From an uncultured Acidimicrobiales bacterium (lineage in GTDB: Bacteria; Actinomycetota; Acidimicrobiia; Acidimicrobiales; SZUA-35): a DNA stretch of 64,000 nt. Where the stretch lies: positions 3,227-67,226 of the forward strand of contig CAVZHQ010000001.1 in NCBI GenBank assembly GCA_963775125.1. The letters are read 5' to 3'. A program made the position numbers and the translations under genes. The notes under the pieces were generated by a model that saw only the letters and a program-made list of their open reading frames with translations, was not told where the DNA came from and made no database searches. Below, one piece after another: positions 1 to 64,000 of this stretch. How positions within the stretch are numbered: position 1 is the first letter of the stretch; every line of letters starts with the position of its first letter.

Positions 1-71
1 ACGGAAAGCGGCCGAAGCCGAAGCCCGCGGCGCCCCAGCGCACCGGGGACGCCAAGACACCTCGGGCATAG
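1..71 (+). CDS. 3' end of upstream gene (Lys/Pro-rich tail, product unknown)
   Basis: Frame from position 3 reads GKRPKPKPAAPQRTGDAKTPRA to TAG at 69-71, 8 bp before the next start. Confidence 0.4.
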   Translation, partial: GKRPKPKPAAPQRTGDAKTPRA

Positions 72-79
72 TACCCGTC

Positions 80-1812
80 GTGACTGCTCGATCCGCCCCC
101 CGTCTGCCCCACAAGTCGGCCGCCGAGATTTCGGCTGAGTTGCGCAACAGCTTCGTCGAGTCCCTCTATCGCCTGACCGGGGCCCAAGCCGGCCCCGATC
201 CCGTCTTGGCCGCGATGTTCGAATCGCTCGCCGTCCAGTTCGACCGGGTCTATCAGGAAGCCGACCAGGTCTTTTTCGGCGCCGCGCTCGACGACCTCAT
301 TCGAGGGCTGGGGATGCCGGCTCGATTGGCCCGACCGGCTCAAGCCGTCGTCCAGTTCAGCCAGCTGAGCGCCCGGGAAACGATTTCACCGGAAGTCGAA
401 CTGATCGGATACCAAGCGAGTGGCGAGCCGGCGGCCTTCGCTCCGGATGCCACCATCGATATTGCGCCGGTCGAGATCGTGTTTGCCGGGGTTGCCGAAG
501 GCGGCCGACTGACAACGTTAGGCGGGGCCCGTTTGCCCTGGGTCAATCAGCCGCTCCTGCCCGGCCTGTCGAGCCCGGTGCCGCTCTCGGCCGTCGCCCC
601 GACCCTGTTTCTCGCGTTCGAGGCGGACGCCGGCCACTTGAGCCGCCTTGGGCTGTTCGTCGAAACCGCAAGCCCGGCCTCGACCCTGCCCGCGACCCTC
701 GCCGAGGAGTCCGTGGCTGTTGCTCGACGGCGGCGGGTCGGATGACCGAACGGGGCGTTCTCCGGGCCGCCCGGACCCGTGGCGGGATGCGGCAACTGGC
801 CTTCCTGGCGATCTCCGGCCCCGAATCGAGACCGCAGGCGCCGCCGGCGTCGTGCCGCTGGTCGCCGGCGTGGTCGGTGACGCCGTCTGGCTCCTCCCAG
901 GAAACCCCGGCCGAACGCCGGTGGCGCTCGTCGGATTCCGCCCGCCATTGCCGAGGCGGTGCCGCGCCTGATGCCGGTCGGTCACGAGCAGGCCCTCGAC
1001 CGTCCCTTGGTCTGGCTTCAAATCCCGCTTGCGGCCGGAACTCAGCGCCAAGGCGAGTCAGATTTCTCGGTTTGCCGTCAATTGCGTGACGGGCGTCGAA
1101 CATCGAAATCTGGAGCGAGCAGATCGATTTCCCGTGGCTCGGGAACGTCGTGAGCCATCGCCCGTCCACGGCAACGGACCGGCATGTCCTCGGAGTCCAG
1201 AGCGTCGTCGGCGAGACCGGCGAGCCATATGCCGAGGTCTCCGATCTCGAAACCGCCCCGGGCGTGGGGTCGGTTCCGGTATCTCGGCGCCGGCCGGTTC
1301 GAGTTCGCGCCGGCCCGTCAGGCGAGCGGCCGCTTCGATCTCTACGCCATGCTTCGGATCCTCTATTGCGACGGCGACAGTGCCAATGGAATCGCCGCGG
1401 GGAAGATCGAACAGATTCGGAGCGAGTTGCCGCAGAACCCGTTGGCCCGGGTCACCAGTTTGACGCCCAGCAAAGGCGGGTCTAATCCGCCCGAGTATCC
1501 GGAAGCCAGGCTCCGGTTTGCGGAGCAGCTTCGGACCCGCGAACGGGTCGTGACGGCGGCCGATATCGAGATCGCCGTCCGGGCCACCGAACCTCGGGTA
1601 ACCGACGTCCAGGTCGCGGAGTATTTCGGAAATCACCACGGCCGGTTTTGAGCATGGTGACCATGGTCACCGCGACCGTGGCCCCCGAAGATTTCGCCGA
1701 CCCCGAGGCCGAGTTCGAACGGCTCCGAACCGAGCTTGAAGCCTACCTGTCCGAGCGATGTATGATCGGCCAGCGGATCCAAGTGACCATGGATCGCCGG
1801 AGCCGGCGATGA
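80..1812 (+). CDS. tssF: TssF / baseplate-J-like baseplate wedge protein (multiple frameshifts)
   Basis: N-terminal DPVLAAMFESLA...LDDLIRGLGMPARLARPAQAVVQF; C-terminal GG...E...ARLRFAEQLRTRERVVTAADIE motif (ORF 1184-1651); last frame ends TGA 1810-1812, overlapping next ATG. Confidence 0.72.
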
Positions 1813-2724
1813 ACGCGGCCATGCCGAATTTCGTCGCCCCGACCCGGGGAGTGAAGCAGTCGCTTGACTCGGCTGTTGAGTCGCTCAATCAGCTCGGCGT
1901 CGAAATGAACCGGATTGTCCTCCGAAGCGCGGGCCCCGGGTGGCGTCGCGGCGCGGTCATCGCTCAGGATCCCGCGCCAGGCACCACGCTCCGCCCCGAG
2001 TCGAGGGTCACCCTCACGGTAGCCGGCGCCGGCGCCATCGACACCGCGCCGTTCGCGATGCGCGACAGTGCCGACGGGGAGTTTCGGATCGATAAGTTGT
2101 TTGACTTGTTCGACAACCACTTTCTCCGACTGGGCCACCATATTCGGTCGGCCGGTGGGATGCTGACGCCTGACCGGCCTGGGGGACTATGAAGGTGCCG
2201 CCAGGTGGATCACCGAAATATTTGGCCTCTCGGCCAAACCGTGGCCCAAGGAACGGTGGTACGACGTCGCCCTGGTCGTCCTCGTCCCTTCACCGGATTG
2301 CCGGCCGGCCGGAGGGGCGGCCCTGGCTTCTGGGTGGTGTTCCGGCTTCCGGCGTCGCCGGTTCGGCTGGTGTCTGGGATTGCCCCGGTCCGACCCGAAC
2401 GCCGAACCAGGCTCGGCCGCACGAACGGACGGTTAGGCGTCGACGCCTTGATTGGTGACGGCGTGACCGTCCATACCGCCGTCGAAATCGAGATTGGACC
2501 GGTCGACCTGGAGACGTACTGGCGGTCGATTGCGGCCGCCTGAACGCGGTCAACGCGATGCGTTGTACCGCTTAGTGCTGCCGGCACACGTTCAGAACCG
2601 CGTGGTGGAGCGATGGATCGTTGGGAATCGCGAGGAAGGCGCCGTCCTCGGTGACCGGCAACGCCACGCGGCCCAGGTGTCAACAGTTATCTCGGGACCC
2701 CCGAGCCGAGGAGTGCCCGCGTAA
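1809..2724 (+). CDS. tssG: TssG-like baseplate protein with N-terminal PASTA-like domain (frameshifted)
   Basis: MPNF...GAVIAQDPAPGTTLRPESRVTLTVA (PASTA pattern), then LFDLFDNHFLRL and RLGRTNGRLGVDALIG...IEIGPVDLETY (TssG patterns); ATGA overlap with tssF, TAA 2722-2724. Confidence 0.72.
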
Positions 2725-4372
2725 ATGCAGGATGAACAGTCGTTCCGATCGGTCAACTGGACCACGGTGGATGCTCCTCACCCCGGAGCATTTCCTCCAG
2801 CAAGATCGTCACAATGAGGAGTTGGTCGTTTGGCTGCTTCGATACTGCGTTCCGGTGTCCGGTCTCGTCGGCGGCGGAGTCCGCCTGGACGCGGTCGAGC
2901 AAGGCCTGGCCAAACTCGACCCGAAAATCGACCTGGTCAACGATGGTGATCGGCTCAGAGTCTCGGTCCTCCGCGCGCGGGCCATTACACCGAGCGGCGA
3001 GTTGATTGACGTCGACGAGTCCCGGCCGATCGACGTCCAAGTGAACCGAAGCGATCTGGCCGGGATTAGCGACCTTCTGGTTTACCTGGTGCGCCGGCCT
3101 GAGAAGGAGCCCGATCCTGATTCCGTCGGTCGTGATCAAGCGAACCCGAATCAGGCGGCCTACAGCCGGACCCGCTACGAGGTTCGGCTGGGTATCTCCG
3201 CGGACCGTGGCTGGTCCTCCGTCGCGGTCGCGAGGCTTCGGCGCGCCTCTGAAACGCCGGGTTCGAAAAGGACGGTCAGTACATTCCGCCCTGCGCCTCG
3301 CTCCTGGCGCACAGCGCCCTCTATGACGTGGCCACCAGGATCCAGGCCGAAACAAGGTTACTGGTGGGTGAGTTCCAGCTGGTCCACGAGAAGGCCGGCC
3401 ACTTCGCCGAACGAGTGGCCAGCCGGGGTGTCGACATCCGCGCCGACCTCGATATCCGGAGCTTCGTTGAACGAAGCGGTCCTCGCTCTCGAAACCGCCG
3501 CCTACGAAACCGCCGACCTGACCGTGGCTCCGCAACGGTTCTTCCAGCAAATCCACCGGGCGAATCGGCTGATCGCCTTGGCACTTTCGTTGAGCCAGTC
3601 GAGCCGCCAATTCTTCAAGGATCTCGGCCAAGTCGACGCCTCCTACTCCGAACTGCTCGATTCCGAGCAGGGCGTGCTCCGTACCGCCAAGAGATCTCGA
3701 TCGCCGTGAAGAGCTCCGCCCGGTTGCGACCCGAGCCATCGAGACCCTCACCCGCCTCCGGCGTTTGGTTGCAGCCCTGGCAGGCAAGTACGTCGACTAC
3801 CGGTTGAACGAGTCGATCGAGTCGATTCGCTTCATGCTCGATCGGGATGGCGAACAATTCTCACTCAAGCCTGTGTCGTCGCCGTCGCACCCCCAACGCG
3901 AAGGCGACCTCCTCACGTTCGTCTTTACCCAGCTCGAACTCGCTGGGCGCCACGAGTACCGGGTCGTCCTCACCGGTGACCCGAGAGCCGCGGCCGGATG
4001 GGCGGTTGGGCAGGAACTCAGTGTCTCGATCCGGGTCAACGCCTCAGGAGGACCCCGGCCGCCGATGTCGAGTTCAGTCATGTGCGAGGTCGAGGGCCAA
4101 AGGAACTTTGCCGTCAACTTCGATACCCCGCAGGACGTCACCACGATTGCTGGGCTCACCGTCACCGTCCAACCGGGGCAGGGAATCCGCGGCGCCGTGC
4201 TGTTCCGCCGCCGCCTGGGAATGGCCAGCCCCGGCGCCGCGGGGGCGATGCCGATGGCGCCGGCACCAGTGGCGTCGCCACGCCCGTAGCCCCGCCGATT
4301 CAGGCCCCGCCCCCGCCGCCCCCGCCTCCAGCGGCCCCTAAAATCACGCTCAAACGCCCGGGTCAGGGCTGA
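2725..4372 (+). CDS. tssK: TssK-like baseplate protein with atypical C-terminal domain and Pro-rich tail (frameshifted)
   Basis: GAGGAG RBS, ATG directly after TAA; SVNW..GMLLTPEHFLQQDRHNE and RARAITPSGELIDVD match the TssK N-terminus; pieces in ORFs 2621-3709, 3328-3807, 3765-4289, 3998-4372. Confidence 0.65.
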
Positions 4373-4389
4373 TCTGAGTCGAGGAAACC

Positions 4390-7054
4390 ATGGATCTCAA
4401 TCGTCTTTCGATGGACCTGACCGCGGCGCCGAAAGAGTCGCGCCGGGTCGCTACCAAGGCCGGGCAGGGGGTACATCCAGGCCAAGCACTTGTTGATGGC
4501 GCTGCTTGATCCGAAGGGGGCGTTAGGCCGGACCGCCGGCAAGCTCGGCCTGGATGCCGCCGGGGGTTCTTCGCCGGGTCGAGGCAGTCCCCGATGGGGC
4601 CGATGCCGTCAAAGCGGAGCCAGGGCGCCAGCCCGTGGCCGGCCGAACCTTGCGCTCGATCTGCTGGACCGGGCCACCGCCGCTGCCGACCAGAAGGGCA
4701 GCCACACGGTCGGCCGCTCCGAGGTGGCGCTTGCCGCGGCCAGCTCCGATCAAGCGAATATCGGACCGGCGCTTCGGGACGCCGGTTGGACCGTGGACAA
4801 ACTCACTGCCGCCCTCCGGTCGCCTGAAGTGATGCAGCCGACCGAGGAAAAGGCAGCCGAAGCAGGCGGCAGCGTACTGGCAAAGTACACCCGGGACTTG
4901 ACCGAGGCCGCCCGGGGCGGCAAGATCATGCCGGTGGTCGGCCGCGATTCCGAAACCAGAAACGTGATCCAAACCCTGCTCCGAAAGACCAAGAAACAAT
5001 CCAGTTCTCGTCGGTGACCCTGGGACCGGCAAAACCGCTGTGGTCGAAGGCTTGGCTCTCAGGATCGCTGCTGGTGACGTCCCGGAATCGCTCAAGAAAT
5101 GCCGCCTCTTGGCGCTCGACCTCACCGGCCTGGTGGCTGGAGCCAAGTACCGGGGCGAATTCGAAGAGCGGATCAAGGCGATTGCCGACGAGGTCCGTGA
5201 ATTGGACGACGTCATTCTCTTCCTTGACGAAATCCATACCCTGGTCGGCGCGGGCGGCAGCGCCGGTGGGATGGACGTGGCCAATATTCTCAAGCCGGCC
5301 TTGGCTCGTGGCGAACTCCGGTGCGTCGGCGCCACTACCTTCGACGAATATCGTGAGTCGATCGAAAAAGACGGCGCCCTCGCCCGCCGGTTCGAAAAGA
5401 TCGTCTGCGATGAGCCTGATGACGAAATGACTCTGGCCATGTTACGGGGTGTCAAGGGCAAGTACGAGGCCCATCACGGCGTCGCCATTGTCGAGGAGGC
5501 GCTCCAGGCCACGGTCAAATTGGCCCGTCGCCACATTCGCGACCGGTTCTTCCCCGACAAAGCCTTCGACATTCTCGACGAAGCCGCCGCTCGGCTCCGG
5601 ATGCAACGCGAAGCGAAGCCCAATGTGATCGATGAGAAGGAACGGGCGCTCGTTCGGCTCAAGACGAAGCAAGAGGCCATCAAGGCAAGCGGCGAGGGCG
5701 ATGCGCCCGCGGTGGCGAAAGAGATCAAAGCGGCCGAAGCGGAGCTGGCGGTCGTTGAGAAGCGTTGGGCCGAAGAGAAGGCCGTCGGCGACGGCCTCCA
5801 GACGACCCGCAAGGCGACCTCGGAAAAACAGGCCGAGCTCGAAGCAGCCGAAGGGGCCGGCGACGTCGCCAAAGCGGCCGAGCTCCGCTACGGAGCCCTC
5901 AAGTTCCTCGGTGAGCAAGAGGCTGACCTGCTCAAACGCCAGGTCGTGATCCTCGAGCTCGGGGTCTTGGTGCCCCACGAAGTGCGGGCAACGGACGTCG
6001 CCGATGTGGTGGCCAGGCGGGCCGGCATTCCGATCTCGCGCATGATGGAGAGCGAGCGCGACCGGCTTTTGAAGCTCGAAGAGCGTTTGGCGAGTCGCGT
6101 CATCGGGCAGCCCGAAGCGGTCGACGCGCTGGCCGAAGCAGCCCGCCGGATGCGGGCGGACCTCAGGAAGAAGCGGAAGCCGGCGTCGTTCCTGTTCGTC
6201 GGACCGACCGGCGTTGGGAAGACCGAACTCGCCAAAGGCCTCGCCGAGGCGCTGTTCGACGACGAGAGCGCCCTAATTCGGATCGATATGGCGGAGTACA
6301 AGGACTCCGGATCGATTTCGGGGTTGATCGGTTCGAGGCCGGGCCTCGTCGGCTCCGAGCAAGGTGGGTTCCTGACGGAGCAGGTCCGCCGCTCTCCCTA
6401 CTCGGTGGTGCTGTTCGACGAAATCGAAAAGGCCCACGCCGAGGTGATGGACCTGATGTTGGGTCTCCTCGACGAGGGGCGCCTGACCGACGCCAAAGGC
6501 CGACTGTGCGACTTCACCAACACCATCGTCCTGTTGACCTCGAATCTCGGCGTCAAAGAGGCCAATGCCGTTGCCAAGACCAATGAGGAACGGCGCGACA
6601 TCATCATGAAGGTCGTCCAGTCAAGCCTGCGGCCCGAAATCTTCAACCGCCTCGGGGGCGTCATCCCGTTCAACGCCCTTGAGATGGACACCCTGGAAAT
6701 CATCGTCGGGATGCATCTCAAGAGCCTCGGCAGCCGGCTGAAAGAGGAGTACAAGGGCACCCTCGAGGTCGACCCGGACGCCGTCACACTGCTCGCAACC
6801 CTGGCCTATGACCCGATGTACGGGGCTCGGCCGGTCGAGCGGACCATTGACCGAAGCATTCTGAGCCGCTGTCCCGCCTGATCATCGGTGGCGACGTGAC
6901 CGCGGGGACGGTGGTTCGGGTCGTCAGGGATGGCGATGAGGTCGTTCTGTTAGCGGGGACCAAAGAGGAAGTCGACGCCGAGGCCCTGGTGGTCAAGGCC
7001 GATGCAGCCAAGCGCGCAGAAGCCGAAGCGAAAGGCGAGAAGGAGGCTCCATGA
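4390..7054 (+). CDS. ClpB/ClpV (TssH)-type AAA+ ATPase (frameshifted)
   Basis: GAGGA RBS; [33 protein letters not shown], coiled-coil [30 protein letters not shown]; ends TGA 7052-7054 overlapping next ATG. Confidence 0.9.
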
Positions 7055-8174
7055 AACGGTTGGCATTGGTGCTCGTCGCGGGGCTCTGCTGGGCCCCAGC
7101 CGCGGAAGCCCAGTTTCCGTTCTTCAAGAAAAAGAAGAAGGAGCAGCCGCCGGCCGAGGCCGCCGCCAAGGGTCCCGCCGAAACCGCGGCCCCAGGAGCC
7201 GCTCCGCCGGCACCGGCCACCGCCGATGGGCCTCAGCAGTCGGGTGCCGCGCCGGCGGTTGCGGCCCCATCCGCTCCAGCCCCCGCCCCGGGTCAGGCCA
7301 AGGGCCTGACGCCCGAGCAAGAGGAGGCCCTCCAGGCCGAGATCGACCAGGCGATCGGGGCCGATGCGGTCGTCGACACCTCGGTCGGAAAAATCACCGA
7401 GCGAATGAGCCGCTGGCAGCGGCTCCTGTCAAGCTCCCACTCCAGGACGAACGCCGCCAGGCGGCCCAGCAGGCCTTCGACCGGGCCAAGACCGACCTCG
7501 ACCTTGCCAAGGCCAAGAGCGCTGCGCAAGGCAATGCCGGCGAGGACTTGAAAAAAGGCCATTGCCGACAAGCTCCAGTCCGCCGCCGCCGCCGTCCAGT
7601 CAAAGGACTGGGGCAACGCCGAGCGCGATGCGACCTGGGTCATCGAGCGCGACCCGGAGAACAAACGAGCCGAACGAATTCTTCAGCAAGCCGCAAGCGG
7701 CCGGAAACTGAGCGATCTCCTGTGGATGCTCGGCATGCTTGCCGCGGTCCTCGTGGTCGTTGCCGTTCCCTTGGTCCTAGTGGGGAAATGGTACGCCAAG
7801 AAGCGGGAGGAGCGTCTTTCCAAGGAGCAAACCGCGGCAGCCAACCGCGCCGCGGTCCTTCAGATCGTCGATGGCTTGTCCCGTGGCAAGTTGATTACCC
7901 TCGACAAGGACAAAGCCACCTTCAAGATCGGCGCCGCGACCGGGCCAGGCGACACCGAAAAGAACGATCTGATCCTCAGCGATTCGGCCACGCTTGTCTC
8001 CCGCTACCACTGCAGTCTGATCCGGCGGGCCGGCGATTATTTCTTCGTCGATTCGAGTCTAACGGCACTGCGGTCAACGGCGATCTGCTCAAGCGAGGGG
8101 AGCACTATCCCCTCGAGGATGGCGACGAGATTACGGTGGCGGACGTGTCCCGGATCAAGTTTCTCCACGCCTGA
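7051..8174 (+). CDS. Signal peptide / Pro-Ala linker / TPR-like / TM / C-terminal FHA domain protein (frameshifted)
   Basis: [20 protein letters not shown] signal peptide; TM followed by KWYAKKREER; FHA motifs FKIG...NDLIL...VSRYHC...DSS-NGTAVNG...LEDGDEI. Confidence 0.75.
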
Positions 8175-8176
8175 CG

Positions 8177-8998
8177 GTGGTAGTCCCGGGCTATCAGCTG
8201 GTCCGCCGACTGTCGTTAGGCGGCGGACCCACTGAGGTGTGGAGCGCCCGCACTTCGATTGGCGGCGAGGCGGTCGCCCTCAAGATCCTCAGGCAGTGTG
8301 CCTCAGAAGACCAGCGACTCCGGTTTGCCGCCGAGCGGGCTCTGCTCGGCCGGCTGGGCGGCCGCCACGGCGTCATTCGGCAGCTCGGCACCGTCGACGC
8401 CCCCCCCGCGATCGTCCTGGAACTCATGCCGGGCGGGAACCTCCGCACCCGGATCGGGGAGGCCCCCGTGTCACAACCGGACGCGATTCGTCTTGGGATC
8501 GACACGGCTCGCACGCTTCAGTGGCTCCATGAGCGACAGGTCATTCATCGCGACGTGAAGTCGAGCAACGTACTCCTCGCTCTGGACGGGTCCTCCAGGT
8601 TGGCCGATTTCAGTGTGGCTGCTGAAGGCGATCCTCCGCGGAGCCTCCCGGATGGCTGGATTGAGGAAACGGTCGGGACGCTTGGCTACGCCGCGCCCGA
8701 GTTGCTCCGAGCGCCGAATACGGCAACGCCGATGATGGACGTCTACGGGCTCGGTGCGGTCCTCTATGAGATGCTGACCGGTCGGCTACCGGCCATGATG
8801 GAGGGAGACGAGGACGAGCTCCAACTCAGGGCCAGGGTTGCCGCTGGGGCGCAGGCCCCGCCCCTCCGGCCCGGGGTCGACTCCGCGCCCTGGCTGGCAG
8901 CGGTCGTCATGCGGGCTCTCGACCCCAATCCCGCCACTCGCTTCCAAGCGGCTCGTGACGTCGAAGCGGCCCTCCGAAACGGGTCTAGCGCGGTGTGA
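8177..8998 (+). CDS. Hanks-type Ser/Thr protein kinase, soluble kinase domain only
   Basis: VALK, HRDVKSSN, LADFS, GTLGYAAPE, DVYGLG, ALDPNPATRF. Confidence 0.92.
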   Translation: MVVPGYQLVRRLSLGGGPTEVWSARTSIGGEAVALKILRQCASEDQRLRFAAERALLGRLGGRHGVIRQLGTVDAPPAIVLELMPGGNLRTRIGEAPVSQPDAIRLGIDTARTLQWLHERQVIHRDVKSSNVLLALDGSSRLADFSVAAEGDPPRSLPDGWIEETVGTLGYAAPELLRAPNTATPMMDVYGLGAVLYEMLTGRLPAMMEGDEDELQLRARVAAGAQAPPLRPGVDSAPWLAAVVMRALDPNPATRFQAARDVEAALRNGSSAV

Positions 8999-10110
8999 CG
9001 GTGTATTTATCCCGGCGATCGCGGAACCGATCGATGTGGAGGTGCTTGCCGGTGCCGGCCCGATCCGGAACACCTCGCTTGATGGCGGCCTGAATCTGAG
9101 CCATCAGCACCGCATCGAGCGAAAAGTCCTTGACTCGAATCCCCCGGTCGCCAAAGGCCCCGATCAGAAACGTGACCTGTTCGGGGCGGAGGTCACGGGT
9201 CCGAACGTCGAGCGCGCTACTGGGACCGTAGAGGGACACATGCTCCGGATGGTCACGGCCGGTAACTTCGAACTCTCGTTGAAACTGTGCCTGGAAAGCC
9301 CGCTGAGCCTCCGCCACCGCTAGCGCGAACAGCTGGGGGGTCAAATTCGACCTGAGAGAGGCCCCGAGGTCCTTGAAGGAATTCTTGATCCTCGCCAGAC
9401 CCACCGGTCCGGTTCGTTTGTTGAACTGATAGAGATCGACCGCGGCGTTGTTGAAGGTGTTGATGGCGGGAATGAACCAGGCATTGTCGGCGATCGTGCT
9501 GGTCTTGAGCAGGACAAGCGCCTCGGTCAGCTGATTGGCCGCCTCGTCAGTGGCCCCAAAATCCAGCAGGGTAGCTGCCCGTTCGAAACGAGTCGTGGCC
9601 TCGACCATCAGGCTATCGAAAGTCTGCGCATCAAGGTCCGACAGAGTCGGAATCGAGTCGCCAGCGGTGGCCGCGGTCCGGATCCGCTGGATGGTCGTGA
9701 CCGCCAGATAGCCGAGCCCGACGAGGACAACCGAACCCGCAATCAGCAGCCCCCACGGGGTGGTCGACCGAGCGCCACGGACCCGGCGCCTCCGCTGCCA
9801 CCACCGGCGCTTCCGTCCCGGCTCGAGCGCGGTCTCGTATTCCGGCTCAGGCACATCCACGATCGGCTTGACCCGCGGCTCACCGGTGACAAACTCAAAT
9901 CGGGCCGAGGGACCGAGCTCGACCACGGCCCCATCGAGCAACTTGGTCGCCGTCGTGACCGCCGCCCCGTTCAGCCGAACCGTCGTCCCTGGACCGAACG
10001 GTGACAGGTAGTACCCATCCTGCCGCTCGCTGATCGACGCATGCCGCTCGGCCACGCCCGGCAGGTAGACCCGGAGACCGCTTGAAGACGACGACCCAAT
10101 CCAAAACCAG
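8985..10110 (-). CDS. FHA / TM / helical / putative LAS (M15-like) metallopeptidase protein, 5'-truncated at junction
   Basis: FWIG...GVAERHASI...VRLNG...LLDGAVVELG (FHA); Arg-rich patch then TM; C-terminal H..H...ALDV and GTGKHLHID; no native start found before the junction. Confidence 0.6.
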
Positions 10111-10251
10111 CGCCACGCCTTGAATGTCGTCGCGCTTGATCCAGATCTCGGCACCGACGTCCTCGCTGAATCGATCGAGCCGTTCGAGGGGAGTGGGCCA
10201 GGTGCCGAGCCCGGCGCTCGGGAGGTCGCGCAGTCGTTCGAGAAGCGTCAT
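10108..10251 (-). pseudogene. N-terminal fragment of D-cysteine desulfhydrase / ACC deaminase family PLP enzyme
   Basis: LGTWPTPLERLDRFS...EIWIKRDDIQGVAL, breaking off before the expected GGNK PLP-lysine motif; ATGA overlap with nitroreductase stop. Confidence 0.8.
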
Positions 10252-10985
10252 CGCAGTTCGAAGCCGCGATCGGCCAGGAACTGTCGCATGTGCGGCCGAC
10301 GTTCACCGTCGACCAGCGCGGCGATCTCCTCGGTCCAGCAGCTCTCCTTGTTGCCGCCCGTCCGCGCCCGGTAGTACGCCCGCATCGTGTCGTCGTAGTC
10401 AGCGATCTGCTGGGCCTCGGCGTCGAAGGAATAGACGTCTTCTTTCAGGACGACCTCGACCGGGAGCCGGGGCTTCACTTCAGGATCCTGGTCGGGAACG
10501 CCGAGGCACAGACCGAAGACGGGATAGACGTCCCTCGGCAGCTCGAGGAGGTCGCTGACGGTCTGTGGGTCGTTCCGCACTGCGCCGATGTAGCAGATAC
10601 CGAGCCCCATGGACTCGGCCGCTACGACAGCGTTCTGGGCAGCCAACGCCACGTCGATGGTCGCGATCATGAACTGCTCGGTCATGCCCGAGGTCATGGT
10701 CCCGCCTGCCAGTTCGGCGGCACGGCGGGTTCGGTGCAGATCGGCACACCAGACGAGGAACGCGCCGGCGGTCTCGATGTAACGCTGCCCACCGGCGACC
10801 TCGGCAATCCGGGCCCGGACCTCGGGATTCTTGACCCGTATCACGGTCGTGGCCTGCAGGTTGCTGGAGGTGGCGGCGGACAGGCCGCTCTTCACGATCT
10901 CGGCAACCGTGTCATCGGTGAGGGCTTCGTCGGTGAACTTGCGAATGGATCGGTGGGAGCGCAATAGCTGGTGAACGTCGTTCAT
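10248..10985 (-). CDS. nfsA: NfsA/Frp-family NADPH nitroreductase
   Basis: HRSIRKF, AATSSNLQ, AAESMGLGICYIGAVRN, KPRLP. Confidence 0.92.
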   Translation of the reverse strand: MNDVHQLLRSHRSIRKFTDEALTDDTVAEIVKSGLSAATSSNLQATTVIRVKNPEVRARIAEVAGGQRYIETAGAFLVWCADLHRTRRAAELAGGTMTSGMTEQFMIATIDVALAAQNAVVAAESMGLGICYIGAVRNDPQTVSDLLELPRDVYPVFGLCLGVPDQDPEVKPRLPVEVVLKEDVYSFDAEAQQIADYDDTMRAYYRARTGGNKESCWTEEIAALVDGERRPHMRQFLADRGFELR

Positions 10986-11050
10986 GCCCCAGAGCGTACG
11001 GGCAACGGCCGATCCCGGGTAGCGGGGCGCGAACCCAGGCCCCCGGCGAG

Positions 11051-11077
11051 TTAACACAGCCGAAACAAACGAGAAAC
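11051..11077 (+). promoter_or_regulatory. GlnR-binding box upstream of amtB
   Basis: TTAAC-n6-GAAAC-n6-GAAAC, matching the actinobacterial GlnR consensus gTnAc-n6-GaAAc, 66 bp before the amtB start. Confidence 0.75.
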
Positions 11078-11142
11078 GAGGCGGACTCAAGCTGACTGAA
11101 GACTGAACCCGTCTTGTCGCCCGTACGAAAGGCCCCCTCCCG

Positions 11143-12363
11143 ATGGATACCGGTAACAACGCGTGGATCATCGTCTCCGCTGCGCTCGTGCTCTTCATGG
11201 TCCCCGGACTCGCGCTCTTCTATGGGGGCATGTCGCGTTCGAAGAACATGCTGAACATGCTGATGATGAACATGATCTGCCTGGGCATCGTGCCCATCTT
11301 CTGGGTGGTCATCGGCTACACGTTGTCGTCGACCGGAACGGACAACGGCTGGATCGGAACGCTCGATTTCGTCTTCCTCCAGGACATCAACGTGACCGGC
11401 GAGGACGGGGGTGAAGGCCTCAGAAACGTCTTCTACGCCCTGACCTTTGCGTGCATCACGCCCGCCCTGATCTCCGGCGCGGTCGCCGACCGTCTGAAGT
11501 TCTCGGCCTGGATCGCCTTCGTCCCGCTGTGGATGCTGCTGGTCTTCACGCCTGCATGGGCGTGGGTCTTCAAAGAGGGCGGCAGCGGCTGGCTGGCGGC
11601 CCGGGGCAGTCTGGACTTCGCCGGTGGGACCGTGGTGCACGTGGCTGCCGGCTCGGCCTCCTTGGCGTTCGCCATGGTCCTCGGCCGCCGGCGTGGCTGG
11701 CCCGAAGAACCGATGATTCCGCACAACCTTCCGTTCACCATGATCGGCGCCGGCATCCTGTGGTTCGGCTGGTTCGGATTCAACGCCGGGTCGGCGTTCG
11801 CCGCCAACAACGTGGCCATTCAGGCTTTTGCCAACACCTTCATCGCCGGCGCCGCAGCCATGCTCTCCTGGCTGGCGGTCGAGAAGATCCGCGACGGGCA
11901 CGCAACGTCGCTCGGGGCTGCGTCGGGCATCGTCGCCGGTCTGGTCGGCATCACGCCGGGCGCCGGGTTCATGGGTGTCGCCGGGGCGATGGCCGTCGGC
12001 CTCATCGCCGGGGCGCTGTGTGCACTGGCGGTTCGACTGAAGTTCCGGTTCAAGTTCGACGATGCACTCGATGTCGTCGGGGTACACCTTGCGGGCGGTC
12101 TCATCGGCGGCGTGCTGATCGGGGTGTTCGCCAGCCCCGAGTCGCTGGGTGGCGAGTTCGATGCCGGTCTGATCGAAGGCGGCGGGGCCGGACTGCTGGG
12201 CGAGCAGATCTTGGCCAACGTCGTCGTCGGTGTGTTCTCCTTCGTCGTGACCTACGCCTTGGTCAAGGTGCTCGACCTGACCATCGGCCTCCGGGTCGAG
12301 CCCGACGAGGAACGCGAGGGTCTCGACACCACCCAGCACGCTGAAACCGCGTACAACAACTGA
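11143..12363 (+). CDS. amtB: Ammonium transporter
   Basis: PGLALFYGG, DFAGGTVVH, WFGWFGFNAGS, DDALDVVGVH. Confidence 0.97.
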   Translation: MDTGNNAWIIVSAALVLFMVPGLALFYGGMSRSKNMLNMLMMNMICLGIVPIFWVVIGYTLSSTGTDNGWIGTLDFVFLQDINVTGEDGGEGLRNVFYALTFACITPALISGAVADRLKFSAWIAFVPLWMLLVFTPAWAWVFKEGGSGWLAARGSLDFAGGTVVHVAAGSASLAFAMVLGRRRGWPEEPMIPHNLPFTMIGAGILWFGWFGFNAGSAFAANNVAIQAFANTFIAGAAAMLSWLAVEKIRDGHATSLGAASGIVAGLVGITPGAGFMGVAGAMAVGLIAGALCALAVRLKFRFKFDDALDVVGVHLAGGLIGGVLIGVFASPESLGGEFDAGLIEGGGAGLLGEQILANVVVGVFSFVVTYALVKVLDLTIGLRVEPDEEREGLDTTQHAETAYNN

Positions 12364-12449
12364 GCGTTCCCAATCGGCTGTAGACCCTTTTGGCGGTACA
12401 CAGTGCGGAACACGATCCGTCTGTTCAGACCGAAGGGGAGCCACCCGCT

Positions 12450-13826
12450 GTGGGTTACTACGACAACGACACGTACACCAAGGTCATCCTGCCCGAGAGC
12501 GAGATGCCCACGCAGTGGTACAACATTGTTCCCGATCTGCCGGCACCGCCGCCACCGCCACTACATCCCGGCACGCGTGAACCCATCGGGCCGGCCGATC
12601 TCGCCCCGTTGTTCCCGATGGCCATCATCGAGCAGGAGGTCTCGACCGAGAGCTACATCGACATCCCCGGCGAGGTGCTCGACGTCTACCGCTTGTGGCG
12701 GCCGAGCCCGCTGTTCCGTGCACGACGGCTCGAGAAGCTGCTGGGAACACCGGCCAAGATCTTCTACAAGTACGAGGGAGTCAGCCCGGCCGGCTCGCAC
12801 AAGCCGAACACCTCGGTGCCCCAGGCGTACTACAACCACAAAGAGGGCGTGACCAAGCTCACCACCGAGACCGGTGCCGGGCAGTGGGGCTCGTCCCTCG
12901 CATTTGCCACCGCTCAGTACGGGATGGAGTGCGAGGTGTGGCAGGTGGCGGCCTCGTACCGGCAAAAGCCGTATCGCAAGGCGATGATGGAGATCTGGGG
13001 AGCGACGGTCCATTCGAGCCCGTCGGAGGTCACCGAGTACGGACGGTCGTTGCTGGCCGAGAACCCCGATCATCCCGGTTCCCTCGGTATCGCCATCTCC
13101 GAAGCAGTGATGATGGCCGTCGAGGATCCCAACACCCGCTACGCGCTGGGCAGCGTGCTCAACCACGTGTTGATGCACCAGACCATCATCGGCGAGGAGG
13201 CGCTGTTACAGCTGGCCATGGTCGGGGAGACGCCCGACCTTCTGATTGGTTGCACCGGTGGCGGCTCCAACTTCGGAGGCCTGGCCTTCCCATTCCTGCG
13301 GGAGAAGTTGGCCGGTCGCATGAACCCGACCATCCGCTGCGTCGAGCCGGCGGCATGCCCGACGCTCACCAAAGGCGAGTACCGCTACGACTTCGGCGAC
13401 ACCGCGGGGCTCACACCCCTGGTGAAGATGCACACGCTCGGTCACAACTTCATCCCCGACCCCATCCACGCCGGCGGGTTGCGTTACCACGGCATGGCCC
13501 CGCTGGTGTCGCACATCTATGAGTTGGGCCTGGTCGAAGCCATCGCGCTTCCCCAGAGCGAGTGTTTCGAGGCCGCCGTGCAGTTCGCCCGTTGCGAAGG
13601 GATCGTGCCCGCACCCGAGCCGACGCACGCGTTGGCCGCCGCCATCCGCGAGGCGCTCGCGTGCAAGGAGTCGGGTGAGGAGAAGGTCATCCTCACCGCA
13701 CTCTGCGGCCACGGTCACCTCGACATGGCCGCGTACCAGGCCCACTTCGCCGGCGAGCTGGTCGACTACGACTTGTCGGACGCCGAGATCGCCGAGGCCA
13801 TGAAGTCGGTTCCCGTCCTGGACTGA
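12450..13826 (+). CDS. trpB2: TrpB2-type tryptophan synthase beta-like PLP enzyme
   Basis: [32 protein letters not shown]; GTG start after AAGGGGAG. Confidence 0.95.
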
Positions 13827-13858
13827 GCCGTCCCCGCTTGATCGCTAGGGTTCGGGTC

Positions 13859-14533
13859 ATGACCGGCTCGAACCCTGCACAACCGACATCGGTGGCACCG
13901 TCACCAGCAGATCAGTGGGAAGCCCGGTACGGCGGGGCCGACGGTTACTACTACGGAACGGAACCCAACGACTTCCTGAGGTCCATCGTCAGCGATCCTG
14001 TCGTCGACGGGGCTTCGGGGCGGTCGGGCCCACCAACCGCGCTGTGCCTGGCTGACGGGGAAGGGCGCAACGGCGTCTACCTGGCCCAGCTCGGCTACGC
14101 GGTCACGTCGGTCGACCTCACCCAGGCAGGCATGGACAAGGCGGCCCGGCTGGCGGCCGATCGGGGTGTTTCCCTGACGACCGTCGTCGCCGACCTGGCC
14201 GAGTTCGATCTCGGTGAAGGACAGTGGGACCTGATCGTGTCGATCTTCGCCCACACGCCGCCGCCGATCCGTGCCCGGGTGCACGCGGCGCTGGAGCGAG
14301 CGCTCCGGCCCGGAGGGCGGTTCGTGCTCGAGGCCTACACCCCCGATCAGATCGGCCGCGGTACCGGCGGCCCGCCGGTACCGGAGTTCACGATGACCAT
14401 CGATCGGCTGCGCACCGAGGTCGTCGGACTGGACATCGAGTTCGAGCTCGAGATCGTCCGCTCGGTGATCGAAGGCCCAGGTCACACCGGCGACGGCGCC
14501 GTCGTCCAGTTCATCGCCCGCAAACCGGGCTGA
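13859..14533 (+). CDS. Class I SAM-dependent methyltransferase
   Basis: YYYGTEPNDFL, LCLADGEGRNGVYLA. Confidence 0.9.
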   Translation: MTGSNPAQPTSVAPSPADQWEARYGGADGYYYGTEPNDFLRSIVSDPVVDGASGRSGPPTALCLADGEGRNGVYLAQLGYAVTSVDLTQAGMDKAARLAADRGVSLTTVVADLAEFDLGEGQWDLIVSIFAHTPPPIRARVHAALERALRPGGRFVLEAYTPDQIGRGTGGPPVPEFTMTIDRLRTEVVGLDIEFELEIVRSVIEGPGHTGDGAVVQFIARKPG

Positions 14534-14566
14534 GGCCCCATCGTTTGTCCCTCGGTGCCTGGCCGC

Positions 14567-15877
14567 TCAGGTTGGCGCGAATCTGGCCATGTCCGCTCCG
14601 ATCGCCTCGGCGGCGGGTTCGGACACCCCGGCCTCGGCCGCGAAGTCGGTCCAACGCGAGACGGTGCCGGTGACCTCGGCGATGATGGCCTTGTAGGCCG
14701 GGACGCCGAAGCGATCTCCGATTGCCTCGAGGTCCGCTCGGGTGATGTTCTCGGCCTTCGCGTTGATCGTCATCTGATGGCGTGCGACCCATTCGCTGCT
14801 GATCTTGTAGGAGTGGGTCAGGTCGTAGGCGGGAGCCAATGACCATCGACCGTCGGGGCTGCACAGGAACGCGGTGTTCTTGGTGTGGTCGTCGCGGTTG
14901 ACAGCGGCGACGTTGAAAACACATCGGCGGAAGATCTCGGCGGCGGCTTGGCGGCCGAGCGACAGCCGGTCGAGGACGAGCAGAAGGAGCTGTTCGTAGC
15001 TGTAGGCGCCAGGGAGCTTGTAGCTGGCGTGATCGAGGCCGCAAAGGCTGAGCAGATGGAGGCGTTCGTCGCCGGCGGGGCGGTCGAAGCGCCTCGTGAT
15101 GAAGTGGGCTCGGTTCCCCTCCGGGATAAGGCGGGATTCAGCCATCTCGATGCCGGCTTCGGTCGCCATCAGGTAGTAGGCGTACTCGATGCGTCCGTAG
15201 TCGGTGCCCTCGGTGATGACGGCGCCCCGGTCTCGGCCGACGGACGCGCCGTCGAGCTTGACCAGCCAGTGGGTGAACCCTTCCGGCGCATCGAACTGCC
15301 CGGACCGGATCTGGTTGGTGTCGGGGTTGTAGGCCACCAGGGCTTTGGCCCGGGCGCCGCCGGCGGATGCGCCGACCTGGATGAGTTGCTGCAGCGCTTC
15401 GTCGGCGGGAGCATCCGGCCCGAAATCGCCGGTGAGCACCTGGCGGGCCGAGGTCACCAGATCGGCCAGTGCGAGCGCAGTCGGCTCGGCCCCGATCGAC
15501 GTTACGGGCGGGTGGAAGGTGAGCGCGCCGAGTCCGCGCTCTCCGGTGTAGGCGAGGCGATCCAGCGCCGTGATGTCGGAGACGTCGATGCCCTGTCGCG
15601 CCATCCAGGCGTCGACGAGGGCGTTGCCGAAGTCGTCGGGCAAGGCGTCGGCGAGTAGCGGCGGTAGGCGCTTCCAGGTCGGCTCGTCGAGGCCCCGGAA
15701 GGTGAAGACGCCGGACGCGTTTGGCATCCGCAGGGGCGCAAGCTCGATCTGACCCGTCGCCCACTCGGGCGCGTACTCGAAGGCGTAGGCCCCGGCCGTG
15801 GGATCGGCGGCCACCGCCCCCACGGTTCGTCCCCACGCCCGCACTTCGACGACGTCGATGGGTTCGTAGACGCTCAT
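14567..15877 (-). CDS. hipA: HipA-family kinase toxin
   Basis: N-terminal couple domain FEYAPEW...DALPDDFG; SAGGARAKA, RRFDR, NRDDHTKN, LAPAYDL. Confidence 0.93.
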   Translation of the reverse strand: MSVYEPIDVVEVRAWGRTVGAVAADPTAGAYAFEYAPEWATGQIELAPLRMPNASGVFTFRGLDEPTWKRLPPLLADALPDDFGNALVDAWMARQGIDVSDITALDRLAYTGERGLGALTFHPPVTSIGAEPTALALADLVTSARQVLTGDFGPDAPADEALQQLIQVGASAGGARAKALVAYNPDTNQIRSGQFDAPEGFTHWLVKLDGASVGRDRGAVITEGTDYGRIEYAYYLMATEAGIEMAESRLIPEGNRAHFITRRFDRPAGDERLHLLSLCGLDHASYKLPGAYSYEQLLLLVLDRLSLGRQAAAEIFRRCVFNVAAVNRDDHTKNTAFLCSPDGRWSLAPAYDLTHSYKISSEWVARHQMTINAKAENITRADLEAIGDRFGVPAYKAIIAEVTGTVSRWTDFAAEAGVSEPAAEAIGADMARFAPT

Positions 15878-16152
15878 CGGCGGGTTCGGGATGCCTTGGC
15901 CAGCAGGGCCATCGGCGACACGGTCGCCGGCGGCGCGAGGTCGTCGAGCCAGTCCTCGCGATCGAGTTCGCGCAGTACGGCGATCAAGGTGCTGAGACTC
16001 GTGCCAGCGCCTGCTTCGAGGCTGCTGATCGTCGACGTCGACACCCCCGCAGCGCGGGCGAGTTCTCGCTGGGTCATCTGGGCTCGTTTGCGCAGCACGC
16101 GAATCTGTTGGCCGACTGCAGCTTCAAGCTCTTGTGAGGTTCGACGTGCCAC
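15874..16152 (-). CDS. XRE-family HTH antitoxin (HipB-like)
   Basis: IRVLRKRAQMTQRELARAAGVSTSTISSLEAG; 4-bp overlap with hipA; start chosen from GGAG RBS. Confidence 0.88.
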   Translation of the reverse strand: MARRTSQELEAAVGQQIRVLRKRAQMTQRELARAAGVSTSTISSLEAGAGTSLSTLIAVLRELDREDWLDDLAPPATVSPMALLAKASRTRR

Positions 16153-16220
16153 GGCTCTGGCTCCCAAGAAAGCGGAAAAACCGATCCATCGCAGGAAGAG
16201 TACTCTCCGTCCGCCCCGTT

Positions 16221-16251
16221 TGATAGGAGAAAAGCTATAAATTCGCTATCA
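16221..16251. promoter_or_regulatory. Imperfect inverted repeat in AT-rich TA promoter region (candidate antitoxin operator)
   Basis: TGATAG-n19-CTATCA in a locally AT-rich stretch upstream of the HTH gene. Confidence 0.4.
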
Positions 16252-16330
16252 GATGAATTCTTGTCTGCTTTTCCAGAGATTTAGCACACAACGTGTTCAC
16301 GCAGGCTGGACTCGCTATGGAATCTCATGC

Positions 16331-17194
16331 TCAGTCGACGAGCTGTTCCACGAGGGCCCAGTCGGGCTGGAGGCCGCTGACCGGGTTGAGGGGAACCACC
16401 ACGATGCGGTCGGCGCCAGCGTCGGCTTGGGCAGCGAGCCGACGCTTGATGTCGTCGATCGAGCCCCAGGCCACGATGGCGTCGACCAGCCGGTCGCTGC
16501 CCCCGTTGGTGAAGTCGTCGTCGTTGAAGCCGAGGGTTCGCCAAGCCCGGTGGTAATAGTCGAGTCCCATGTACATCCCGAGCGCCTTGCGACAGAGTTC
16601 TCGGGCGTTGTCCGGTTCGGGGCACAGCAGGCACATGGTCATCGGCGTCAGCGCCACCGAGGCGGGCAGAGCGGCCCGGGTTCGGGCGGTGTGCTCGACG
16701 TTCATGACGTAAGTGAACACGCCGTCGGCGTTGGCTGCGGCGACGTCGAGCATCTTCGGTCCGTGGGCTGCGACCTGGATGGGGTAGGAGATCGTACTGT
16801 CTCGGGGAAGGGTGAGCTTGGCGGCGCGGACGGCCTGCACGTACGACTCGAGCCGAGGTGCCGGTGCCGTCCACGTGTGGCCCCGTAGTTCGTTGAGGCC
16901 CCGGTTCGAGACGCCGAGACCCAGTTCGAAGCGGTTGCCGCTGAGTTCGGCAAGGGTGGCCGATGCCGCGGCCGCCGCCGTGGCGTCGCGGACGTACACA
17001 TTGGCGATGGCGGTCCCGACCTTCAAGGTGGTGGTGGCGCCGAGCAGCGCGCCGGAAGCAGCGAAGGGCTCACGCCCGAACAGCTCCGCCAGCCAAACCG
17101 ATTCGATGCCGGCGGCCTCGACCCGGCGGGCGTAGTCGAGGAAGTCCGAGCCGACCATGCGGTCGGTGTTGAAAAGGATGCCGATGCGAGTCAT
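16331..17194 (-). CDS. LLM-class (probably F420-dependent) oxidoreductase
   Basis: ESVWLAE, VGTAIANVYVRD, RFELGLGVS, AAHGPKML. Confidence 0.9.
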   Translation of the reverse strand: MTRIGILFNTDRMVGSDFLDYARRVEAAGIESVWLAELFGREPFAASGALLGATTTLKVGTAIANVYVRDATAAAAASATLAELSGNRFELGLGVSNRGLNELRGHTWTAPAPRLESYVQAVRAAKLTLPRDSTISYPIQVAAHGPKMLDVAAANADGVFTYVMNVEHTARTRAALPASVALTPMTMCLLCPEPDNARELCRKALGMYMGLDYYHRAWRTLGFNDDDFTNGGSDRLVDAIVAWGSIDDIKRRLAAQADAGADRIVVVPLNPVSGLQPDWALVEQLVD

Positions 17195-18411
17195 TGGGTG
17201 AGCGTCCGTTCGTGGGTGCGGATGACGTGTTGGGAGTCGAGCAGGTCGATGGCGGTCTGGTCGTAGCCGAGGTCGGTGAGGATGGCGCGTGTGTCCTGGC
17301 CCAGCTCGGGTGCATCAGTGGGGAACGCCGCCGGCGTGGTCCCGAACCGCCATGCTGGGCGAGGAACCCGGACCGAGCCGATGTGCGGGGCGTCGACGGT
17401 GGGGACGGATTGGCGGGCAACGGCCTGTGGATGATCGGCGACTTCGTCTCGGCTGAACACTCGACCGGCGGGGACGTCGTGGGCGGCGAATGTCGCGAGC
17501 GCGTCGGCGGTGGATCGGCCCGCAATCTCGTCGGCCAGGAGGTCCTGGAACAGACCGAGGTCGCCCTCGACCAGGTTCGGTGCCCAGCGAGGGTCGCTTG
17601 CCCATTCTGGTCGGTCCACGGCAAGGCAAAGGGACTCGAGCGGGGACATGATGGGCATGAGGACGATGGCACCGTCGGTGGTCGGGTACACCCGGTAGTA
17701 GTCGCCGGGGTACATGGCCGCATCGTCGGGCTCGCCCACGATCGTGTGCTGCATCATGCCGTCGGGCCAGAAGTACGCCAGGTTGGCTTCGTGCATGCTG
17801 ACTTGCACGTGTTGACCGCGTCGAAGGGGATCGCGTTCGCGGGCGAACAGCGCAGCGAGGATGGCTTCGACCGTTGCGTGCGACGTGGTCTTGTCGGCGG
17901 GGAAGTGACGAGCGAGGTCGTGGCGACCGGTGACAGGATCCCGCTGGAGGTCGACCATGCCACTCACCGCCTGGATGACGTAGTCGTAGACCGGTTCACC
18001 CGCGGCCGGACCGTCCGCCCCGAAGCCGCTGATGCTGGCGTAGACGAGCGACGGATTCAGGGCGAGGCACTCGTCAGGGTCGAGGCCGATGCCTGCTGCC
18101 TTTCCCGGGCGCATGTTCTGGATCACCACGTCGGCGGTGGTCACCAGCTTCTGGAGTATCTGCCGGCCCTCGGGGTGGCGGCCGTTGATGGCCAGGGACC
18201 GCTTGCCCCGGTTGGTGTTGTAGTAGTACGCGGTCATGCCGCCCCGGCGGCTGCCGGTGCCTCGGGTGAAGTCGGGCGCCGCCGGGTTCTCGACCTTGAT
18301 GACCTCGGCTCCGAGTTCGGCCAGGAGCATCGCCGTCAGTGGGCCAGAGAGGACAGACGAGACATCGAGCACTCGAATACCGGCGAGTGGCGGCGGGGAA
18401 CCGGTGGTCAT
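17191..18411 (-). CDS. CaiB/BaiF family III CoA-transferase
   Basis: PLAGIRVLD, LGAEVIKVE, NRGKRS, ADVVIQNMRPG; real start taken at MTTGSPP. Confidence 0.93.
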   Translation of the reverse strand: MTTGSPPPLAGIRVLDVSSVLSGPLTAMLLAELGAEVIKVENPAAPDFTRGTGSRRGGMTAYYYNTNRGKRSLAINGRHPEGRQILQKLVTTADVVIQNMRPGKAAGIGLDPDECLALNPSLVYASISGFGADGPAAGEPVYDYVIQAVSGMVDLQRDPVTGRHDLARHFPADKTTSHATVEAILAALFARERDPLRRGQHVQVSMHEANLAYFWPDGMMQHTIVGEPDDAAMYPGDYYRVYPTTDGAIVLMPIMSPLESLCLAVDRPEWASDPRWAPNLVEGDLGLFQDLLADEIAGRSTADALATFAAHDVPAGRVFSRDEVADHPQAVARQSVPTVDAPHIGSVRVPRPAWRFGTTPAAFPTDAPELGQDTRAILTDLGYDQTAIDLLDSQHVIRTHERTLTQ

Positions 18412-19655
18412 GTGGTCGTTGCTCCCTCGAAGAGGTGGGAGAACGTGCGCTCGACCCAGGCGGCGACGGCGAACAGGCTGGCATCGGACCATCGGGCGCT
18501 GGTGAGCTGAATGCCCAGCGGCAGACCGCTGGGGCCGATGCCCACAGGCACTTGGATGGCGGGAGTACCCAACGTGCTCCACACTCGGTTGAACACCGAG
18601 TCGCCGGTCGTCGCCATCAGCGGAGCTTCGCCCGGGGCCGACGGGGTGATGAGGGCATCGAGGTCGAGCCCGTTCGGACCGAGGTAGTCGTCGTGGGCGG
18701 CGGCCGCCTCGGCCACGGTCCGGCGCGCCCACTGGTACCGCTCGGCGCCGATGGCGTCGCCTCGTTCGAAGAGGCGCAGGATCTGGGGATGGACGAGGTC
18801 GGGGTGAGCGGTGCGTTCCCAAGCGAACACCCGTGCCGCCTCGTGAGCGAGGAGGATCTCGCCCGCCTGGGCGACCGGTTCCAGGTGGGGTGCCGGATCC
18901 AGTTCGACGACGTCGGCACCGGCATCCCTGAGCGCGGTGGTCACGGACTGCAGCAGTGGTTCGATCTCGGGTTCGGCGTGCGCGTATTGGAGCGACCGGT
19001 ACACGCCGAGCCTCGGCGGGTGGAAGGCTGCGGCCGCCCGGTCGCCCGTGAGGGCCTCGTAGAGCGTGGCCGCATCGTTCACGTTGGCGGTGAGGCAACC
19101 GAGCGTGTCGAGGGAATGCGCGAGGGTGCCGATGCCGCTCATGGGCACGAAGCCAAAGGTCCCCTTGAAACCGACGACGCCGCAGTACGCCGCCGGGCGC
19201 AGGACCGAACCGACGGTCTGGGTTCCGAGAGCGGCACGCACCATGCCGGCCGCCACGGCTGCCGCCGATCCGCTGGACGAACCGCCCGGCGTGTGTGCTG
19301 GGTGGTGCGGGTTGGTGGTGACCGTCGGCGTGAACAGCGCGAACTCGGTCGTCGCGGTCTTGCCGGCCACGACGGCCCCGGCCGCTCGAGCCAGCGCAAC
19401 GCAGGCGGCGTCGGCCATGGGCCTTCGGTTCCGGTAGATCGGCGAACCACGCTCGGTCGGGAAGTCGAAGGTGTCGATCACATCCTTCACGCCGAGCGTC
19501 CAGCCGCTGAGCAACCCTCGGCCCGTACTACTGGCCGCCCGGACGCGGGATCGCAGCTCTTCGTCGTCGAGTCGGCAGACCCACGCCCGCACGGTGGTTT
19601 CCCGCTCGGCGACTTGTGCCAGTTCGGCTTCGATGCCCGGGACGGGTGCGTTCAC
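18408..19655 (-). CDS. Amidase (amidase signature family)
   Basis: GVKD, TPGGSSSGSAAAVAAG, GTQTVGSVLRPAAYCGVVGFK. Confidence 0.93.
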   Translation of the reverse strand: MNAPVPGIEAELAQVAERETTVRAWVCRLDDEELRSRVRAASSTGRGLLSGWTLGVKDVIDTFDFPTERGSPIYRNRRPMADAACVALARAAGAVVAGKTATTEFALFTPTVTTNPHHPAHTPGGSSSGSAAAVAAGMVRAALGTQTVGSVLRPAAYCGVVGFKGTFGFVPMSGIGTLAHSLDTLGCLTANVNDAATLYEALTGDRAAAAFHPPRLGVYRSLQYAHAEPEIEPLLQSVTTALRDAGADVVELDPAPHLEPVAQAGEILLAHEAARVFAWERTAHPDLVHPQILRLFERGDAIGAERYQWARRTVAEAAAAHDDYLGPNGLDLDALITPSAPGEAPLMATTGDSVFNRVWSTLGTPAIQVPVGIGPSGLPLGIQLTSARWSDASLFAVAAWVERTFSHLFEGATTT

Positions 19656-19707
19656 CGCGCCATCATGGCTCAGCGGTCGAAGCCGGAGCGATTGCGTCTC
19701 TGTTCGG

Positions 19708-21279
19708 TCAGTGGGGCGAGTGGCGTTGTTCATCGGCCGGATACCGGATGCCGATGACGACAGCCGTCACGAGCGTCAGTGCGACTGCGGCCAGGAACGC
19801 AACCTGCATGCCGTCGAGGAACGCAGCTTGGGCCGCGGGGACCAGATCAGGGAGGCTGGCTCCTTCGGCGACTCGAAGTGCTCCGCCGACCCCTTCGTTT
19901 GCGACCTCTCGCGCCTCTTCTGGGAGCGTATCGAGGACCGGTCCGAGGCTCGATCGGTACGTCGACGCCAAGAGGGTGCCCATGATGGCGATGCCCAGCG
20001 CGCCGCCGACTTCGCGGGTTGTGTCATTCCACGCCGACCCGACACCAGCCTTGTTCGGTGGCAGCGACGAGACGATGGCTTCGGAGGACGGCGGCATGAT
20101 GATGGCCATCCCGGAGGCAAGCAGCACCATGCCGGCCGCGGCGAGGAGGTAGGGGGTCTCCCGATCGAGTTGGGACAGCAGCCCGAAACCGGCCGCCTGG
20201 ATCAGGAGCCCGAGCGCTACAGCTTTGCGGGTCCCGAGTTTGGTGACCAGCACCGGTGCTCGCGGTGACACGAGGATCATGGTGATCGGGAACGGCAGGT
20301 TGCGGAGCCCGGCTTCGAGCGGGCTCACACCCAGCACGAACTGGAAATACTGGATGATGAGGAAGAACATGCCGAACATGACGGCGAAGCCTGACGCGAT
20401 CGTGAGACTGCCGAGCGCGAAGCGGGGCAGCTTGAACAGGCTGGGGTCGAGCATGGGGTTGGTGGTGCGGGACTCCCAGACCAGCCAGGCGGCGAGAAGA
20501 ACGACCGCCGCGGCGAACGCGCCGAGCGTGGTGGGCTCGGTCCAACCGGCGTCGCCGCCTTCGATGATGGCGTAGACGAGGGTGACGAGTCCGGCGATCG
20601 ACAGGACCGAACCGATCGGGTCGAGGGGCGTGGCCTCGTCATCGCGTGACGACGGGACTCGAAGGGCGATCATGGCCATGGCCGCAAGCGCCAGGGGCAC
20701 GTTGATGAAGAAGACCGATGCCCACGAGAACCATTGGAGTAAGACGCCGGCGCCGATCGTGCCGATGGCGCCGCCCGCTCCGGCGAAGCCGGCCCACATG
20801 GCGATCGCCTTGCCCCGTTCGTGGGGTGGGAACACCGACACGATGATGGACAGCGTGGCCGGCATCACGAAGGCGGCGCCGACTCCCATCGACGCCCGAG
20901 CGGCGATCAGCTGGACGGCGGTGTCGGCCTGAGAGGACCAGAGGGCGCCCGCTGTGACGATGCCGAGCCCGATGAGCAACGCACCCTTGCGGCCGTAGCG
21001 GTCGCCGAGCGCGCCCGCAGGCAGGAGGAGGCCGGCGAACACCAAGGCATAGGAGTCGACGATCCAGAGCAGCTCGGTGGAGGAGGGCTGGAGGTCGCTG
21101 ATGATCGGCGGGATGGCAATGTTCAGCGAGCTGACACCGGCGACCACCAGAACCAGACAGCTGCACATGATTCCGAGGATCTGCCAACGCCGCGGATGGG
21201 CTTCGCCCGGTTGGTGGTCGGCCTCGCTGATGGTCGGCTCATCGAGCGTTCGTGGATCGACGTCGGGGTTTGAGGTCAC
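19708..21279 (-). CDS. DHA2-type MFS transporter
   Basis: Many TM segments; GALGDRYGRK, WASVFFINVP. Confidence 0.93.
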   Translation of the reverse strand: MTSNPDVDPRTLDEPTISEADHQPGEAHPRRWQILGIMCSCLVLVVAGVSSLNIAIPPIISDLQPSSTELLWIVDSYALVFAGLLLPAGALGDRYGRKGALLIGLGIVTAGALWSSQADTAVQLIAARASMGVGAAFVMPATLSIIVSVFPPHERGKAIAMWAGFAGAGGAIGTIGAGVLLQWFSWASVFFINVPLALAAMAMIALRVPSSRDDEATPLDPIGSVLSIAGLVTLVYAIIEGGDAGWTEPTTLGAFAAAVVLLAAWLVWESRTTNPMLDPSLFKLPRFALGSLTIASGFAVMFGMFFLIIQYFQFVLGVSPLEAGLRNLPFPITMILVSPRAPVLVTKLGTRKAVALGLLIQAAGFGLLSQLDRETPYLLAAAGMVLLASGMAIIMPPSSEAIVSSLPPNKAGVGSAWNDTTREVGGALGIAIMGTLLASTYRSSLGPVLDTLPEEAREVANEGVGGALRVAEGASLPDLVPAAQAAFLDGMQVAFLAAVALTLVTAVVIGIRYPADEQRHSPH

Positions 21280-21309
21280 CCGGTCACGCTAGGAGCACCG
21301 GAGGCAGGT

Positions 21310-21468
21310 TCAGCCCCGAAGGATCTTGCGTAACCAACCCGGAACAGCGTCGGCGCCGCACTGGCATCGGTCGGCTTTCGGGACGTCGCCCAGCACCTGC
21401 TCGACGTGGGCGCCACACCCCGCCCAGCTCGGCTTCTTGCACTTCTTGCACGTGGTTCTGCGACACAT
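21310..21468 (-). CDS. 52-aa Cys-rich microprotein (putative metal-binding)
   Basis: MCRRTTCKKCKKPSWAGCGAHVEQVLGDVPKADRCQCGADAVPGWLRKILRG; GGAGA RBS at 21471-21475; below the ORF-track cutoff. Confidence 0.8.
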   Translation of the reverse strand: MCRRTTCKKCKKPSWAGCGAHVEQVLGDVPKADRCQCGADAVPGWLRKILRG

Positions 21469-21548
21469 GGTCTCCAGCTTACCCCAAGAAGTCCGAATGT
21501 CCGTACAATTTCAGGGTCGCAGACGTGGCTGCTGAACACGCCATCTCC

Positions 21549-21658
21549 GTTCTGCAGTACTCCGACCGACGAAACGCCGGTGCCTGTACTGCAGAACGCC
21601 AAGCCCTCGGTTCTGCAGTATCCCGACCGACGAAACGCCGGTGCCTGTACTGCAGAAC
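21549..21658. repeat. Two tandem 49-bp palindromic REP-like units
   Basis: GTTCTGCAGTA...TACTGCAGAAC at 21549-21597 and 21610-21658, near-identical loops. Confidence 0.9.
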
Positions 21659-21691
21659 GATGGGGTGGCGGGGTGCGGTGGCAGCGCCGAG

Positions 21692-22804
21692 TCAGGCGAG
21701 GAGGGCGCTGCCGGCGGTGATGAGGGGGTAGAGGTTCTGGGCGCCGACCGATTCGGCGAAGCGGCCGACTTTGCCGCTCCATTCCCCGGGGTGGGCCCAT
21801 TCCGAACGCCACGACCACAGCCGTCGGGACAAGTGGTGGAGGGCGTACTCCTGGGTCATGCCCATGGCGCCGTGGGCCTGGTGGCACTGGCGGGTGGCGG
21901 TGCTGGCGCACTCATTGGCCAATGACCGGGCCGCGGCGATCTCGAAGCGGGCGTCGCCCCGTGCTGCCTGCCGGGCCGCAAGTTGGGCGGCCATCTTGGT
22001 GATGGCCGCATCCTGGGCGGTCCACACGAGGTGCTGTTGCACCGCTTGGAAACGGCCGATCGGCTTCCCGAACTGCTGGCGAACCTCGCAGTACTCGACC
22101 GTGAGGTTCAGCATGGCCTCGAGCGCGCCGGCCATCAGCATCACTCGACTGAGGGCGCCCCGGTTCCGCAGGGCATCGACCGACACGTCGGGTCCGGCGT
22201 CGGCGACGGCATCGGCCGGGATGCCGGCCGAGGCAAAGGTGACGGTCTCGCGCGGTTCGCCCGCCATGTTGGTGAGCAGATCGGTGGTGTACGCCGAATT
22301 GGGTACGGCGATGACCTTGCCCGAGGCTTCGTCGAACAGCGCGAGGACGTCCGACCGAGCGGCCCACGGCACTCGGTGGAGGGAACCGTCGAGCGTGGCG
22401 GTGCCGTCGGGGTTGACCGTGATCTTCAGCGAATCGTCGGGCCGACCGGGGGCCACGGTGACGGGGCCGTCGGGGAGCGGCAGCCCGGCGCAGGCCAGAA
22501 GCCATCCGCCGATGATGCCGGTCTCGGCCAGGGGAATAGGAGCCGAATGGGCACCGGCGATGCGCAAGACTTCACAGGCGTCGGCGAGGGTACCGCCCGA
22601 TCCGCCGGCCGATTCGGGCACGCCGATCCAGGCGAAGCCCGCTTCGGCGACGGCGTTCCAGACCGTTGGTGCCCATCGTTCGGCCTCGGCGGCCTGGACG
22701 GTGTCGAAGTCGGACACGTTGCGAAACAGCTTGGTGGCGGCGTCGCTCAGGAGTTCATCGACGCTGACGTCGGGTTCGCTGATGGGCGTGACATGGGTTG
22801 TCAT
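21692..22804 (-). CDS. Acyl-CoA dehydrogenase (probable second subunit of a heteromeric pair)
   Basis: RQQFGKPIGRFQAVQ, HQAHGAMGMTQEY; start MTTHVTP overlaps upstream stop. Confidence 0.92.
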   Translation of the reverse strand: MTTHVTPISEPDVSVDELLSDAATKLFRNVSDFDTVQAAEAERWAPTVWNAVAEAGFAWIGVPESAGGSGGTLADACEVLRIAGAHSAPIPLAETGIIGGWLLACAGLPLPDGPVTVAPGRPDDSLKITVNPDGTATLDGSLHRVPWAARSDVLALFDEASGKVIAVPNSAYTTDLLTNMAGEPRETVTFASAGIPADAVADAGPDVSVDALRNRGALSRVMLMAGALEAMLNLTVEYCEVRQQFGKPIGRFQAVQQHLVWTAQDAAITKMAAQLAARQAARGDARFEIAAARSLANECASTATRQCHQAHGAMGMTQEYALHHLSRRLWSWRSEWAHPGEWSGKVGRFAESVGAQNLYPLITAGSALLA

Positions 22805-23944
22805 GAGTGGAGTCCCTTCGAGGCGACGGAGCGGAGAATCTCGATCGTGCCGCCGCGGATGGTGAACGAGGGGCCGGTGAGCGTTGCAGCGGTGAACATT
22901 CGCTCGAACATCGACGCCGATTCGGGTGACGGTTCCAGGTCGACCAGTTCGATCAGCTTGAGCAGCGTGTCCTGTTCGAACCGGGTGCCCATTTCCTTGA
23001 CCAGCGCCGACTCGACGGAAGGCGCAGCGCCCTGATCGATCATGCGGGCAACGGTCAGCGAAAGATTCCGCAGACCCCAGTAGCGAGCGACCGTTGCGCC
23101 CAGCATCTCGGCCGCTCGATCGCCCATCGGGCTCCCGGCATGAGAAGCGAGGAACTGCTCGACCACGCCGAAGGTCGACAACCAACGGTCGGGGCCGCCG
23201 CGCTCGTAGGCGAGCTCGCTGGTGTTCTGCACCCAGCCCATGCCGACGTCGCCGAGCACGTTCTCGTCGGGGACGAAGACGTCGGTCATGACCACCTCGT
23301 TGAAGCCGGGGGCTCCGTCGAGGAACGGAATGCCGTTGATCTGCAAACCCTCGGTCGCCAGATCGATGAGCATCTGGCTCAAACCCTGGTGCTTGTTGCC
23401 GTCTTCCATGGGGGCGGTTCGACAGAGGCAGATGAAGTAGTCGTTCTCGTGGGCGCTGGATGTCCAGATCTTGGTGCCGTTGAGGATCCAGCCACCGTCG
23501 GTGCGTGACGCCCGCAGCGAGACCGACGCCAGGTCGCTTCCGCTGTCGGGTTCGCTCATCCCGATCGAGAATCCGATTTCGCCGCGAGCGATGACGGGGA
23601 GGAAGCGTTCACGTTGTTCTTCGGTGCCGAATTTGTTGATGACCGAGCCGGTCTGGCGGTCGGCCACCCAGTGGTAGCCGATCGGCGCACCCGAGCGCGA
23701 GCAGCTCCTCGACGACGATGAAGCGATCGACGGCCGAACGGTCGTGTCCGCCGTACCGTTTGGGGAGGGCCATGCCGACCCAGCCCTTGGCCGCCAGCTT
23801 CTTGGAGAACTCCTTGTCATGGTCGGCGCCCATGCCAAGGGCCGGTTCGTAGCTGCCGCGGGGCATCTCGGCGGCCAGGAAATCTCGTACCTCGGCCTGG
23901 AGCTCGAGCTCGGCCGGTGTGAGTTCGGTAGGTGTGAATCGCAC
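22801..23944 (-). CDS. Acyl-CoA dehydrogenase (one frameshift near 23690)
   Basis: GMSEPDSGSDLAS, LNGTKIWTS, FNEV, TIRGGTIEILR; N-terminus in ORF 23609-24073. Confidence 0.92.
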
Positions 23945-24018
23945 CGCCCGAGTCTCGCGGCGCCAGCGCCACCCGTCCACTCGGCTCCGCCGACGCGTTC
24001 GGCTCGGTTCGACCCGGC

Positions 24019-24125
24019 ATTCTGCAAGCTCCAGCCACCCGAGCCCCGTTCTGCAAGCCCGAGACCCCACCACAGGGGGCTGGGGTCTTGCAGAACGAAG
24101 GTGGGTGGGGTCGGTCTTGCAGAAT
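24019..24125. repeat. Nested double palindrome, TTCTGCAAG family
   Basis: Arms at 24019, 24048 and reverse complements at 24087, 24116 (29-bp spacing). Confidence 0.88.
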
Positions 24126-24158
24126 CGGCTGGTGGTCGGGGGCCGGGCTTGGGCTCGG

Positions 24159-24908
24159 CTAGGGGTGGACGCCGCCGTCGACGGTGAAGGCTTGGCCGGT
24201 GCAGTAGCTGGACTCGTCGCCGGCGAGGAACAGGACCATGTTGGCGATGTCGATCGACTGGCCCACGCGTTGGAGCGGGATGTTGCGCTCGGCCTTGGCT
24301 CGAACCTCGGCGTCGCGGAAGGGGCGAAGGTCCTCGGTCATGGGGGTCTCGATCAGGCCAGGGTGCACCGAGTTCACCCGGATGCCGTGCTTGCCCCATT
24401 CCTTGGCCGCGGCCTTGGTCATGCCCGTCACCGCGAACTTCGTGCCGGAATAGGCCCCGTGGTTCGCGACCCCTTCCAGCCCGGCCACCGAGCTGATGTT
24501 GACGATCGAGCACGGCTTGCCGGCCGAGATCATCGCGTTGGCCACTGTTCGCATGCCGAGGAAGGTGCCGGTCTGATTGATGGAGACCACCCGCTCGAAC
24601 TCCTCGAGGCTGGTGGCAGCCAACTTCTTCACCAGATCGATGCCGGCGTTGTTCACCAACACGTCGAGTCGTCCGTGTTCGGCCATGACCTCGCCGACCA
24701 CGGCCTCCCATTCGGATTCGCTGCGCACGTCGAGGTGGCGGTAGGTGGCGCCCTCGATCTCGGCCGCCGTCCGCTCGCCCTGTTCGTCGAGGACGTCGGT
24801 GAGAATGACTGTTGCGCCGTGCGCGGTGAACAGGCGTCCCTCCTCTGCGCCCTGACCCCGGGCACCCCCGGTGATCAACGCAACCTTGCCTTCGAGTCGT
24901 CCTGCCAT
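24159..24908 (-). CDS. SDR oxidoreductase (3-alpha,20-beta-HSD-like)
   Basis: TGGARGQG, NNAG, YSGTK, IRVNSVHPG. Confidence 0.93.
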   Translation of the reverse strand: MAGRLEGKVALITGGARGQGAEEGRLFTAHGATVILTDVLDEQGERTAAEIEGATYRHLDVRSESEWEAVVGEVMAEHGRLDVLVNNAGIDLVKKLAATSLEEFERVVSINQTGTFLGMRTVANAMISAGKPCSIVNISSVAGLEGVANHGAYSGTKFAVTGMTKAAAKEWGKHGIRVNSVHPGLIETPMTEDLRPFRDAEVRAKAERNIPLQRVGQSIDIANMVLFLAGDESSYCTGQAFTVDGGVHP

Positions 24909-25003
24909 GTGCATCCCTTTCGTTCGAACGGGTCGATCCTTGTCGGTTGCCGGTGCCAACTCAAATGGTGATGGTGGTTGTCGATCAGCGGTAGCGTCCG
25001 GCC

Positions 25004-25817
25004 ATGGCTGCCAACGAATCGACCATCACCGACTGGGCCCAGGCCCTCGTCCACCAGATCGTGGCTCACGAGCCGTTCGATTCCCCCTGGTCCGAGCTCT
25101 CGATCGACGACGCCTACGAGGTGCAGGACGAGGTGCGGCGGCTGCTCGAACCCCACCGCGGCCCGCTCGGCGGATACAAGATTGCCGCGGGTGCCAAACC
25201 GTTGCAGGAGATGCTCGGCATCGACCGCCCCCTCGGCGGCCAGATCCACGCCGGGCAACTTCGAGTGTCGTCGCCCGGGCGCGCCGGCCATCATCTCGGC
25301 TGCCGACTTCGTTGGGGTGGCCCTCGAGTGCGAGGTGCTGGTGCGCATGGCGGCCGACGTCCCTGCGTCGCCGACGCCGTATACGAGGGAGACGATTGCT
25401 CCGTTCGTCGGCGAGCTGATCGTGTCGTTCGAGGTGCTCGACACCCGGGCCGCCGCCATCCCCGCGCTCGGCGCAGCCGGTCTGGTGGCCGACCGGTGTG
25501 GGTGCGAGGGTGCGATCCTGGGCACGGTCACCTCGGGGCTCGACGGTGTCGACGTCGATGGCCTCGGCGAGCTTGCGGTCGAACTCGAATGGAACGGAGA
25601 GATCGTCGATCGAGGAGTCACCGGCAACGCCATGGGTCACCCCTTCGAGGGGTTGGCGTGGGTGGCGAACCACGTCGCCGAGCGTGGCGGCCAGTTGAAG
25701 GCCGGCGAGGTCGTGCTCACCGGCGCCGCCTTCCCACCCAAGCCCGCTGCGGTCGGCGACAACGTGACCTACCGGATCGCCGGCCTGGGCGAGGTGTCGG
25801 CCAGAGTCGTCGACTGA
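25004..25817 (+). CDS. 2-keto-4-pentenoate hydratase / FAH family (frameshift near 25270)
   Basis: DDAYEVQ...GYKIA; ECEV, GHPFEGLAWVAN, LKAGEVVLTG. Confidence 0.88.
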
Positions 25818-25842
25818 GCCCGCTCGATTCGGCTGGGTCGGG

Positions 25843-27216
25843 TCAGGGCCGTTCGAAGGGGCGACGAGGGACGCAGATCGCTCGACCGGGTTCGGCCAGC
25901 ACCCGTGATCCTTCGGCCACGATCTCGCCCCGGCTGAGGGTGTGCGTCGGCCAGCCGGTCACCGACCAGCCGTCGTAGGGGGAGTAGTCGGCGTTGGAGT
26001 GCATGGTCGAGCCGTCGATCACACGCGTCTCGTTCGGATCCCAGATGACCAGGTCGGCGTCGGAGCCGGGTGCGATGCAACCCTTCTGGGGATACATGCC
26101 GAACAGCTTGGCCGCATTGGTGCTGGTCATTTCGACGAAGCGGGCCACCGAGATGCGCCCGGTGGCGACCCCGAGCGACCACAACATCGGCATCAGTGTC
26201 TCGAGCTCGGCCATGCCCTGGCGGAGTTCCGACGGGCCGAGCGACGGGTCGAGCTTCTTCTCGAGGCTCCAGGGCGCGTGATCCGTGCACACCGTGGCCA
26301 CCGAACCGTCGTTGATGCCGGCCCAGATGGCCTCGCGGTCGGCGTCCTCGCGAAGCGGGGGAGCGCCCGCGTACTTCGCACCGTCGGGCTCGTTGAACCG
26401 ATCGCGGTTGAGATAGAGGTAGATCGGGCGGGTCTCGACGTAGAGCGGCAGGTTGCGGGCGCGACCACGGCGGCAGGCATCGAGCGCAGCCTGACTCGAC
26501 AAGTGGACGACATAGGTGGGAGCGCCCGAGATCTCGCAGAACCCGATGGCCCGCTCGGTGGCGATGCGTTCGGCCTCGACGGGCCGAGTCTCGGGATAGT
26601 GGCGATGTTCGGTGAGCCCCTGCTCGGCCAGCATCTCGCCACAACAGCCCATGATGGCGGCATCTTCGCAGTGGATGGCGACCACGACGCCGGCGGCGGC
26701 CGCTACCCGCATGGCCTTGAGGAAGCGGTCGACGTTGCGGTCGAACCGCTTGAACGACAGGAAGATCTTGATACTCGGATGCCCCGACTCGGCGGCTTCG
26801 ACGATCTGCGCCAATCCGACCTCGTCGGGTTCGAGCAATACGGGGTGCATGAAGTAGTCGGCGAGGCTGTTGGCCTTGGCGTCGGCCAGATCTCGTTCGA
26901 GCCCGTCGAGCATCTGCTCACCCCGGCGGTGGAACGACATGTTGCCGACCGTGGTCACTCCTCCGGCGAGTGCCGCCCGAGTGCCGGTGGTGAAGTCGTC
27001 GGCCCAGCTGTGGTCGCCGGGCCCGCTGTAGGGGTCGGTGAGGTGGACGTGGGCATCCACCCCGCCCGGCAGGACGAACCGGTCGGTGGCGTCGAGTTCG
27101 GTCGTGCCGCTGAGCGTTCCGCCCAGCTGCACGATCCGACCTCCATCGATGCCCACGTCGGTCACGACCACCCCGTGGGCGGTTGCGACCTTGCCTCCCC
27201 TGATGACGAGCTCCAT
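25843..27216 (-). CDS. Dihydropyrimidinase/hydantoinase-family amidohydrolase
   Basis: PGGVDAHVH, GGVTT, HCED, TDHAPW, GSDADLVIWDP. Confidence 0.9.
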   Translation of the reverse strand: MELVIRGGKVATAHGVVVTDVGIDGGRIVQLGGTLSGTTELDATDRFVLPGGVDAHVHLTDPYSGPGDHSWADDFTTGTRAALAGGVTTVGNMSFHRRGEQMLDGLERDLADAKANSLADYFMHPVLLEPDEVGLAQIVEAAESGHPSIKIFLSFKRFDRNVDRFLKAMRVAAAAGVVVAIHCEDAAIMGCCGEMLAEQGLTEHRHYPETRPVEAERIATERAIGFCEISGAPTYVVHLSSQAALDACRRGRARNLPLYVETRPIYLYLNRDRFNEPDGAKYAGAPPLREDADREAIWAGINDGSVATVCTDHAPWSLEKKLDPSLGPSELRQGMAELETLMPMLWSLGVATGRISVARFVEMTSTNAAKLFGMYPQKGCIAPGSDADLVIWDPNETRVIDGSTMHSNADYSPYDGWSVTGWPTHTLSRGEIVAEGSRVLAEPGRAICVPRRPFERP

Positions 27217-27227
27217 GCCCGCAGACG

Positions 27228-29586
27228 TTAGACCAGCGCCAGCGCCAGGACCTGCTCGGCGGTTTCGACCAGGTGCACGGTGAGTTCGGCCAGCACGTCC
27301 TCGGGCACGTCGTCGAGATCGACGCCGTTGGCCTTGGGGATGAGGACCTCTTTCACCCCTGCGTGATGGGCAGCGAGAAGTTTCTGCTTGACCCCGCCGA
27401 TGGGCAGGACCCGTCCGTGCAGGGTCATCTCGCCGGTCATCGCCACCGACGGCCGTGCCGGGACGCCCGACAGGACACTGGTCAGTGCGGTGACCAGGGT
27501 GACGCCGGCCGAGGGCCCGTCCTTGGGGACGGCGCCGGCGGGGAAGTGGATGTGGAGGTGATGTCCGGTCGGCACGGTGAGGCCCCGCCCGGCGACCACC
27601 GACTCGGCAATCTTCACCGACTCCTTCATGACGTCGCCCAACTGTCCGGTGATGGTGGGTTCACCCTCGCCGGGAACGACGGCGGCTTCGACGAAGAGCA
27701 CATCACCCCCGCTGCCCGTCACGGCCAGACCGGCGACGATGCCGGGACGATCGATCCGCTCCGGCCACCAGCTCTCGTGGACGCGCCGGCCCGAGCAACG
27801 CGTGAAGGTCCGAGACGTCGATCGGCTTCGGTGCCCGTTCGGCGGCGGGCTCGACCGCAAGTTGGGCCGCCACCTTTCGGAGTGCCTTGTCGATCAGGCG
27901 CTCCAAGCGGCGCACGCCCAGTCCGGTGGCATAGCCACTGCTGATGGTCGGCCAGGGCCTCGTCGGTGAAGGACACGTCGTCGCCGTCGAGGCCGTTTCG
28001 TTCGAGCAGTTTGGGCAACAGGTGGTCCCGGGCGATCGTGACCTTCTCCCGCTCGGTGTACCCGTCGAGGGTGATGACCTCGAGGCGGTCGAGCAGCGGG
28101 CCGGGAATGGTCTCGAGGGTGTTGGCCGTTGCGATGAAGATGACCTCGGACAGGTCCAGCTCGAACTCGAGGTAGTGATCTCGGAACGTCTGGTTCTGCG
28201 CCGGGTCGAGCACTTCGAGCAGCGCTGCCGTGGGATCGCCCTGCCAACCCGAGCTGATCTTGTCGATCTCGTCGAGGAGGATCACCGGGTTCCGGGTCGC
28301 CTGCTTCCTGCAGCGCTCGCACGATGCGACCTGGCCGGGCGCCGACGTAGGTTCGGCGATGGCCTCGGATCTCCGCCTCATCGCGGATGCCGCCGAGGGC
28401 GACCCGGACGAACGATCGACCGAGCGCTCGCAGCGACCGATTCGCCGAGCGAGGTCTTACCGACGCCGGGAGGACCGACCAGGGCCAGCAACACGCCGGC
28501 CCGTTTGTCGGCGGTGAGGCCCCGCTCGTGGCGGAGTTTGCGAACGGCCAGGAACTCGATCAGGCGGTCCTTCACGTCGACGATGCCGGTGTGATCCCGG
28601 TCGAGGGTTGCCCTGGCGTCGGTGAGATCCAAGTTGTCCTCGGTCCGCTCGTTCCAGGGAAGCCCGAGGGTGACGTCGAGCCAGGTGCGGACCCAGCTGG
28701 CCTCCATGGACTCTTCGCTCGTCCGTTCGAGTCGCTCGATCTCCTCGAGGATCGCGGCCCGCGTCTTGTCGGGCACGTCGAGGGACTCGAGCCGCGCCCG
28801 ATAGTCGGTAGCCGCACCCGACGAGTCGTCGCCGAGCTCCTTGCGAATGGCCGCCAGCTGGCGGCGAAGGATGTGCTTACGCTGGGTGTCGTCGAGGTTG
28901 CTCGTGACCTCGGACGCAATCTGTTCGCGGACGTCGATCTCGGCCAAGGCCTCGCGTAGCCAGTCGATGCCGAGCGCCAAGCGGTCCGCGACCGCCGGCG
29001 TCTCGAGAATCTTCAGCCGCTGTTCGAAGCTGAGCTCTGGCCAGTAGGCGATGGAGTCGGCCAATGCCGACGGCGAGGTGAGTTCCCGCAGGATCATCGC
29101 CATCCGACGGCCACCGACCCGGGTGAGGAGCGTCTCGGCCAAGGCCCGATACGTGCGGGTCCGGTCGGCGACCTCCGGCGCGTCGAGCTGTTCATCGACG
29201 GCGTGCGCCTCGATGAGCAGGGTTTCGATCGGCAGGGTCTCGCCGTCGGGCTCGGCCTGTCGTGCTGCGACCGCTGCTCCCAGGCGAACTCGGTGTTGGG
29301 CCCGCAGGGTCAGGGTGTCGTCATGACGGTTCTCGATGGTGGCCAGGACGCCGATGCTGGCGCCCTGGGGAGCCAGGATCAGTTGATCGTTGCCGCCGTT
29401 CGACGGATGCGCAGCCTTGGACGCGGCCCGGGCCTCCGGGGTGCTGACGGTGACGGTGATGACCATGTCGGGCAGCACGATGCCATCGGTGAGACTGATC
29501 AGCGGATAGGCGGTGAGGCTGGTCGCCCCGAGGCCGTGGCTCGAAACGTCGTCCTGCGGGCGGGGGTCGGTCTGATTGGGGTTCAC
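27228..29586 (-). CDS. lon: Lon protease (several frameshifts)
   Basis: [40 protein letters not shown] across ORFs 28378-29622, 27719-28381, 27703-27915, 27228-27860. Confidence 0.95.
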
Positions 29587-29705
29587 GAGCTTCCCTTCGG
29601 AAATTACATGATTACGCAACAACTGCGTATGCTGTGCAGCACCACAACCGGCCGACGGTCCCGGGTATTCCCGGGGGTACGTCGTTCTGATGAAGGAGAC
29701 CGATC

Positions 29706-30260
29706 ATGGCGCCGCGTCAACCGAGTAACCGTCAGCCAGGTAGTCCTCGAACCAGCGCTTGCGACACCGCCGAGTGCGCCGCTTGGTTCGCCGGCCGTTT
29801 ACCCGACGACTGGTACGTCGGGCCGCTGGAAGTCCTTGCCGACAAGGACGAGATCGTGGTCATCGGACCGCTCGCCAGTCCCGGCAATGCCCCCGAAGGG
29901 CACGAGCAACAGGCGGCCCTGGCCCGCATCACCGCCTTCCGAGAGGAGACCCGGGCCCAGCGAATGGCGGTGGCCGAAGCCGCGCAGCAACAGTGGCAGC
30001 GTTCGGTCAGTTGGGCGGTTCGTTGCGGGGAGCTCGAGGCCCGCTTCACCACCCAGGCCGTTCCGGTGATGACCCGGCTTCGCATGGAGGAACGCCAGAT
30101 TCTCGACACGCTCATCGACGCGGGCGTGGTTCGTTCGAGGTCCGAGGCGTTGGCCTGGTGCGTCGGCCAGGTCGGGTTGCATCAACAGGAATGGATCGGC
30201 CGACTACGCGAAGCCATGTCCGAGGTCGAGCGGGTGCGGTCCGAAGGACCAACCGGCTGA
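29706..30260 (+). CDS. Conserved actinobacterial hypothetical protein divergent from lon
   Basis: AAGGAG RBS; WFAGRLPDDW, PVMTRLR...LDTLIDAGVVRSRSEALAWCV (ribbon-helix-helix-like pattern). Confidence 0.8.
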   Translation: MAPRQPSNRQPGSPRTSACDTAECAAWFAGRLPDDWYVGPLEVLADKDEIVVIGPLASPGNAPEGHEQQAALARITAFREETRAQRMAVAEAAQQQWQRSVSWAVRCGELEARFTTQAVPVMTRLRMEERQILDTLIDAGVVRSRSEALAWCVGQVGLHQQEWIGRLREAMSEVERVRSEGPTG

Positions 30261-30312
30261 ACCACGCCCCTGGATAGACCCGCCAGGCTCGGTCCCGCTA
30301 CCTTCGGCCACC

Positions 30313-31944
30313 GTGACCACCGCTTCTCAGCCGCCGCCCCCAGTCCTCGATGTCGACGCCGGCACGATTCCCCAGCTCATCACCTGGGCAGTCGACCATT
30401 GGGGAGACACGCTCGCGGTCATCGATCGCGACGAGCGCATCACGTTCACCGAACTCGGCGCCCGAGTCGACCAGGCCGCCCGGGCGATGGTGGCGTCGGG
30501 AATCGGTGCCGGCGACACCGTGGCGCTGTGGGCCCCCAACTGTTGGCAGTGGATCGTCGCTGCGTTGGCCACGTCCCGAGTCGGCGCCTCGCTGGTCCCG
30601 GTGAACACTCGTTTCAAGGGCAACGAGGCCGGTTATGTGTTGGCGACGGCAAAGGTCAAGCTGTTGTTCGTCGTCAACGGATTCCTCGGCACCGACTACG
30701 TGAACGCCCTGGTCGACGAGCGACCGAATCTGCCCGATCTGGCCGAGATCATCGATCTGGCCGACGCCACCGGCACCGGGTCGACCCCGTTCAGCGAGTT
30801 CGTGTCCCGAGGTTCGGGCGCGGACGCGGCTGCGCTTCAGGCCGAAGTCGAGCGCCGTTCGGCCGCGGTCGGCCTCGACGACGTCACCGCCATCATGTTC
30901 ACCTCGGGCACCACGGGTCTGCCCAAAGGGGTGCTGGTACGGGGAAGCGCCATCATCCGGGCGTTCTCGAAGTCGGCGGCCGCGCTCGGGGTGCAGCAGG
31001 GAGACCCGTTCCTTCTCGTGAACCCGTACTTCCATGCGTTCGGGTACAACTGCGGCATCGTCAAGTGCCTCATCACCGGGGCCACCAACGTCCCTGTGGC
31101 TGCCTTCGACGCCACCGAGGTGATGGAGCTGATCCAGCGCGAGCGCATCGCCGTGTTCCCCGGCCCGCCCGCCATCTTCCAGTCGTTGCTCAACCATCCC
31201 GACCTCGACTCCTACGACCTCTCGTCGTTGCGAGCGTGCATGACCGGGGCGGCAACGATTCCTGTCGAGATGGTTCAGGCCATGAAGGACCGGCTCGGAT
31301 TCACGACGGTCATCACTGCGTTCGGCATGACCGAGACCTCGGGCCTGGCCAGCTTCACCGGTCCCGATGATTCGCCGGAACTCGTGGCGACCACTTCGGG
31401 TCGAGCCATCCCTGACGTCGAACTGAAAGTCGTCGACGATGACCTGAACGAGGTGCCGCGGGGTACCGAGGGCGAGCTGTTGGTGCGCGGCTATCAGGTG
31501 ACGCCGGGCTATCTCGACAACCCCGAGGCCACGGCCGAGACCATCACTCCCGACGGTTGGCTCCGCACCGGCGACATCGCGGTCATGGACGACGCCGGGT
31601 ATATCGACATCACCGATCGTAAGAAGGACATGTTCATCATGGGTGGCTTCAACGCCTATCCCGCCGAGATCGAGCGAATGATGATCGAGCATCCCGAGAT
31701 CGGTCTCGTCGCCGTGATCGGCGTCCCCGACCAGCGCATGGGTGAGGTCGGAGCCGCATTCGTCATCCCTGCTCCCGGTGCGTCCCCCACCGCCGAGGGA
31801 ATCATCGAGTGGTGTCGGGAGAAGATGGCCAACTACAAAGTGCCCCGCTTCGTCTGGTTCGTCGATCAACTCCCCATGACCGCTTCCGGCAAAGTCCAAA
31901 AACCCGAACTCCGCGCCCTCTCCCGAACGAAATTTGCACCGTAA
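30313..31944 (+). CDS. FadD3-like acyl-CoA synthetase
   Basis: FTSGTTGLPKG, FGMTE, WLRTGD, GGFNAYPAEIE, ANYKVPR. Confidence 0.92.
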   Translation: MTTASQPPPPVLDVDAGTIPQLITWAVDHWGDTLAVIDRDERITFTELGARVDQAARAMVASGIGAGDTVALWAPNCWQWIVAALATSRVGASLVPVNTRFKGNEAGYVLATAKVKLLFVVNGFLGTDYVNALVDERPNLPDLAEIIDLADATGTGSTPFSEFVSRGSGADAAALQAEVERRSAAVGLDDVTAIMFTSGTTGLPKGVLVRGSAIIRAFSKSAAALGVQQGDPFLLVNPYFHAFGYNCGIVKCLITGATNVPVAAFDATEVMELIQRERIAVFPGPPAIFQSLLNHPDLDSYDLSSLRACMTGAATIPVEMVQAMKDRLGFTTVITAFGMTETSGLASFTGPDDSPELVATTSGRAIPDVELKVVDDDLNEVPRGTEGELLVRGYQVTPGYLDNPEATAETITPDGWLRTGDIAVMDDAGYIDITDRKKDMFIMGGFNAYPAEIERMMIEHPEIGLVAVIGVPDQRMGEVGAAFVIPAPGASPTAEGIIEWCREKMANYKVPRFVWFVDQLPMTASGKVQKPELRALSRTKFAP

Positions 31945-31979
31945 GCCACGTGTGACGTGGAGAACGCTGCACAGAACGG

Positions 31980-33119
31980 TCAGCGAGGGGTCAGGCGGGT
32001 GCGCTGGAGTTTGCCGAGCGCGGTGCGGGGGAGTGACTCGACCAGCTCGATGCGGCGGGGGGCATACCAGACCGGGAGCTCAGCCCGGACGGCGTCCCGG
32101 AGCTGCTCGAGCTGGGGACCGGAGCCCGAGGGGACGATGACGGCAACGACCTCGTGGCCCCATTCGGGGTGGGGGCGCCCGACGACGGCGACATCGGCCA
32201 CGCCGGGTTGCGCCGCGATCACTCGCTCGGCTCGTTCGGGCCACACCTTCTCACCGCCGGTGGCGATGACGTCGCCCTTGCGTCCGTCGACGGTGAGGCT
32301 GCCGTCGTCGGCCCATCGGCCGAGGTCACCGGTGGGGAACCAGCCGGCGGCGTCCTTCGGATCGAATTCGGTCGGACCCGATTCCGCAGCCGCATTGCGG
32401 TAGCAGCGAAGGAGCATGGGGCCTCGGAGCCAAACCTCCTGGTCGTCGTCGATGCGGACCTCGAGCCCGTCGAGCCACTGCTTCTCGTAGATGACCCCCG
32501 AACCGGTCTCGGTCAGCCCGTAGGTGGCCCATACGTTGGCCGGCCGATCAAGAGGTGGCGCGGCACCCCCGACGAGGATCATCCGGAACCGTTCGGCTGG
32601 GACCTGTTGCAGCGCCTTGGTGACGAGCGAGACCAGCGTTGCGCCGCGGTCGAGCGCGCCGATCACCGCTGTGGCCGAGAAGCCATCGTGCACTTCGACG
32701 GGGGTACCGGTGACCAACGAGCGCATCACGACGGCGAGGCCGCCGATGTGAGCGAGCGGGAGGCACGCGAGCCAGCGGTCGCTGGAAGCGTCGACGGACA
32801 GAGCCTTGCTGGTCGCCCAGGCCGAGGCGGCAACGGAGGCGTGAGTGTGGACGACGCCCTTGGGGTGCCCGGTGGTGCCGGAGGTGGCAACGACCGCGGC
32901 GTCGCCCGGCTGGGTCGGCCGACCGCCGGCCAACGACCGCCGCTCGCCGTCGTGTTCGATGACGGCCGTTGGCGCAACGACCTCCATGACCCGAACGAGT
33001 TCGGGCTTCGGCAGACGTCGGTCGACGGGGAAGATGGCGTCGCCTCGCGCCCAGGTCTGCTCGATGGCCCGAACGTACGCCGGGCCGCCAGGGAGGTCGA
33101 GGGCGACGAGATCGGGCAC
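31980..33119 (-). CDS. menE: o-succinylbenzoate-CoA ligase (MenE-like)
   Basis: TSGTTGHPKG, CLPLAHIGGL, TYGLTET, TGGEKVWP; short AMP ligase near men genes. Confidence 0.75.
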   Translation of the reverse strand: MPDLVALDLPGGPAYVRAIEQTWARGDAIFPVDRRLPKPELVRVMEVVAPTAVIEHDGERRSLAGGRPTQPGDAAVVATSGTTGHPKGVVHTHASVAASAWATSKALSVDASSDRWLACLPLAHIGGLAVVMRSLVTGTPVEVHDGFSATAVIGALDRGATLVSLVTKALQQVPAERFRMILVGGAAPPLDRPANVWATYGLTETGSGVIYEKQWLDGLEVRIDDDQEVWLRGPMLLRCYRNAAAESGPTEFDPKDAAGWFPTGDLGRWADDGSLTVDGRKGDVIATGGEKVWPERAERVIAAQPGVADVAVVGRPHPEWGHEVVAVIVPSGSGPQLEQLRDAVRAELPVWYAPRRIELVESLPRTALGKLQRTRLTPR

Positions 33120-33146
33120 GAACCGAGGGTACCAACAGGCCCGCCG

Positions 33147-33264
33147 AGCCTGATTCTGCAAGCTGGAGCCACCTCAGCCCCATTCTGCAAGCGTCACGAG
33201 CCCCACGGGGGGCGTGGGTCTTGCAGATCGGGGGTGCGTGGGGTGGGGCTTGCAGAATCAGGCT
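33147..33264. repeat. Nested double palindrome, TTCTGCAAG family
   Basis: Arms at 33153, 33182 and reverse complements at 33220 (one mismatch), 33249; outer AGCCTG/CAGGCT pairing. Confidence 0.88.
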
Positions 33265-33302
33265 GAGGGAGGGGCGGGGGGATCGGGGGTACAGTCCGGG
33301 CG

Positions 33303-34217
33303 GTGAGTGACGAGACCGATTCCTTGATCTGGATCGACGGGGTGCTCCGACCGGCGGCGGACGCGACGGTTCCCCTCCTTTCGCATGCGGTGCAACGCGG
33401 GTCGACGGTCTTCGATGTGCTGCGGGTGTGCGAAACACCGGATGGACCGGCGGCGTTCGGGCTGCGCCCGCACATTGCCCGATTCGACCGATCGATGAGC
33501 CTGATGGGCATGACCTCGACCTGGTCCCTCGACCAGCTCGAGCGGGCGGTGGCCGAGACGACGCTGGCCAATCCGGGCGCCAATCTCGTGAAGGTCACGG
33601 CGGCCTGGGTGTCGACGCCGGTGTCGACCATTCCCGACACCACCGTTCCGCTCGTCGCGGTAGCGGCAATCCAGACGCCGCTCGCTGATCCGGTTGGCAC
33701 ACCCGGGATCCGGGTCAAGACGGCCACTGGCAGCAAGATGCCAGCCGATGTCCTGCCGCCAGGTCTGAAGGTCGCGGCAGCGTACACGTCGGGCATTCGT
33801 CAGAAGATGCTGGCCAGGAGCGAGGGCTATGACGACATCGTGCTGCGGACGGCCAAGGGCGATCTGGCCGAGAGCGTGTCGCAGAGCCTCTTCGTGGTGC
33901 GCGGCGACCTCGTACTCCTTCCACCGTTGGACGTCGTGCTCGACGGAATCACCCGGCGCATGGTCCTCGACATGGCCCACCACCTCGGGTTCCATTCCCA
34001 GATTCGGGGCATCACCTGGGACGAGGTCGAGGCGGCCGATGAGCTGTTCCTCTGTTCGACCACGAATCCGGTGCAACCGATCAGGGAGTTGGACGGCCGA
34101 GCCCTGCCCGACCCCGGCGATCACACCGCACGGCTGGCCGCCGAGTCGTCGGCGCTACTGTTGGGGAAGCATGTGCTGTCGGCGAAGTGGCTGACGCGCT
34201 TGGGTCCCCTGGCCTGA
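33303..34217 (+). CDS. Class IV (branched-chain-like) aminotransferase
   Basis: IWIDG, LKVAAAY, LDGITRR, ADELFLCST. Confidence 0.88.
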   Translation: MSDETDSLIWIDGVLRPAADATVPLLSHAVQRGSTVFDVLRVCETPDGPAAFGLRPHIARFDRSMSLMGMTSTWSLDQLERAVAETTLANPGANLVKVTAAWVSTPVSTIPDTTVPLVAVAAIQTPLADPVGTPGIRVKTATGSKMPADVLPPGLKVAAAYTSGIRQKMLARSEGYDDIVLRTAKGDLAESVSQSLFVVRGDLVLLPPLDVVLDGITRRMVLDMAHHLGFHSQIRGITWDEVEAADELFLCSTTNPVQPIRELDGRALPDPGDHTARLAAESSALLLGKHVLSAKWLTRLGPLA

Positions 34218-34236
34218 GATCCCCTGGCCTGAGATC
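34206..34236. repeat. 15-bp tandem duplication across stop codon
   Basis: CCCCTGGCCTGAGAT x2. Confidence 0.9.
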
Positions 34237-34265
34237 TCCGTCCGGCGGTATGCCAGACTGCGGGC

Positions 34266-34763
34266 ATGACGGACCAGCCAGCACCCCTCTACACCTACGA
34301 AGCCTCGGTCGACATCGCCGCGCCACCTGACCTGGTGTGGAACCTGGTGACGGCGATGGAGCGCTACGGCGAGTGGAGCACGGAAAATCAGGGTGGCTAC
34401 TGGCGCAAGAACGCCGACGGCGTGCCCTACACCGGCCTGGTCGGTGAGGAGTTCGTCGGGATCAATCGACGCGGCGACCAGGAATGGAAGGCCCTCGTCG
34501 AGATCATCGAGCGTGAAGAGGGCCACGCTTTTGCTTTCATCACTGGGGGCAGCGCCCTCAACTTCGTGCGGTGGCGCTACGTGATCGAACCTTCCGACAC
34601 CGGCACCTCCCTCACCGAACAGTGGGAACTGCGCAATCTCTCGCCGATCATGGTCGAAGGTGGCCAGGCTGAGGTCGACCGTCGGGTGGCCAACGCCAAG
34701 GAGAGTCTCGAGGCGACCCTGGCGGGGATGAAGGCCGAGGCCGAACGCCAGGCTCAGGCCTAG
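34266..34763 (+). CDS. SRPBCC/START-family protein
   Basis: SVDIAAPPDLVWNLVT...YGEWSTEN. Confidence 0.88.
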   Translation: MTDQPAPLYTYEASVDIAAPPDLVWNLVTAMERYGEWSTENQGGYWRKNADGVPYTGLVGEEFVGINRRGDQEWKALVEIIEREEGHAFAFITGGSALNFVRWRYVIEPSDTGTSLTEQWELRNLSPIMVEGGQAEVDRRVANAKESLEATLAGMKAEAERQAQA

Positions 34764-34772
34764 GAACCGGTT

Positions 34773-35831
34773 GTGGAGTTCGGGGTCACCGCCGGTCAGA
34801 TCGACGAGATCGGTTTCGTCGCCCACGCCGAGAACCTCGGCTACAGCTTTTGTTGGGTGTGGGACAGCCAGTTCCTCGCCTCGAATCCTTGGGCGGTTCT
34901 GGCCCTGCTCGCCCAGCAGACCCGAAGAATGGCGATCGGGACCGGCGTCGCTGTCCCCGGTCTGCGCCTGGCTCCGGTCACCGCCAACGGCATCGCCACC
35001 ATCAATCGGCTGGCGCCCGGTCGCACCTTTCTGGGGTTGGGCACGGGCAACACGGCCATGCGGACGCTGGGTCAGCGGCCGATGCCTGTCGCCGAGTTCG
35101 CCGAATACCTCCGAGTGGTGCGGGGACTGCTCAACGGCGACGAAGTGCAGTACACGTTGCGAGGCACCACGCACACGGTGCAGTTCCAGAACGTGGACCG
35201 CGGCTACCTCGACCTTGCCCCACGTATCCCGATCCACGTGGGCGGGTTCGGACCCAAGGCCCAGGCGTTGGCCGGCGAGTGGGGTGATGGGCTCATCACC
35301 GGCATCCCTCGCGGAGGCTCGATCACCTCGGCCCGGGCGAACGCCCGCTCCGGGGCCGACCGGGTGGGACGCGGCTTCGGCAGCTTCCGAACCTTTGCCT
35401 TGATGAACCTGCTGATGCTCGAAGCCGGCGAGTCATTGACCTCGGCCCGAGTGATCGAGGAATGCGGCTCGTCGATCATGGCCAACGTGCACTACCTGGT
35501 CGATCTGCATCGAGAAACCGGAGCGCCGCCGCCCGACTACGTCTTGCCGATCTGGGACGACTACCTCGCCTTCCACCGGACCCGGGACCACGCCCGGAGC
35601 CACCTCGAGATGCATCGCAGCCACTATGCGTTCCTCGATCCCGACGAGGCTCGGTTCGTGACACCCGAAATGATCCGCAACTTCACCTTGTGCGGCCAAC
35701 CCGACGAGATCGCCGACCGCATCCGCGGCCTCGAGGCCGAGGGGCTGAACGGAATGGTCTTCGCCCTGGCGCCCGATCAGCAGTACCGAGTGATCGAGGA
35801 CTTCGCCCGGCGGGTCATGCCGTTGCTCTGA
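34773..35831 (+). CDS. LLM-class (probably F420-dependent) oxidoreductase
   Basis: WVWDSQ, IGTGVAVP, LAPGRTFLGLGTG, GFGPKAQALAG. Confidence 0.9.
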   Translation: MEFGVTAGQIDEIGFVAHAENLGYSFCWVWDSQFLASNPWAVLALLAQQTRRMAIGTGVAVPGLRLAPVTANGIATINRLAPGRTFLGLGTGNTAMRTLGQRPMPVAEFAEYLRVVRGLLNGDEVQYTLRGTTHTVQFQNVDRGYLDLAPRIPIHVGGFGPKAQALAGEWGDGLITGIPRGGSITSARANARSGADRVGRGFGSFRTFALMNLLMLEAGESLTSARVIEECGSSIMANVHYLVDLHRETGAPPPDYVLPIWDDYLAFHRTRDHARSHLEMHRSHYAFLDPDEARFVTPEMIRNFTLCGQPDEIADRIRGLEAEGLNGMVFALAPDQQYRVIEDFARRVMPLL

Positions 35832-35860
35832 GCGGGCAGGTGGAGTCGAGCGGAACGACG

Positions 35861-36313
35861 TCAGCGGCCGGCACGAAGCGCCAGCTTGCTCGTCGCCCGC
35901 CCCACGGCGTGCTCGAGGGCACCGTCGAGCAGGTTGGACCACATCTGCCCGCTGTACTCGAGATGCATCGAGACGACAGATGTGCTGTCGCTGTCGGTCC
36001 CGGCGGTGACGTCGGCCGTCATGCGCCAATCGGCGTGTTGACGGCCGTCCGTCTCGTGGCGAACGAACTCCACGTGACCGGCGGAGGTGTCGATACCGGC
36101 GCGGCACATGCGCAGTCGTTTGCTCCTCGAGAACGGTCCGATGTTCGCTCGCAACGTGACGGCATAGGCCGGACCAGGATCGCCGTCGGCGGGTGAGGTC
36201 GGTTCGACACGGCGCACCAGATCGAGCCAGTCGGGAAACGTCGTGAGGTCGGAGACGACGCCGAAGACCAGTGCGGGGGCGATGTCGAGGTTGGTGATGA
36301 TGGTCCGATCCAC
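35861..36313 (-). CDS. SRPBCC-family protein
   Basis: PALVFGVVSDLTTFPDWL, LRANIGPFSRSKRLRM. Confidence 0.75.
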   Translation of the reverse strand: MDRTIITNLDIAPALVFGVVSDLTTFPDWLDLVRRVEPTSPADGDPGPAYAVTLRANIGPFSRSKRLRMCRAGIDTSAGHVEFVRHETDGRQHADWRMTADVTAGTDSDSTSVVSMHLEYSGQMWSNLLDGALEHAVGRATSKLALRAGR

Positions 36314-36356
36314 CGGGTCAGTGTGCCAGCTCGGGACGCCGCCGGTCGTGACGGGC

Positions 36357-36824
36357 TCAGCCGATACGTGCCTCGGCCTGTCCTGCCCAGGCGTCGATGA
36401 CACGAGTGGCATGATCGGACATCATCGGCAGGCGGCCCATCTCTTCGGAGGTGAACCAGCCGACATCGATCGTCTCGTCGCTCAGCCCGGGGGAGCCGGC
36501 GGTGACGACGGCTTCGAAACACAGAGCGACGACCTGCACCGTCTCGCCATCGCGGTAACGGGTGACGTGGTCCGGCGAGGTGTAGATGCCGGAGAGTCGG
36601 ACGATCTCCACGGTCAATCCGGTCTCCTCGAGCACCTCCCGCCGGCAGGCTTCGGCCGCGTTCTCGCCGGGCTCCATGCGTCCACCGGGAACGCACCACT
36701 GTGCATTGTCCGTCCGTTGGGTCAGCAGGACACGGGATCGGGTGCCGTCGAGGATGACCGCCGCGCACCCCACCATGAGCTTGGCGTCCCGGCCGATGCG
36801 GTCGCCGTAGAGGATTTCTGCCAT
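36357..36824 (-). CDS. NUDIX hydrolase
   Basis: PGGRMEPGENAAEACRREVLEETGL Nudix box. Confidence 0.93.
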   Translation of the reverse strand: MAEILYGDRIGRDAKLMVGCAAVILDGTRSRVLLTQRTDNAQWCVPGGRMEPGENAAEACRREVLEETGLTVEIVRLSGIYTSPDHVTRYRDGETVQVVALCFEAVVTAGSPGLSDETIDVGWFTSEEMGRLPMMSDHATRVIDAWAGQAEARIG

Positions 36825-36875
36825 ACCGATCTCGCGTACCGTAGTGGGCCAACAGGTGTGCCACCATGAGCGCTG

Positions 36876-38105
36876 ATGACGATCGAGGTCGACGCCGACC
36901 GCTGGCGCCAACTGGCCATCTTGGCCACAGCCATGGTGCTGTCGATGAGTACCTGGTTCTCGACGGCCGCGGTGCTCCCGCAGCTTCGGGTGGAGTTGGA
37001 CCTGTCCTCGGCCACGTCGAGCCTGCTCGCCATCGCCGTCCAGTTGGGATTCGTCGCTGGGGCGGTCCTGTCTGCACTGTTCAACCTGGCCGACCGCGTG
37101 CCGGCTCGCCGACTGGTTCTGTTCGGATCGATCGGTGCCACGCTGGCCAACGCACTGTTGTTGGTCGCGGACGGTCTGCCCTTCGCCGTTCAGTCCCGGT
37201 TCCTGGTAGGCGTAGCGCTCGCCGGGGTCTATCCGCCGGCGCTGAAGGCGATGTCGGCGTGGTTCGTTCGGGGGCGTGGCCTCGCGCTGGGCGTGATGGT
37301 CGGTGCGCTGACCATGGGCTCGGCCCTTCCGCATCTGCTCCGGAGCTTCGGTAGCCCCCGTTGGCAGATCGTCATCGGTCTGACGTCGGGCCTGACCCTC
37401 TTGGGTGGCGTCATTGCCGGGCGGGTCGCCAGGGATGGGCCGTTCGTCTTCCCGTCGGCGAAATTCGAGCCCGGTCAGGTTCGGATGGTCCTGGTGAACC
37501 GTCGGGTCATGCTGGCCAGCCTTGGCTACTTCGGGCACATGTGGGAGCTCTACGCCATGTGGGCGTGGATCGGTGTCTTCTACGCTGACGTGCTCCCGAC
37601 CCGACCCGCTGCGGCCGCGCTGGCCACCTTCGCTGCCATCGCCGTCGGCGCGATCGGAAGCGTTGTCGGCGGTCTCATCTCCGACCGCTCGTCCCGCACC
37701 ACTGCGGCCGGGTTGGCCATGTCGCTGTCGGGCGCAATGGCCCTGGTCGTCGGATTCACCGTCGAGCGACCGGTGTTGGCCGTCACGCTCGGACTGGTGT
37801 GGGGGTTCTGGGTCGTCGCCGATTCGGCCCAGTTCTCCACCATCATCACCGAGGTCGCCGATCAGCGTTTCGTCGGCACGGCCCTGACGGTTCAGCTGGC
37901 GTTCGGGTTCGTGCTGACTGTCTTCACCATCTTTCTCGTCCCGTGGGTTCGCGACCAGAGCGACTGGGGATTCGCCTTTTTGCTGCTGGCCCCGGGGCCG
38001 TTTCTGGGTGTTGCTGCCATGGCGCGGCTCTCTCGCCAGCCGCCGAGCGACCCTGCCCAGACCTCCGGACCGCAGGACCAGGTCTTCGTCAGCCCGTTCT
38101 TCTGA
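36876..38105 (+). CDS. MFS transporter
   Basis: Many TM segments; AGVYPPALK, GYFGHMWELYAMW, ADSAQFS. Confidence 0.9.
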   Translation: MTIEVDADRWRQLAILATAMVLSMSTWFSTAAVLPQLRVELDLSSATSSLLAIAVQLGFVAGAVLSALFNLADRVPARRLVLFGSIGATLANALLLVADGLPFAVQSRFLVGVALAGVYPPALKAMSAWFVRGRGLALGVMVGALTMGSALPHLLRSFGSPRWQIVIGLTSGLTLLGGVIAGRVARDGPFVFPSAKFEPGQVRMVLVNRRVMLASLGYFGHMWELYAMWAWIGVFYADVLPTRPAAAALATFAAIAVGAIGSVVGGLISDRSSRTTAAGLAMSLSGAMALVVGFTVERPVLAVTLGLVWGFWVVADSAQFSTIITEVADQRFVGTALTVQLAFGFVLTVFTIFLVPWVRDQSDWGFAFLLLAPGPFLGVAAMARLSRQPPSDPAQTSGPQDQVFVSPFF

Positions 38106-38128
38106 CCGGCGTTCGGTAGCCTCGCCAG

Positions 38129-39374
38129 GTGAGCTCTTCGACCGTCACCGTCCGTCTCGATCGAGCCGGACGGGAACTCGACGCGGTCGTCGTCGGAGGC
38201 CGTTCAGGCCTCCTGTGGTCTCGGGGTGACTTCACACTCGCCGGGCTTGGAGTGGCCTGTCGCCTGCCGCTCGCCCGACCAGGCGGTGGGGCGGACGTGA
38301 CCGCCGCACTGGCGGCGTTGACCGGCATCGACGAGGTCTGCGTTCCCGGGACTGGTGCCGTCGCCTTCGCCTCATTCCCGTTCGACCCGTCGGTGCCCGG
38401 CGAGCTGATCGTTCCCGAGATCGTGCTCGGTCGGGGGCCGGAGGGTCGGCGCTGGCTGACCACCTTCGGTGCCATCACCACGGACGAAGCCTTGTCCCGA
38501 CTGGCGGCGCTTGGTGACGACGATCGTCCCGGCGCGATAGGTCCCGAGGCCTCCGACTACCGCCTCCGCTCGGCGTTGTTGCCCGAAATCTGGCGCGACG
38601 ATGTGGTGGCGGTTGCTCGCGACCGAATACGGTCCGGGGCCTTGCGCAAGGCGGTGTTCGCCCGGGAGCTGGTGCTCACCACGGACCATCCGATTGACCC
38701 GGCCGTTGTGCTGTCCCGGCTCCATCAGGCGTTCCGATCGTCGATCCTCTTCGCGGTCGACGGGTTCATCGGTGCGTCGCCCGAGCTGCTCGTGTCGCGC
38801 TCCGACGACGTCGTGCGGGCTCACCCTCTTGCCGGTACGGCGCCCCGGTCGTCGGATCCCGAAGCCGATCAACGCCTGGCCGTGGGGTTGTTGGCCTCCG
38901 ACAAGGATCGGGGCGAGCACCGCATCACCATCGACTGGCTGCTCGACACGCTGCTGCCGTTCTGTTCCTATGTGGATGCCGAGCCCGAGCCGACCATCGT
39001 CACCCTGGCCAACGTCCATCATCTCGGCACTCGGGTCGAGGGCCGACTGTCGAACCCCCCGGCCTCGGTGCTCGATCTGGTGGCTGCCCTGCACCCGACA
39101 CCGGCAGTGGGGGGCGACCCGCAGGACGTGCGCGTTGGCGTTGATCGCCGAACTCGAACAAGCCGACCGCGGGCGCTACGCCGGGCCGGTCGGATGGGTC
39201 GACGCAGCCGGCAACGGAGCGTTCGCGGTCGGTATTCGATCAGCCACCATCGACGGCAACACCGCCCGACTGTTCGCCGGGGTGGGTGTGGTGGCCGACA
39301 GCGATCCTGACGCAGAGCTGGCCGAGACCAGAGCGAAGTTCCAGGCCCTGCTGGGAGCCCTCATTCGACCCTGA
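38129..39374 (+). CDS. menF: Isochorismate synthase (frameshift near 39135)
   Basis: KAVFARE, GASPELLV, LAGT, KDRGEH, LHPTPAVGG, RGRYAGPVGW, ELAETRAKF. Confidence 0.9.
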
Positions 39375-39401
39375 ACCCTCCGACCCTGAACCCTCCGACC
39401 C
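39366..39401. repeat. 15-bp tandem duplication across stop codon
   Basis: CGACCCTGAACCCTC x2 plus partial copy. Confidence 0.9.
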
Positions 39402-39410
39402 GGAACGGGG

Positions 39411-40328
39411 TCAGTAGTGATAGGGGTAGTCCGACCAGTCGGGAGCACGCTTTTCCAGGAACGCGTCTCGGCCTTCCTGGGCTTCGTCGGTCATGTAGGC
39501 CAGGCGAGTGGCCTCGCCGGCGAAGACCTGCTGGCCGATGAGGCCGTCGTCGATCAGGTTCAGTGCGAACTTGGCCATGCGGTTGGCTGTGGGGCTCTTG
39601 GCGCAGATTTCCCGAGCCCACTGCAGCGCCATCTTCTCCAGCTCGGCGTGCGGGAAGACCGCGTTGACGACGCCCTGGCGTTGGGCTTCCTCAGCGGTGT
39701 AGGTGCGCCCGAGGAAGAAGATCTCCCTGGCGATCTTCTGCCCGACCTGACGAGCCAGTGCCGCGGAGCCGAACCCGCCGTCGAAGCTGGCGACGTCGGT
39801 GTCGGTCTGCTTGAAACGGGCGTGCTCGGCCGACGCGATGGTCAGGTCGCAGGTGACGTGCAGGCTGTGGCCACCGCCGGCGGCCCACCCGGGAACGACG
39901 CAGATGACGACCTTGGGCATGAAGCGGATGAGGCGCTGGACTTCGAGAATGTGCAGACGCCCGGCCCTGCCGGCCTGGATGGTGTCGGCCGTGACGTCGT
40001 CGGCGTACTTGTACCCGTCCTTGCCCCGGATGCGTTGGTCGCCGCCCGAACAGAACGCCCAGCCGCCGTCGCGTGGCGACGGGCCGTTGCCCGTCAACAA
40101 CACGCAACCGATGTCGACGGATTGCCGGGCGTGGTCCAGCGCAGCGTAGAGCTCGTCGACGGTGTGGGGGCGGAACGCGTTGCGAACCTCAGGCCGGTTG
40201 AAGGCCACCCGGACGCACGCCACCTCCTTGGCTCGGTGGTAGGTGATGTCGGTGAAGTTGCAGCCTGGGACCTCGTCCCAGTCGGCGGGGTCGAAGATCT
40301 CGGAGACCGGTGAGGCAGGCGTCGTCAT
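39411..40328 (-). CDS. menB: 1,4-dihydroxy-2-naphthoyl-CoA synthase
   Basis: NRPEVRNAFRP, FCSGGDQ, GWAAGGGHSLH, SFDGGFGS. Confidence 0.97.
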   Translation of the reverse strand: MTTPASPVSEIFDPADWDEVPGCNFTDITYHRAKEVACVRVAFNRPEVRNAFRPHTVDELYAALDHARQSVDIGCVLLTGNGPSPRDGGWAFCSGGDQRIRGKDGYKYADDVTADTIQAGRAGRLHILEVQRLIRFMPKVVICVVPGWAAGGGHSLHVTCDLTIASAEHARFKQTDTDVASFDGGFGSAALARQVGQKIAREIFFLGRTYTAEEAQRQGVVNAVFPHAELEKMALQWAREICAKSPTANRMAKFALNLIDDGLIGQQVFAGEATRLAYMTDEAQEGRDAFLEKRAPDWSDYPYHY

Positions 40329-42088
40329 GCTCGGGGAGGGTAGTCGGCGAGGGCAGCATTGAGCCGACGGTGGAGGTCGAGGCCGGCCCCCCGATCGGTG
40401 CGGGCGATGAACACCTTGACCCCCTCGGGGACGAGTTCGACCAATCCGGCTTCGGTTCCCGGCCAATCGTCCACCACGAGATGATGGGCGACAGCCAGAC
40501 CGGCGAGATCGGTGCCGTGCGGGGTTCCGAACAGCAGCTCGAACTGCTCGGAGGGCAGGAGATCGTGTTGGGGGAGGAAGCCGAAGATGCCACCGCCGTC
40601 GTTGTCGAGCACGACGATGGTGAGGTCGAGAGATCGCCGGGCCAGGGCGACGAGGGCGGTGGAGTCGTGGAGGAAGGCGACGTCGCCGACGAGACAGGCG
40701 GTGGGCACTCCGGTCGAGGCGATCCCGATTGCGGTCGCCACGGTGCCGTCGATCCCGTTTGCGCCGCGGTTGGAGTACACCGAAACGTCGTTGCGGTTGG
40801 CGCCGAACCATTCCAGCTCGCGCACCGCCATGGACGACGCCGCGACGAGCGCGCACTCCGAAGGCAGGGACGCCAGTAGTGCGCGAGCCACAGCGGGATC
40901 GTTGAGCGGCTCGGATGCGAGGATGCGTTCGATCGCAGCTGCTCCGGCCGCATCGGCCGAGCGCCACAGGTCCGCGGAGGTCGGTACAAGGGCCACGTCG
41001 GCGGCTGCCGGCTCGGGAAGTTGCGCCAGGAGCGCAGCGGCGAAGCCCCGCTCGGGAACGATGGTCGCAGCGAGCCGTTCGGGGTCGAGCCAGCGACCGG
41101 AGGGCGCAGCGACGAGCAGTTCGGCACCCGACGCCGCCAGCCACTGGTTGGTGACCTTGCTCGCGAGGGGTTCGCCGAAGCGGAGGATGACCTCGGGCCG
41201 ATGTAGCTCGGCGAACTCCGGGTTGCGCAGCAACCCGTCGAAGTGGGCAATGGCGACACCCGGCTTACGACATCCTGAGCGGTGGTCGGCGAGAAGCGGC
41301 CATCCCAACCGCTCGGCCACCTCGATCACCGACTCGGGGTCGGTCACGCCACCGCCGGCGATGATCACCCCAGCGCGTCCGAGTGCGGATTGGGCCGCGG
41401 TGGCGGCGATGTCGTTCGCCGGCCCGGTGCCGTGGTGCAACATCGCGGTGCCGGCCTGCTGATGCCAGGGCCGCCCATCGGGACGTCCCGACGGAAGGGG
41501 AGCAGGGAGGCCCGCCAACGGCTCCCGGAAGCTGAGGTTCAGGTGCACCGGACCGGGGCGAGATCCACCCGCCCCGCCTTGGGCTTCGGCGACTGCCCGG
41601 CTGCCCCAGGATCGCCACGTCGAGGATTGCCCCGGGTCGGGGACGCCCGGCTCGCCGAACCATCGGACGGCGCCGCCGAACAACTGGGTCTGGTCGATGG
41701 TCTGGGCGGCTCCGACGTCCCACAGCTCCGGGGGTCGGTCGGCGGTGACGACGATCAGCGGCACCGAGGACATCGACGCTTCGATGACCGCGCCGAAGAA
41801 GTGCGAACCGGCGGTGCCGCTGGAGCACAGGATGACGGCGGGTCGTCCTGTGCGCATCGACCAACCGAGGCCGGCAAAGGAGGCCGCCCGCTCGTCGTGG
41901 AGGACCATCACCTGGACGTCGGCTCGTTCGGCCAAGGCAAGGGCAAGCGGTGTCGAGCGCGAACCGGGCGCAACGAACGCCGCGGTGGAGCCCGATCGGA
42001 CCCATTCGTCGACCAGGGTGGCGCAGAACGTCGCTGCCGGCGAAGTCGCCGGCTCGACCGGTTCAGCGGCGTCGGAATGACCAGTCAT
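40325..42088 (-). CDS. menD: SEPHCHC synthase
   Basis: PGSRSTPLA, DERAASF, TADRPPEL, NRGANGIDG, GDVAFLHD, DNDGGGIF. Confidence 0.96.
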   Translation of the reverse strand: MTGHSDAAEPVEPATSPAATFCATLVDEWVRSGSTAAFVAPGSRSTPLALALAERADVQVMVLHDERAASFAGLGWSMRTGRPAVILCSSGTAGSHFFGAVIEASMSSVPLIVVTADRPPELWDVGAAQTIDQTQLFGGAVRWFGEPGVPDPGQSSTWRSWGSRAVAEAQGGAGGSRPGPVHLNLSFREPLAGLPAPLPSGRPDGRPWHQQAGTAMLHHGTGPANDIAATAAQSALGRAGVIIAGGGVTDPESVIEVAERLGWPLLADHRSGCRKPGVAIAHFDGLLRNPEFAELHRPEVILRFGEPLASKVTNQWLAASGAELLVAAPSGRWLDPERLAATIVPERGFAAALLAQLPEPAAADVALVPTSADLWRSADAAGAAAIERILASEPLNDPAVARALLASLPSECALVAASSMAVRELEWFGANRNDVSVYSNRGANGIDGTVATAIGIASTGVPTACLVGDVAFLHDSTALVALARRSLDLTIVVLDNDGGGIFGFLPQHDLLPSEQFELLFGTPHGTDLAGLAVAHHLVVDDWPGTEAGLVELVPEGVKVFIARTDRGAGLDLHRRLNAALADYPPRA

Positions 42089-42178
42089 GGACCCAGCGAA
42101 TCAGCGGGAGCGGCCAAAACCGCAGGGCGCTCGACATTGAGCTTCCAACGCCGGGTGCCGAGCTGCCATCCTTGGACG

Positions 42179-42950
42179 ATGACCACACCTCTCGCCAGCG
42201 AGTCGCTCGGGACGGGCCGACGATTGGTGCTCTGCCACGGGTTCACCCAGAACCGTGCGTGCTGGGGACCATTCGCCGAGGACCTGGCCCGCGACCACGA
42301 AGTCGTACTGATCGATGCGCCAGGACACGGCGAGTCACACCATGACGGCGCAGACCTTGACGAGTCCGCCGCCCTGCTGGGTGAGGTTGGCGGTCGGGCC
42401 ATCTACATCGGCTATTCGATGGGTGGCCGAATGGCGCTGCACCTCGCGTTCGGCTCGGTCGGATCTGGTCGAGGGACTCGTCCTCATCGGCGCCACGGCC
42501 GGGCTCGACAACGAGACCGAACGTCAGGAACGGCGAACCAGCGATGAGGCGCTGGCGACCCGGCTGCTCGACGAGGGCCTCGAGGCGTTCATCGACTCGT
42601 GGCTGGCAAGTTCCCTCTTCGCGGACCTTTCTCCCGATGTCGCCGCTCGCTCGGCGCGGCTGCGCAACCGCCCCGAAGGTCTGGCCGCCAGTTTGCGGAA
42701 GGTCGGCACGGGTAGCCAGAGGTCGCTGTGGTCCCTGCTCGGCACCCTGCACATGCCGGTGCTGGCCCTGGCCGGCCGGTCCGACGTCAAGTTCAGCGCA
42801 CTGGCGCAGCGGCTGGTCGACACCATCGGCCCGGCAGCCTCCGCCGAGATCATCGACGGGAGTCACGCGGTGCACCTGGCGTCACCCGAAGTGACTGCTG
42901 CTGCCGTCCGTCGGTTCGTGCAGCGAGTCGATGTCGACCCGCCCCGCTGA
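42179..42950 (+). CDS. menH: SHCHC synthase-like alpha/beta hydrolase (frameshift near 42450)
   Basis: HGFTQ, DAPGHG, GYSMGGR, RRTSDEALA. Confidence 0.85.
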
Positions 42951-44074
42951 CCGCTCGACGGTGTAGCGGGCGAGCACTTCGAGGTCCGGCGGTGGGGCAA
43001 CCCCGGCGCCGTGAGGGATCTGGATCCGGCCCGGCGGGGGAGCGGACTCGAACTGAAGGTCGGGCCACGGGTCGTCGGCCAACCATCGCCGAGCCGGGGA
43101 GACGTCGCCCGTGATGGTGAACCCTTCCAATGCTGCGAACGCGGCCAAGGAGTGGCGGCCCAGGCCGGATTCCAGCATGCCGCCTGCGGTCGAACGCGAC
43201 GTCCTCCTGCACGGCCCAGTCGTGGAGTTCTCGAGCGGCCCGCAAACCTCCGACGCGGGGTGGCTTGAGCGAGATCGCCGACAGCATCCCGAGTGCATGA
43301 AGCCGGCGAGCGTCGTCGAGGTCGTTGACCCCCTCATCGGCCACCACGGTGATGTCGGCCTGGATGAGGGACTGGGTTGCTTGCACCGTCTCGTGGTTGA
43401 GGTCACCGGCGGGAAAGGGCTGTTCGAGAGCGCGGATGTCGAAGCTGGCCAACTGCAGCAGCACCGCGAGGTCCCCTGGTCGATAGGAGCCGTTGGCGTC
43501 CACCTGGATCTCGAGATCGGGATGCTGCGCCCGAAGGGCGCGGACGGGTTGGAGGTCGTTGCCGGGCGCGATCTTGAGTTTGATCCGTCCGAACCCCGCA
43601 TCAACCAGGTCGGCCACCCGCTTGCTCAGATCCTCGAGCGCTGCCAATCCGACCGCCGCTCCCGCCGGAACTGCGGTGCGCGTGACACCGAGCGAGGAGG
43701 CCAGACTCTGGCCCTCGGCCCGCAGCCGCAGGTCGGTCAACGCCATCTCCAAACCGGCCGTGGCCATTGGATGCGTCGGGTCCCAGGGCAGCGCCGGCCC
43801 GTCCGGCCGAGGAGAGGATTGCCTGGGAGAGCGCGACGAACGCGCCCCGAGCCCACTCGCTGGTGTAGGTCGGTCGGTTCAGGGCGGAACACTCACCCCA
43901 TCCGGTGAGGCCTTCGTCGTCGGTGAGCCCGATGACGACGAGTTCCCGTCGTTCCTGTGGGCTGCGCTCATGGCCGGCGGCCAGGGACTCGACGGTGGGC
44001 AGGCTCAAGAGTCGTACGTCGACGTCGACGGGTGTCGACCTGCCTTGAACTCCTGGCGTGCGGGGTCCGCTCAT
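42882..44074 (-). CDS. menC: o-succinylbenzoate synthase (frameshifted)
   Basis: GWGECSAL, RIKLKI, VDANGSY, LEQP, ADE, GGMLESGLG. Confidence 0.85.
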
Positions 44075-44134
44075 GCGGCGAGGCTAATGAACATCGGTTG
44101 TGGCTACACTCGCCCGGCCGGGAACGAAAAGCCC

Positions 44135-44250
44135 GGCACCGACTCCAGCAGCGAAATCCGGTGTGAATCCGGTGCTGTCCCGCAACTGTGATGCGCGTGC
44201 TCGATCCCGATCACGACGCTGAGCCAGGTCGCCTGCTGAGCCGGTCAGCC
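44135..44250 (+). promoter_or_regulatory. Cobalamin riboswitch (boundaries approximate)
   Basis: GAAATCCGGTGTGAATCCGGTGCTGTCCCGCAACTGTGA...GAGCCAGGTCGCC B12-element motifs upstream of a B12 uptake operon. Confidence 0.9.
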
Positions 44251-44333
44251 ACTCACGTCCTCGGAGGAAGGACACGTTGGAAGCGTCGCAAGCGCCTCGA
44301 ACCTCGACCTCCGGGAGAACCCAGGAGATTCGA

Positions 44334-45320
44334 GTGAAATCCCGAGCATGCACCAACCACCGCAGCCGCCTCCGGCTCCTCTTGGTCGCGGCCATGGCGT
44401 CGACGGCAATGGCCGCCTGCGGCGCTTCGGACACGGCAGTCTCGAGCGGTACCAGCGCCGCTGCCTCGACCACCGAGAGCACGATCGACGTGGCCGAGAC
44501 CGACGCGACCGACACCGAAGCAGTCGACACCGACGATGCTGCGCCCGATGCGCCGCAACGAATCGTCTCGTTGTCGCCCACCGCCACCGAGATGCTCTTC
44601 GCCATCGGGGCCGGTGATCAGGTCCTGGCCGTCGACTCGCTCTCCAATTTCCCGGCTGATGCTCCGGTGACCGATCTCTCGGCGTTCGAACCCAACCTCG
44701 AAGCGATCGCGGCCGAGAACCCCGACCTGGTCGTGTTGTCCTTCGATCCCGGCGACATCGTGAGCGGGCTCGAAGACGCAGGGATCCCGACGATGCTGCA
44801 AGCGCCGGCGGCCACGCTCGACGACGTCTATGCCCAGCTGGCCGATCTCGGGGTCGCCACCGGCCAGATCGATGGGGCGGCCGACGTGGTGTCCGAACTT
44901 CGAACTTCGATCGAGGAGATCGTGGCGGCAACGCCTGTCGGCGATGAACCCATCCGCGTCTATCACGAGGTCGACGGCACCTTCTTCTCCGCCAGCTCGA
45001 ACAGCTTCATCGGTCAGCTCTATGGTCTGCTCGGCGTGACGAACATCGCGGACGAAGCCGACACCGATGGCTTCGGCTACCCGCAGCTTTCACCCGAGTA
45101 CATCCTGCAAGCCGACCCACAACTGATCGTCATTCCCGAGTTCGCCGGCTACACCGCAGCCGAGGTATCGGCTCGGCCGGGTTGGGAGGTCATCAGCGCG
45201 GTACAGAACGATGCGGTACTCGTGGTCAACGACGACCTTGCGTCCCGCTGGGGTCCTCGCATTCCCGAGTTCCTGTCGATCATCAGCGAGGCCATCGTGG
45301 CTCAGCAGGTCGGCGCGTGA
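44334..45320 (+). CDS. btuF: Cobalamin ABC transporter substrate-binding lipoprotein
   Basis: Lipobox MAAC; RIVSLSPTATEMLFAIGAG; SRWGPRI. Confidence 0.88.
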   Translation: MKSRACTNHRSRLRLLLVAAMASTAMAACGASDTAVSSGTSAAASTTESTIDVAETDATDTEAVDTDDAAPDAPQRIVSLSPTATEMLFAIGAGDQVLAVDSLSNFPADAPVTDLSAFEPNLEAIAAENPDLVVLSFDPGDIVSGLEDAGIPTMLQAPAATLDDVYAQLADLGVATGQIDGAADVVSELRTSIEEIVAATPVGDEPIRVYHEVDGTFFSASSNSFIGQLYGLLGVTNIADEADTDGFGYPQLSPEYILQADPQLIVIPEFAGYTAAEVSARPGWEVISAVQNDAVLVVNDDLASRWGPRIPEFLSIISEAIVAQQVGA

Positions 45321-46420
45321 CCCAAGCGCTGCCTCGGGCGTTGGCGGAAACGACGGCGCCCCGCGCGCTGTCGTTCCGCCTGCCTCGGCGAGCAATGGTC
45401 GCCAGTTGCGTGCTGCTGCTGGCGACCGTCGTGGTCGGCGCAATGATCGGGCCGGCCGAACTCTCGCCTGTTGCCATCGTGGCCGAGTTGCTCGATCGTC
45501 TGCCCGGTATCTCGATCGACTCCGGGCTCGACGAGCGACAGGCCGTGATCCTGTGGCAATGGCGCCTGCCCCGGGTGGTCCTCGGAGGTCTGGTCGGAGC
45601 GTCGTTGTCGCTTGCCGGCGCGGCCTACCAAGGGGTGTTCCGCAACCCGCTGGTTGCGCCGTTCTCGCTCGGGGTGGTCGCAGGGGCAGGACTCGGCGCG
45701 ACCATCGCCATCGCCTACGGGCTACGGGTCGGCGTCGGGCCCTTCGACTCCATTGCGTTGCTGGCCTTCATCGGTGCGCTCGCTGCGGTGGCGCTGACCT
45801 CGGCGTTGGGCTCCAGGACCGGTCGATCCCCGGCCATGCTGCTGTTGGCAGGCGTGGCTGTGTCGTCGTTCCTGACGGCGATCCAGACGTTCGTGATGCA
45901 GCGCCGATCGGAAACGCTGCGCGAAGTCTATGCGTGGATTCTCGGCCGGCTGGCGACATCGGGATGGGCCGACGTCTGGTTGCTCGGGCCCTATGTGGCC
46001 GTCTGTGGTGCGGTGCTGTACGCCCACCGGCGCCACCTCGACGTGCTCCGCCTGGGTGAAGCGGAAGCCCATGCCCTCGGCGTCGATGTCCGGAGGGTCC
46101 GCTGGATCGTCCTGGTTGCGGCCTCGTTGCTCACCGCAGCGGCGGTTGCCGTCAGCGGCATCATCGCCTTCGTAGGGCTCGTGATCCCGCACGCGGTCCG
46201 CATGCTGTTCGGCTCGAGCTACCGGATCGTGGTCCCGCTGTCCGCGGTCCTCGGCGCAGCCTTCTTGGTGCTGGCCGACGTGGCCGCCCGAACCGTGGCC
46301 AGCCCGGCCGAGCTCCCCATCGGGGTGATCACGGCGTTCGTCGGCGCCCCGTTCTTCGGCCTGATCCTGTGGAACTCGAGGACCGCGCGTCGTGAACTCC
46401 GCGGCGATCAGCGTGCGTGA
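45317..46420 (+). CDS. btuC: FecCD/BtuC-family ABC permease
   Basis: RLPRV, QGVFRNPL, GIIAFVGLVIPH, ELPIGVITA. Confidence 0.9.
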   Translation: MTQALPRALAETTAPRALSFRLPRRAMVASCVLLLATVVVGAMIGPAELSPVAIVAELLDRLPGISIDSGLDERQAVILWQWRLPRVVLGGLVGASLSLAGAAYQGVFRNPLVAPFSLGVVAGAGLGATIAIAYGLRVGVGPFDSIALLAFIGALAAVALTSALGSRTGRSPAMLLLAGVAVSSFLTAIQTFVMQRRSETLREVYAWILGRLATSGWADVWLLGPYVAVCGAVLYAHRRHLDVLRLGEAEAHALGVDVRRVRWIVLVAASLLTAAAVAVSGIIAFVGLVIPHAVRMLFGSSYRIVVPLSAVLGAAFLVLADVAARTVASPAELPIGVITAFVGAPFFGLILWNSRTARRELRGDQRA

Positions 46421-47217
46421 CCTTTCGGTGAGCTATGGCAAGAACCGGGTGATTTCGAACCTGGCGCTCGACGTGGAGGAAGGGACCTGGCTCGGCCTCA
46501 TCGGACCGAACGGAGCGGGGAAGTCGACGCTCCTGAAAGCCATGCTCGGGTTGGCCGAACATTCGGGCACCGTCACCTTCGCCGGCGAGACGCTTGCCGG
46601 TCGCGATCGAGCCAGACGGGTCGCCTACCTCCCGCAGTATCTGACCATGCCCGATGGCATGACCGTCGCCGAATACGTGCTTCTCGGACGCACCGCCCAC
46701 CTCTCGTGGCTGGCGTCGGAAGGCGATGCAGACCGGAGGGCGGCCGCCGACGCAATGGATCGGCTCGACGTGACCAAGTTCGCGACGAGGAACGTGGGTG
46801 ACATGAGCGGCGGAGAGTCTCAGCGTGTCGCGCTTGCCCGGGCGTTGGCCCAGGAGGCATCCATCCTGTTGTTGGATGAACCGACCAGCGCGCTCGGATC
46901 TCGGCCATCAGATGTCGGTGCTCGGTCTCATCAGCGAGCTGCAGGCCGAACGCAACCTGACGATCGTGGCCGCCATGCACGACCTCACCGCGACGGGACG
47001 CTTCGCCGACTCGTTGGTGCTGCTCGACGGCGGCACCATCGTCACCACCGGGTCAGCTGAGGCGGTGCTGCGACCCGAGGTCCTGGAGGCCGTATATGGC
47101 GGTCCGGTCGACATTCTCCGCGCCGACGATGGCAGCCTGGTCGTCGTGCCGCTGCGATCTGAGACACCGCTGCGAACCGACAACCCCGCACGAACAGAAC
47201 CGAGCAACCATGCCTGA
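46392..47217 (+). CDS. btuD: ABC transporter ATPase (frameshift near 46895)
   Basis: GPNGAGKS, MSGGESQR, LLLDEPT, AAMHDL. Confidence 0.9.
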
Positions 47218-47782
47218 CACCGAGATCCCGAGCGAATCCCCTCTCAGCGAAGGCGGGATGCGGGTCGCCAAATCGCTCGTGCTCGTGAACACGGGCAACG
47301 GAAAGGGCAAGTCGACGGCCGCGTTCGGCACCGCATTGCGGGCGTTGGCCCTGGACTGGCCGGTCGCCGTCGTGCAATTCCTGAAAAGCGGTGAGTGGCG
47401 AGTCGGGGAGGAGACCATGCTGCGCAAACTCGGCGCCGAGTGGTATGCCGAGGGTGATGGATTCACTTGGGACTCCGAGAACCTCGACGAGTCGGCTGCG
47501 CTCGCCGCAGTCGCGTGGGAGAAAGCGAAGGACATCATCAACGCCGGTCAGCATCGCCTCGTCATCCTCGACGAGATCAGCTACGCGCTCACCTGGAAGT
47601 GGGTGGACACCGCAGACGTCGTGTCGTGTATCGCGAACCGGCCGGAATCGGTGAACGTGATCCTGACCGGCCGTGACATGGCCGACGAGGTGATCGCCAT
47701 TGCGGACACCGTGACCGAGATGAAACAGATCAAGCACGCCTTCGAACAGAAGATCGTGGCCAAGAAGGGCATCGACTATTGA
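47210..47782 (+). CDS. cobO: Cob(I)yrinic acid a,c-diamide adenosyltransferase
   Basis: TGNGKGKSTAAFG, QFLKS, ILDEI, ILTGR, KGIDY. Confidence 0.95.
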   Translation: MPDTEIPSESPLSEGGMRVAKSLVLVNTGNGKGKSTAAFGTALRALALDWPVAVVQFLKSGEWRVGEETMLRKLGAEWYAEGDGFTWDSENLDESAALAAVAWEKAKDIINAGQHRLVILDEISYALTWKWVDTADVVSCIANRPESVNVILTGRDMADEVIAIADTVTEMKQIKHAFEQKIVAKKGIDY

Positions 47783-48371
47783 CCGTGACGCTCCTCATCG
47801 GCGGCGCCCGGTCCGGGAAGTCGGCCATCGGTCAGCGGCTGGCCGCCGCCGCCGGCGGTCCAGTGACGGTCGTAGTGACCGCCGACAGCACCTTCACCGA
47901 CTTCCGACGGGCTTCATCGATACGGGCTTCATCGATATCGAGATGGCTGACCGTATACGCGCCCATCGCGTCCGATCGCCCCGCCTCCTGGGCCACCGTC
48001 GAAGCCCCCGTCGATCTGCCCCACGAGCGCTGGCCGTCGCTGGTCCGACGGTGCTGATCGACTGCGTCACCTTGTGGCTCTCGAATCTCCTGCTCACCGG
48101 CGCCGATGACGCCGAGCTTCGCGTCGCCTTCGACGAACTGGCCGCGGCCTGCACCGCACGGCCCGGTACGACCATCATCATCGCCAACGAGGTCGGCAGT
48201 GGCGTCGTGCCCATGGAAGCGTTGTCTCGGAGGTTTCGGGATGCGCACGGTCGGCTGAACCAACGGCTGGCGGCGGTAGCGGATCGGGCCTTTCTCGTCG
48301 TTGCGGGTCGGCTGCTCGAGTTGAGCCACCCGGCTCGGCACCTGCCCGAGCTCACCGAAGCGTTGCGCTGA
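47779..48371 (+). CDS. cobU: Adenosylcobinamide kinase / guanylyltransferase (frameshifted)
   Basis: GGARSGKS, EMADRI..H, LIDCVTLWLSN, NEVGSGVVP, FRDAHGRLNQ. Confidence 0.9.
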
Positions 48372-49405
48372 TGGCCGTCGAGCCTGCGTCTGTCGATCGG
48401 GGTCACGAGGCCGAGGTCAGGTTCGCTGCGTCCCTCGAGCCGTCGGCGGACCATCGGGAAGCGATGGCCGCTCGGGCGTCGCACGTGTTGCGACCCTCGG
48501 GGGCCTTCGCCCGCCTGGACGAGGTTGCCGTCTGGCTGGCCGGATGGCAGCGATCTGACCGGCCGACGGTCGAACGACCGAGTGTCCTGATCTTCGCCGC
48601 CGATCACGGCGTCGCCGTTCGGGGAGTCAGCGCCTACCCGGCCGAGGCGACGGCGGCCATGAAGCAGGCCATCGACCGAGGTGTCGCGACCTGCTCGGCC
48701 CTGGCTCACGCCCAGGGCGCAAGCCTTACGCTCATCGATGTGGGAGTAGGTCAGCCGACGAACGACCTCGCTGTCGACGATGCCATGGATCACGATCGCT
48801 TCGAGGCGTCCTGGACGGCAGGGGTCGACGCCGTGGCGGCGCTCGATGCCGATGTTCTGGTTCTCGGCGAGCTCGGGATCGGGAATACGACCGCTGCTGC
48901 CGCAGTCGCAGCGTGCCTCCTGGGTGGCGCCGCCGGGGAATGGGCGGGACGCGGCACCGGTGTCGACGACGGAGGGCTCGGCCGCAAGGTGGATGCTGTC
49001 GATGCCGGAGTTCGACGGGTCGGCCAGGGGTCGGCCGCGCCGCTCGAGGTGTTGCGCCGGCTGGGTGGCGCCGAGTTGGTGGCGATGGCCGGCGCTGCGG
49101 TGGAGGCCCGACGGCGCTCGCTTCCCATCGTGCTCGATGGATTCATCGCCACGGCAGCGCTGTTGCCCTTGGAGTTGACGGCCCCGGGAGCGCTCGATCA
49201 TGTGGTCGCCGGCCACGTTTCGGCCGAAGGTGCGCATCGCCGTCTGCTCGAACACCTCGGCAAGCGTCCTCTCCTCGAACTCGACCTTCGTCTCGGAGAA
49301 GCATCCGGTGCTCTGGTTGCGCTGCCGCTCCTTCGGTTGGCGGTCGCCGCGGTGGTCGACGTCGCCACGTTCGGCGAATTCGCCGCCTTCGGTCAACCCA
49401 CGTGA
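48371..49405 (+). CDS. cobT: Nicotinate-nucleotide-DMB phosphoribosyltransferase
   Basis: FAADHGV, GELGIGNTT, GRGTG, DGFI, LRLGEASG. Confidence 0.95.
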   Translation: MAVEPASVDRGHEAEVRFAASLEPSADHREAMAARASHVLRPSGAFARLDEVAVWLAGWQRSDRPTVERPSVLIFAADHGVAVRGVSAYPAEATAAMKQAIDRGVATCSALAHAQGASLTLIDVGVGQPTNDLAVDDAMDHDRFEASWTAGVDAVAALDADVLVLGELGIGNTTAAAAVAACLLGGAAGEWAGRGTGVDDGGLGRKVDAVDAGVRRVGQGSAAPLEVLRRLGGAELVAMAGAAVEARRRSLPIVLDGFIATAALLPLELTAPGALDHVVAGHVSAEGAHRRLLEHLGKRPLLELDLRLGEASGALVALPLLRLAVAAVVDVATFGEFAAFGQPT

Positions 49406-49418
49406 GTTCGGTGCCGGC

Positions 49419-50165
49419 ATGGCGATGCGGTCCTTGAGGATGGCATGGGCGTTCCTCACCCGGATGCCGGGCGGGGCGCATCCCGTCGACGAGTCGGAGT
49501 TGCGGTGCGCCGTTCCGTGGTTTCCCGTCGTCGGCGCCGCAGTCGGCGCCATGGGCGCAGCGCTCTACGTCGCGCTCCTGGAAACGCCGGGCGACGTCCT
49601 GTCCCCGTTCACTGCCGCCGCGCTCACGTTCATGGTCACCGCGTTGGCAACGGGAGGTTTCCACGAAGACGGCCTCGCCGACTCGTTCGACGCTCTCGCG
49701 GGCGGACGCGATGCTGCCCATCGTCTCCGGATCCTGAAAGACTCGCGGCACGGCACCTTCGGCGTCCTGGCGCTGGTGACGGTCACGCTGATCAAGGTCG
49801 CTGCCTTGTCCGATCTGAGCGGGTGGAACGCCGCCGCCGCGTTGGTGGTAGCCCATGGCGGAGGTCGTTCTGCGGCCGTGGTCCTGATGGGGATCGCCCC
49901 AGTCGCTCGGCCCGACGGATTGGGGGCCGACTACGCCCGCCGGCTGCCGCGGGGAGTTCCCACCCTCGCGTTCGCGTTCGGAGGGATTCTGTTGGCCGGC
50001 CTGTTCGGACCCTGGGCCGGCGTGGTCGTTGCCGCGCTCCTGGTCACGGTCGGCGGCGTGGGAGTCTGGGCCTGGCGCCGAATCGGCGGGGTAACGGGCG
50101 ATCTCCTCGGCGCAGCCGAACAGGTCGCCGAGTGCGTCATCCTTGTTTCCGCCGGCGCCCTATGA
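49419..50165 (+). CDS. cobS: Adenosylcobinamide-GDP ribazoletransferase
   Basis: FLTRMP, TGGFHEDGLADSFD, ILKDSRHGTFG, GGVTGDLLGA. Confidence 0.95.
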   Translation: MAMRSLRMAWAFLTRMPGGAHPVDESELRCAVPWFPVVGAAVGAMGAALYVALLETPGDVLSPFTAAALTFMVTALATGGFHEDGLADSFDALAGGRDAAHRLRILKDSRHGTFGVLALVTVTLIKVAALSDLSGWNAAAALVVAHGGGRSAAVVLMGIAPVARPDGLGADYARRLPRGVPTLAFAFGGILLAGLFGPWAGVVVAALLVTVGGVGVWAWRRIGGVTGDLLGAAEQVAECVILVSAGAL

Positions 50166-50637
50166 CCGTGGCGAGGAACCAGACCGACCCGAAGACGAAG
50201 ATGGGAGCCCAGAACTCGGGGCTCCACCGTTCGACGAACTCGTAGCTGAGCGCTTGACCGAAGGCGACCGCCGCCAGGAGCGTCGTCGCTACCTGAACCT
50301 TGGCGTTGTACCGGATGAAGCCGAGCGCTTCCCAACAATAGGCCAGCGTGGCCGGTATCGAGAGCGCCCAGATGATGAACGGGTCGGCGCTCTCAGGCCA
50401 CCATCGTGCGCCGGAGGCCGACAGCACGGCAACCAGAAGACCCAATGGGTAGAGGGCGGCACAGCGTCGGCAGACGTGCCGACGGCCGACCGTGAAGCAG
50501 CGCTCGGCGTACTCGTCGGGCCAGTGATGGGCCAACCACATGTTCTTGCGGCCGAGGATCTCCTTCTCCCGCTTGGCCATCGCCGCCAGTTTGGCATCGA
50601 ACATTGCGAGGGCGGCCATCTGCTTTTCGGAGCTCAC
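50137..50637 (-). CDS. DUF2085-like membrane protein
   Basis: HH...ERCF...HVCRRCAALYPLG followed by several hydrophobic segments. Confidence 0.65.
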   Translation of the reverse strand: MSSEKQMAALAMFDAKLAAMAKREKEILGRKNMWLAHHWPDEYAERCFTVGRRHVCRRCAALYPLGLLVAVLSASGARWWPESADPFIIWALSIPATLAYCWEALGFIRYNAKVQVATTLLAAVAFGQALSYEFVERWSPEFWAPIFVFGSVWFLATVIGRRRKQG

Positions 50638-50909
50638 CTCGGTCTATCGGCCCAGCGTCGGCGGAAGCTGAGGAGTTGGTGGCAATCTCGTTGATGCTGC
50701 CGATTCGGCCCTCCATGGTGCGGCAGGCGACGAGGCACGCGTGAGGCCCACGCCCGTGAGGTCGCGAGGTCGTCCGAGCGCTCGATCAGCGCAGCGAGGC
50801 CCATGATGCCGGTCAGCGACGAACGGAGATCGTGGCTCAGCGATCGGAACTCCGCGATGAGCAGGTGGTTGTCGGCGGGCTCGCCCTCGGGAGCACTCTC
50901 GTTTGGCAT
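50634..50909 (-). CDS. Small HisKA (DHp) domain-only protein or kinase remnant (frameshift near 50735; 3' end uncertain)
   Basis: H-box LSHDLRSSLTGIMGLAALI; shifted frame continues LVACRTMEGRIGSINEIA; no HATPase motifs. Confidence 0.6.
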   Translation of the reverse strand: MPNESAPEGEPADNHLLIAEFRSLSHDLRSSLTGIMGLAALIERSDDLATSRAWASRVPRRLPHHGGPNRQHQRDCHQLLSFRRRWADRPR

Positions 50910-50981
50910 GGTTGGTCTCGTGCGGTCGTTTCGTCGGGTCGTTGACCTGCGGTCCACTGGCTTGGCGATGCACTAGGGTGA

Positions 50982-52532
50982 TTGTCCATGCAGAGCAGTC
51001 GGCCCGAGCTCCGGCCAGACATGCGGTCCAGCAATGCGGCCAACACTACGCTTGGAGCAGGAGCGTTTCCACAGACACTGCGTGGCAGTGGCCAGGTCAC
51101 CGATCTCCTGGCCGTCTTTCGGGGAGACGCCCCTGTCGACGGTGTCGCCGGTGGTCCAGCCGAGTTGCTCTGGTGGGCTGGTGACGTCGAGCAGGCGGTC
51201 GCGGTCAGCGGCGGAGCGATCGGGCTGCTCGATGAGGTGATCCCGTTGTTCGGGGCGGACGGGGAGTCCGGGTGGATGCTCATGCGCCGTCGTCCGGTGC
51301 TTCCCCATGGCGGTGCCCTCGTCGTCGAGGACGACGAGATCAATCGTGAGTTCTACGGCGTCGTGCTCGCCCAAATCGGGCTCGACGTGCATCTGGCCGC
51401 CTCTGCGGCCGAAGCGTTGGAGATCGCCCGATCGCATCCATTGTCCCTCGCCATCGTCGATGTGCGGCTGCCCGACGCCAATGGATTCGAGCTGTGCCGC
51501 AGCCTGGTTGCAGAACGATCGATGCAGGACTGCTCGATCCTGATCATGAGCGCTGATCCGCTCTCGGCTGACTACGAGCGCATCGAGGCGGTGGGCGCGG
51601 TGGGCTTCGTTCTCAACCCGGTCCATCCCGCTGAATTGGCCCGTCGAGTCGCCCAGGTGCTCGCTCACTCGGCCGGAGCACCCATCAGCGGCCATCCGAC
51701 CAGGAAACCGGTGCGGTCGACACAGCCGGCCTCCCGACTCTCGTTCTTCGGCCGGCCGACCATCTCGGTCAGGGGAGTCAGCACCCCGCTCCGGCCAGGC
51801 CAGTCCACGGTCCTGTTGGCGGCGCTCGCAACCGCGTGTCCCGCGCCCGTGAGTTCGGAACGCCTCGGTCGATTCGGGTGGCCGACCGAAGCCGACGTCT
51901 CTCCGAACGCGGTCTACACCGCAGTCAGTCGCCTGCGTCACTTCCTCTCCGAGGCAGGCGCACCGGACTTGCTGCAGTCCGACGGGTCGGGGTACGCGCT
52001 CAACATCGAGCCGTTGAACATCGACCTGGTTCGCTTCGAAGCGGAGGCCCGCTCGCTTCTCACGGTCGCCGAAAGCGGGTTGGAGGACGCGCTCGAGAAC
52101 ATTCAACAGGTCCTCGGGCTCTGGACCGGCGAGCCGTTCGTCGGCACCAGGAACGAAATGCTCACCCGATGGGGGAATCGGTTGGCCGAGTCGCGCTCGC
52201 GTCTGCTCGAGATGCAGTGCGTGATGTTGGTGCTGGTGGGAAACGCCCGAGCCGCGGCTGAGGTCTGTCGCGACCTTCTGCTACAGGAACCGTGGCGAGA
52301 GTTCATGTGGGCCACGCTCATCGTCGCGCTGTACCGGTCGGGACGAAGCCGGGACGCGTTGACCGCCTTCGGTCATGCACGCAAGCGCCTGCAGGACGAG
52401 CTGGGTCTCGATCCGGGTCCGTTGCTCACCGACCTGGAGATGATGATCCTCATCCACGACCCAGCGCTACGCGACGACGACTGGCTGCGCCGAATGGCGC
52501 TCGGCAGCCCGTTCACCGCCGGTGAGCTCTAG
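50982..52532 (+). CDS. Receiver + winged-helix + BTAD (SARP/AfsR-type) transcription regulator
   Basis: LVVEDD, IVDVRLPDANG; VSRLRHFL...GYAL; EPWRE...ALYRSGR...ELGLDPG. Confidence 0.9.
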   Translation: MSMQSSRPELRPDMRSSNAANTTLGAGAFPQTLRGSGQVTDLLAVFRGDAPVDGVAGGPAELLWWAGDVEQAVAVSGGAIGLLDEVIPLFGADGESGWMLMRRRPVLPHGGALVVEDDEINREFYGVVLAQIGLDVHLAASAAEALEIARSHPLSLAIVDVRLPDANGFELCRSLVAERSMQDCSILIMSADPLSADYERIEAVGAVGFVLNPVHPAELARRVAQVLAHSAGAPISGHPTRKPVRSTQPASRLSFFGRPTISVRGVSTPLRPGQSTVLLAALATACPAPVSSERLGRFGWPTEADVSPNAVYTAVSRLRHFLSEAGAPDLLQSDGSGYALNIEPLNIDLVRFEAEARSLLTVAESGLEDALENIQQVLGLWTGEPFVGTRNEMLTRWGNRLAESRSRLLEMQCVMLVLVGNARAAAEVCRDLLLQEPWREFMWATLIVALYRSGRSRDALTAFGHARKRLQDELGLDPGPLLTDLEMMILIHDPALRDDDWLRRMALGSPFTAGEL

Positions 52533-53122
52533 GGGGCCGCAAGCCTTGCGAGCCATCGTGCGTGGTCGTTCGGTGTCGCAGAGAACAACAGCCCCAGGTC
52601 AGGTCCGAGCATCGCTCGGTATCGGGCATCGGCTGCCAGACGCTTCGGGGGGCACAACGCCTCGGCATGAAACCTGACACGCCGCGCTGCCCTGAGCGTC
52701 TTGGCGTCAGGCCGGGATCCGCCCTTGGTCCACTGCTTGCGGGCCTTGCGGTAGCCGGACGCTGCGTTTGCCACGACGACGGCGAGATCGGTCGGCGCCC
52801 GCCACAGAGGGAGGTCGATCACCTGGCGGACGGCGAGTAGCGCCACCTTGGCCTGCGTGACCCAGCTGCGAACGGAGGGAGCGAGCGGAGGTGGTGCGCC
52901 GGGGCGAAGTCGGCTGCGGTGCTCGAGCACGGGAGTCAGCAGGGTCCAGGAGTGATGCAGGGTCCGACGAAGGTCACGAGAGGTCCGACGATCGAGGTGG
53001 GCGAGCAGCGACAGGAGCGCTTCCGCTTGTTCGATCGCCCTCCGGGCACCCTCGACGGCCGTTCGGGGATCCTCGTCGAGCATGCTGAGGTTGAGCAACG
53101 CGTGATCGAGGTGGTCGACCAA
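52529..53122 (-). CDS. Degenerate CHAD-like helical protein (start uncertain)
   Basis: AVEGARRAIEQAEALLSLL and YRKARK...RAARRVRFHAEAL resemble the two CHAD repeats without the His residues. Confidence 0.4.
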   Translation of the reverse strand: MVDHLDHALLNLSMLDEDPRTAVEGARRAIEQAEALLSLLAHLDRRTSRDLRRTLHHSWTLLTPVLEHRSRLRPGAPPPLAPSVRSWVTQAKVALLAVRQVIDLPLWRAPTDLAVVVANAASGYRKARKQWTKGGSRPDAKTLRAARRVRFHAEALCPPKRLAADARYRAMLGPDLGLLFSATPNDHARWLARLAAP

Positions 53123-53190
53123 TTGTCGCTGTAGGCCGGACCGGACCCGGTCACGGCCACCGAACTCCGAGGCGGTGGGTCGGCCGACGA

Positions 53191-53535
53191 TCAGCCGAGG
53201 TCAGCGCAGGTCGTGACGGCGTCTGCGATGTCCTGCTCGAACGCTTCGACCAGACCTTCGACGTCTGATTTGCCGTCACCGAGATCGTCGAAGACGTCGT
53301 CCATCGACGGAGGGTCCTCTTGGGGGCTGCCGTCGTCTTCGACATAGAACTCGGAGTAGTCAGCATTCTCCGTAATGTCATCGGCGACGCACTGGGCTTC
53401 TTCAGTAGTCAGATCGGCAATGTCGACCAGGGCGGCGGCGAGGGCATCGGGGTCCGAGTCGGGCTTGGAGGAACAGCCGACGAGAAGGAGCGAGGCCGCG
53501 ACGAGGCTGGCAGTCAGGCGAAATCGGCGAGTCAC
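53191..53535 (-). CDS. Acidic lipoprotein
   Basis: Basic N-terminus, hydrophobic stretch, lipobox LVGC; two further Cys. Confidence 0.75.
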   Translation of the reverse strand: MTRRFRLTASLVAASLLLVGCSSKPDSDPDALAAALVDIADLTTEEAQCVADDITENADYSEFYVEDDGSPQEDPPSMDDVFDDLGDGKSDVEGLVEAFEQDIADAVTTCADLG

Positions 53536-53562
53536 CCGGTCATGTTAGGGCCGCGACAAGGG

Positions 53563-54031
53563 TTACCGGCGACTGGAGATGACCCCGGTGTTGAACCCTG
53601 CGAGGTGGAGACCTCCCGCGAAGCGAGCGTGTTCGATCTTGACGCACCGGTTCATGACGACGTCGAGTCCTGCGGCGGCAGCCACCTCGGCCGCCTCATC
53701 GCTGACGATGCCGAGCTGCAGCCACAGTGTCTTGGCCCCGGCGGCCACGGCTTCTCGTGGCGATGTCCGGGCAGTCGTCCGGCCGTCGGAACACGTCGAC
53801 GATGTCGGGCACCTCGGGGAGATCCGCGAGCGAAGGGTAGACGGTGAGTCCGTTGATCTCGGTCTCCCGCGGATTCACCGGGTAGAGGCGGTAGTTGCAG
53901 ACCGACGACTTGAGGTAGGTGATGACGAAGTTCGAGGCCCGGGCCGGGTTGGAGGAAGCGCCGACGATGGCGATGGACCGGGTGTTGTCCAGGATGTGCT
54001 TGCGCTCGGCGGCGGAGGTTTCGTGGGTCAT
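53563..54031 (-). CDS. CoA-binding protein (frameshift near 53755)
   Basis: [42 protein letters not shown]. Confidence 0.92.
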
Positions 54032-55308
54032 GGCGCTCCCAATGCTTGGTCGAGGTCCCAAAGGATGTCCTCGAGATCTTCGAGGCCGACCGACAGGCGC
54101 ACCATGTCGGGTCCGACGCCCGCGGCGGTGAGTTGTTCGTCGGTGAGCTGCTGGTGTGTGGTCGATGCGGGGTGGATGACGAGCGTGCGGGCGTCGCCCA
54201 CGTTGGCGAGATGGCTCACCAGCACCAACCGTTCGATGAACGCTCGTCCTGCGTCGCGTCCGCCCTTCACGCCGAAGGTGAAGATGGCGCCCGGTCCCTT
54301 TGGCAGGTACTTCTGAGCGAGCTGGTGGTGGGGCGATGAGGGGAGCCCAGCGTACGCGACCCAGGAGATTCTCGGGTCGGCTTCGAGCCACTCGGCGACG
54401 GCCTGGGCGTTGGCCACGTGCGCGTCCATCCGCTGGGGGAGCGTCTCGAGCCCCTGAAGGAGAAGGAAGGCGTTGAAGGGTGACAAGGAGGCGCCGACGT
54501 CACGAAGCTGTTCGGCCCGAAGCGCCGTGCAGAACGCGTACTCGCCGAAGTTGTCGTACCACTGGAGCCCGTTGTAGGTGGGCACTGGCTCGGTGAATCG
54601 CGGGAAACGGCCGGAGGACCAGTCGAAACGGCCGGCCTCGCTGACCACGCCGCCGATGCTGGTGCCATGCCCGCCGATGAACTTCGTTGCGCTGTGGAGC
54701 ACGATGTCGGCGCCGAACTCCATGGGCCGGCAGAGGTACGGCGTTGAGAAGGTGGCGTCGATGACCAGGGGAAGATCGTGCGCACGGGCCACGTCGGCGA
54801 GACCCTCGACGTCGGCGACCGCTCCACCGGGATTCCCGATGATCTCGGTGTAGAGGGCCTTGGTCTCGGGTCGGATGGCGGCGGCGAACGCATCGACATC
54901 GGTGTTGGGCACGAACGTGGTGGCCACTCCGAGTCGCTTGAGGGTGGTGGCGAGCAGGGTGTACGTGCCTCCGTAGATGCCAGAGGCTGCGACGAAGTGG
55001 TCGCCGGCTCCGCCCAACGTGGTCAGGGCGAGAAACTCGGCCGCCTGGCCGCTCGCCGTGGCGACGGCTCCGATCCCGCCTTCGAGGCTGGCCATGCGCT
55101 CCTCGAACGCCGCCGTCGTCGGGTTGGACAACCGAGTGTAGATCGTGCCGTATTTCTGGAGCGCGAAGAGGTCGGCCGCGTCCTGGGTGTCCTCGAACAC
55201 GAAGCTGGTCGACTGATAGATCGGCACGGCCCGGGCGCCCGTGGTGGGGTCTGGTTGCCCGCCCGCGTGCAAGGCGCGAGTTCGAAATCCCCATGGGCGA
55301 TCGGTCAT
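54028..55308 (-). CDS. metY: O-acetylhomoserine sulfhydrylase
   Basis: PIYQSTSF, IYTRLSNPT, HSATKFIGGHG, HLANVGD, IHPASTTHQQL. Confidence 0.95.
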   Translation of the reverse strand: MTDRPWGFRTRALHAGGQPDPTTGARAVPIYQSTSFVFEDTQDAADLFALQKYGTIYTRLSNPTTAAFEERMASLEGGIGAVATASGQAAEFLALTTLGGAGDHFVAASGIYGGTYTLLATTLKRLGVATTFVPNTDVDAFAAAIRPETKALYTEIIGNPGGAVADVEGLADVARAHDLPLVIDATFSTPYLCRPMEFGADIVLHSATKFIGGHGTSIGGVVSEAGRFDWSSGRFPRFTEPVPTYNGLQWYDNFGEYAFCTALRAEQLRDVGASLSPFNAFLLLQGLETLPQRMDAHVANAQAVAEWLEADPRISWVAYAGLPSSPHHQLAQKYLPKGPGAIFTFGVKGGRDAGRAFIERLVLVSHLANVGDARTLVIHPASTTHQQLTDEQLTAAGVGPDMVRLSVGLEDLEDILWDLDQALGAP

Positions 55309-55363
55309 TGCCCCATCCTGCCATCGGCCGGCCGGTCCACCAAGCCGAGTCCGGCCCGGAAGT

Positions 55364-55747
55364 TCACCCGAGGGCGACGACGGCCAAAGCCACGCTCAGC
55401 AGGATTGCGTTGCGATACAGGCTTCGCCGGTCGACGGGGCGATCACCACTCGAGCCGAAGCAGGAGCAGGCGGTAGGGACGCCGCGCCGAACGAGGTCGG
55501 CGAGGAACACGGTGAAGCCCGCAAGCAGGGCGAACGCGACCATCGCTCCCCAGGCCGGTCGAAGCACCAGAGCCGCCGCCGTCACCAGTTCGAGACCGGG
55601 CACGGCCAACGCGAGCATCCCCGGCCACGGGAGGTGCAGCGCCGCGAAGCCCTCTGCCGTGCGTCGCGGCGACCGCAATTTGGTCGACGCCGCCCAGACG
55701 AACACCAGCGCGAGACCGACCGCGAGGAGGGGGGCGACGATGTTCAT
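55364..55747 (-). CDS. MauE/DoxX-family membrane protein
   Basis: Hydrophobic; CSCFG and RN motifs. Confidence 0.85.
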   Translation of the reverse strand: MNIVAPLLAVGLALVFVWAASTKLRSPRRTAEGFAALHLPWPGMLALAVPGLELVTAAALVLRPAWGAMVAFALLAGFTVFLADLVRRGVPTACSCFGSSGDRPVDRRSLYRNAILLSVALAVVALG

Positions 55748-55896
55748 GACGATTGCGTGTCTCCTGGCCCGTCCACGTTCCTGCATGTCGCGGTCGACGC
55801 TCTCCGTGGTCTATCGTCGATCGCATTCATTCGGGCATGCATTTCGGCAAGAGCGTTGGTGAGAAAGCGGTGGACAGCTTGAGGCGGGTCGGAGTC

Positions 55897-56856
55897 GTGC
55901 GGGACAGAATCGTGCGAGACAGGGTTTCGATCGGGTCGTCGACGCTCCGTCGTTCACTCCTCGCCGCCCTGACCCTCATGATCTCACTCTGCGTGAGCTC
56001 GCCGGTCTCGGCGGAATCTCCCGGGCACGACGCTCCTCCGCCGGCGCATCAGATGACCGTGGCGACGGTCAGCCCCGGAGTCCGTGACTCCATCGTGCGG
56101 CTCTACGGCGCAGTGTTCGACCGTGATCCCGATCAGCCCGGCCTGGACTACTGGGTCGACCGTTACCTGACGTGGACCCCCCTCGACCAGATCGCCCAGT
56201 CGTTCATGGGCTCGCCGGAATGGTTGGACACCTACGGGCCCGTCGATGATGCCCAGTTCGTCGTTCTGCTCTATCGCAACGTGCTCGACCGCGATCCCGA
56301 TGCGGCAGGGCAGGAGTATTGGACGGGACAACTCGCCGGGGGGCTGACCCGGTCGGCCATGCTCATCGGTTTCTCCGAGTCGGCCGAGAACGTGGTTCGT
56401 ACCGCCACCGCGGTCCCCGAGGCGCCCCCGCCGCCGCCACCTTCGCCCTTTCCTGCGTTGCCTGCGGGTTCGGGCGCCGGTCGGCGAATCGTGTACTCGG
56501 GGAGCCAACAGCGCGTCTGGTTGATCGAGTCGAACGAGATCGTCGTCGACAGCTACCTCGTCTCGGGCAAGGTCAACACCCCGAATCCCGGTACCTACGG
56601 CGTCTACTCGAAGTCGCCGATCGCCTGGGCCGGCCACGACGGCATCACGATGCGACACATGGTCCGATTCGCCCGAGGCGCTGCGCTCGCCATCGGCTTC
56701 CACTCCATCCCCCGCTTCGCCGACGGTCGTCCGTTGCAGAGCGAATCGGAGCTCGGCACGTACCGATCCAGCGGCTGCGTCCGCCAGGCCGACCCCAAGG
56801 CCGAGGCGCTCTACCACTGGGCGACCGTCGGCACGACCGTCGTCGTCACCCGGTAG
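55897..56856 (+). CDS. Secreted DUF4214-like + L,D-transpeptidase (YkuD) protein (start uncertain)
   Basis: Signal peptide; RLYGAVFDRDPDQPGLDYW and LYRNVLDRDPDAAGQEYW...FSESAE; Pro linker; IGFHSIP...SSGCVR. Confidence 0.85.
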   Translation: MRDRIVRDRVSIGSSTLRRSLLAALTLMISLCVSSPVSAESPGHDAPPPAHQMTVATVSPGVRDSIVRLYGAVFDRDPDQPGLDYWVDRYLTWTPLDQIAQSFMGSPEWLDTYGPVDDAQFVVLLYRNVLDRDPDAAGQEYWTGQLAGGLTRSAMLIGFSESAENVVRTATAVPEAPPPPPPSPFPALPAGSGAGRRIVYSGSQQRVWLIESNEIVVDSYLVSGKVNTPNPGTYGVYSKSPIAWAGHDGITMRHMVRFARGAALAIGFHSIPRFADGRPLQSESELGTYRSSGCVRQADPKAEALYHWATVGTTVVVTR

Positions 56857-56904
56857 CCCCACCGCCCCACCGTCCAAACCGACCCGTCCAAACCGACCCA
56901 GGTC

Positions 56905-57011
56905 AACCTCCGGCTCCACGCGTCACCCCCGCCGAACCTCCGGCTGGGTGCGTCGGTTTCCGACGTCTGGAGCCGGAGGTTCGGGGTGAGCGACGCTTCC
57001 AGCCGGAGGTT
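56905..57011. repeat. Nested double palindrome, AACCTCCGGC family
   Basis: Arms at 56905, 56935 and reverse complements at 56972, 57002; central CGTCGG-TTT-CCGACG hairpin. Confidence 0.9.
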
Positions 57012-57032
57012 GACGGTGGGATGACGGGTTGG

Positions 57033-58028
57033 TCAGCCTCTTCGGCGGGCGGCCATTCCGGCGAGACACTCGAGGAACAGTCGATTGGCGACGTTGATGG
57101 TGCAGTCGGCGTGGTCGTACGCGGGGGAGACCTCCACGATGTCCATGGCCACGATCTGGTGTTCCTGACCCAGTCGTCTGACCGCGCGGAGAAGATCGGC
57201 GGCAACCAGGCCGCCGGGCTCTGGCGTGCCGGTGCCGGGGGCGTAGGCAGGATCGAGCGCGTCGATGTCGATCGAGACATAGAGGTACTCGGGTCCGTCG
57301 AGGGCTTCGGCGATGGCATCGTCGAGCACCGGTTTGAAGCCGCGGTCCCAGATCTCGTCCATCAGGTGCCAGCGCATTCCCTGCTCGGCCATCCACTCCC
57401 ACACCTCGGGGCCGGGCCACATGCTCCTGAGGCCGACCTGTACGAAATTGGCTCCCGGGATCGCGCCCGACTCGATGAGGCGCCGCATCGGTGTTCCGTG
57501 GCTGGCAAGATTTCCGTCGATGGTGTCGGCGGTGTCGGCATGAGCGTCGAAGTGGACCATGCCGACCCTGCCATGGCCGTACACGTCGGCGACCGCGGTC
57601 GCCGACGGCCACGTGATGGTGTGGTCGCCGCCGATCACGAAGGGAACGATCCCGCGGCTCGCCACCTCGTGGACGCGTTCTTTGATGTTCGCAAGACTGG
57701 CGTCGACCTGGCCGTGGGGGCAGAACGCGTCGCCGTAGTCGATGACCTCGAGGTGATCGAAGATCTCGAGCCCAAGTCCGATGTGATAGCTGCCCGACTC
57801 GTAGGCGTCGACCCGCAGTGACCGAGGGCCGAATCGGGCGCCGGGCCGGTTGGTCGTTCCGAGATCGAATGGAGCGCCGATGACGGCAACGTCGGGCTTC
57901 CAGGAGTCGAGCTGCTCGACGTCGGTCAGGAGCGGACGTTGGGCAAAGGTGAGCACGCTGCCGAACGCGAACCCCTGATCGAGCTGCTTTCGGTAGCCCG
58001 GTGTGAGTGATCGCTGGGTGTCGTCCAT
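57033..58028 (-). CDS. speB: Agmatinase / ureohydrolase family
   Basis: RPGARFGP, GGDHT, HFDAHAD, SHGTP, SIDIDALDP, APGTGTPEPGG. Confidence 0.92.
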   Translation of the reverse strand: MDDTQRSLTPGYRKQLDQGFAFGSVLTFAQRPLLTDVEQLDSWKPDVAVIGAPFDLGTTNRPGARFGPRSLRVDAYESGSYHIGLGLEIFDHLEVIDYGDAFCPHGQVDASLANIKERVHEVASRGIVPFVIGGDHTITWPSATAVADVYGHGRVGMVHFDAHADTADTIDGNLASHGTPMRRLIESGAIPGANFVQVGLRSMWPGPEVWEWMAEQGMRWHLMDEIWDRGFKPVLDDAIAEALDGPEYLYVSIDIDALDPAYAPGTGTPEPGGLVAADLLRAVRRLGQEHQIVAMDIVEVSPAYDHADCTINVANRLFLECLAGMAARRRG

Positions 58029-58092
58029 CGGCAGACGGTAGTTTCTCGCGGCCGGTGGGGCCCGCATCGACCAAAGTGACTAACTTCGCCTG

Positions 58093-59386
58093 GTGGACGC
58101 ACGACAACTGGCCCAAGTCTGCAATGCCGATGGCGTCTTTCGCCTCGCAGCCCGATGCTGGACCGGCTCGCTGAGCCTCGACTTCGGACATGCGCCGGAG
58201 TCGAGTCTCGACGAGGGGCGACCTCGACTCGTGCTCTCCATCGTCGATGGTGTTGCGCGGTGTCGATGCCTCTGCCCTCGGCCAATCCGTTCGGGGGCAT
58301 GTTGCCATTGCCGCGACCGGCGACATCTGGACGGCGTTGCTCGCCGCCGTTCCACCGCCGCAGTGCAACGATTTGGGCTCGGCCCGCCACCTCGGACTGA
58401 AGGTCAGCGGTGATCAAGAGGCGTTCGCGCAGCACTTCGGCGCCATCAGCCGTGTGATCGAATTGCTTCGTCGAGACCGTCACGGGTTGCCGTCATCGTC
58501 CGGGCCGTATGCGCCCACCCACCTCGGTCCGGTCGACTCGCCGGTCGGCCGTTACCACCACGTCGAGCTCGGCGCCGATCGACTGGATCACCGGCTCTAC
58601 GTCGAGACCGCGGGGCAGGGCATACCGCTACTCTTGCAGCACACCGCAGGCGCACATGGCGCCCAGTGGCGGCACCTGTTCGAGGACCGGTGGATCACCG
58701 AGCACTTCCAGCTCGTGGCCTACGACCTTCCGTTCCACGGCAAGTCTCTGCCACCGCAGGGCAAGGACTGGTGGTCAGAGCCGTATCGCCTCACGACCGA
58801 GTTCCTGATGTCGATTCCCCTGGCGGTCGCCGACGCGCTCGGGCTCCATCGGCCGGTGTTCATGGGCTGCTCCATAGGCGGTCTCTTGGCGCTCGATCTC
58901 GCCCGGTTCCACCCCGACCGGTTCCGGGCCGTCATCGGCGTCGAACCCTCCCTGAAGGTCGAGGGGAACTACGACGCCATGACCCATCTCTGGCATCCCC
59001 GCATCGACTCGAGCTACAAGGCCGCGTTGATGGAGGGCCTGATGGCACCGCAGTCACCCGAGGCCCTCCGCAAGGAGACAGCCTTCGTCTACTCCCAAGG
59101 CTGGCCGGCTGCGTTTCTCGGCGATCTGTACTTCTACGTGGTCGATCACGACCTGCGGTCCGACGCCGACCAGATCGACTCGTCCAAGGTGGGCGTCCAC
59201 CTGCTGTCCGGTGAGTACGACTGGAGCGCGACGCCCGAAGCCGGTCGCCTGGCCCACGAAGCCATCGCCGGCTCGACCTGGGCGCTCATGGAAGGCGTCG
59301 GACACTTCCCCATGAGCGAAAACCCCGAGGTGTTCCTCGCCTATCTGAAACCAGTACTCCAGGACCTGCTCGCCGCTTCAGCGTGA
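58093..59386 (+). CDS. Alpha/beta hydrolase with N-terminal extension (frameshift near 58240)
   Basis: HTAG, YDLPFHGKS, GCSIGG, GHFPMSENP. Confidence 0.88.
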
Positions 59387-59492
59387 ACCTCCGGCCCCAG
59401 GCGTCACGCCCGCCGAACCTCCGGCCCCAAGCGTCGGAAACCGACGGCTGGAGCCGGAGGTTGGTGCGACTCGACGGCTGGAGCCGGAGGTT
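59386..59492. repeat. Nested double palindrome, AACCTCCGGC family
   Basis: Arms at 59386, 59416 and reverse complements at 59453, 59483; central CGTCGG-AAA-CCGACG hairpin. Confidence 0.9.
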
Positions 59493-59568
59493 CGTCGGGA
59501 GGATGGGTCGATTGACTCTCTGAGGTTCTTCTCAACCGACCCCCTCATTGCGTCCGATACATGCGAGC

Positions 59569-59817
59569 ATGGGTGCTGTGATCGAGAATCTGATCGAAGA
59601 GTTCAAGAGTGGCTTCAGCGGACAGCTGATTGATCGGGGTCGGGTCGTCGACCAACTCCTCGATCTGCGCCTTGCAGCTCAGGGGCAGCCGCACGTCACC
59701 GCGCTGGTCGACGAGGTCCTGTCGAACATCCCGGGCCGTACCGTCGTCGAGACTTCGTGGTGGGGCGAAACGCTCGACCGCCTGGCAACGGCGGCAACCC
59801 CGCAGCCGGTCGTGTAG
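59569..59817 (+). CDS. Small hypothetical helical protein
   Basis: Fills the intergenic gap with natural composition: RGRVVDQLLDLR...IPGRTVVETSWW. Confidence 0.7.
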   Translation: MGAVIENLIEEFKSGFSGQLIDRGRVVDQLLDLRLAAQGQPHVTALVDEVLSNIPGRTVVETSWWGETLDRLATAATPQPVV

Positions 59818-59847
59818 CAGCCGTCCTACGCCCCGGACCCGGCCTGG

Positions 59848-60525
59848 TCAGGAAAAGTTCTTCCGGCGCATCAGCCGGTCGGCCCCGGCATCGATGCCGG
59901 GCAATTGGGGTTGAATCGCCCGGTCGTGAGCGCTGTGATGCAGCGCGGCCAACGCCATGACGATCTCTTCGACCTCGTCCCAGTTGCGCGCCCGTGGCCC
60001 ATCGAGGTGGCGGTTGTAGGGCTGTTCGAACACGATCACGTCGTTGCCTGCGGCGCGGAGTGCTTCGATGTTGTGGGGGGCGTCGTCGATGTAGGCATCG
60101 GCCTCGACCTCGGGTTTCGCCCCGAGGAAACAGATGTCGCGGTAGGGAACCTGGGCGTTGTCGAGCCAGGTGACCGTGTCGCCGATGGCCGCGGCATGGC
60201 CCCAGTTGGTGTAGAGCCGGTGGGTGATGATGCGAATCCAGATCCCGGCATCGGAGAGTCGCCAGAGGGCGTCGGCGCAGCCCTCGAGCTGCGGAAGATC
60301 TCGAAGCAGGTGTCGCTCGGTGACGGCATAGCGGTGGAGTTCGTTGAACGCGGCGTCGTCGATGCCCCACTCCTGGAAACCCCAGGAACGTTCGAGAGTG
60401 AGCGTCTCGGGGTCGACGCCCTGATGCTCGGCGACGATTTCCCGGAAACCCCGGGTGTAGTCGGCGCACACTCCATCGAGGTCGACCCCGAAGACGAATG
60501 AACCAGGGACAGACGAACCAGACAC
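59848..60525 (-). CDS. 5'(3')-deoxyribonucleotidase (NT5C) HAD-family protein
   Basis: [14 protein letters not shown]...YIDDAPHN. Confidence 0.88.
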
Positions 60526-60548
60526 AGGCGAGACGGTACAGTTCCGAG

Positions 60549-61298
60549 ATGGCAGGGACGATCATCATCACGGGTGCAGGTTCAGGAATCGGTCGAGCAA
60601 CTGCCGATCGGTTCCTTGCCGACGGGTGGTCGGTCGGGCTCGTAGGCAGGAGGGCCGACCGGCTCGAAGCCGTCGCGACGAGTGCCGGTTCCGGGCCAGG
60701 AACAGCCATGGTGTTGGCGGGCGACATTGCCGACGAGTCGTTCGTCCGGACCATGGTCGAGCAGTTCGTCGCCCGGTTCGGGCGGCTCGACGCGCTGTTC
60801 AACAATGCCGGCATCTTCACCAAGGCCGGAACCATCGACGAGATCTCTGTCGAGGACTGGAAGCGGTCGGTCGACACCAACCTGACGGGTGCCTTCCTGT
60901 GCGCGCGAGCTGCGTTCGCCGCCATGCGAGCTCAGGATCCGCAGGGTGGCCGAATCATCAACAACGGATCCATCTCGGCCCACGTGCCCCGTCCCGGTTC
61001 TGCGCCGTACACCTCGACCAAGCATGCGCTCACTGGACTGACGCGGACGATCTCGCTCGATGGTCGCCCGTTCAACATCGCGTGCGGTCAGATCGACATC
61101 GGCAACGCACTGACGGACATGGTTGCCGGCACTGCGGTCGGGGCCAAGCAGGCCGACGGCTCGGTCCGGCCCGAAGCCACGATGGACGTCGACCACGTTG
61201 CCAGGGCGGTGCTCCAGATGGCGTCGTTGCCGCTCGACGCAAACATTCAGTTCATGACCATCATGGCCACAGCGATGCCCTTCATCGGCCGAGGCTGA
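60549..61298 (+). CDS. SDR oxidoreductase
   Basis: [24 protein letters not shown]. Confidence 0.93.
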
Positions 61299-64000
61299 CG
61301 TCGACACCGGCAGGTCTGAGCCGTTCGAGCACGCTGCGCATTCGCTTCTCGCTCACTGGTTGACGACCGGGCTGGCCTGGCCTGAGGTGTTGAGCGAAGA
61401 GCGCGACCCGCAGTTCCTGCAGCAGCCAACCGGCTTCTTCCAGCTCGGCGCTCCACGGAGTGTTGGCCACGAGGTCGTCCCAGGTCGCTTCCAACGACCG
61501 GACGCGTGCCATCAGCTCGGCGTCCCTCGTCGGCGCTTCGGGGAGGCGGGTCAGACGATGGACGGCTGCGTTGAGGTACCGGGCGATGTCGTCCAGCCGA
61601 TCGGCCCCCACTTGGGTGATGAAGCCGGCGTACAGCAGGCGATCCCTCTGGGCACGGACATCCCGGTAGGCGGCGACGAAGCCGGTGGGCGGATCTTCGA
61701 GCCGGGTCTCGAGCTGGCGGTTGGCGACCAGCGCCTGCAACGAGCGAGCGGCGAGCTCGGCGACGCGGTCGGGGAGCAGGCGGCGCATCTCCTCGACCTG
61801 TGTGTCGAACGTGGTCTGCGTCCACGCCGGCCCACCCCAGTCGATGAGCATGGCCTCGATCGCCGCTTCCACACAGTCGTCGAGCCATGCTGACGGCGAG
61901 TCGTACGGGCTCACGATCAGCGCCAGCTTCGTCTCGGTAGTCAGGAGCGGGCGCAGAATCTTGCTCAACGAGGGTCGGTGAAGGGCGAGTAGCCGACGGC
62001 TCGCGGTCCACATCTCGTCGTGCTGCTCGTCCTCGGACGGCAACAGCCGAAGGTCGACCCGGTCGCCGTCGATCACGAGCGACGGGTAGGCGACGGCGCG
62101 ATGACCGCGGTGGCTGACTTCGACCGATCGGGGGAGGTCGCCGAAGTCCCACGTCGTCACGTCCTCGCGTTCCAGGTCGTGGCCCGCGCCGCGGACGGTG
62201 GCCCGAACCCGTTGGTCCAACAGATCGCGCAGCAGGTCCAGGTCGGTGCCCTCGGCCAGGACTTCAGGCTCGGCGTCCAGCGCTCGGTCGTCGATGATGC
62301 GGAACCGTGGACGGAGGTGCGAGGGGACGCGGTCGAGGTCGAAGTCGTCGGGGACCACCGATACGCCGAGTGATCGAGCGAGAACCAGCGCAACGGCAAC
62401 CGTGAGCGGCCGAGCCGGCGCCGGGTCATCCCGTTCGTCGAGCTCGGAGAGGACCCGCCGAGCCGTGTCGGCGATGGGCAGCAGCTGCTTCCGAATCGGC
62501 TTCGGCAACGTGCGGAGCATGGCCTCGACCAGTTCGCCTCGAAGTCCCGGCACCAGCCAGTCAAAGGCCGTGGAGTCGACCGACCGGAGCTGATCGAGCG
62601 GTACGTCGATGGTGACCCCGTCGAGGCGGTGGCCCGGTTCGAACACATAGGTGAGGCCGAGCGCAGCGTCCCCGTCGCCCAGCTCGTCGGGAAACGCCTC
62701 GGCTTCGACCTCGGACGCGTCCGGAGCCGTGAGGTCGTCGACGGTCAGGTCGAAACGGTGTGGTTCGACCATTCGTCGGTCTCTCCACCAGCGTTCGAAC
62801 TCCTTGACGGTCGCCACGTCGTTCGGGACTCGGTGGTCGAACCACTCGACGATGCGGTCGTGTGCAAGCAGGAGATCGTCGCGTCGGGACTTGATCTCGA
62901 GCGCGATGACTGCCTCTCGCTGCTCCCGATTGTGTTGGGCGAAGTTCGGTGAGCGAGCGCCCCACTCGCCGAGCGCAAGGGCGTTGCTCAGCAGGAACCA
63001 GCGCGCAGCGTCGCGATCCGAACGGTGGAGCAGTTCGGTCCGGTTGGTGAAGACGGGGAGACCGTACAACGTTGCCGAGTGGTGGATCTTGGCCACGCCC
63101 TGATCGGCATCCCACCACGGGTCGCCGTAGCTGTGGGCCAGGAGGTGCGCACCGACCCGTTCGAGCCATTCGGGTTGGATCCTGGCAAGGACTCGGGCCC
63201 ATACACGGTTGGTCTCGACCAGCTCGGCGGCCATCACCCACGACGGGTTCCGTTTGAACAGGCTGGATCCTGGAGCGATGGCGAAGTTGGTGCCCTGCGG
63301 GCCCCGGTAATCCGGCCCGTCCGGGTTCTTGCGGCCGATGTGTGAGAGCAGACCGGAGAGCAACGCTCGGTGCATGACGTCGGGATGCGCCGGCTGGACA
63401 GGATCGCCCGATTCGGGTGATCGATCGCGCAGCGCCCGTCGGAGCTGGCTGTGGAGGTCTTGCCACTCGCGAACACGCTGGGCGTTGAGAAACTCGTTCC
63501 GACACATCCGTCGGAACTGGTTGGACGACCGTTCGCGTCGTTCGGTCTCGAGGTGCTCCCAGAGATGGATCCACGAGAGGAAGTCCGAGGTGTCATCGGC
63601 AAAGCGAGCGTGGGCCTCTCGGGCGGCTTGTTCTTTCCCGGTCGGCCGCTCCCGGGGGTCCTGAATGCTCAGCCCTGCGACGATGATGCGAATCTCGCGC
63701 AGGCAACCCAGCCGCTCGGCTTCGATCAGCATCCTTCCGAGGCGTGGATCGACCGGGAGCCGAGCGAGTCGGCGCCCGAGCTTGGTGACCCAGTCGCCGT
63801 GGCCCTGGCGGCCGGGTCGGACGGCGCCCAGCTCTTCGAGGAGCGCGACGCCCGCCCGTATGGAGGCACGGTCGGGAGGGTCGACGAAGGGAAACGCCTC
63901 GACATCGCCGAGCCCGAGCGTTGCCATTTGCAGGACGACCGACGCCAGGTTGGTTCGCTGGATCTCGGGCTCGGTGAACTCGGGTCGGCCGGCGAAATCG
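61282..64000 (-). CDS. hrpA: ATP-dependent RNA helicase HrpA (5' part outside window)
   Basis: [55 protein letters not shown]. Confidence 0.95.

Follow-up and report, generated by a model that had tools for sequence, protein, structure and literature searches.

A type VI secretion-like gene cluster of Gemmatimonadota DNA at the head of an Acidimicrobiia contig

Most of a type VI secretion system (T6SS) gene cluster lies in the opening 10 kb of the window (the window being the whole 64,000-base stretch analysed, which begins at position 3227 of contig C1 of an Acidimicrobiia genome); the lineage is a little-studied one of soil. The T6SS-like cluster is a real system. Its genes run in the order (3' end of tssC)-small gene-hcp-tssE-vgrG-tssF-PASTA::tssG-tssK-clpV-(TM-FHA)-kinase, followed by a convergent FHA-TM gene. 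Each was identified by a Pfam match or by a tblastn search that used proteins of L007, a clean related locus; L007 proteins match the head of the contig at 62-100% identity with order kept. All the genes that an earlier note had listed from the window (tssF, PASTA-tssG, tssK, ClpV-like ATPase, signal/TM-FHA, kinase, convergent FHA) are present where it placed them, in window 80-10110, the "peptidase" attributed to the last of them being unproven. The same note had found tube, sheath and spike genes not visible and had called the system incomplete. The first statement is true within the window, but the 3' end of tssC, the small gene, hcp, tssE and vgrG lie in the 3226 contig bases that precede it. 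The second does not hold, since in related loci tssB, tssC, hcp, tssE and vgrG sit directly upstream.

The vgrG (spike) gene starts at C1:1432, 1794 bases ahead of the window, and contributes its 3' end to window positions 1-65 (+ strand); it is 71% identical to L007 VgrG over 621 columns (C1:1432-3291, tblastn) and its fragments match Pfam Phage_GPD and Phage_base_V. The tssF-like baseplate gene that follows (80-1809, +) contains several frame changes and was located by tblastn with L007 TssF, to residues 1-510 of which it is 64% identical in a single frame with 3 stops, its C-terminal part lying in another frame; it has no Pfam match in the window. The tssG gene (1758-2717, +; Pfam), also with frame changes, carries an N-terminal PASTA domain (approximately 1854-2025). 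Its window fragments match PASTA at E=1.9e-9 and T6SS_TssG at E=1.9e-7, which bears out the suggestion that a PASTA-like domain sits on the baseplate, and the fusion is kept in the family (PASTA in 15, TssG in all, of 17 members scanned). The tssK gene (2725-4369, +; ~545 aa) passes through frames 2, 3, 1 and 3 and is 75-93% identical to L007 TssK by tblastn; residues 10-259 of L007 TssK match the NCBIfam TssK model at E=2.6e-19, under its cut-off, and 149 TssK homologues were found, some of them labelled TssK by NCBI. The ClpV/TssH-like double AAA+ ATPase (4390-7051, +; Pfam and tblastn), with three frame changes, matches Pfam AAA_2 (E=8.5e-55), AAA_lid_9 and ClpB_D2-small. It is 74-93% identical to L007 ClpV, which scores 912 bits against NCBIfam ClpB and 700 bits against ClpV1, both under the cut-offs.

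The signal/TM-FHA gene (7051-8171, +; tblastn and Pfam FHA) encodes a protein with a signal peptide, a periplasmic part that is helical and rich in Pro and Ala, a single TM helix and an FHA domain on the cytoplasmic side. It is 73-84% identical (tblastn) to L007 FHA375, whose hydrophobic segments are residues 4-22 and 227-245; the FHA match is under the cut-off on the broken window frame (E=0.0031) and clear on the intact L007 homologue (E=3.2e-13). The Ser/Thr protein kinase (8177-8998, +; 273 aa; Pkinase E=1.2e-32) has an intact frame and 62% identity to the L007 kinase. One hydrophobic stretch was flagged in it, residues 67-85, which is taken for putative kinase core rather than a membrane helix; with no membrane segment seen, the earlier description of the kinase as soluble stands. 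The convergent gene (8985-10106, -; tblastn and Pfam FHA, E=1.8e-5), which encodes FHA, TM and C-terminal domains, has lost its first 32 codons at the junction described below and matches residues 33-405 of its L007 homologue at 78%. That homologue has one TM segment. To judge from TM segments in the L007 homologues of each, both FHA proteins are membrane-anchored, as had been proposed. The C-terminal domain is conserved and has invariant D-H-x-E-H, D and H-L-H-x-D columns. The name "FHA-peptidase" finds no support: no peptidase domain was matched by Pfam, a PDB profile search matched the FHA part and nothing else, Foldseek gave no match at E<=0.001, and in hhalign an M15 peptidase reached a probability of 0.4.

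Related loci were confirmed in 170 instances among species genomes. The best 80 of the 170 are mostly from Gemmatimonadota and Acidobacteriota and keep the gene order; the T6SS lineage of the cluster is common to these two phyla. Literature searches did not find a description of this Gemmatimonadota/Acidobacteriota family. Next to its core genes the family conserves FHA membrane proteins and a VWA protein, together with kinases or a PP2C phosphatase. An FHA-TM gene lies after clpV in 46 of the 52 loci with enough flank (20/22 and 26/30 in the two sets that make up the 52); the FHA-TM-C-terminal-domain gene is found in 21/22 versus 0/30, and the kinase in 10/22 versus 1/30. A VWA gene directly precedes tssB in at least 26 of 42 loci, one acidobacterial locus has a PP2C phosphatase, and a multi-pass FHA protein is found upstream in only 9 of 23 non-Gemmatimonadota loci (by a 5-sequence profile).

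No tssJ, tssL or tssM lies beside tssK, as had been noted, and the Pfam TssM, TssL and TssJ models match in none of five whole Gemmatimonadota genomes with the cluster. TssN likewise was found in 0/5, TssO in 0/5 over its cut-off, and profiles of the accessory proteins match neither TssN/O/P/R nor TssL/M references. Both known membrane anchors (TssJLM, and TssN and TssO of T6SS-iii) are missing from the five MAG-derived genomes searched with Pfam, which is short of proof of absence; the whole-genome searches covered TssJ, TssL, TssM, TssN and TssO, and TssP was compared with one reference sequence.

Homology switches at C1:13332/13333 (window 10106/10107), in mid-gene. The first 13.3 kb of the contig are Gemmatimonadota DNA, outside the Acidimicrobiia genome of the window. 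The piece is assigned by protein identity (62-100%); in tetranucleotide composition it correlates at 0.938 with the host, where none of 51 host chunks falls under 0.961, and at 0.983 with the L007 core. On the other side a host (Acidimicrobiia) gene outside the T6SS cluster is represented by its first ~48 codons (10107-10251, -) and continues at the start of C2, another contig of the same genome. The first 18 bases past the junction (10107-10124, without strand; C1:13333-13350) are an exact overlap with the reverse complement of C2 bases 1-18, and the C1 and C2 translations read through the join. DNA identity to same-genus genomes is 82-86% on this side; homology to one of them, G005, begins at 10107, and the homologue of the C2 start directly adjoins there, the host parts being contiguous. 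Further along, the product of the gene at 12390-13823 shares 97% identity with a protein from an Actinomycetota MAG, with further matches named Acidimicrobiia.

The reading that we favour, and hold as a whole to be probable, is that window 1-10106 and the preceding 3226 bases are the 3' two thirds of a T6SS gene cluster, that this is a Gemmatimonadota piece misjoined to an Acidimicrobiia contig, and that the system, although its sheath, tube, TssF and TssK are nearest T6SS-iii, forms its own clade, without TssJLM, TssN or TssO. An assembly chimera is the likeliest reading of the junction because C2 of the same genome begins with the 18 bases that come after the join. The assembler most likely attached a low-coverage Gemmatimonadota fragment to the end of an Acidimicrobiia contig; no read or contig bridging or refuting the junction was seen. 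Were the cluster instead a genuine recent genomic island in the Acidimicrobiia genome or a minor strain, it would have moved from Gemmatimonadota into a single-membrane actinobacterium. The sequence is, after all, physically on the contig, its composition is foreign as with any recent transfer, and a minority of cells with an insertion here would generate the same assembly graph for C1 and C2. We nevertheless consider such an island unlikely. Both genes at the join are cut mid-frame, the FHA gene being short of 32 codons and the host gene lying partly on C1 and partly on C2, no sign of a mobile element was seen there, and no further piece of the cluster (tssB, VWA, the rest) is on any other contig. 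The piece is also error-ridden while the remainder of the contig is clean, which fits a much lower coverage of the piece. G000 itself aside, neither TssK nor TssC turned up in 40 relatives (one weak match, E=2.4e-4), in 150 genomes of the class or, in a stricter first look, in 400 of the phylum. The frame changes that break tssF, tssG, tssK, clpV and the first FHA gene are limited to C1:1 to ~13.3-13.4 kb, and short-read contigs from two runs (depth 3-5, from one study, and possibly from the sample behind the genome assembly) show 1-base indels relative to this piece at 12 listed places and 11 further; in the tssF region the single-base differences are at 738, 805, 1042, 1091, 1618 and 1646. 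Confinement to the first 13.3 kb and the short-read differences together make the frameshifts probable assembly indels, which would be consensus errors from low coverage of the Gemmatimonadota fragment. With at least five cluster genes broken, and low-depth short-read contigs capable of being wrong themselves, one might think of a decaying, pseudogenised T6SS. This is very improbable: one 195-base short-read contig has no mismatches to the window and only two 1-base gaps, the same indels turn up in both runs, at points where frames break (for instance 738 beside the ORF end at 745), large deletions were not seen, L007 protein identity holds at 62-93% across the breaks, and the breaks end where the foreign piece ends.

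L007 TssC matches Pfam PF17541 end to end (E=1.6e-22), and the family sheath matches neither of the T6SS-i sheath models, PF05943 and TIGR03355. Among 72,556 plasmids, L007 TssC matches 6 records, all from Bacteroidota (21-24% identity); none is a T6SS-i plasmid. Three T6SS-iii reference loci are matched by the family's TssB, TssC, Hcp and TssF profiles (48.5 bits for T6SS-iii TssF), and the T6SS-i reference by none of these four. For TssK the profile gives 29.4 bits with T6SS-i, and 42.9 and 27.4 with two T6SS-iii loci; the TssG profile scores slightly higher with T6SS-i than with T6SS-iii, and ClpV gives similar scores for both. Judged by these sequence comparisons, sheath, tube, TssF and TssK resemble Bacteroidota T6SS-iii more than T6SS-i. 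In a quick maximum-likelihood TssC tree with saturated branches (lengths 6-10), made from 25 family rows, 3 of T6SS-iii and 2 of T6SS-i, the last two taken from a single plasmid (T6SS-ii, T6SS-iv and eCIS left out), there are three clades, the family rows with support of 99 and the T6SS-iii rows with 100; the family is its own clade, apart from both. The distinct subtype anticipated by the earlier note is to that extent corroborated, with the separate clade seen in this tree, gene order kept in the best 80 of 170 loci, TssJLM missing from the five genomes, and FHA membrane proteins, kinase and PASTA-TssG retained; the envelope anchor of its own that was proposed with it is suggested by gene neighbourhood. 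It is also conceivable, though we think it improbable, that the family has no separate standing, being either an outlying branch of the T6SS-iii known from Bacteroidota or a contractile injection system of extracellular or cytoplasmic type and no T6SS. The end-to-end PF17541 match speaks for this, as does the VWA protein, TssR of T6SS-iii having a vWA-like domain (PMC10781749). TssF weakly matches the NCBIfam 'putative baseplate assembly protein' model, and the sole PDB matches of the TssC profile, both weak, are to pyocin sheath (E=7e-4) and Afp3 (E=0.012), so that a placement nearer other contractile systems may hold. Against a T6SS-iii branch are the missing TssN and TssO, the failure of the VWA profile to match TssR, and TssC identities of 21.5-24% between family and T6SS-iii, compared with 40-54% within T6SS-iii (and 55% between Gemmatimonadota and Acidobacteriota). 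In a representative-wide FastTree, too, 'this family plus allies' and 'T6SS-iii plus allies' fall on opposite sides of the midpoint. TssK, TssG and a ClpV-like ATPase mark a T6SS rather than an eCIS, and the family has all three.

T6SS-iii of Bacteroidota consists of TssB, C, D, E, F, G and K, ClpV and VgrG with a membrane complex of TssN, O, P, Q and R. Apart from the sheath and profile matches, the family shares with it the lack of TssJLM, a ClpV-like ATPase and a VWA-type domain among the envelope proteins (domain 2 of TssR; PMC10781749). It differs in that neither TssN nor TssO was found, in that TssP and TssR gave no profile match, and in its Gemmatimonadota and Acidobacteriota hosts; PMC4793230 reports T6SS-iii as restricted to Bacteroidetes. 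It adds the PASTA-TssG fusion and FHA membrane proteins of three kinds, and its loci encode kinases or PP2C. The envelope anchor is probably formed by the multi-pass C-terminal-FHA protein, the periplasmic VWA protein (with a C-terminal TM) and the bitopic cytoplasmic-FHA protein, as gene neighbourhood and domain content suggest. The last of these has the layout of YscD/PrgH of type III secretion (cytoplasmic FHA, one TM helix, periplasmic part). Pfam Yop-YscD_cpl matches family FHA parts at E=2.2e-5 and 2.1e-4 (both under the cut-off) and 2.3e-11, a likeness that is limited to the FHA domain as far as shown; that the FHA proteins might form rings is pure conjecture.

Such a machine would build a VgrG-tipped Hcp tube within a TssBC sheath on a TssEFGK baseplate, fire it, and recycle the sheath with the ClpV-like ATPase. 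Conserved neighbourhood and domain content suggest that threonine phosphorylation would gate assembly or firing, with Ser/Thr kinases acting in Gemmatimonadota and a PP2C phosphatase in Acidobacteriota. In T6SS-i the corresponding pathway comprises the PpkA kinase, the PppA phosphatase and Fha/TagH, and one T6SS-i plasmid locus carries TagH, PP2C and a kinase; both systems thus have kinase, PP2C phosphatase and FHA domains within the cluster. The FHA domain of the TM-FHA protein matches T6SS-i TagH (NCBIfam E=1e-13; 37 bits against Leisingera TagH). In contrast with T6SS-i, the family carries its FHA domains on membrane proteins, the kinase encoded in the cluster consists of a soluble kinase domain and nothing more, and TssJLM is missing. 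The published Gemmatimonadota T6SS, of subtype i4b on a Gemmatimonadaceae plasmid and classed as T6SS-i by TssB (PMC9113992), shares its phylum with the family but is an ordinary T6SS-i, unlike the family by every test made.

The gene cluster that opens the window (tssF, PASTA-tssG, tssK, a clpV-like gene, a gene for a membrane-anchored, or TM, FHA protein, a kinase gene and, at 8985-10106 on the minus strand, a convergent gene for an FHA-TM protein with a C-terminal domain) stands as the earlier note described it: Pfam matches identify its genes and the proteins of an intact relative find them in the same order. Since its frames are broken, Pfam was run on stop-free fragments. PASTA matches at E=1.9e-9, T6SS_TssG at E=1.9e-7 and TssK weakly; AAA_2 (E=8.5e-55) marks a Clp ATPase with two AAA+ domains, a protein kinase is matched at E=1.2e-32, and each of the two FHA genes has an FHA match. 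VgrG domains (Phage_GPD and Phage_base_V) lie immediately before the window. The TssK fragment finds 149 homologues, some of them carrying the name TssK at NCBI (in Gemmatimonadales, Longimicrobium and Bryobacteraceae), and a profile of 15 TssK homologues, searched against contigs from one genome per species, gives 204 pattern matches and 170 confirmed loci, of which the best 80 were retained. The intact cluster, L007, is in a Gemmatimonadota MAG and has the order multi-pass membrane protein, VWA protein, TssB, TssC, a 106-aa protein, Hcp, TssE, VgrG, TssF, PASTA-TssG, TssK, ClpV, TM-FHA protein, kinase and convergent FHA-TM gene. In tblastn against the genome containing the window its proteins map in the same order, at 62-100% identity, to positions 2-13332 of the window's own contig (C1), of which the window is 3227-67226, so that only 3226 bases precede it. 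C1 starts at codon 384 of tssC, leaving the last 62 codons; tblastn with the L007 proteins finds no tssB, VWA gene or membrane gene on any contig of this genome. A Pfam search of the genome has no match to PF05943, PF05638 or PF17541; the contig end cuts the sheath gene. That tube, sheath and spike are not visible is therefore correct for the window, where only the window edge and the contig end are responsible, but not beyond it, where matched genes lie upstream on C1 and L007 is complete. In a Gemmatimonadales MAG (L016:9988-14397), tssK and clpV form a single open frame of 1469 codons, either a fusion or a lost stop.

The cluster probably does not belong to the Acidimicrobiales genome in which the window lies, and the interpretation given in the earlier note is only partly right overall. 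An Actinomycetota MAG has a protein 97% identical to the product of the window gene at 12390-13823, and the other matches of this gene are named Acidimicrobiia or Acidimicrobiales. In a DNA search with window 8000-16000, genomes of the same genus align solely from 10107 on (G005 at 86%, G001 at about 80%), and the switch is resolved to the base: homology to L007 stops at C1:13332 and homology to G005 starts at C1:13333. At the join the FHA gene breaks off at codon 33 and a host gene is divided between C1 and a second contig, C2; in G005 the homologue of the C2 start adjoins the junction point, and C1:13333-13350 (window 10107 onward) is identical to C2:1-18 in reverse complement. The tetranucleotide correlation of the piece is 0.938 with the host, against a minimum of 0.961 for 51 host chunks of equal size, and 0.983 with the L007 core. 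From these sequence comparisons it is probable that C1 and C2 belong together and that the assembly has joined 13.3 kb from another organism to C1 in place of C2. A real island was considered, and the join may be a real insertion in a minor strain, but a chimeric contig end is the likeliest reading. The foreign origin of the cluster accounts for the absence of TssK and TssC from the relatives of this genome: none in 40 relatives apart from one weak match (E=2.4e-4), none in 400 phylum genomes, for which the first look was stricter, and none in 150 of the class. The case is a warning for genome scans, in that an apparent "T6SS in an actinobacterium" is probably an assembly chimera, recognisable because quality and composition break there and synteny switches within a gene. 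Family loci are also found in MAGs labelled Bacillota, Desulfobacteraceae, Heliomicrobium, Methylomirabilota and Arcobacter (L038, L043, L060, L063 and L083), for which mis-binned contigs are as likely as transfer; the two of these five that were included in the TssC tree, L038 and L063, nest among Gemmatimonadota or Acidobacteriota rows. Outside the window, contig C7 of the same genome has, at 85801-89071, a second VgrG-like match (27% identity at E=1e-22), 2 kb from a TssF-like match (34% at E=8e-8); the pair may represent a contractile injection system of the Acidimicrobiia host itself.

The quality break is seen in the reading frames. The ORF listing has many short frames across window 1-10200, and tblastn places frame changes in tssF, tssG, tssK, clpV and the TM-FHA gene, with none in hcp, tssE, the kinase gene or the convergent gene; the breaks are limited to the first 13.4 kb of C1, the remaining 54 kb of the window consisting of ordinary long ORFs. 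Comparison with Logan contigs identifies single-base indels at 738, 805, 1042, 1091, 1618, 1646, 2282, 2317, 2326/2328, 2541 and 7551 and in 11 further places; a 195-base contig among them differs from the window by two 1-base gaps and by no mismatch. The Logan contigs covering the region come from two runs of one study, which may equal the source sample, at a depth of 3-5. Pseudogenisation of the cluster was considered; in our reading, though these contigs are of low depth, the breaks are errors in the consensus of a thinly covered stretch rather than gene decay. A 1963-base "skip" joint (5051 to 7015) in one low-depth contig, together with the uncovered parts, was taken as AAA-domain cross-matching or another organism, and the run shares (0.20 and 0.18) were too small for a habitat inference.

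What the chimeric end brings to light is a family of loci with the parts list of a contractile T6SS that has a recycling ATPase. In L007 the sheath proteins TssB/TssC match PF17541 (E=1.6e-22) and PF05591 (E=4.5e-4), TssC covering positions 18-420 of the 430 of PF17541 (DUF5458, the Bacteroidota TssC model). VgrG has Phage_GPD and Phage_base_V domains; Hcp has no Pfam match, but its family profile scores 12-22.5 bits against the TssD proteins of three T6SS-iii loci. Among the baseplate proteins TssG matches PF06996, TssK matches PF05936 and TIGR03353 below cut-off, the TssF profile scores 48.5 bits against T6SS-iii TssF, and TssE, with no profile match, is assigned from position and size alone. 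The L007 Clp ATPase scores 700 bits against TIGR03345 (ClpV1) and 912 against ClpB, both below their cut-offs, as are all matches of NCBIfam T6SS models to L007. Sheath, tube and spike, baseplate and a ClpV-type ATPase within the cluster, the features of a T6SS in the broad sense, are all present in the family, the T6SS nature of which is not new, since NCBI already names some members TssK. Systems of the eCIS/T6SS-iv kind are marked by tail fibres, a tape measure and an eCIS-type AAA ATPase, and are not known to have TssK or ClpV.

Affinity to T6SS-iii is evident, and plain membership of that type was considered. Compared with three T6SS-iii reference loci (Hymenobacter, Capnocytophaga and Runella) and one of T6SS-i (Leisingera), the family profiles of TssB, TssC, Hcp and TssF match only the former; TssK reaches 42.9 and 27.4 bits with T6SS-iii and 29.4 bits with T6SS-i, while TssG matches T6SS-i slightly better than T6SS-iii and ClpV matches both alike. 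L007 TssC has no match to the VipB-type models (PF05943/TIGR03355) and no BLASTP match to Leisingera TssC; in tblastn against 72,556 plasmids it finds six Bacteroidota records at 21-24% identity and no T6SS-i plasmid, and the N-terminal half of TssK matches both T6SS-i and Bacteroidota TssK weakly. Yet the sheath trees place the family outside the T6SS-iii clade. A quick maximum-likelihood tree of 30 TssC rows, in which T6SS-iii has only three rows and T6SS-ii, T6SS-iv and eCIS have none, separates T6SS-i, T6SS-iii (support 100) and 25 family rows (support 99) by very long branches, and in a FastTree of 88 rows the midpoint divides "family + allies" from "T6SS-iii + allies". Family TssC is 21.5-24% identical to that of T6SS-iii, as against 40-54% inside T6SS-iii and 55% between Gemmatimonadota and Acidobacteriota rows. 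Among 1.84 billion cluster representatives TssC has only 149 matches at E<=0.001, of which 31 reach E<=1e-30, the unnamed full-length relatives ranging from 43% to about 21% identity, and further such sheath lineages seem to exist. Some of these unnamed full-length relatives (P0246-P0273, 27-43% identity) fall with or around the Gemmatimonadota and Acidobacteriota rows, on the FastTree side away from T6SS-iii. Against PDB the sheath profile has solely weak matches, to pyocin sheath (E=7e-4) and Afp3 (E=0.012).

To our knowledge, only two unrelated envelope anchors of T6SS exist, TssJLM in Proteobacteria and TssNQOPR in Bacteroidota. The family differs from T6SS-i in the absence of TssJLM, as the earlier note had recognised from the window: Pfam finds no TssJ, TssL or TssM (PF12790, PF09850, PF06761) in five whole Gemmatimonadota genomes with the cluster or in the loci examined, and the accessory-protein profiles do not match TssL/M. 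It differs from T6SS-iii in that neither TssN nor TssO is found: TssN (PF17555) is missing from the same five genomes, TssO (PF17561) has no match above cut-off in them (one 17.9-bit match lies elsewhere in one genome), and the accessory profiles match no TssN, TssO, TssP or TssR of the Capnocytophaga locus, the one comparison that covers TssP and TssR. The 20 kb upstream of the cluster in three of the five genomes hold zinc-ribbon kinases, a Sel1 protein and a PAAR protein, and no TssJLM. Further upstream in two Gemmatimonadota loci (L087:2406-6732 and L089:838-4700) are a 705-aa double-zinc-ribbon kinase, a Sel1-repeat protein and a zinc-ribbon/PEGA protein, which are more signalling parts travelling with the cluster.

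The family has a conserved set of accessory membrane proteins. The VWA gene lies immediately before tssB in at least 26 of 42 loci (a floor, because only complete ORFs were counted), and its product has a VWA domain, a C-terminal TM helix and an N-terminal stretch that we read as a signal sequence, although the hydrophobicity scan does not flag it. The product of the gene before it has, in both phyla, TM segments rich in glycine, five or six of them, and ends in an FHA-like domain (30-32% identity between Gemmatimonadota and Acidobacteriota; Pfam FHA E=1.6e-4 in Terriglobus). Of the loci with enough flank, 20 of 22 that are Gemmatimonadota-like and 26 of 30 others encode, behind clpV, a protein in which a signal sequence and a periplasmic part precede a single TM helix and an FHA domain in the cytoplasm. 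In Acidobacteriota this protein is about 700 aa long and includes a domain resembling 3-keto-disaccharide hydrolase; genes for a PP2C phosphatase and a muramidase come next. In the stretches L082:16584-18181 and L068:16776-17501 the acidobacterial cluster has the PP2C gene, and in Terriglobus there is also, directly behind the large FHA protein, an N-acetylmuramidase that carries a peptidoglycan-binding domain and could help to remodel the wall or act as an effector. In the window (7051-7200) the TM-FHA protein has four or five lysines after the predicted signal-peptide cleavage site (A-x-A-Q, then PFFKKKKK), a run that the alignment shows to be kept across Gemmatimonadota members. Complex prediction for the C-terminal half of TssK with the cytoplasmic FHA part of this protein gave no answer (score 0.00), which is evidence neither way. 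The small kinase is found in 10 of 22 Gemmatimonadota-like loci and 1 of 30 others, and PASTA on the baseplate protein TssG, another feature that was rightly picked out from the sequence, in 15 of 17 members scanned.

The convergent FHA-TM gene is present in 21 of 22 Gemmatimonadota-like loci and in none of 30 others. The C-terminal domain of its product has invariant D-H-x-E-H, D and H-L-H-x-D columns, in which the His, Asp and Glu positions look like a metal site, but the proposal that it is a peptidase of LAS/M15 type finds no backing: hhalign against M15 peptidase gives a probability of 0.4, there is no Pfam or PDB sequence match, and the best Foldseek match of the model (mean pLDDT 76) is to helical repeats, at E 0.058. 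The fold of the full-length protein matches FHA only, and neither sequence nor fold searches point to a peptidase family; one unnamed ESM Atlas cluster that the C-terminal domain matches (0.84) is a lead only.

By analogy with established T6SS, a VgrG-Hcp tube would lie inside a TssBC sheath on a TssEFGK baseplate, with disassembly by the ClpV-type ATPase. The gene neighbourhood suggests that the FHA membrane proteins and the VWA protein might form or recruit the envelope complex, and that phosphorylation, through kinase and PP2C, might gate it. Such gating would resemble the PpkA-PppA-Fha pathway that T6SS-i has, and the proposed role of the FHA parts, which match Pfam Yop-YscD_cpl, would resemble that of the FHA-bearing ring proteins of type III secretion. 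Tentatively, and with more doubt than confidence, the T6SS of Gemmatimonadota and Acidobacteriota may be regarded as a further type, sister of the Bacteroidota type, in which an envelope complex of FHA membrane proteins and a periplasmic VWA protein replaces TssJLM/TssNOPQR, threonine phosphorylation switches baseplate docking or firing, and PASTA on TssG is a further input. If the lineage truly has sheath, tube, baseplate and ClpV without either anchor, it would hold a third independent solution to anchoring, in which the anchor candidates themselves bear phosphothreonine-binding domains.

No earlier description appears to exist of the lineage, of its missing anchors or of its accessory set. 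In the sections available, PMC9113992 gives the T6SS known so far in Gemmatimonadetes as i4b and plasmid-borne, PMC13098142 has the same single cases, PMC4793230 confines T6SS-iii to Bacteroidetes, and PMC10781749 describes the TssNQOPR complex, with a vWA-like domain in TssR and membrane-complex homologues absent outside T6SS loci. The corresponding parts of PMC13373197, bioRxiv 2024.12.19.629468 and PMC9230969 hold nothing on the family, nor do those of PMC5900883, in which T6SS is unmentioned. Open-access and bioRxiv full text, a body that leaves subscription papers and supplements outside, yielded no report of a TssJLM-less T6SS in Acidobacteriota or Gemmatimonadota and no paper with both "TssG" and "PASTA domain". 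The 170 confirmed loci are from species-level genomes of two dominant soil phyla, and cultured Acidobacteriota are among the carriers (the Terriglobus isolate of L082), which makes the anchor question testable. Upstream of the cluster in one Gemmatimonadales locus (L088:11479-17006) are a 476-aa protein, with an N-terminus that is PAAR-like by eye, and a 1350-aa protein, candidates for spike-tip and cargo genes.

Follow-up and report, generated by a model that had tools for sequence, protein, structure and literature searches.

The gene at positions 1809-2724 (+) of the window, the whole 64,000-nucleotide stretch of DNA analysed here, is the tssG of a divergent type VI secretion system (T6SS) cluster of a Gemmatimonadota-like bacterium, and its product begins with a PASTA domain. 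Judged by its sequence, the protein is a divergent TssG in which PASTA occupies the place of the canonical N-terminal region (the first ~93 profile positions) and which retains the stem helix along with the two LG-repeat feet for TssK. Two references were used: L002, a locus with intact homologous genes, and P0001, an intact PASTA-TssG homologue. A1 is an alignment of PASTA-TssG homologues (19 tested by Pfam) and A2 is a wider set of 37. The window lies on contig C1, on which C1:13333 marks a junction discussed below; C2 is a second contig. The features of the window are as follows.

80..1812, + strand: tssF-like (gpJ/gp6-like) baseplate gene with single-base errors; a tblastn search with the L002 protein (574 aa) placed it at C1:3306-5035.
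1809..2724, + strand: tssG with N-terminal PASTA; ~304 codons after discounting seven putative single-base errors.
1821..2033, + strand: PASTA domain, residues 1-71 counted from MPNF; Pfam PF03793; homologue models match the StkP PASTA 5nod with Z 9.7-10.0.
2034..2180, + strand: linker and stem ('antenna') helix including LFDLFDNHFLRL (2097-2132); strongly conserved in A1.
2409..2462, + strand: foot 1, three LG repeats RLG..RLG..LIG; L197, G198, L204, G205 and G211 are (near-)invariant in A1.
2641..2696, + strand: foot 2, LG repeats VLG..[A]LG..YLG; interrupted by a putative error at 2676.
2727..4364, + strand: tssK, broken by single-base errors; L002 TssK matches in three pieces at 75-89% identity.
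4390..7051, + strand: clpV (tssH), N-terminal part broken by errors; homology searches of the window, including L002.
7051..8171, + strand: TagH-like FHA protein; in the homologue, a signal-like N-terminus is accompanied by a single TM-like segment.
8177..8995, + strand: soluble Ser/Thr kinase of 273 aa that consists of the kinase domain alone; Pkinase E 1.2e-32.
8985..10106, - strand: second FHA protein with one TM-like segment, 5' end cut by the junction; L002 homology extends to C1:13333.
10107, no strand: junction of the Gemmatimonadota-like fragment and the Actinomycetota chromosome; two same-genus genomes are continuous across the homologues of C1:13333 and C2:3.

The ATG at 1809 is the likely start codon of tssG and overlaps the TGA stop (1810-1812) of the tssF-like gene upstream. 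ORF analysis of the window revealed an unbroken open frame at 1758..2192 (+) that spans PASTA and the start of TssG. In this frame, Pfam PASTA (PF03793) matched the segment running from MNAAMPNF to VTLTVAG with an E-value of 1.8e-9 (37.9 bits against a cut-off of 23.2). The segment LFDLFDNHFLRL is encoded at 2097-2132 in the same frame as PASTA, and no frameshift lies between PASTA and the start of TssG. The preliminary description had placed all of 1809-2724 in one uninterrupted frame; this holds for PASTA and the start of TssG up to 2192, but seven single-base frame changes follow, at about 2185, 2282, 2320, 2329, 2541, 2676 and 2718. Its claim that a frameshift did not create the fusion was borne out, as the two parts are in frame here and the fusion is conserved in intact homologues (in A1, Pfam matched TssG in 19/19 and PASTA in 18/19). 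Against the TssG Pfam model (PF06996), the window DNA matched in pieces only, one of 28.8 bits over 186-248 of 304 profile positions, which is above the cut-off, and another of 17.2 bits. With the L002 frame projected onto the window tssG, the translation had 86% amino-acid identity to P0001 and no nonsense codon in 299.

All seven frame breaks in tssG are read as consensus errors rather than decay because short-read contigs lack them at the four of seven sites covered: among the matches listed, near-identical short-read contigs differ from the window by exactly one letter at 2282, 2317, 2326/2328 and 2541. One 195-nt short-read contig had no other differing letters and two gaps relative to the window. 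Indels of the tssF-like gene at 738, 805, 1042, 1091, 1618 and 1646 were likewise corrected by short-read contigs. Since four of the breaks are corrected in this way and all seven are read as errors, the tssG copy is very probably intact in the source organism. A very unlikely alternative is that an actinobacterium acquired a dead T6SS island horizontally and that the window copy is a pseudogene decaying within it. Decay of this kind would suit the 31 single-base gaps relative to L002 in window 700-5000, and horizontal acquisition would suit a fragment that is foreign to the host lineage and cut inside a gene at 10107. However, the gaps comprise 23 extra and 8 missing bases with no larger deletions, and the same or near-identical short-read contigs occur without the indels. 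None of the 1,625 projected codons was a nonsense codon, and N/S, at 0.16-0.37, was like that of unbroken genes and not relaxed. Frame-switch hot spots pile up toward contig ends, with 15 of the top 40 windows at most 15 kb from an end, and C2 begins exactly at the junction homologue. The short-read correction and the nonsense-free codons with unrelaxed N/S led us to reject the pseudogene reading. A chance resemblance to PASTA, or a fusion made by assembly, has next to no probability. Only the poor quality of this stretch favours it, whereas the same architecture occurs in intact PASTA+TssG genes at 20 independent loci, 58 of 150 listed 50%-identity representatives have a length of 280-335 aa, and the fold match to PASTA is clear. 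The homologues, the 20 loci, the Pfam matches in A1 and the fold match together rule it out.

Window 1-10106 is a Gemmatimonadota-like T6SS fragment that is foreign to the genome of the remaining window. Homology to L002 stops at C1:13333, and in two same-genus genomes the homologue of C1:13333 runs straight into the homologue of C2:3. The start of C2 appears to be the true neighbour of the Actinomycetota contig at the junction. The T6SS fragment, 13.3 kb in all, was probably joined to the Actinomycetota contig by misassembly. TssK was found in 0 of 40 relatives, in favour of a misjoin. No short-read contig spanning window 10107 was among the matches listed, which is uninformative either way. 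The low quality and misjoining of the window's first 10 kb mean that the Actinomycetota genome should not be taken to encode this T6SS.

The PASTA+TssG architecture (~300 aa) is conserved in intact homologues from Gemmatimonadota and Zixibacteria. The search for homologues turned up 21 proteins of 254-310 aa, and for 15 of these both Pfam domains were precomputed. In A2, PASTA scored above the gathering threshold in 22/37. The gene order tssF-like, PASTA-tssG, tssK was observed at 20/20 loci, as far as each locus reaches. Spread beyond Gemmatimonadota and Zixibacteria was read from ESM Atlas taxa only. The Atlas also holds three clusters of ~295 aa (76, 153 and 54 members), mostly from Myxococcota, that are annotated with Tail_P2_I in 100% and PASTA in 71-91%. 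A tblastn search of P0001 against phage and plasmid collections gave no match. The architecture is a little-noticed variant in a few soil and sediment phyla. Literature searches found no paper joining a PASTA domain with TssG, none on the T6SS of Zixibacteria, and, among the papers listed, nothing on PASTA-TssG in work on Gemmatimonadota T6SS or TssK; a search for PASTA with the type VI secretion baseplate yielded one unrelated PASTA ORF in Salmonella SPI-21, which is not this architecture. The earlier remark that no TssG of this architecture had been characterised is consistent with these searches.

In P0001, PASTA was matched at residues 12-68 and TssG at residues 84-291; the TssG match scored 44 bits (cut-off 24.6) and covered positions 94-304 of the 304-position profile. 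PASTA-TssG also matched the NCBIfam equivalog TIGR03347 over residues 89-291 with an E-value of 2e-11, although the 43.6 bits were below the cut-off of 143.3. NCBI nevertheless names relatives TssG. Model residues 88-292 superposed on residues 124-343 of EAEC TssG (6n38_G) with Z 7.6 and rmsd 7.0 over 164 aligned residues, and the TssG-body model matched 6giy_C with Z 6.6, the mean pLDDT of the model being 69.5 in both comparisons. The Pfam matches, the fold match to 6n38_G and the TIGR03347 match agree with the original assignment of the C-terminal part to TssG. Both feet are kept in A1, as RLG..RLG..(V/I)G and LG..LG..LG. According to the available part of PMC8406304, LG repeats bind the N-terminal cavity of TssK and each TssG has two feet. 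In the portions of PMC6300606 and PMC8406304 available to us, the TssG stem helix bundles with two TssF copies and the feet of the C-terminal domain hold TssK trimers. The available text of PMC6300606 further describes a solved wedge in which the stem at the N-terminus points towards TssE and the sheath, reports contacts of TssG with TssM and of the stem with TssE and TssC, and gives residues 1-121 of EAEC TssG as unresolved in 6N38. The canonical TssG N-terminus was also considered as a diverged PASTA and rejected at the sequence-profile level, with an hhalign probability of 0.3% between the PASTA part and the canonical N-terminal region and PASTA found in 0/12 canonical TssG N-termini.

The predicted structure of a homologue's PASTA domain (pLDDT 80.3) suggests that the N-terminal part adopts the PASTA fold, as first proposed from sequence. 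Its 71 N-terminal residues matched the StkP PASTA 5nod_A with Z 10.0 and rmsd 2.1 over 65 aligned residues. This was the best score of the fold search, in which the top 15 of 48,161 chains were all PASTA, followed by scores of 5.6 and at most 2.9. The model, with one helix and three main strands, superposed on solved PASTA domains with rmsd 1.7-2.3 Å over 62-65 residues at 18-25% identity. In the full-length model, linker residues 80-114 had pLDDT <50, and the placement of PASTA is not fixed by the model. Neither the intact homologue nor the N-terminus of any of the 58 representatives that measure 280-335 aa, among the 150 listed, showed a TM-like or signal-like segment, in line with the earlier observation that a signal peptide and TM segment are absent. 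PASTA domains in other proteins have fragments of the cell wall or beta-lactams as ligands, and those of PknB, StkP and PrkC are muropeptide or lipid II sensors. The usual context is missing here: the domain is neither extracytoplasmic nor part of a PBP or PknB-type kinase, and its partner domain is TssG.

The cluster has the order tssB, tssC, a 145-aa ORF, a 123-aa ORF, vgrG, tssF-like, tssG, tssK, clpV, FHA, kinase, FHA. The T6SS core was found as the sheath proteins TssB and TssC, VgrG, TssK, ClpV and the wedge, the TssB match being weak (E 4.5e-4). The L002 tssF-like protein matched TIGR02243 ('putative baseplate assembly protein') with E 9.1e-13, and L002 TssK matched TIGR03353 with E 2.6e-19. 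The 123-aa and 145-aa ORFs, at the positions of tssE and hcp, had no family match. A 188-aa ORF on the minus strand, lying between tssC and the gene for the 123-aa protein, was set aside as the shadow of the 145-aa plus-strand ORF; it also had no family match. TM-like segments are present in the FHA, VWA and 382-aa proteins of the cluster. The kinase is a bare kinase domain in the closer clade and is absent from the distant clade (0/5 loci). With Pfam models, TssM and TssL (DotU) were undetected in 5/5 genomes of the PASTA type, an approach that also misses the tssF-like gene (0/5). In contrast, TssM and DotU were detected in 5/5 Gemmatimonadota genomes with a canonical TssG; this comparison of five with five covers related genomes, and a distant TssL or TssM could escape the models.

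With moderate confidence, we propose that PASTA serves in the cytoplasm as a module for protein-protein contacts, much like the docking module that the preliminary description had suggested, and sits at the N-terminal tip of the TssF2-TssG stem. There it would replace whatever the canonical N-terminal region binds and most likely adapt the wedge to other partners, possibly TssE together with the sheath's first ring, or alternative membrane proteins or regulators. We consider this role the most likely because PASTA-TssG accompanies the loss of detectable TssL/TssM and cluster membrane proteins with cytoplasmic FHA domains. A complex prediction of PASTA with the tssF-like protein, TssG 81-299 and the 123-aa protein scored 0.01, which is no evidence either way. 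Cell-wall sensing is less likely than the fitting of partners. It would be unlikely that PASTA acts as a cytoplasmic ligand sensor, binding a cell-wall-derived metabolite (recycled muropeptides or a nucleotide-linked precursor) and gating baseplate assembly or firing, so that the system answers to cell-wall damage. The fold and sequence are closest to the PASTA of PknB, StkP and PrkC, and the cluster kinase of the closer clade is a bare domain without a sensor of its own, both of which favour such sensing. Yet no ligand site is readable from the sequence, and the Atlas clusters pairing PASTA with P2 gpI-type tail proteins, a lead, are more in keeping with a structural role. All five distant-clade loci lack the kinase, so that a kinase-linked role is not general. 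The preliminary description had also offered a peptidoglycan contact once the particle engages the envelope. Such a contact during firing is highly improbable: the usual link of PASTA with cell-wall enzymes and kinases is all that speaks for it, whereas the signal peptide and TM segment are absent and TssG is a cytoplasmic wedge subunit that is not expelled. PASTA also lies just before the stem, which faces TssE and the sheath in the available part of PMC6300606.

Beyond the proposed protein-protein module, a broader and distinctly doubtful scenario is that the cluster represents an undescribed T6SS lineage of Gemmatimonadota, Zixibacteria and perhaps Acidobacteriota, in which TssJLM would have been swapped for bitopic FHA and VWA membrane proteins and the cytoplasmic PASTA would link the baseplate to the new anchor or read cell-wall metabolites. 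If so, firing would be tied to cell-wall condition, and PASTA on P2 gpI-type tail proteins would make the domain a recurrent building block of contractile baseplates. PASTA is usually regarded as an extracytoplasmic cell-wall sensor that belongs to penicillin-binding proteins and kinases of Gram-positive bacteria. Its conserved presence in the cytoplasm, as part of a diderm secretion baseplate, broadens the known uses of the fold. It also flags a T6SS lineage without detectable TssL/TssM that has its own membrane and phospho-signalling proteins, and provides a concrete variant for structural study of the role of the poorly resolved N-terminal part of TssG.

Several known systems share parts of this arrangement. 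Like the PASTA domains of PknB, StkP, PrkC and PBP2x-type proteins, the domain scores above the Pfam PF03793 cut-off and its predicted fold superposes on theirs, but here a single copy forms the N-terminal end of a cytoplasmic baseplate protein, without TM segment or signal peptide and without kinase or transpeptidase. The Atlas proteins of the P2 gpI family (Tail_P2_I) likewise pair PASTA with the phage counterpart of TssG, on Atlas annotations alone; their similarity score to the query is only 0.79, which makes them a lead. In the available part of PMC6300606, gpI is the phage homologue of TssG. The T6SS-iii of Bacteroidota, a T6SS without TssJLM in the part of PMC4793230 available to us, also combines a contractile core and ClpV with no detectable TssL/TssM and has lineage-specific membrane proteins instead. 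Compared with the canonical TssG of the EAEC T6SS-i (6N38 chain G, 6GIY chain C), PASTA-TssG differs in the first ~93 profile positions, where PASTA stands without detectable profile similarity, and in its hosts, which are without detectable TssL or TssM. It shares with that protein the place between tssF and tssK, Pfam positions 94-304, the stem helix and a C-terminal domain that carries both LG feet.

The preliminary description had read a PASTA domain and a TssG-like baseplate subunit at 1809-2724 (+) as one uninterrupted frame. In the ORF at 1758..2192 (+), MNAAMPNF... is read from an ATG at 1809, which overlaps the TGA stop of the upstream gene (1810-1812). Pfam PASTA matched this ORF (E 1.8e-9, 37.9 bits vs a cut-off of 23.2), and the PASTA frame carried on into LFDLFDNHFLRL at 2097-2132. 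The core observation of a fusion stands, because the PASTA match and this TssG-like start share one frame, but 1809-2724 is not a single ORF. Three-frame translations, tblastn with an intact homologue and base-level alignment to L002, the intact homologous type VI secretion (T6SS) locus used as reference, located coding-frame shifts at about 2185, 2282, 2320, 2329, 2541, 2676 and 2718, and TssG matched the window in pieces only (28.8 bits and 17.2 bits).

We read the frame breaks in the window as errors, not decay. L002 was 78-82% identical in nucleotide sequence across C1:1-13333 of the window's contig. Alignment of window 700-5000 to L002 revealed 31 single-base gaps (23 extra and 8 missing bases), of which those at 3862-3872 and 4714/4720 may be alignment noise, and no deletion above single-base size. 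When the L002 frame was projected onto the window, none of 1,625 codons in four broken genes was nonsense. The nonsynonymous/synonymous ratio of the broken genes (0.16-0.37) resembled those of the unbroken vgrG and clpV C-terminal parts (0.48 and 0.20, respectively). Short-read contigs over the stretch (depth 2-5; three public runs, belonging to two studies) dropped or added exactly one letter at 738, 805, 1042, 1091, 1618, 1646, 2282, 2317, 2326/2328, 2541 and 7551 among the matches listed, and 4 of the 7 tssG breaks were covered in these matches. Two such gaps were the sole difference between a 195-nt contig (1541-1737) and the window. The runs are a different kind of data, and are not independent as to organism because the sample of origin may be among them.

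The window copy is an error-laden and probably misjoined fragment. The junction and two further features of the window are:

Window 10107 (C1:13333): probable chimeric junction; left, a Gemmatimonadota-like T6SS fragment cut within an FHA gene; right, Actinomycetota chromosome, to which two same-genus genomes assign the start of contig C2 as true neighbour
Window 14567-15874 (-): HipA-like kinase toxin gene (HipA_C, E 1.5e-46; HipA N-terminal coupling domain, E 2e-20)
Window 50982-52529 (+): within the Actinomycetota portion; BTAD transcriptional activator domain in fusion with a response-regulator receiver domain

Homology to L002 stops at C1:13333, in the 5' part of the FHA gene, and homologues of C1:13333 and C2:3 are directly contiguous in the two same-genus genomes. 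The nitroreductase gene directly right of 10107 was present in 5/5 same-genus genomes (71-87% identity) and in 0/5 T6SS-holding genomes. The TrpB-like protein encoded at 12390-13823 shares 97% identity with one assigned by name to an Actinomycetota MAG, and its other named relatives are from Acidimicrobiia. TssK was found in 0/40 relatives, and the full-length PASTA-TssG profile in none of 400 other genomes of the phylum to which the window genome belongs, 29 of which (one, G125, unpublished) matched the PASTA part alone. By tetranucleotide use, C1:1-13000 was the 4th most unusual of 385 chunks, at a distance of 0.015 to L002 vs 0.025 to the genome mean. Stretches rich in coding-phase switches concentrate towards the ends of contigs, 15 of the 40 highest-ranked being <=15 kb from an end. 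We read this as a misassembly in which a Gemmatimonadota fragment of low coverage became attached to a contig of Actinomycetota; much less probably, the fragment is an island of a minor strain. Many coding-phase switches were also seen in C6:1-18000 and at the end of C2 (about 1221000-1246728), C6:0-13000 being the second most unusual chunk by tetranucleotide use; these ends, too, may be of low quality or misjoined. A second VgrG-like gene, at 27% identity, lies with a gpJ-like gene, at 34% identity, in C7:85801-89071, part of the Actinomycetota genome proper, and the two may represent a separate contractile injection system.

A search with the 123 N-terminal residues for relatives of greater length yielded 21 TssG-like proteins of 254-310 aa and one PASTA kinase. 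Both Pfam domains were already precomputed in 15 of the 21, and two carry the name TssG (Gemmatimonadales, Longimicrobium). Checked against the Pfam models, as the preliminary description had proposed, the aligned members matched TssG in 19/19 and PASTA in 18/19; in P0001, an intact homologue, PASTA spans 12-68 and TssG 84-291 (profile positions 94-304 of 304). In an exhaustive profile search, 435 representatives had E <= 0.001; E was <= 1e-10 for 130 and <= 1e-30 for 54. Of the 150 listed, 58 were 280-335 aa long. Among the matches listed, nearly all representatives had an MPDL/MPDF-like N-terminal motif and no long hydrophobic run was seen by eye in the N-termini, in agreement with the earlier claim that signal peptide and TM segment are lacking. 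Distant full-length members included proteins named TssG of candidate division Zixibacteria; PASTA was detected at E <= 0.02 in 8 of ten distant members scanned singly and gave no match in 2. Among a sample of 301 Gemmatimonadota genomes, 7 had the PASTA type, 27 a canonical full-profile TssG and none both. Three ESM Atlas TssG clusters had PASTA in 20-31% of members, Acidobacteriota and Zixibacteria being the phyla most common in these clusters. Three further clusters, mostly Myxococcota, combined Tail_P2_I (100%) with PASTA (71-91% of members); their score to the query was 0.79, and they are therefore a lead. The 20 loci recovered were labelled Gemmatimonadota (19) and Bacillota (1). The latter, L020, comes from a MAG, and its cluster is collinear with that of the distant Gemmatimonadota clade; the Bacillota label may stem from faulty binning or labelling.

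The reference locus L002 has the following order, kept in 20/20 loci as far as each reaches:

382-aa protein (five TM-like segments); VWA protein (one); tssB; tssC; 145-aa ORF; 123-aa ORF; vgrG
574-aa gpJ-like protein; tssG; tssK; clpV; TagH-like FHA protein (signal-like start, one TM-like segment); 267-aa kinase; second FHA protein (one TM-like segment)

The 145-aa ORF (L002:4732-5169, +) and 123-aa ORF (L002:5231-5602, +) lie at the expected hcp and tssE places, are homologous to C1:568-1406 and matched nothing in Pfam or NCBIfam. On the minus strand, a 188-aa ORF overlies the former and was rejected as an antisense shadow. The kinase was present in 9/9 loci of the closer clade and 0/5 of the distant clade. 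By Pfam, IcmF-related (TssM) and DotU (TssL) proteins were each found in 0/5 PASTA-type genomes, which are mutually related; very distant ones could be missed, because Pfam TssF too finds nothing there. Both were present in 5/5 Gemmatimonadota genomes with canonical TssG, 13-17 kb from tssG in the three (G503, G608, G641) with the genes on one contig. Membrane and signalling genes at L002:36-2443, 14428-15552 and 16350-17564 and window 7051-10106 encode the five-TM protein, three proteins with a single TM-like segment (one VWA, two FHA) and a bare kinase domain. These genes may provide an alternative membrane anchor and phospho-switch.

The full-length model of the intact homologue had a mean pLDDT of 69.5 (PASTA part 75-85; residues 80-114 below 50), and the PASTA domain alone 80.3. 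When this domain was compared with 48,161 solved chains, no more than 26 scored Z 2 or above. The top 15 were all PASTA domains, from StkP (5nod_A; Z 10.0, rmsd 2.1, 65 aligned) down to Z 6.6, and the next scores were 5.6 and then at most 2.9. Foldseek agreed, in support of the PASTA fold claimed for the N-terminal part; no baseplate protein was among these matches. The predicted body (88-292) aligned with 124-343 of EAEC TssG (6n38_G, Z 7.6). The analysis as a whole shows a cytoplasmic TssG that keeps stem and feet intact and carries a swapped N-terminal module of predicted PASTA fold.

We lean slightly towards a protein-docking role for the module. Placed at the stem tip of the wedge, it would match the wedge to partners specific to the lineage, in a T6SS that seems also to have exchanged its membrane complex. 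That PASTA serves as a cytoplasmic sensor of cell-wall metabolites appears unlikely, and direct contact with peptidoglycan is highly improbable because of where TssG sits.

Proteins of this architecture are already in public databases under the NCBI name TssG with both Pfam domains precomputed. The literature searched held no description of it, in line with the preliminary statement that no characterised example was known. Gemmatimonadetes T6SS is reported as the plasmid-borne subtype i4b (PMC9113992), and PMC4793230 mentions it and omits the phylum from a figure. For canonical TssG, PMC6300606 describes a TssF2-TssG N-terminal helical stem touching TssC and, by T4 analogy, TssE, as well as a TssG-TssM contact; residues 1-121 of EAEC TssG are unmodelled in 6n38. 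The LG repeats of its feet plug into TssK (PMC8406304) and are conserved in the PASTA type. PASTA was found in 0/12 canonical N-termini, and the PASTA part had no profile similarity to this region (hhalign probability 0.3%). Collectively, stem and feet are common to EAEC/canonical TssG and the PASTA type, whereas in the PASTA type the predicted PASTA-fold module probably takes the place of the canonical N-terminal region.
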